Assembly: GCA_036479435.1 (NCBI GenBank)
Contig: JAZGFI010000087.1
Location: 1-21,205, forward strand
Origin: Planctomycetota bacterium
Lineage (GTDB): Bacteria > Planctomycetota > GCA-002687715 > DRQF01
Length of the DNA: 21,205 nucleotides
Reading direction: 5' to 3'
The position numbers and the translations under genes were made by a program. This document shows, one piece after another, positions 1-21,205 of this stretch (its first letter is position 1; each line of letters begins with the position of its first letter). The notes below the pieces were generated by a model. It was not told the origin of the DNA. It saw only the letters and a program-made list of their open reading frames with translations, and ran no database searches.

Positions 1-127
1 CTTTGGATACAAGGAAATGCCTGCCTTGCTAAAAGTGCTTGGCCGCATCGACAACAAGCAAGCCGTCGCGTAGGGTGACGGCTGGCTACCCTGGCCACCG
101 AGTTTCAACGGAAATAGGGACAATCCC
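1..127 (+). mobile_element. Right end of an IS256-family-like insertion sequence (transposase C-terminus plus terminal inverted repeat), cut by the window edge
   Basis: Frame 2 from nt 2 reads FGYKEMPALLKVLGRIDNKQAVA-stop (TAG 71-73), resembling the '(R)xxGYxxxPxLxxxL...xVA' tail of IS256 transposases. 101-127 AGTTTCAACGGAAATAGGGACAATCCC resembles IS256 right ends (..TTCAAC....GGGACAxxCCC). Recognised from memory only. Confidence 0.6.
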
Positions 128-324
128 TGGCGAAGGCACCAAGGCCTTGACGCCGGCATCTTAGAGGCCAGAAAAAATGTCTATGAAGCGGCGCGGAAGC
201 GGAACCCAAATCGCTGGTCCGGAAGAACAAGGGCTTGGAATCGCGTCGATGTGGTCAGACTGAACCCGAGACCAGATGTGGCGTAACTAATCTGAAAATG
301 GGACAACTATCTTGACATCCATCG
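128..324 (+). mobile_element. Right-end fragment of an IS3-family-like element (transposase C-terminus plus terminal repeat)
   Basis: 131-286 translates RRHQGLDAGILEARKNVYEAARKRNPNRWSGRTRAWNRVDVVRLNPRPDVA-stop, matching the IS3-type tail 'RHxGxDxxILxxRxxxYxxARxxxPxRWSxxTRxW...LNP'. It is followed by GGACAACTATCTTGACATCCATCG (301-324), an end typical of this group. The exact end (317 or 324) is uncertain. Confidence 0.7.
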
Positions 325-325
325 G

Positions 326-916
326 GACCTAGGCTCAGAGACGCAAGAAACGCTGGATCTTTACGGAGTGAAGCCGGGTAGTAAGGCATCTTACGCCGCC
401 AACGCGTTGAGGGCGCGCCGGCTCATCGAACGCGGCGTCCGCTTTGTGCAGCTTTACCATTGGGGCTGGGACAGTCACGGCTCGGGATCTCACGACGACA
501 TCATCGAGTCCCTACCATTGCGCTGCCGCCAAACCGATCAGGCCTCTGCCGCGCTCATCATCGATCTGGAACGGCGAGGTTTACTCGACGACACCATTGT
601 CGTCTGGGGCGGAGAATTTGGCCGAACGCCCATGAATGAAGAGCGCCACGGCTCAAAGTTCTTGGGCCGAGACCACCACCCTCACGCCTTCACTTTGTGG
701 GTCGCCGGCGGCGGCTTTAGATCCGGCCTGACTTACGGCCGCACTGACGAACTGGGGTACCGCATCGTCGAAAACCCAGTATCGGTTCACGATTTGCACG
801 CCACCCTCCTGAACCAACTGGGCTTCGACCACGAACGCCTGACCTACCTCTACCAAGGCCGAGACTTTCGTCTCACCGACGCCGCCGGCACTGTTGTTCG
901 CGACCTACTTGCCTAG
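326..916 (+). pseudogene. C-terminal part of a DUF1501 (sulfatase-like, Planctomycetes-expanded) gene, cut at its 5' side by the IS
   Basis: The frame is open from 326 ([18 protein letters not shown]..). Family motifs: [38 protein letters not shown], Gx[22 protein letters not shown]. Only ~196 codons of a normally ~480 aa protein remain, and homology starts right at the IS end. Confidence 0.85.
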
Positions 917-945
917 ACGCGCCATGCGCGTCGCTGAGCGCGTCT
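915..945. terminator. GC-rich hairpin between convergent genes (possible terminator)
   Basis: GACGCGC-CAT-GCGCGTC (916-932). An alternative pairing joins AGACGCGC (915-922) with GCGCGTCT (938-945). No clear U-tract. Confidence 0.3.
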
Positions 946-966
946 CCAAACTCCTTGCCGAGCTCT

Positions 967-1584
967 CTAATCTGCCATCAAGAACTCGACCGCTCCGGTT
1001 TCGATCGAATACTCCGCCGCCAACACCTGCAATGAACCCGCCGCAAGATGTTTCCGAATCAAGGCCGACTCTTCTGCCAGACGCTGGGCCGAATGTAGCG
1101 CGTTGACACCTACGGCCTTTTCCAAAAGCTCATCACCAGGCGCACACATCTCGACCTCAGTGAAGGCAGTCGTGGCTTTTCGGATCTCATCGACAATACG
1201 GGCCAGGCTTGGGGAGAGGTCTGCGCCGCCTTCTCTCAAAGAATCGATCGTGGCCCGGACGGCACCGCACTGAGAGTGCCCCAACACCACGACCAAGCGC
1301 GCGCCGCATTGCCCCACGCCGAATTCGATACTTCCGATCTGAGAGGCCAAGGCCACGTTGCCCGCCACCCGAACCACAAACAGATCACCGAGCTTCTGAT
1401 CAAACAAGATTTCAACCGGCACTCTGGAATCTGAACAGGCCAACACGATGGCAAAAGGGCTTTGGCCCTGAGACAACTCGGCCAGTCGATCGCGACTCGC
1501 TCCCTCGCCCACGTCGGTCTTGCCTGCAACAAACCGGCGGTTGCCGCCTCTCAGCCTCTCCAGCGCTTCACTCGCAGGAATCAT
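967..1584 (-). CDS. can: Beta-class carbonic anhydrase
   Basis: Zinc-binding motifs CSDSR and HSQCG, plus ALERLRGGNRRF, GDLFVVRVAGN and GSIEF. The ATG at 1584 is preceded by GAGGAG with an 8-nt spacer, so it is preferred over the ORF-track start at 1590. Confidence 0.95.
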   Translation of the reverse strand: MIPASEALERLRGGNRRFVAGKTDVGEGASRDRLAELSQGQSPFAIVLACSDSRVPVEILFDQKLGDLFVVRVAGNVALASQIGSIEFGVGQCGARLVVVLGHSQCGAVRATIDSLREGGADLSPSLARIVDEIRKATTAFTEVEMCAPGDELLEKAVGVNALHSAQRLAEESALIRKHLAAGSLQVLAAEYSIETGAVEFLMAD

Positions 1585-2307
1585 CGCCAAAACTCCTCAC
1601 CGAAACCCGGTGGCAATCGCAAACCAAGCTTTTACCAGTCCGGATCGGATGACTCTATCCAAAAATTAGCAGCACCACGACGATGCGGAAATCAATCAAA
1701 CGCCCTGTGCCGCGTGACACAAGTCATCTCTGCGAGACTCCGTCCTCCGGTCACCAAATGTCCGACATCACGACCCAACTTCACAAAGGAAGCATGGCCT
1801 GAAGCCTTAGAATTCTGCTCGAGTTCTGAGTTTGGAGCGTGCCAAAGTCGAGCCCTTAAGTGGCCATTGGGTCTTGAGTGGCCATCGGAAGAGCGAACTC
1901 CACAATCTCTGAGGAAAAAGTCCGCCGTGATCCTCCACACCCCCGGCACATTGAGCACGGCCGAGGCCTTGCTCCGAGTCGTTCAACTATCGTAGCTCTC
2001 AATCGCGGTCCATTGAGATGACTCCTTTTCGAAGACGCATCGCCAAGATTCAGCACTAAGGCCTAGCTCGCTCTCAAAACAGTTCTCCTCGCTGGCAAGA
2101 TCACTCTGATGGCTCTCTTGTCTGGCTGGCCGCGAAAGTCGACAGGCTCTGCTAAGTTTGCTCATGGGACACAGCTTTGGCCCCCGCCACCGTCTCGGAA
2201 ATCGGGAGGATGCCGCCCTGAATGTAGGGTCGCCCGAGCGCTACTAACGGCGGTAGCTACTGGCCTCATGGTGGTTGGGCTGATCGACCAGGACGACGGA
2301 ACGCCAA

Positions 2308-3378
2308 ATGTCACAGTTGATTAAAGCCCGATTCGTCTTTCCAATTCGCCTGAGTCTTCCTGAGGGCGGTTGGGCGTACAAGCACGACGGTGATCTCACG
2401 ATGATTGGCGTTCGGTCTGGAGCCGGAGAGCTCCGCCTTGTTTTGCTCCCCGAATCCGAACGTTCGAGGAACAAGGAGCGGTTTTGGCTGCGAACCGTGT
2501 TTAGGAGGCACCCTCTCGTCATTGCACGAACCGCGTGTATCAGTCCCGGTCACGACCTGTTACTTGAAGAATTCACGGACGCCGCCTCCTTCTCACAACT
2601 CGATGTTTGCTTCGAAGTTTCTCAGCTAGTCGACCAAAACGACAAGCGTGCGATGGCCAAACTTCGTGATGACGCTTTTGCCCGAGTACAGATATTCGTT
2701 CGTTTCTACCGCCTTGCGGCGAACGAGGTCGACGTGCCGATACCGAACCTTGCGTCGTCCCCGGTTGTTGAACTTGCCGTGGCGGACGACTACAAGATGG
2801 ACGAGGGCGGTGCAGAAGGCGAGTTTCATACTATTTACCGTCAATTCCAGTGGCCACTACCCGCGACGAAAGGACTCCTCAAGCCAAGGATGGATCCGCA
2901 GAGAACTGAGGCATTTGTGAAACACCTGCGATCTGGCAAGGAGCCCGACCTCTATGCGGAACAACTCCTGGAGGCGAAAGAGCTGTCTCGCTTACATGGG
3001 AACCACCGCTTAGCCATCGTAGTAGCCCAAGGCGCGTTCGAGTCTTTTTTCCAAAGAAGACTTCTCGAAGAATGTGAAGCCCGAGGCATCAACAACCTTT
3101 CCGCTTGAAACGGCGAAAACAAGCCAGCGAGAGAAGTAGTGGCCCGGGGAAGTCTACGTCAAGACTTGCTTCAGAGAATCAGTAAGGAACTTGCTGGATG
3201 CAGCGTGGTGGACTGCAACGAGCATCAAGCTTGGTACACCAACGCTTACAAAATCCGAAACGACATTATTCACGGTGGAAGAACCGATATCACAGCGGAC
3301 AACGCACGGTCGGCATTTGAGTCGGTCCTCGATTACGTGAACTGGCTTGATCGTCAATTCGTACGATCGAGAGCGTGA
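2308..3378 (+). pseudogene. HEPN-domain protein (ApeA-like architecture, putative RNase/defence effector) interrupted by an in-frame TGA at 3106-3108
   Basis: ORFs 2308-3108 and 3139-3378 are in the same frame, separated only by TGA plus 10 sense codons. The first part ends with the HEPN-like helix RLAIVVAQGAFE. The second part carries RNDIIH (Rx4H, 3256-3273) followed by a helix. Joined length is ~356 aa. Confidence 0.65.
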
Positions 3379-3583
3379 ACTTAGATTCGTTTAGGCAAGC
3401 ATTTGCTCTGGCACGCCAAGAGAGTCACCCGGCATGGATTAGGCGGCACGTTAGGGGTCTCCTACCGCTAAACCCATGATAGCTCTGGCGACCCGGAGGT
3501 GCCGAGTATCCCCGTCGTCACTCTTACCTCAAAAGGCGCGACATGAGCCGCCAGAGGTCTCGCTGCGCCTTGGCTCAAGCGCG

Positions 3584-3646
3584 TTGACACAACTTCGCAA
3601 GACAATAAGAATGGCTAATTATGGTTATTGCTGCTACTCTGCCCCA
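3584..3646 (+). promoter_or_regulatory. Putative promoter/operator of the parDE operon
   Basis: TTGACA at 3584-3589. AT-rich patch with inverted repeat CAATAA (3603-3608)/TTATTG (3625-3630) and tandem ATGGCTAATT/ATGGTTATTG. Extended -10-like TGcTACTCT (3632-3640) lies 6 nt before the ATG. Confidence 0.4.
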
Positions 3647-3913
3647 ATGAACATCTCTCTGACCCCAAAGCTAAAACGATACGTCGAAGAGAAACTTGAA
3701 TCCGGAGACTATCGCTCCGCCAGTGAGGTCATTCGCGAGGGGCTAAGGCTCCTTTTGGAGAGGGACCGAATTCGCAATCTGCGCCTCGAAGAACTTCGCA
3801 GCGAAATCAAGATCGGCCTCGATGAACTCGACCGTGGCGAGGGCATCCCGGGCGACGTGGTGTTCGAGGAAATCCGAGAGCGACTTGCGAAACGCAAGCG
3901 CGAGGGGAAGTGA
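3647..3913 (+). CDS. parD: Type II TA antitoxin, ParD family (ribbon-helix-helix, CC2985-like)
   Basis: MNISLTPKLKRYVEEKLESGDYRSASEVIREGLRLL...LRSEIKIGLDELDRG is the family signature. 88 aa from ATG 3647. Overlaps the toxin by GTGA. Confidence 0.92.
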   Translation: MNISLTPKLKRYVEEKLESGDYRSASEVIREGLRLLLERDRIRNLRLEELRSEIKIGLDELDRGEGIPGDVVFEEIRERLAKRKREGK

Positions 3914-4212
3914 AAGGATTCGAGCTCTCCCCCGCCGCCAAGCGCGACCTTGACGAGATCGTAGATTACATTGCGACAGATTCGATCGACCAGGCCCTTG
4001 AGGTGCTTCGCGTGATCGAAAGCAAGATCATGGGGCTCGTCAAATTTCCAGAAATGGGAAGCAAGCGGCCAGACCTCGTCCCCGGTCAGGATCTGAGATT
4101 TTGGCCAGTCTACTCTTACCTCATCGTCTACCGCCCGCACTCCAAACCACTTGAAGTGGTTCGAGTTATTAGCGGCTACAGAGACCTCGAAGAGTTACTT
4201 GGGGAAGACTGA
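3910..4212 (+). CDS. parE: Type II TA toxin, RelE/ParE family
   Basis: LSPAAKRDLDEIVDYIA..FPEMGSKRPDL..LRFWPVYSYLIVYR..LEVVRVISGYRDL. 100 aa, translationally coupled to parD. Confidence 0.92.
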   Translation: MKGFELSPAAKRDLDEIVDYIATDSIDQALEVLRVIESKIMGLVKFPEMGSKRPDLVPGQDLRFWPVYSYLIVYRPHSKPLEVVRVISGYRDLEELLGED

Positions 4213-4278
4213 CTCGGCAACGAGAATTGAACCTGCGATTTTGCCGGTCCTACTTTTCCTCTCCTCAAACCGGCGTTC

Positions 4279-4971
4279 TTAAACGACGCGGTCGATCAAC
4301 GAACCGATGCCGAAGGTGATGGCCATGGCTAAGGCTCCCCAGAAAGTGACGCGCACGGCGGCGACGAGCATCTTGGCGCCGCCGGCATGAGCTGCCGCAC
4401 ATCCCAGCGCCGCCAAAAACACCAAAGAGCTTGCGGCCACGAAGAGCTGAGCTTGGGCGAAAGGAGCGAAGTAGGCGATGGCAAGGGGGAGGCTTGCTCC
4501 CAAGGTGAAGGTAATCGCCGAAGCCACGGCGGCTAGGAGGGGGCGGGCCGCATGAATGCTCAAAAGACCCAATTCGTCGCGCGCGTGGGCGCCGAGGGCG
4601 TCGTGTTCGGTGAGTTGGGTGGCGACTTCGTGGGCGAGTTTCGGAGTTAGGCCGCGCTCGACGTAGATATTGGCCAACTCCAAGTGCTCCGACTCAGGGT
4701 CGGTTTCCAGCTCAATTCTTTCGCGTTGCAGGTCGGCTTGCTCGAGGTCCGATTGGGAACTGACAGATACGTACTCCCCCGCCGCCATCGACGTGGCGCC
4801 AGCCACAAGTCCGGCAAAGCCTGCGATCAGGATCGACTCGTTGGAAGATCCGGCCGCCGCAACCCCGATGATGAGGCTTGCGGTAGAGATGATCCCGTCA
4901 TTGGCTCCGAGGACTGCGGCGCGTAGCCAACTGATTCGGTCCGAGAAATGTCGTTCGGGTTGGTGCACCAA
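4279..4971 (-). CDS. VIT1/CCC1 family Fe/Mn transporter
   Basis: WLRAAVLGANDG, AGATSMAAGEYVSVSSQ, ELANIYVERGL, HARDELG. Start placed at TTG 4971 (AAGGA upstream, ~230 aa); the exact start is uncertain. Confidence 0.92.
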   Translation of the reverse strand: MVHQPERHFSDRISWLRAAVLGANDGIISTASLIIGVAAAGSSNESILIAGFAGLVAGATSMAAGEYVSVSSQSDLEQADLQRERIELETDPESEHLELANIYVERGLTPKLAHEVATQLTEHDALGAHARDELGLLSIHAARPLLAAVASAITFTLGASLPLAIAYFAPFAQAQLFVAASSLVFLAALGCAAAHAGGAKMLVAAVRVTFWGALAMAITFGIGSLIDRVV

Positions 4972-5015
4972 GAGAATGTTGTCCTTCTCTGCCGACTCGT
5001 TGTTCAAGTCGGAGT

Positions 5016-5501
5016 TTACGAACTTGAGTGACTGAGTTTCTTCTCGAAACAAACACTACTGGGATCGTCGCGATATTCGCCAAAAGGCTGGATGCGAAAA
5101 TAGCCTCTCGCCTCGTAAAACGCCATGGCCGGGAGCTGACGAAATCCTGTTTCCAAAAGAACATGGGTGTAGCCCATTTGTTGAGCCCGATTCTCAAGAT
5201 CATCTAGCAGGGCCTGCGCGACTCCTTGCCGTCGTGCGTTCAAGGCCACAAAGACCCGGCGCAACTCGACCGCTGTTTGACTCAAACTCCGAAGCGATGC
5301 GCAGCCAACGGCGACCTGTTCGTGATAGGCCAGCACAAAGGCACCTCGAACTGAGACCGGGGGATTGGTCGGCCAAGGATCATCGGCGGCGAAAAGCTCA
5401 GGGTACTGGGCGCGCGCTTCGATGGCCGCTTCGCGAAGGAGCTTGCCGGCGGGTTCTCCCTGGGGGTCGCCATCGCGGATCTCGATGTCATCCGCTTTCA
5501 T
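5016..5501 (-). CDS. GNAT family N-acetyltransferase
   Basis: Acetyl-CoA binding motif VELRRVFVALNARRQGVAQALL, LETGxxQxxAxxFYExxGY, and a C-terminal FGEYRDDPSSVCFEKKL. Confidence 0.88.
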   Translation of the reverse strand: MKADDIEIRDGDPQGEPAGKLLREAAIEARAQYPELFAADDPWPTNPPVSVRGAFVLAYHEQVAVGCASLRSLSQTAVELRRVFVALNARRQGVAQALLDDLENRAQQMGYTHVLLETGFRQLPAMAFYEARGYFRIQPFGEYRDDPSSVCFEKKLSHSSS

Positions 5502-5552
5502 GGAATCTCTCAGGACAGCAAGGTGGTGCTAGGAGCGGGCCAGTTCGAGAGA

Positions 5553-7475
5553 TCAGGAATCCTTGGGGCTGCGCACCCAACGGCGGTATTCCAAAAGGAT
5601 GCGATCCATGAGCCCCGCGGGATCGAGACCCAAGGCTCGGAGCAACTGAATGCGGCTGCCGCGCCGGGGTAATTCGTCGGGTAAAGCGATGGGCATGATG
5701 CGGGAACTGTCCAGTCGCTCGAGGGCCGAAGCCTCAAGGGCCGCCGAACCAAAGCCGCCGGCGATCCCGTGCTCTTCAATCGTAAAGAGCAAAGAGTGCT
5801 CGGCCAAAAGTGAAGTGAGAAGCTCCCGATCGAAGGGACGGGCAAAGCGGGCGTTGACCACACTGGCTTCCAGGCCGCGTTCGGCGAGTCCTTCGGCGGC
5901 TTCCATCGCGGGGTAGACCGTCGCACCATAGGCCAAAATCGCCACATCACTGCCTTTTCGCAGCAATTCGCCGCGACCACGGACGAGTTCCGAACGCAGC
6001 GGATAGACTCGATCGGCCTGCGGCAAAAAGGTACGTGGAATGCGAATGGCCTTGGGGCCCGCGTAGGTGCCCGAAAACTCGAGCATCGACTTCAGCTCTT
6101 CTTGGTCCCGCGGCGCCATGAGATCGATCCCGGGCAAAGACCTGAGTTGAGCTAAGTCCTGGACCCCGTGGTAAAGCGTCGCATCGTCATCGACGAGACC
6201 GGCGTAAACCAAGGCCAAGGTGACGGGTAAACCGCGCAGCAAGATCTCTTGAAAAACCTGATCGAGGCCACGGGCCAAAAAAGCGGCGGGCATGACCACC
6301 AAAGGTCGACGGCCTTCGTGAGCCAGACCGGCGGCGAAGGCAAGGCCGTGCTGTTCACTAACGCCAATGTCAAAAAGACGCTGCGGAAAACGCTCACGAA
6401 AATCGCGCGTGAAGGCGCGCAAACTGTCGAATTCAGGTCGCGCCATGACCACGACTGAAAAGCTCTCGTCGTGTTCGGCTTGATCGAGGACACACTCCGC
6501 AAAAACATCCGTCCATCTTTGCTCGCCCTGGATCTCAAACTCGGTTTCTGAATGGAAGTGTTGGAGGCCGCTCTCGTCCTCGGTGATCTCGATGCGCGGG
6601 GCTTTGACGGCCGGGTTGGCGGCAGCGGTCGGGCGACTTGTGACGACATGCAACAACTGGAAGCCATTTTGGCGCTTGATCTCCGCCAACAACTTCGTGA
6701 GGTGCGCGATATTGTGACCATCGACGGGGCCGAAATAACGCGGGCCGAGCTTCTCGAAAGTGTAGCCCGGCACGAGCGCACGAGCGACGACGTCTTTCAT
6801 CTGCTCGGCGGTGCGTTCGAGCGTCTCACCGATAAAGGGAAGCGCCTGTATCAACTTCTGAGCGTCGCGCTTGAAGTCATTGTAGGGTTTTCCGACCCGC
6901 AGTTTTGAGAGGTACTCCCCCATCGAACCCACGATCTTCGAGATGGACATTTCGTTGTCGTTGAGGACCACCAAGACATCTTGATCGAGGAAGTCGCCAG
7001 AATTTAGAGCTTCCAGAGCCACCCCGGTAATAACCGCACCGTCGCCAATAACCGCCACGGTCTTGCCCGGCGCCGATCGACCCGCGGCCATGCCCAGTGC
7101 TTTTGAGATCGACGTCCCAGCGTGGGCCGCGAAGAAGTTGTCGTAGGGGGGGATCTCATCGCCGGGAAAGGGAACGGTAATGGAGGGGTCTTCATCGGCA
7201 CCGTCTGGGACCAATTCCAGACCCCGCGTCAACACCAAGTGGGCCGCGCATTGGTAAACCAGATCATAAACCAGGCGGTCGTGCGAAAAATCGAAGGCGT
7301 AGTGCAAAGCCAAAGTGAGATCGGTAATACCCAAAGAGGAACGTAGGTATTCGCCGCGAAGTCCAAAACGCTGGGCGATGACCTCGCGAATCTCGGCCGC
7401 GACCTGAGGCAAGCGCTCGACCGGCAGTTGCCTTAGGTCTCGCGGATTCTTGATGCTCGACAACAGGGTGTTCAC
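5553..7475 (-). CDS. dxs: 1-deoxy-D-xylulose-5-phosphate synthase homologue with a degenerate active site
   Basis: Full-length (~640 aa) three-domain DXS fold: LLSSIKNPRDLRQL, GDGA..EALN, VLNDNEMSI, YFGPVDGHN, DIGVSEQH, VVNARFARPFD, TIEEH..GGFGS. Canonical position after xseA-xseB-ispA. GTG start inferred at 7475. Several catalytic residues are substituted (see findings). Confidence 0.88.
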   Translation of the reverse strand: MNTLLSSIKNPRDLRQLPVERLPQVAAEIREVIAQRFGLRGEYLRSSLGITDLTLALHYAFDFSHDRLVYDLVYQCAAHLVLTRGLELVPDGADEDPSITVPFPGDEIPPYDNFFAAHAGTSISKALGMAAGRSAPGKTVAVIGDGAVITGVALEALNSGDFLDQDVLVVLNDNEMSISKIVGSMGEYLSKLRVGKPYNDFKRDAQKLIQALPFIGETLERTAEQMKDVVARALVPGYTFEKLGPRYFGPVDGHNIAHLTKLLAEIKRQNGFQLLHVVTSRPTAAANPAVKAPRIEITEDESGLQHFHSETEFEIQGEQRWTDVFAECVLDQAEHDESFSVVVMARPEFDSLRAFTRDFRERFPQRLFDIGVSEQHGLAFAAGLAHEGRRPLVVMPAAFLARGLDQVFQEILLRGLPVTLALVYAGLVDDDATLYHGVQDLAQLRSLPGIDLMAPRDQEELKSMLEFSGTYAGPKAIRIPRTFLPQADRVYPLRSELVRGRGELLRKGSDVAILAYGATVYPAMEAAEGLAERGLEASVVNARFARPFDRELLTSLLAEHSLLFTIEEHGIAGGFGSAALEASALERLDSSRIMPIALPDELPRRGSRIQLLRALGLDPAGLMDRILLEYRRWVRSPKDS

Positions 7476-7488
7476 GGCAATGTCTCGA

Positions 7489-8373
7489 TCAACTGATCCT
7501 GGTACAGATAAATTCAGCAAACGCGGACAACTCGCCTTTGCGGTCGTAGGGGGCGATCGCCGCCCTGCCCTTTTCCGCGAGTTCGAGGGCAGTCGTGCGC
7601 GAACGGTCCAATCCGACGCAGGCGGGCCAGGTCAATTTGTTCTGCTCGGCGTCTTTGCCCGCCGTCTTGCCCAGCGTACTGGCATCGCTGGTGAGGTCGA
7701 GGATGTCATCGATTATTTGAAACGACAGGCCGAGTGATTCGCCATAAGTCGTAAAAGCGGCCAGCGTCTCGTCATCAACGCGAGCGGCGATAGCCCCGAT
7801 GCGGACACTCGCGCGAATGAGGGCTCCGGTTTTTCGACGGTGGATCTGCTCGACGGCAGCAAGGTCCGCCTCGGTGCCCATGGACACCATGTCGAGGACT
7901 TGGCCGCCGATCATGCCCTGCACCCCAGCCGCTTCGGCCAACTCTAAGACCAATAGAGCGGCGAGATCGGGGCTTGGGGTCTGTTTGGCGATCAACAAAA
8001 AGGCCGCGTTCGAAAGGGCGTCCCCGGCCAGCACCGCCATCGCCTCGCCGTAGACGACATGATTGGTGGGGCGGCCGCGACGCAGATCATCGTCATCCAT
8101 GCAGGGCAAGTCGTCGTGAATGAGCGAATAGGTGTGGACCATTTCCAAAGCGCAGGCCGCGGGCATCACATCGCCGCGCTCACCCCCGCAGGCCGAAGAC
8201 ACGGCCAAAGCCATGGCGGGACGCAGCCTCTTGCCACCGGCAAGGAGGCTATAGCGCATCGCCTCCACGATCGAAGGAACCGCCGATCCCTGAGCCGGCA
8301 AGTAGTTTTCAAGTGCCGCCTCAATTTCGGGGCGGTAGTGCCGGAGCAAGTCCGTAGCGGGCTCTTGGCTCAT
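7489..8373 (-). CDS. ispA: Farnesyl/geranylgeranyl diphosphate synthase (polyprenyl synthetase)
   Basis: GGKRLRP, first Asp-rich motif HDDLPCMDDDDLRRG, GQxLD, KTGAL, second motif FQIIDDILD, GKTAGKD. ATGA overlap with xseB. Confidence 0.95.
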   Translation of the reverse strand: MSQEPATDLLRHYRPEIEAALENYLPAQGSAVPSIVEAMRYSLLAGGKRLRPAMALAVSSACGGERGDVMPAACALEMVHTYSLIHDDLPCMDDDDLRRGRPTNHVVYGEAMAVLAGDALSNAAFLLIAKQTPSPDLAALLVLELAEAAGVQGMIGGQVLDMVSMGTEADLAAVEQIHRRKTGALIRASVRIGAIAARVDDETLAAFTTYGESLGLSFQIIDDILDLTSDASTLGKTAGKDAEQNKLTWPACVGLDRSRTTALELAEKGRAAIAPYDRKGELSAFAEFICTRIS

Positions 8374-8618
8374 GCCGAGGAGCCCTGGCCGTGCCCGCCA
8401 CGATCCCCATCGGGATCAACGGGTTTTGACCCATCGGCGGTCAGCGCCTCAATCTTCTTCTCCATTTTTGCGAGATGCTCCTGCAACTCCGCCACGAGTT
8501 TCATACCCGATTGATACTGATCGACGGCCTTGTCGAGCTCGAGCTCGCCATCCTCAAGACCGCGCACGATATCTTCGAGCAGAACCATGCGCGCCTCGAA
8601 TCCTGGTTTTTTTGCCAT
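8370..8618 (-). CDS. xseB: Exodeoxyribonuclease VII small subunit
   Basis: FEARMVLLEDIVRGLEDGELELDKAVDQYQSGMKLVAELQEHLAKMEKKIEAL. Located between xseA and ispA. Start at the MAKK ATG. Confidence 0.92.
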   Translation of the reverse strand: MAKKPGFEARMVLLEDIVRGLEDGELELDKAVDQYQSGMKLVAELQEHLAKMEKKIEALTADGSKPVDPDGDRGGHGQGSSA

Positions 8619-8644
8619 GTCTAAGTCCCAGTCTGCCCTTCGAA

Positions 8645-10114
8645 TCAACCGCCCACTTGGGGATCTGATTCTAACGGGTCCGGCTCGGGCTCAGAAGATG
8701 TGCCCTCGACTCGCGAGCGTATCTCTCCTTTGGCGAAGCGCGTGCGCAAGCGCTGGTGGGGCTGAAGGGTATCGGCGGATCGAATAATCTCGCCCGTTTC
8801 CTCGTCCCGAGTCAGGCTGTAGCCGCGCTCTAGGACGCGTAGGGGCGAAAGGCCCGCCAAGAGCCGCTCGCGCTCCACGAGCGCCACCCTCAAGCTCTCT
8901 ACCCGCCTCTGCAAAGCCGTGGGCATCGCCTGCTCCCAATCCGAAAGCCGTTCGCGCGCTAGCGCAATGCGTTGTTGAGGCAGACGCAGTCCGACGCCCC
9001 GCCGCAAGGCTTCGAGTCTCGCCTGCTCCAAGGCCACGCGTCTTCTCAGAGCTTTCGGCAACGTGAGACGGATCTCATCGAGGCGCTGCACTTTTGATTC
9101 GACCAAACGGCGCGGTTCGCGAAGCGCCCAGCTTTTGCTGTGACCTTGAAGCTGTTGGCGAGCGGATGCCAATCTTGCGGTCACGGTACGGGTGAGGCGA
9201 ATGCGCAACTCGCCCAGGTGCAGTTCGAGGTCGCTTAGCTTGGGAAGAACCATTTCGCCAGCGGCGGTCGGCGTCGCGGCTCGATAGTCGGCAACGAAAT
9301 CCGCGAGGCTAAAGTCAACTTCGTGGCCCACAGCGGAGATGACGGGGATGTGGGAGTCATGTATCGCCTCAACGACGAGGGGCTCGTTGAAAGCCCACAG
9401 GTCTTCGAGGCTTCCCCCGCCCCGCCCCACGATCATAACGTCCACGAGTTGCTCTCGATTGAATCGCTGAATGGCCGCCGCGATTTCGGCCGCCGCCCCC
9501 GGACCTTGGACGATGACATCGGCAATCAGCAACGAAGGTCGCGCAAATCGCGCCGTGATGGTGCTGATCAGATCGCGCACGGCTGCTCCGCGCAACGAGG
9601 TGACAATGCCAATGCGGGCCGGCAAATACGGTAGGGGCTTTTTTAAAGACTCAGCGAACCAACCTTTTGCCTCGTAGTCGGCCTTCAGCTCTCGAAACTT
9701 TCGTTCAAGATCACCTAGGCCAGCAGGCTCCATCGACTCGACGATGAGTTGGTAGCGACCACCCGATTCATAGACCGTCAGACGCCCCCGCACTTGAACT
9801 TGGAGACCGCTTTCGGGCGAAAAACGCAGGCGGCGCGCGGCGTTTCGCCACATCGCGCAACTGATCTGTGCCTTTTCGTCTTTTAGCGTGAAGTAAAGGT
9901 GGCCGCTAGTGGCCGCGCTGAGGTTGGAAATTTCACCCTCGACTAGAAGGTTCCCGAACTCGCGCTCCAAGGTCTTTCGGGCGAGAGCGTTGACCTCGCT
10001 TACCGCGAGTGCCTTTACATTCGAGCCCACGTTTGAAACTGAAGCTGAATCGGAATCAGGCCGAGAACTGGTCTCAGGGTGGTAACCGAAAAGTTTCCGG
10101 CGGCGAGGTTCCAT
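8645..10114 (-). CDS. xseA: Exodeoxyribonuclease VII large subunit
   Basis: VEGEISN, SGHLYFTLKD, IGIVTS..GAAVRD, RGGGSLEDLWAFNE, SAVGHEVDF, RAATPTAAGE, LSPLRVLERGYS. Confidence 0.96.
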   Translation of the reverse strand: MEPRRRKLFGYHPETSSRPDSDSASVSNVGSNVKALAVSEVNALARKTLEREFGNLLVEGEISNLSAATSGHLYFTLKDEKAQISCAMWRNAARRLRFSPESGLQVQVRGRLTVYESGGRYQLIVESMEPAGLGDLERKFRELKADYEAKGWFAESLKKPLPYLPARIGIVTSLRGAAVRDLISTITARFARPSLLIADVIVQGPGAAAEIAAAIQRFNREQLVDVMIVGRGGGSLEDLWAFNEPLVVEAIHDSHIPVISAVGHEVDFSLADFVADYRAATPTAAGEMVLPKLSDLELHLGELRIRLTRTVTARLASARQQLQGHSKSWALREPRRLVESKVQRLDEIRLTLPKALRRRVALEQARLEALRRGVGLRLPQQRIALARERLSDWEQAMPTALQRRVESLRVALVERERLLAGLSPLRVLERGYSLTRDEETGEIIRSADTLQPHQRLRTRFAKGEIRSRVEGTSSEPEPDPLESDPQVGG

Positions 10115-10128
10115 GGTCCCATCAATTC

Positions 10129-11592
10129 TCAGTTGACGTCGATGTAGGAATCGCGGCGAGCGAGCCAGGCTTCACCGTTCAAGACCAAAACCGTGATGCG
10201 CAGCTTGCCCTTATAAAACGGATTCATCTTCCCGAGTCCGCGTAGCGCCTGCATCCATCTTTTGACTTTGCCGTCCTCAAAGAGCAATTCGACGATGTCG
10301 CCGCGGGGCGAAACTGAAAAGTGGAGGTGCTTGGCTTCAACGTGCTTGATCACACCTCGGCCCGGGTTTGAGACCGTGAAGACCACGTCTTTCAGATGGT
10401 CTTGAAGAACTTCGCCGATGCTCACGACGCGAAAAATACTCTGCTCACGCGTCTTTCCCAAAAGGCGATTCAGTTCGGCCTTCACGACACCAGGATCACG
10501 TTGGCCGGTGGCAACCGCGGTTCTTTTTTCCTCTTCCCGTCGCTGGCGAAGCGTCTCGGCGACGGCGTCTTGAACCCCGTCAACGATCTTCGGAGGCTTG
10601 GGTCGGCTGGTTTCGCTAAGGAACTTGCTGCCTTCTTGTTTCAGGCGAGTCAAGATGTCGTCGTTCAGACGATTCGCGCGTGCCTCGGCGGTCTCGGCGC
10701 GCCGCAAGTAGTCCGTAACCTCGCGGTCCATCGTGGCCATCTTCGAACGCAGTTCCGAGATCGTCGTCTCGTCTTCAGATTTTTTCCCGCGCAGCCGTCT
10801 GAGCTCAGCATCGTCGGCGCCCTGCCCAGACTCCAAGCGATCAAGATCGCCCTGCATGTCGAGGATTTTGGTTTTTCGAGCCTGAAGATCACCGCGCAGT
10901 TCGCTCAATTCGCGGTTTTTGTCATCGCGTTCTTCCCGCGCCTCTTTCCACAGTCTTTCGTACTTGGGAAGGACACCGCCTTCAATTCCCGCCAGACGTC
11001 GCGACAGCTCTTCAGATCCCTCTCGACCGTCGTCTCGGCGGGCATCGAAGGCCTCTTTCATGAAGAAACCCGTGACGCCCAAGAGCGCAATGCCCAACAC
11101 GGCGCCCGCAATCAGCAAGGTCCTTTTGCCGCGGCGTTCCCGACGCAGCTCGTCTAGCAACTCGCTCTGTGTGGCTCGTACGCCCTTGAAGGTGTCATTG
11201 AGGGCTTCGGTTGAATTGAGCATCAACTCGCGCTTGCTTTCGTCTTCGATCGACGACTGCATCCGCGCTTGCGTTTGATGGACTTGATTGAGGATCTCGG
11301 CTTGAACTGCGAAGGCCTTAGCGAGTTCTCCAAGTGGCCGCGCAATGGCGCTGGCGGCCTCGCGGTCGACGGCGCCTTCTCGGGCATCGACAATCAGTTG
11401 TGCCATCTGGCCGGGCTCGACGCTCGTCGCGGGACTGAATTCGGCGTCGTGCTTAGGCTCATGCTCGTGCTTGGTGGCCGCCGTGTCCTTGCGCGGGGAC
11501 GCATCTCCAGCTCGTTTGTTTGGCTGACGTTTGTTGAGCCGAAAACGGCCTGAATTCGGTCCGCTTTCGGAATCTGGGGTTTTTTTGCTCAC
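10129..11592 (-). CDS. Hypothetical single-pass membrane protein with long coiled coils and a beta-rich C-terminal domain
   Basis: 487-aa ORF tightly packed in the gene run (3-nt and 14-nt gaps). Hydrophobic segment LLIAGAVLGIALLGVTGFFM after a basic RRERRGKR, with E/R/K/L-rich heptad-like stretches on both sides. Confidence 0.8.
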   Translation of the reverse strand: MSKKTPDSESGPNSGRFRLNKRQPNKRAGDASPRKDTAATKHEHEPKHDAEFSPATSVEPGQMAQLIVDAREGAVDREAASAIARPLGELAKAFAVQAEILNQVHQTQARMQSSIEDESKRELMLNSTEALNDTFKGVRATQSELLDELRRERRGKRTLLIAGAVLGIALLGVTGFFMKEAFDARRDDGREGSEELSRRLAGIEGGVLPKYERLWKEAREERDDKNRELSELRGDLQARKTKILDMQGDLDRLESGQGADDAELRRLRGKKSEDETTISELRSKMATMDREVTDYLRRAETAEARANRLNDDILTRLKQEGSKFLSETSRPKPPKIVDGVQDAVAETLRQRREEEKRTAVATGQRDPGVVKAELNRLLGKTREQSIFRVVSIGEVLQDHLKDVVFTVSNPGRGVIKHVEAKHLHFSVSPRGDIVELLFEDGKVKRWMQALRGLGKMNPFYKGKLRITVLVLNGEAWLARRDSYIDVN

Positions 11593-11595
11593 AGC

Positions 11596-12282
11596 TCAGT
11601 TTCCATTACGGGCGGGCGAAGACTCGGCCGGCGGCTCGCCCAGTTCTTGACGCAGCAAGCGCGCCAATCTTCCCTTTGGTTTCAAATCGTAGGCCTTGAT
11701 GTCCTCACCATAAACCCAGCCCGGCGACAAGAGCGGTCCGTCGGCTCCGAACCGAAGTGGAGACAAACCCCTAAGCGAAGTCCCCGCCGGAACGGCGACG
11801 GCAAGTCGCAACATCGTCCCCGGGGCCACTTCGCGCTTGGGAAGCGACCAAATTTGAACTTCGTGGCGAAAATAGGCTGGCAATCGGGCCGGTGCCTGCG
11901 CCAATAGCGACGCAATGTCGGGCGCATCCCAGTCTGCGATCTCTTCGTTTAGCAACTTGGCCTCGCCGACGAGAGGCAGGGGCAATGGCGCGCTACCGTG
12001 GTTCACGGCCCAAAGCATCGCGTAGCGATAGCGTCCTTGAGTACCCAAGCGGTCGGACCACACTTTCGTATTGAATTGGTCACGCTCGGTTTCCAAGTAG
12101 AACGGCCGCAGCAAGATCTCGAGTTCGCCTTGTTCTCCGTGAAGCACTGCCACGAGCCGGGGAGCCCTTGCAATGTCGGGAGAATGGGGTTCGCCCGGTT
12201 CAGGGGGCGCGAACTGATCGACGACCAAAAAAGCCACGACCGCCAAGGCCGCGATCGTGGCTGCGATGACCGCGACCCTCAT
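11596..12282 (-). CDS. Hypothetical protein with N-terminal membrane anchor/signal and a probable exported beta-rich domain
   Basis: N-terminus MRVAVIAATIAALAVVAFLVV. ATGA overlap with the DUF2062 gene, 3 nt before the next gene. Confidence 0.75.
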   Translation of the reverse strand: MRVAVIAATIAALAVVAFLVVDQFAPPEPGEPHSPDIARAPRLVAVLHGEQGELEILLRPFYLETERDQFNTKVWSDRLGTQGRYRYAMLWAVNHGSAPLPLPLVGEAKLLNEEIADWDAPDIASLLAQAPARLPAYFRHEVQIWSLPKREVAPGTMLRLAVAVPAGTSLRGLSPLRFGADGPLLSPGWVYGEDIKAYDLKPKGRLARLLRQELGEPPAESSPARNGN

Positions 12283-12998
12283 GGCTTAGCTACCCCACTT
12301 GAATCCGAACTGAGTTTGGCCCATATCCGCGCGCGTCGACGTTGATCGCGGGCCTCGAAGAATCGGCGAGCAAGCGGGTAAGTCGGCAGGGCTAACACGA
12401 CGGCCACGATGAAGCTCCCCAACCAAAGCGGCCAACCAAACACCTCGAAAAGGTGAAGCAGGGCGTCCCAAGACGATTCACCTTCGCGGGGTTTTAGTAC
12501 GGCTCCCACGTCTTCGTAGGAGACTTCGTTGCCGCCCAGGATGAGACGACCAATGAGGTAGTAACCGTAGTAAAAGGGGACGACCGTTACGGGATTGCTG
12601 ATCCAGACGATCGCGATACCGGCAAGGCGGTTGGCACCAAACACGGAAGCCAGAACAAAGACCATCGGCATTTGCACCCCGACCGTCGGCGTCATCGCGA
12701 CAAACATTCCAAGCGCAAGCCCCAACGCTAAGGCGTGCGATGAATCACGAATCACCAAAACGGGTTGGATGAGCTTGCCGTAGACCAGACGCCACAAGGC
12801 CCCGAAAGTGGCGTCATAGGTTTTTCGCCACCAAGGCCGCGCGGTACTCGACTCTGACTTCAAGCCTTTGTGCTTCAAAGTCGCCCGTGACACAAAACAC
12901 TCGTCTGCGGGCTCAAGATCCCCGGAGAAAGCTCGCCGCGGGGCCAGTTCAGATGAACGGCGTAATGAGCTTGAGCTTTGAAATTGGGGCCTAACCAT
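12279..12998 (-). CDS. DUF2062 family membrane protein
   Basis: DSSHALALGLALGMFVAMTPTVGVQ, WISNPVTVVPFYYGYYLIG and PLWLGS match the DUF2062 pattern. The true start may be downstream of 12998. Confidence 0.82.
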   Translation of the reverse strand: MVRPQFQSSSSLRRSSELAPRRAFSGDLEPADECFVSRATLKHKGLKSESSTARPWWRKTYDATFGALWRLVYGKLIQPVLVIRDSSHALALGLALGMFVAMTPTVGVQMPMVFVLASVFGANRLAGIAIVWISNPVTVVPFYYGYYLIGRLILGGNEVSYEDVGAVLKPREGESSWDALLHLFEVFGWPLWLGSFIVAVVLALPTYPLARRFFEARDQRRRARIWAKLSSDSSGVAKP

Positions 12999-13005
12999 GC
13001 GGCAT

Positions 13006-13860
13006 TCATCCTAACAAAGCTCGCTCTGAGCCTTCGGGAAGCTCCGCTTTGCCCGCCGCGAGTTCAAGGTAGCCCAGGATCAGGCTTTGGGTCACCGGAC
13101 CCGGAGCCACGGCGAGCGGCTGGCCATCGAAGGTCTGGATGGGCCGGAACAAACTGAACGAACCGAGCAAAAAAGCCTCATCAGCGGATTGAAAGTCGCC
13201 GGAGACGTAGTGCCCTTCACGAACGGCAAATCCCGCCCGCTTAGCGAGGTGAAGCACGACCAAACGAGTGACACCGGGAAGAATTGGTAAGTCCAAAGAG
13301 GGCGTGTGGAGCACATCATCCTTGACGAAAAACAGCGTGCTCCGGGTGCCTTCACTGATCCAGCCCTCATCGAGGGCGAAATATACTTCGTCCAAACCGC
13401 GTTTTCGCCCCTCTGCTTCCGCGAGTCGGTTCACCATATAGTTCATGGTCTTAAAGCCAGCCATGCTGCGGCCCTGAAATTCCGGGGCAGCGCGACCGAC
13501 GGCGATTGCGGGAAATTTCGAGGGCAAAGGATCGACTTGTTCCACCGTAATCAGCACATCGCTCGAGCCATCGTTTTTGGCGAGCAACATGAATTTCAGT
13601 CGGGCATTATCTACACCCGTCTTTTTGATCAGCTCGTCGATCCAAGCCCGCAGCTTGGCCGCGTCAAAGGGGCAATCCATACCGAGATTTGACGCCGTCG
13701 ACACCATGCGAGCCATGTGCGGATTGAGAAAGAGCGGCTTTTTTGCCGCAACGCGTACGGTCTCAAACAAGCCGTAGCCGTGAGCAAAAAAAGGCTCGCT
13801 AGGATCGATCGTAAACTCAGCGCCCGCGACGAAGCGGCCATTCAGAAGATATCCCTTCAT
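13006..13860 (-). CDS. pabC: PLP-dependent class IV aminotransferase-fold enzyme, likely 4-amino-4-deoxychorismate lyase
   Basis: GYGLFET, HMARM, PLP lysine in FKTMNY, ISEGTRSTLF, ILPGVTR, ADEAFL. Directly downstream of pabB. ADC lyase rather than IlvE/Dat is inferred from context. Confidence 0.75.
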   Translation of the reverse strand: MKGYLLNGRFVAGAEFTIDPSEPFFAHGYGLFETVRVAAKKPLFLNPHMARMVSTASNLGMDCPFDAAKLRAWIDELIKKTGVDNARLKFMLLAKNDGSSDVLITVEQVDPLPSKFPAIAVGRAAPEFQGRSMAGFKTMNYMVNRLAEAEGRKRGLDEVYFALDEGWISEGTRSTLFFVKDDVLHTPSLDLPILPGVTRLVVLHLAKRAGFAVREGHYVSGDFQSADEAFLLGSFSLFRPIQTFDGQPLAVAPGPVTQSLILGYLELAAGKAELPEGSERALLG

Positions 13861-15241
13861 GGCGAATTTCTGCCCCCAAGATTTCAAGAATACCGCTTAC
13901 CTTAGCAACTGACTCATCGTACTCGGACTTTGGATCAGAATCGATAACGACGCCGCCTCCGCCGTAGACGCGCGCGAAACCGCCTTCGAGGACGACAGTA
14001 CGAATCGCAATGGAAAACTCGGCTTTGCCACAAGCACTCACATAGCCTATTGAGCCGGTGTAGATGCCCCGCCGCAGTGATTCAATCTCGTCGATGCGTT
14101 GCATGGCGCGGATTTTTGGGGCGCCGGTGATCGACCCCCCGGGAAAGCTGGCTTTCAATAAGTCAAATAAGTCGCAGCCCTCGCGGAGCTTTCCCCGCAC
14201 CACGGTCACCAAGTGATGGACCGTAGGGGCACTCTCGAGGTGGGCGTGATCTGACACGACGACTGAGCCAGGTCGGCAAACTCGCGAGAGGTCGTTGCGA
14301 ATGAGGTCGACGATCATTGCCAACTCGGCCCGATCTTTTTCGCTTACTAACAGCTCCTTGGCCGACCGCGCGTCCAAATCCGGGTCCGCGTACCTGGGGC
14401 TCGTCCCCTTGATAGGCCGGGACTCGACCTGATCTTGGTCAAGCTTAAGATAGCTCTCTGGCGAAACCGACACGATGGCAGCACCTTGCCATTCGAACAG
14501 CGCGCCGTAGGGAGCGGGGTGCTCGCGCTGAAGGCGTGAAAACAGCCGCGCGGCGTCGTCCTTACAGGGAACGAGCCAGCGCTGGGTGAGATTGATTTGA
14601 TAGACGTCGCCCTGCCGAATCAACTCTCGCACCGCTTCGACTCGTGACTGGTGGCCACTCGCTGAGACACTGGAGACGGCGGGACGGCGTTTGGGAGCGA
14701 CGGACGCATCTTGATTCGCGGTCTGAAGGTCGCCGTCAGCCACGCGAACACAGTCGACAACACGCTCGATGCGCTCCGAGTTTTCGGGATTGGCTTCGCT
14801 AACACAGACCAAGCGCCACTTGTCGCATTGCCGAACTAAGAACAAGTCGTAGGCGCCAAACCAAAGGTCGGGCAAAGAGGAGTCCGCCGGGTTCTCGTCA
14901 GGCATCGGCTCGTAGGCACGGCCCGCGTCATAGCCCAAGTAGCCGAGGAGCCCGCCTTGAAAGGGCAAATCGCCGAGGTCACCGGCGGGCACATCAACCA
15001 CGCCCCGCAAACGACGCAGTGCTTGGTTCAGATCGCCGATCGATTCTCGAGTTGCGCCCCAAACCAGCTGTCCCTCGCCGCGATGCCATTCCAAATAGGA
15101 GATGGGGTCGACGCCTAAAATACTCAGCGCCTTTGAATCCCTAGCCGCTGCGTTATCGAGCAAAAACGGCAAACCGCAAGGACGCAGCGCCGCAAACATG
15201 GCGGCGGGTTCCAGCGTCGTTGACAAGGTGCGCTCGATCAT
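13817..15241 (-). CDS. pabB: Aminodeoxychorismate synthase component I
   Basis: PFQGGLLGYLGYD, GDVYQINL, SPE, PabB-type PIKGT (TrpE has PIAGT), AELAMIVDLIRNDL, FPGGSITGAPKIRAM, YTGSIGY, IAIRT. Start uncertain (15241 preferred, 15328 possible). Confidence 0.9.
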   Translation of the reverse strand: MIERTLSTTLEPAAMFAALRPCGLPFLLDNAAARDSKALSILGVDPISYLEWHRGEGQLVWGATRESIGDLNQALRRLRGVVDVPAGDLGDLPFQGGLLGYLGYDAGRAYEPMPDENPADSSLPDLWFGAYDLFLVRQCDKWRLVCVSEANPENSERIERVVDCVRVADGDLQTANQDASVAPKRRPAVSSVSASGHQSRVEAVRELIRQGDVYQINLTQRWLVPCKDDAARLFSRLQREHPAPYGALFEWQGAAIVSVSPESYLKLDQDQVESRPIKGTSPRYADPDLDARSAKELLVSEKDRAELAMIVDLIRNDLSRVCRPGSVVVSDHAHLESAPTVHHLVTVVRGKLREGCDLFDLLKASFPGGSITGAPKIRAMQRIDEIESLRRGIYTGSIGYVSACGKAEFSIAIRTVVLEGGFARVYGGGGVVIDSDPKSEYDESVAKVSGILEILGAEIRHEGISSEWPLRRGR

Positions 15242-15356
15242 CGAGATGAGTTCTGTGTGCCTTTGAATACCATGCGTGCTTTCCGGATATCGGATCACAA
15301 CATCAAAAACAGCGAGAGAGCGAGTCATGAGTGGAGGCGGACGATAGAATCAAGCC

Positions 15357-16292
15357 ATGGATGAGATCGATCTATACTTGGCTTCCATGCGCGACGGGCA
15401 GCGCGTTTCACCGCACACCCTACGCGCCTACGGTACCGATCTCGTCATGTTCTTCGAGTGGTTGTCGGCAGATAAGGGCGACCCGGGGCTCAAATCCATC
15501 GAAGCCCACCACCTGCGCGAGTACCTTGGCGAGTTGCGCCGGGCCGACCGAGCCCGCGCGACCATCGCCAGAAAAGCGGCGGCCCTGCGAGGATTCTTCG
15601 GCTTCCTCCACCGCGAAGGTCGCCTAAGTGGCAATCCGGCCGCCCTGCTTAGGAGCAGCGCCGGGCCCCGAAAACTTCCGGCTGCGCTCAGTGAGGAGCA
15701 GCTCCAAAACCTGTTGAGCGCCCCCCAAGGGAATAACTTTATCGACCTTCGCGACCGGGCCCTGCTTGAATTCCTCTACAGCACGGGGGCCCGAGTCGGC
15801 GAGGTCTGCGCCTTAAGCGTCGAACAGATCGATTTGGCCGAAGGCGTCGTGCGCCTCTTCGGCAAGGGAAAAAAGGAGCGCCTAGCCCTCATTGGCCGCT
15901 ACGCCAAAGAGGCTCTTGCCGCCTACCTGGACATCCGCCGCGGACGACGCCAAGACGGCATCGGCGAACCGCTGTTTTTGAATCACCGGGGCGGCGCCCT
16001 CTCCGACCGCAGCGTACGCCGCATCTTAAAAAAGCGTCTCATGCAAGCCGGACTGCCATCGTCGGTCAGCCCCCACACGCTCCGCCACTCCTTCGCAACC
16101 CACTTGCTCCGTCACGGCGCTGGCTTGCGCTCCGTCCAAGAACTCCTCGGCCACGAATCAGTCAACACCACCCAAATTTACACCAAGATCACGCCCGAAC
16201 ACTTGGCTGAGATCTACAAGCGAGCGCACCCCCGAACTCGCCTCGACCAAGACGAGAGCGACCGCAACCTCGAATCGGGTGCCGACAACTAA
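15357..16292 (+). CDS. xerC: Tyrosine recombinase XerC/XerD type
   Basis: SPHTLRAYGTDL, RDRALLEFLYSTGARVGE, GKGKKER, SPHTLRHSFATHLL, VQELLGH, TTQIYT, AHPR. The R-K-H-R-H-Y catalytic set is intact. Confidence 0.9.
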   Translation: MDEIDLYLASMRDGQRVSPHTLRAYGTDLVMFFEWLSADKGDPGLKSIEAHHLREYLGELRRADRARATIARKAAALRGFFGFLHREGRLSGNPAALLRSSAGPRKLPAALSEEQLQNLLSAPQGNNFIDLRDRALLEFLYSTGARVGEVCALSVEQIDLAEGVVRLFGKGKKERLALIGRYAKEALAAYLDIRRGRRQDGIGEPLFLNHRGGALSDRSVRRILKKRLMQAGLPSSVSPHTLRHSFATHLLRHGAGLRSVQELLGHESVNTTQIYTKITPEHLAEIYKRAHPRTRLDQDESDRNLESGADN

Positions 16293-16376
16293 ATCCCTGG
16301 CTTCTGGATAGACATGATCCCCGCCAAAAGGACGGTACCGAAACAGCAAACGGTCACGGTAGCACCAAGGCCGAGG

Positions 16377-18650
16377 TTAGCGGTCGGCTTGGGAGTGGAA
16401 GAACTCAAGGGCCTCGATCATCGAGTAGGGGATGTAGCCGAGGTCGTTACACATTCGATCGCGGAACTTGCTGGCTACGGCTTGGCTTTCGTCGTCAAGT
16501 GACCCTGCCCTTGCCCCCTCTAGGACTAAGACGTCGGTAACGAGCTTTTGCACCTCTTGCAGTCGCTCCAAAAAGACGTTCTCTTCGAGTTTTCGCCGGA
16601 GGTCATCGAAAACGCGGCCGAAGACGATATCTTCTTCGGGATGTTCGAGGCGATAGACCGCGACCCGCGTCATCATTCCCGTGCGCGCGGATTCGATGTC
16701 TTGTGTTAGGTCCATCAACTTCTCGATGCGGGCCATGAATTCCAGATCGGGATCTTGGTCGCGGCCAGTACTGGCGTCGTGGACTTTCTCGGAGGTCTTA
16801 TGGGCCCGAAGGTGGTTCAAGTATTTGGACAGCAAACGATCATACTCACGGTCCTCCACCATATCCGCGGCCTGCAGCACATCGATACGGATTAAGCCGC
16901 CGAGATGGCTTTCGATCTCCGCCAAGAATCTCTCGCATTCATGATAGTGGTTGCGACTCGGCTTGAGGCGCAAGAACTCATAGAGCGCCGCCTCTTTCAT
17001 GAGATCCGGGATGGCCTTTAGGATCGAGAGCGCCGAGATGCAATCGCCGCTGGGACTGATCGCGACTTCGGATAGCAGCGTCGACATCTCGCGGGCGGAC
17101 GCTCCGCGGCGCCCCTCGTAGGCTGCATCCCAAGTTCCTTCGAATTCGGCTTCGAACTTGTCGTACTCGGCGCTCATCGTGGGAATGTGACTACGAAGAA
17201 GGTTGCGCTCTTCGTTATTGAGATCGCGAGGCAGCTCACCGCGGTCGTAGAGCTTGGCTTTTTGCAGCGGGCTCAAACGAGAGACGACCTTGCGCAGCGT
17301 CTCGTCTTCAAGGTTGGCGTATGGCTCCATCAAGCGCGTCAGCACCGCCCACAGGGCCGCGATCTCAGTGGTGTGCGGAGCGACATGGATGTGGCCGGGT
17401 AGTTTTTCGAGTTGGCGTTCGTAAAGCTCCTGCTCTTGCGAAAAACGCAACAGGTACGGCACCCTGATTAGCTCCAGCCGCGCCTTGAAGGACGAGAACA
17501 TCGGGTCCCTGCGAAAAGCGGACAAATAACTCTCGTTGCTCGTGCCAACTAAGAGGACGTTGAGCAGCGCCGAGAAGTTGGGCAGATTCATGGTCCCATT
17601 CTCGGCGGTCGTCAGCAGATACTTGTTGGCCTCGATGGGACGTTTGAGAAAGTCGCTGTACTCAACGATGCCGCCGTTGGCGTCGACGAGATCGCCAACC
17701 GCTTCGAACAAGGCCTCGTTTTGCAGCACTGGCGGCAGACCATTGACGGTCGCGTGCCCGATCTGACGGGAAGAGGCATCCATGTTGCCTTGCGGCTCAA
17801 TGGTGACCGCGGCGCTACGGTAGCGTTTGTTGATGTAAAAACGTTCAACCTGAACATGGCGAATGACGCGCCGCCAATCGCCGTGATAGGAGCTTAGGAG
17901 AGACTCGTAGATGCGCCGCGACTTGGGAGAGAGGTCTCCCTCGCTAAGGAACCGGGTCTCGACAAAAGCCTCGTTCTCATCGTGGTCGCCGCCATCGGCT
18001 TTGGCATCCTCGATAGCCTTCGCCAAAAGTCTTGTGCGCTCGGCGCGCGGAATCAGAAAGATGGGGTTTTCATTGAGCTCGCAGGGGATTTTCGCGGAGA
18101 TCCGATCCGGCGGAAGATGGGCGAAAGAATCCAGGTCTTCGTCGGGCCCCACCGGCGAAAATCCAAGGCGTTCACCTTGATCATCGGACTCGCTAAAGAC
18201 CCAGTTAAACCTCAGCAACATGCCTTCATCTCTGCAGCTGTAAGTTTCAAGTCCACGCGTGAAAGCCTGAACGATAGTGGTCTTGCTCGACCCGTTGGGC
18301 CCGTGCAACAACAGCATGCGATCTACTTGCCGCCGTTGAATGAACTCGCGCAGACAGCGGTAGATCTCATTCTGAACCCGTTCTTGGCCGACGACTCGGT
18401 AACGTCCGCCGCCCTCTTCGTCGTCGAATACTTTGAAGCGCCGAATCTGCTGGCCCATCCCGTCCACAGTTTCGCTGCCGTAGAAATCCATCATGTCCGT
18501 TGCGTATTGCGCAACATTGCGGGTCAGGCGGTAGGGATGTGCAAGGAGCAACTCAAGATACTCAGCGAAAGACAAGATGGTCCGCTGCTCTCGAAACCGA
18601 GCCTCCGATTTCTCGTTGAGCGCACTCAAGATCTCGTCGACAGATTGCAT
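16377..18650 (-). CDS. prkA: PrkA/YeaG family AAA+ serine protein kinase
   Basis: Walker A LLLHGPNGSSKTT, DANGGIVEYSDFLKRP, RVPYLL, HVAPHT, YEGRRGASARE, LGY at the C-terminus. GGGAG upstream of the ATG. Confidence 0.85.
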   Translation of the reverse strand: MQSVDEILSALNEKSEARFREQRTILSFAEYLELLLAHPYRLTRNVAQYATDMMDFYGSETVDGMGQQIRRFKVFDDEEGGGRYRVVGQERVQNEIYRCLREFIQRRQVDRMLLLHGPNGSSKTTIVQAFTRGLETYSCRDEGMLLRFNWVFSESDDQGERLGFSPVGPDEDLDSFAHLPPDRISAKIPCELNENPIFLIPRAERTRLLAKAIEDAKADGGDHDENEAFVETRFLSEGDLSPKSRRIYESLLSSYHGDWRRVIRHVQVERFYINKRYRSAAVTIEPQGNMDASSRQIGHATVNGLPPVLQNEALFEAVGDLVDANGGIVEYSDFLKRPIEANKYLLTTAENGTMNLPNFSALLNVLLVGTSNESYLSAFRRDPMFSSFKARLELIRVPYLLRFSQEQELYERQLEKLPGHIHVAPHTTEIAALWAVLTRLMEPYANLEDETLRKVVSRLSPLQKAKLYDRGELPRDLNNEERNLLRSHIPTMSAEYDKFEAEFEGTWDAAYEGRRGASAREMSTLLSEVAISPSGDCISALSILKAIPDLMKEAALYEFLRLKPSRNHYHECERFLAEIESHLGGLIRIDVLQAADMVEDREYDRLLSKYLNHLRAHKTSEKVHDASTGRDQDPDLEFMARIEKLMDLTQDIESARTGMMTRVAVYRLEHPEEDIVFGRVFDDLRRKLEENVFLERLQEVQKLVTDVLVLEGARAGSLDDESQAVASKFRDRMCNDLGYIPYSMIEALEFFHSQADR

Positions 18651-18723
18651 CTACAGCTCCCAGCTTGAAGGTTAGATCCGAAGGATACCTGTTTCGCAGG
18701 CGGTACATCGCCTGGGGCGTCAC

Positions 18724-18761
18724 AAAAAAAACCACCCCGACGCAATGAGCGCCGAGGTGGT
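18724..18761 (-). terminator. Rho-independent terminator of the tRNA operon
   Basis: On the minus strand ACCACCTCGGCGC-TCATT-GCGTCGGGGTGGT is followed by a T7 run, immediately after tRNA-Glu. Confidence 0.85.
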
Positions 18762-18766
18762 ATGGA

Positions 18767-18841
18767 TGACCCCGCGGGGATTTGAACCCCGGTTGCCAGG
18801 ATGAAAACCTGGTGTCCTGGACCTGACTAGACGACGGGGCC
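18767..18841 (-). tRNA. tRNA-Glu (TTC)
   Basis: GGCCCCGTCGTCTAGTCAGGTCCAGGACACCAGGTTTTCATCCTGGCAACCGGGGTTCAAATCCCCGCGGGGTCA. Anticodon arm CCAGG-TT TTC AT-CCTGG, T-loop GGTTCAAATCC. Confidence 0.96.
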
Positions 18842-18853
18842 GTCATTTTTTAG

Positions 18854-18926
18854 TGAGGACAGAAGGACTCGAACCTTCGACCCGCTCCTTAAAAGGGAGC
18901 TGCTCTGCCGACTGAGCTATGTCCCC
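18854..18926 (-). tRNA. tRNA-Lys (TTT)
   Basis: GGGGACATAGCTCAGTCGGCAGAGCAGCTCCCTTTTAAGGAGCGGGTCGAAGGTTCGAGTCCTTCTGTCCTCA. Anticodon arm GCTCC-CT TTT AA-GGAGC. Confidence 0.96.
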
Positions 18927-19005
18927 TGACGAGCAGGCTCTCATCGAGCCAATCGTCCTCTGAGCAAATCGGCGGCGCCTAAACGCCAGCTCTTTCACTC
19001 GGATT

Positions 19006-19039
19006 GGGCGCATTATAGACACCCATTTCACCGATTCAA
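19006..19039 (-). promoter_or_regulatory. Sigma70-type stable-RNA promoter of the tRNA-Lys/Glu operon
   Basis: Minus strand TTGAAT (19039-19034), 16-nt spacer, TATAAT (19017-19012), then the GC-rich discriminator GCGCCC. This is typical of stringently controlled rRNA/tRNA promoters. Confidence 0.75.
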
Positions 19040-19096
19040 CGGCTGCATGGGCCTCGATTTGCGGAAATTTCATCGGCTCGCCGAAAATCGGCGAGA

Positions 19097-19663
19097 TCAG
19101 ATCTCCATCAGCTCCTTCGACTTGCCCTTGGCGATGTCGTCGACCTGTTTTTCATTGGCCTTCGTCGCAGCCTGAATTTCCTCGAGGAGCTTTTTTAGAT
19201 CATCTTCGGTGAGAATACTGTCCTTTTTGGCCGCTTCAGCGGCCTTGTTGGCCTCTCGACGCACGTTGCGAATGGCGATACGTTGGGCTTCCGCCATCTC
19301 TTTGACTTTTCCCGCCATCTTCTTGCGAGTTTCTTCGGTCAATGGAGGCACGGACAGCCGAATGAGCTTGCCGTCGTTGTTGGGAGTGATCCCAATGTTC
19401 GCGGCCAAGATCGCTCTTTCGATCGCCTTGATCTGGGTGGCGTCAAAGGGCTTGACCGTAATCGTCTTCGGGTCGGGCGTTGAAATCTGAGCCAGCTGGC
19501 TCAATGGCGTCGGCGATCCGTAGTAGTCAACGCGAATCGTCTCGACCATCGTCGACGACGCGCGGCCGGTGCGTAGACCCTTCAGTTCGTCACCCAAAAA
19601 GGCGACGCACTTCTTCATTTTCTCATCGCCATCTTTGAGAATTCCGTCGTAGGAAATTTCCAT
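19097..19663 (-). CDS. frr: Ribosome recycling factor
   Basis: LRTGRAS, VDYYGSPTPLSQLA, PNNDG, PPLTEETRK, IRNVRR. Start MEISY after SD AAGGGGAG. Confidence 0.96.
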   Translation of the reverse strand: MEISYDGILKDGDEKMKKCVAFLGDELKGLRTGRASSTMVETIRVDYYGSPTPLSQLAQISTPDPKTITVKPFDATQIKAIERAILAANIGITPNNDGKLIRLSVPPLTEETRKKMAGKVKEMAEAQRIAIRNVRREANKAAEAAKKDSILTEDDLKKLLEEIQAATKANEKQVDDIAKGKSKELMEI

Positions 19664-19748
19664 GCTTGGTCTCCCCTTCTGTTTCAAAAAACTCGACGTG
19701 GTAAGCCCGGCGTCAGGGACGCTTTCGACTTCGAAACCGTACAAGGTC

Positions 19749-20510
19749 TCAACTATCCGGGCTCAAGTTCGCGATCAAAGTTCCAGCGCTTCCGTCCCCA
19801 GCGATCACTCGCTTGATGTTTGCAGAGTCCATCATGTTAAAGACCACGATAGGCAAGTCAGCCTCGCGACACATGGTAATTGCCGTGTGATCCATAACCC
19901 CGATGTGACGGTTAATGACCTCGAGAAAATCGATGGACTCGAGGCGCTCGGCATCGGCGTGGAGATTGGGGTCTTTGGTATAGACTCCGCCAACCTTTGT
20001 TCCCTTGAGGATAACGGTGCAACCGAGCTCGCGCGCACGCAAAGCAGCTGCGGTGTCTGTGCTAACGAAGGGATTCCCGGTGCCTGCGGCGAGGATCACC
20101 ACCCGCCCCTTTTCCAAGTGGCGCATCGCCCGCCTGCGAATATAGGGCTCGACAACTTGATCGATACGAATCGCCGACAGCACACGCGACTGCACACCCA
20201 TGGCCTCAAGTGCACCCTGCATCGCCAAGGCGTTGATAACCGTACCGAGCATGCCCATGTAGTCGGCCGTCCCTCGATCAATGTCAAGATGACCGAGAGT
20301 CGCGCCCCGAATCAAGTTCCCGCCGCCGACCACGACGGCGGTTTCGATTCCCATCTTTTGAACGGTCGCGATCTGATCGCAGGCCGCGGCAATGGCATCC
20401 TTATCGAAACCAGACCCGCCCCGTTCGCACAATGACTCCCCGCTGACTTTCAGCAGGATGCGCGAAAAGGACGTTGCGCCAAAAGCGCTCTCGGTTTCAG
20501 GGCTTGACAC
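19749..20510 (-). CDS. pyrH: UMP kinase
   Basis: RILLKVSGESL, VVGGGNLIRG, ADYMGMLGTVIN, GTGNPFVSTDTAA, VYTKDP, VMDHTA. In tsf-pyrH-frr order. Confidence 0.97.
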   Translation of the reverse strand: MSSPETESAFGATSFSRILLKVSGESLCERGGSGFDKDAIAAACDQIATVQKMGIETAVVVGGGNLIRGATLGHLDIDRGTADYMGMLGTVINALAMQGALEAMGVQSRVLSAIRIDQVVEPYIRRRAMRHLEKGRVVILAAGTGNPFVSTDTAAALRARELGCTVILKGTKVGGVYTKDPNLHADAERLESIDFLEVINRHIGVMDHTAITMCREADLPIVVFNMMDSANIKRVIAGDGSAGTLIANLSPDS

Positions 20511-20512
20511 GC

Positions 20513-21115
20513 TTAGTCACCGATACGAAAGCGACTAAAACGCGCGATCGTGATGTTCTCGCCGAGCTTGGCGACGAGTTCCGTAACCACAGCGCCGACG
20601 GTCTGATCACCGTCGCCCATGAAGGGCTGCTCCAACAGAGCGTGCTCTTTCTTCCACTTCTTCATGCGGCCTTCGACGATCTTGGGCCAGAACTGCTCGG
20701 GCTTGCCAGACTCTTTCGCCTGACCTTCGTAGATCGACATTTCTTTGGCCAGGTCTTCCGGCGGCAAGTCATCCACCGACACCGCCAAGGGGACCGGATC
20801 GTTAGCCGCCACGTGCATGCAGATGTCAGAGAGGGCCTTTTGGAAATCTTCGTTGCCCGAACAAAAGTCTGTTTCGCAACAGAGTTCGACCATCGAGCCG
20901 ACTTTGCCATTGAAGTGAATGTAGGAGCCGACACGGCCTTCACCCATTTCGCGTCCGGCCTTTTTCGCGGCCTTGGAGATGCCCCGCTTGCGGAGGGCGT
21001 CAATGGCCTCTTTGATGTCGCCACTCGTTTCGTCGAGGGCTTTTTTGCAGTCCATCATGGGAGCACCCGTCGCTTCGCGGAGTTCCCGGACCAATTGTGC
21101 CGTCACTTTGCTCAT
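20513..21115 (-). CDS. tsf: Translation elongation factor Ts (short, ~200 aa form)
   Basis: VRELREATGAPMMDCKKAL, EGRVGSYIH, CETDF, MHVAA, SGKPE..KIVEGR, LLEQPF, GENITIARFSRF. Confidence 0.96.
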   Translation of the reverse strand: MSKVTAQLVRELREATGAPMMDCKKALDETSGDIKEAIDALRKRGISKAAKKAGREMGEGRVGSYIHFNGKVGSMVELCCETDFCSGNEDFQKALSDICMHVAANDPVPLAVSVDDLPPEDLAKEMSIYEGQAKESGKPEQFWPKIVEGRMKKWKKEHALLEQPFMGDGDQTVGAVVTELVAKLGENITIARFSRFRIGD

Positions 21116-21205
21116 CGTCGATCTTCTCGATTTTTCGTTTGGATGTTTGTCTGCTTGTCTTTTACCAGCGGTGGTGTCAGCGCCCATTAGGGGGGGCTGC
21201 CACCC

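Follow-up and report, generated by a model that had tools for sequence, protein, structure and literature searches.

Why would a bacterium maintain an intact copy of DXS, the DXP synthase, from which much of the catalytic machinery has been lost? This question is raised by a reading frame on the reverse strand (positions 5553-7475) of the window, the whole 21,205-nucleotide stretch analysed here (positions 1-21,205 of contig JAZGFI010000087.1, assembly GCA_036479435.1), from a Planctomycetota bacterium (GCA-002687715; DRQF01). The frame starts with GTG and is open over 640 amino acids with zero stops, in agreement with the initial annotation's description of an intact DXS homologue free of stops and frameshifts. 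Letter-identical, gap-free copies of the window occur in two public assemblies from a single sample, although these may be the window's own source, hence this identity argues against a copying error only. The product of this ispA-linked gene is labelled DxsA, and the canonical second copy in the same genome DxsB.

Active-site residues lost and kept by DxsA

DxsA has much in common with a canonical DXS. Its gene lies 13 bases past ispA (farnesyl diphosphate synthase; 7489..8373; NF045485 above cut-off), in a reverse-strand run with xseB (8370..8618; PF02609) and xseA (8645..10114; PF02601), giving the xseB-ispA-dxs order found in E. coli. The protein has the length and three-domain architecture of DXS (Pfam DXP_synthase_N, Transket_pyr and Transketolase_C), and its AlphaFold2 model, based on an 82-sequence alignment, has the DXS fold (pLDDT 87), with the top Foldseek matches all being DXS (query-normalised TM ~0.73). 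DxsA falls just under both dxs equivalog cut-offs (457.9 against 465.95 for TIGR00204, and 374.9 against 395 for NF003933). Seven further members of the altered clade defined below were scored, of which six fell below the dxs cut-offs and one, P0012, was barely above them.

Formal alignments to E. coli DXS (NP_414954, with PDB 2o1s also aligned) agree with the substitutions originally assigned by eye, namely H49Y, H80Y, Y392P, R420Y and H431Y in E. coli numbering, with TAC codons confirmed at 7347..7349, 7254..7256 and 6171..6173. They also agree that the GDG...N motif (D152, G153, N181), E370, F395, R398, D427 and R478 are kept, and add K284R, M346R, I368V and the losses of Y83 and K86. The pyruvate-adduct network, named as H431-D427-R99-H49-H299 in bioRxiv 10.1101/2025.10.24.684457, is absent from DxsA, in which only D427 is securely kept. 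The earlier view that the H299 segment had been replaced stands insofar as the KGxG and H299 motifs are missing, and H299 is found in at most one of the 20 clade members, but the column itself is alignment-dependent: one alignment placed a DxsA His there, and three others did not. The GAP-phosphate site Y392/R420/R478 (ligands as in PMC9068908) reads P, Y and R.

The same losses extend across an altered clade of 20 protein clusters (P0002-P0021, DxsA included; the fragment P0150 was excluded). These were compared with a canonical set of 126 sequences, comprising 16 DxsB clusters, 19 of the order type and 91 others; these 91 combine 60 protein-search matches with every third of P0031-P0121. As every one of the 126 canonical sequences has H49, H80, K284, H299, M346, R420, D427 and H431, the changes in DxsA are not the product of chance. 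Within the altered clade, Y392, R420 and M346 are retained by none of the 20 members, H49 (in P0012) and R99 by one, H431 by two, and D427, R478 and F395 by only four each, although DxsA has all three. Certain replacements are themselves conserved: the tyrosine at position 49 (Tyr43 of DxsA, 7347..7349) and the proline at 392 (6288-6290) in 17/20 each, and the arginine at 284 in 20/20. H80Y (Tyr74, 7254..7256) is near-private to DxsA, with His kept in 18/20.

The diphosphate and Mg ligands of DXS (PMC10504544) are retained. The GDG...N motif (G144-D145-G146 to N174 of DxsA; 6954..7046), with the equivalents of D152, G153, E162 and N181, is present in 20/20, as are the ThDP-activating E370 (6354-6356) and R398 (6270-6272), which bound the segment 6270..6356, along with S52 and H372; H122 is kept in 19/20. 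Nevertheless, the losses of F395 and M346 make ThDP binding by the altered clade itself uncertain. The two active-site lids are the least conserved parts of the clade, whose overall identity is 55%. The degenerate loop in place of the R99 loop (E. coli ~91-118; 7143..7226, bounds approximate) has a mean identity of 30%, against 71% and 83% in the two active groups, while the fork/spoon lid following K284R (6522..6635, end approximate) has 25%; the range for both lids in active groups is 64-83%.

The initial annotation had proposed either a pseudoenzyme, which might partner a true DXS or act as a ThDP sensor, or an enzyme using another acceptor. The first of these is favoured, and DxsA is probably non-catalytic. 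A new activity should have led to the fixation of a different set of residues, yet positions 420, 427, 431 and 478 each take at least five different residues across the 20 orthologues (Y, W, M, H, L, Q or A at 420, and Y, D, A, H, F, R or E at 431; the DxsA codons are at 6204-6206 and 6171-6173, within 6171..6206). This variation, with that of the lids, weakens the acceptor branch and makes a pseudoenzyme more likely than new chemistry, although the retained E370 leaves the latter possible. Hence it is unlikely that DxsA is an active ThDP enzyme acting on a new, non-phosphorylated substrate, with Y49, P392, Y420 and Y431 forming a new hydrophobic pocket. The cofactor-activating E370, R398, H122 and H80, and the conserved Y49, P392 and R284, fit such an enzyme, but the clade has lost M346 and F395, DxsA has also lost H80, and no pathway gene accompanies it.

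That DxsA is instead a slow DXS with residual activity is very unlikely. In D. radiodurans DXS, the single mutants H82A and H304A keep 2-12% of activity and H434A and D430A are mild, but R423A leaves ~0.1% of kcat/Km (PMC5851014). The partial activity of H304A, H434A and D430A, and P0012, which passes the dxs cut-offs and retains H49, are compatible with a weakened enzyme; however, DxsA combines changes at 8/14 key positions, which fall in the GAP-phosphate site as well as in the pyruvate-adduct network.

Host pathway, descent and selection

The gene content of the 92% complete host genome indicates that the cell needs DXP, and owns an ordinary-looking enzyme with which to make it. The genome encodes dxr, ispD, ispE, ispF, ispG, ispH, thiG and pdxJ, whereas HMG-CoA reductase had no match in it, leading to the rejection of rescue through mevalonate. 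The prediction that the host would need a second dxs or the mevalonate pathway was therefore borne out by the former. DxsB (G000:C249:21121-22986) is the one other full-length dxs in the genome; it is unlinked to DxsA, ~39-40% identical to it, has every catalytic residue, and scores 593 against TIGR00204. Its gene follows ispH and adjoins that of squalene-hopene cyclase (shc). Genome G011 has the matching shc/ispH arrangement, but without dxs. A 1748-codon frame holding DxsB in genome G003 was considered as a fusion and rejected as a high-GC artefact, as ispH and shc are encoded in different frames of the DNA that it covers.

Orthologues sharing the altered pattern, the search for which had been proposed at the outset, adjoin ispA in all nine genomes of this Planctomycetota family, the eight relatives' proteins being 56-70% identical to DxsA. 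DxsB is full length in seven of these genomes and partial in two, being truncated where the contig ends in G008, while only 119 N-terminal codons are present in G007. The order's 14 other genomes divide into ten with a single canonical, full-loop dxs at the ispA locus, and four without a match. In a sample of 131 genomes from the phylum, the two family members were the only ones with two full-length dxs matches; the second match in G106 is partial and contains a stop. A protein search recovered the 20 altered-type clusters, which share 45-86% identity, along with 16 clusters of the full-length DxsB type. A related-locus search of genome contigs returned two loci, neither from the altered clade. 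Named homologues of DxsA are proteins from Planctomycetota MAGs, and those altered-clade members that carry names are annotated either as DXP synthase or as having its N-terminal domain.

A careful 29-row tree, from which three variable loops were removed, places the altered clade in one group with DxsB and the enzymes of the order (support 100/99). Within this group, the altered clade pairs with the single-copy enzymes (94/90, unstarred) and DxsB branches outside them; a quick 77-row tree had left this node open. The altered gene thus corresponds by position, and probably by true orthology, to the dxs that the order has at the ispA locus, with DxsB probably an older paralogue. This topology does not support DxsA and DxsB being sister duplicates from the base of the family.

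Slow decay of a redundant copy was assessed with dN/dS, estimated using our own Nei-Gojobori script, for which only pairs with finite dS were usable. The DxsA values were 0.04, 0.17, 0.16 and 0.22 (4/8 pairs), with dS saturated in the other four at 56-87% amino-acid identity; those of DxsB, 0.07-0.24 (4/7), and of ispA, 0.03-0.21 (5/8), were similar. These ratios, far below 1, indicate that DxsA is under purifying selection and exclude decay in practice. The long stem branch of the altered clade (0.59), and the still greater residue losses in its member P0021 and in the unrelated P0348, are what decay might produce. Yet it is hardly credible, as the frames are open in 9/9 genomes and conserved at 45-86% identity over 20 clusters, losses are concentrated at catalytic positions, and the dN/dS of 0.04-0.22 largely refutes it, upholding the claim that the protein is maintained. 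Hence DxsA combines lost catalytic residues, an intact modelled fold and purifying selection, the general hallmarks of a pseudoenzyme.

The 197-240 loop in altered and degenerate proteins

One part of DXS that DxsA conserves strongly is regarded as dispensable. Published accounts (PMC9068908, PMC10504544) treat residues ~197-240 of DXS as a disordered stretch of low conservation that can be deleted with activity preserved, yet the corresponding segment is among the most conserved parts of DxsA. Residues 190-237 (6765..6908) are modelled as an amphipathic hairpin of two helices, at low confidence (pLDDT ~53-72), with a hydrophobic moment of ~0.6, like that of other surface helices in the protein. 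Loop identity in the altered clade is 72% (flanks 85% and 75%), against 55% for the whole protein, whereas it is 44% against 67% overall in DxsB, and 56% against 71% in the order's single-copy enzymes. The loop is also shorter by ~24 residues in DxsB: the N181-G247 span is 46-49 residues in 16/16 DxsB sequences, compared with 71 in 20/20 of the DxsA type, 71-72 in 19/19 of the order type and 67-78 in 91/91 other canonical sequences. The sequences thereby reveal a complementary retention, newly recognised here, in which the loop is kept in the apparently non-catalytic copy and shortened in the canonical one. The loop begins directly behind the Mg-binding Asn, and in P. aeruginosa DXS the segment behind this residue changes conformation upon ThDP binding (PMC10504544).

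Degenerate DXS-like proteins also occur elsewhere. Representatives clustered at 50% identity were searched with a profile, and the best 150 of 31,401 matches were examined at 14 key positions. Seven had at least five positions changed, two from the altered clade and five from outside it. Among these best 150, all five outside the clade have a full-length loop. Two of them, P0310 and P0361, are 68% identical to one another and ~45% identical to their nearest named canonical relatives, from Balneolaceae, with P0310 only 31% identical to DxsA. They have lost nearly the residues lost by DxsA, and kept the same ones, and their loops are 96% identical. Judging by these identities, rather than by a tree, this pair apparently degenerated independently of the planctomycete clade. 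Y49 and Y431 both recur in it, as might be expected were they part of a new pocket; as His-to-Tyr is a single transition, this is weak evidence for new chemistry. P0348, an unrelated degenerate protein, returned one weak, partial match in a metagenome scan.

Such conservation allows for a non-catalytic DxsA whose partner is not DxsB. DxsA would then form a homodimer acting as a diphosphate-gated adaptor or sensor, the hairpin binding another protein or a membrane, in a job that single-copy DXS performs beside catalysis. This is a close rival of the reading preferred below, if less likely than not. Constraint on the amphipathic hairpin is stronger in DxsA (72%) than in the single-copy enzymes of the order (56%), and DxsA-type proteins have invariant residues of their own (D624, Y630, R631 and R635) in a C-terminal helix (5571..5621, from the clade alignment and model). 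In the Balneolaceae-related pair, selection appears focused on residues 146-283 (92-100% identical) rather than 446-618 (only 44%); even canonical Balneolaceae DXS has a loop better conserved (88-92%) than the whole protein (76-79%); and the full-length loop is common to all five degenerate proteins outside the clade in that search. However, the loop is shortened in 9/150 of the best matches, hence its job is not universal. Nor does any partner or pathway gene travel specifically with DxsA when neighbourhoods are compared with those of the order's canonical enzymes, as ispA, xseAB and DUF58 flank both; the downstream DUF58 gene was rejected as a DxsA-specific partner on these grounds.

A proposed regulatory partner for DxsB, and a possible wider role of DXS

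The reading we prefer, albeit tentatively, is that a non-catalytic DxsA is a regulatory subunit of active DxsB, a diphosphate-binding module acting through its loop. The two paralogues would divide labour, with short-loop DxsB making DXP from within the hopanoid cluster, thereby freeing the ancestral, ispA-linked DxsA to lose the handling of pyruvate and GAP, and to be kept for a second, non-catalytic job. Firstly, DxsA would fold as DXS, as in the model. Secondly, judging by conservation, its retained site would bind Mg together with either ThDP or a prenyl diphosphate as the diphosphate ligand. Thirdly, extrapolating from P. aeruginosa DXS structures, this ligand would impose order on the diphosphate loop, and on the hairpin located immediately behind that loop. 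Fourthly, DxsA may pair with DxsB through the DXS dimer surface, setting the amount or activity of DXP synthase, and may also supply in trans the loop that DxsB lost.

The choice of DxsB as partner reflects the obligate dimerisation of DXS, whose dimer state is the level at which IPP/DMAPP regulate it (PMC10203381). Plant isoforms also associate, with tomato DXS1 and DXS2 co-immunoprecipitating (PMC10675008). Four interface residues are predicted by docking to contact IPP/DMAPP (PMC10203381): the altered clade keeps H122 and R398, which favours this choice, but has Q397 in only 9/20 and F435 in 0/20. Against the partnership, the nine genomes with the altered gene are kin, and the two genes are unlinked and only ~40% identical. 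The co-occurrence of DxsA and DxsB is uninformative on binding, as the requirement for DXP would impose it in any case. Additionally, the 44% identity in the C-terminal part of the Balneolaceae-related pair is a poor fit with a conserved dimer partner there. An obligate heterodimer, in which DxsB would need the loop of DxsA, is unsupported: genomes G073 and G091 have a lone short-loop canonical dxs, no altered paralogue being detected at E <= 1e-70, a threshold that could miss a more degenerate one. Given also that loop-truncated DXS is active (PMC9068908, PMC10504544), DxsB probably works alone.

A broader proposition, on the unlikely side as a whole, is that DXS has a second function, in which the Mg-diphosphate site and the adjoining hairpin form a switch gated by ThDP or prenyl diphosphates, which has been independently split into dead paralogues in several bacterial lineages. 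In this Planctomycetota family, the result would be the regulatory subunit of a heterodimeric DXS, controlling in trans the loop-less, hopanoid-feeding enzyme, with the ThDP and E370 of the blind subunit possibly acting across the dimer. The 'proton wire' that Frank et al. reportedly described in 2004 for other ThDP enzymes offers an analogy; that the ThDP and Glu of a blind DxsA site could act on the partner site is, for DXS, speculation.

The closest conceptual parallel is plant class-3 DXS (AtDXS3, SlDXS3), likewise an intact paralogue retained beside active copies, which fails to complement E. coli and is reported to be without a ThDP site (PMC10675008, citing de Luna-Valdez 2021). The altered clade differs in being bacterial and, in a tree that included no plant sequence, planctomycete-derived (100/99). 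It also keeps the diphosphate site and E370, with only F395, M346 and I368 degenerate among the ThDP-binding residues. DxsB, meanwhile, looks like a natural version of the loop-truncated constructs engineered from M. tuberculosis, P. aeruginosa and K. pneumoniae DXS, and resembles other natural short-loop enzymes in having complete catalytic residues, but differs in coexisting with a loop-keeping paralogue that lacks them. No report of a bacterial non-catalytic DXS was found in the open PMC and bioRxiv literature, judged mostly by titles and abstract openings, nor in PMC11300867, PMC13001223 and PMC10663253. The concept parallels plant class-3 DXS; the bacterial instance appears to be new within that literature, and its conserved-loop pattern is described here.

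DXS limits the rate of the MEP pathway, serves as a target for antibiotics and constrains terpenoid engineering. In crystallography its 197-240 loop is removed, being taken for disordered and unconserved. Two natural proteins that divide the loop and catalysis between them make both the function of this loop, and the debated IPP/DMAPP feedback site, directly testable. The altered clade also flags the mis-annotation of such proteins as DXP synthase, and DxsA provides a bacterial counterpart to the unexplained class-3 DXS of plants. Rather than being a relic, the retained DxsA suggests that DXS has a second, non-catalytic job.

Surroundings of the altered dxs gene

DxsA, the altered and predicted non-catalytic DXS homologue, is encoded in an xseA-xseB-ispA-dxs run. 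The genes next after dxs in the window belong to the GNAT and VIT1 families (4279-5501), at the position occupied by a DUF58 gene in all 12 of the other loci examined. Upstream of xseA, two reverse-strand ORFs of 487 and 228 amino acids (10129-12282) lack any Pfam match, and have homologues at the same position in 9/12 and 4/12 related loci, respectively. More distantly, a forward-strand ORF of 266 amino acids without a Pfam match (2308-3108) is closely followed on the same strand by one of 79 amino acids (3139-3378), and the two are possibly a single interrupted gene. The forward-strand gene pair at approximately 3650-4212 is one that we take, by eye, to resemble a ParD/ParE-type antitoxin-toxin module. 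The reverse strand also encodes tRNA-Lys and tRNA-Glu (18767-18926), beside genes that, similarly judged by eye, resemble tsf, pyrH and frr.

Canonical dxs and ispH genes across the order

The canonical short-loop enzyme of the same genome (G000), DxsB, is encoded within a hopanoid cluster (G000:C249:16927-22986; L032), in which a phosphorylase-family gene, a squalene-hopene cyclase gene (shc) and a divergent ispH precede dxs. A second ispH-family gene is found elsewhere in this genome (G000:C299:11537-12355). Genome G011 has no dxs behind ispH, despite the same shc/ispH arrangement. In G007, dxsB ends after approximately 119 codons, with an unrelated repeat protein as the in-frame continuation (G007:C387; L040:409-765), and the remainder of the gene was not found in the 84% complete assembly; the break is probably a misassembly, and might otherwise be a real disruption. 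DxsB has Tyr at residue 392 (E. coli numbering throughout), unlike the order's single-copy canonical enzymes, in which this residue is Phe (18/19 clusters; L010-L018, L022). Four further genomes of the order, from two genera (G013, G019, G021 and G022), had no dxs match, and three of these also had no ispH match.

Other degenerate DXS-like proteins

A second group of degenerate DXS proteins (P0310, P0357 and P0361) carries the source label Bacteroidota, with Balneolaceae as its nearest named canonical relatives. This group combines the substitutions H49Y and H431Y with the absence of R99, H299, M346, Y392, R420, D427 and R478, while retaining S52, H80, H122, D152, N181, K284, E370 and R398. 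P0310 and P0361 are 68% identical overall, and 96% identical in the loop, the helical hairpin at residues ~197-240. Among the best 150 of 31,401 matches to 50%-identity representatives, four further degenerate DXS-like proteins were identified (P0348, P0356, P0275 and P0276, the last from a cluster labelled Nitrospinota/Tectimicrobiota), all with a full-length loop, and three without E370. The DXS-like representatives P0220, P0240 and P0292 are partly changed, for example through R99K with H431Q, and perhaps constitute another subfamily.
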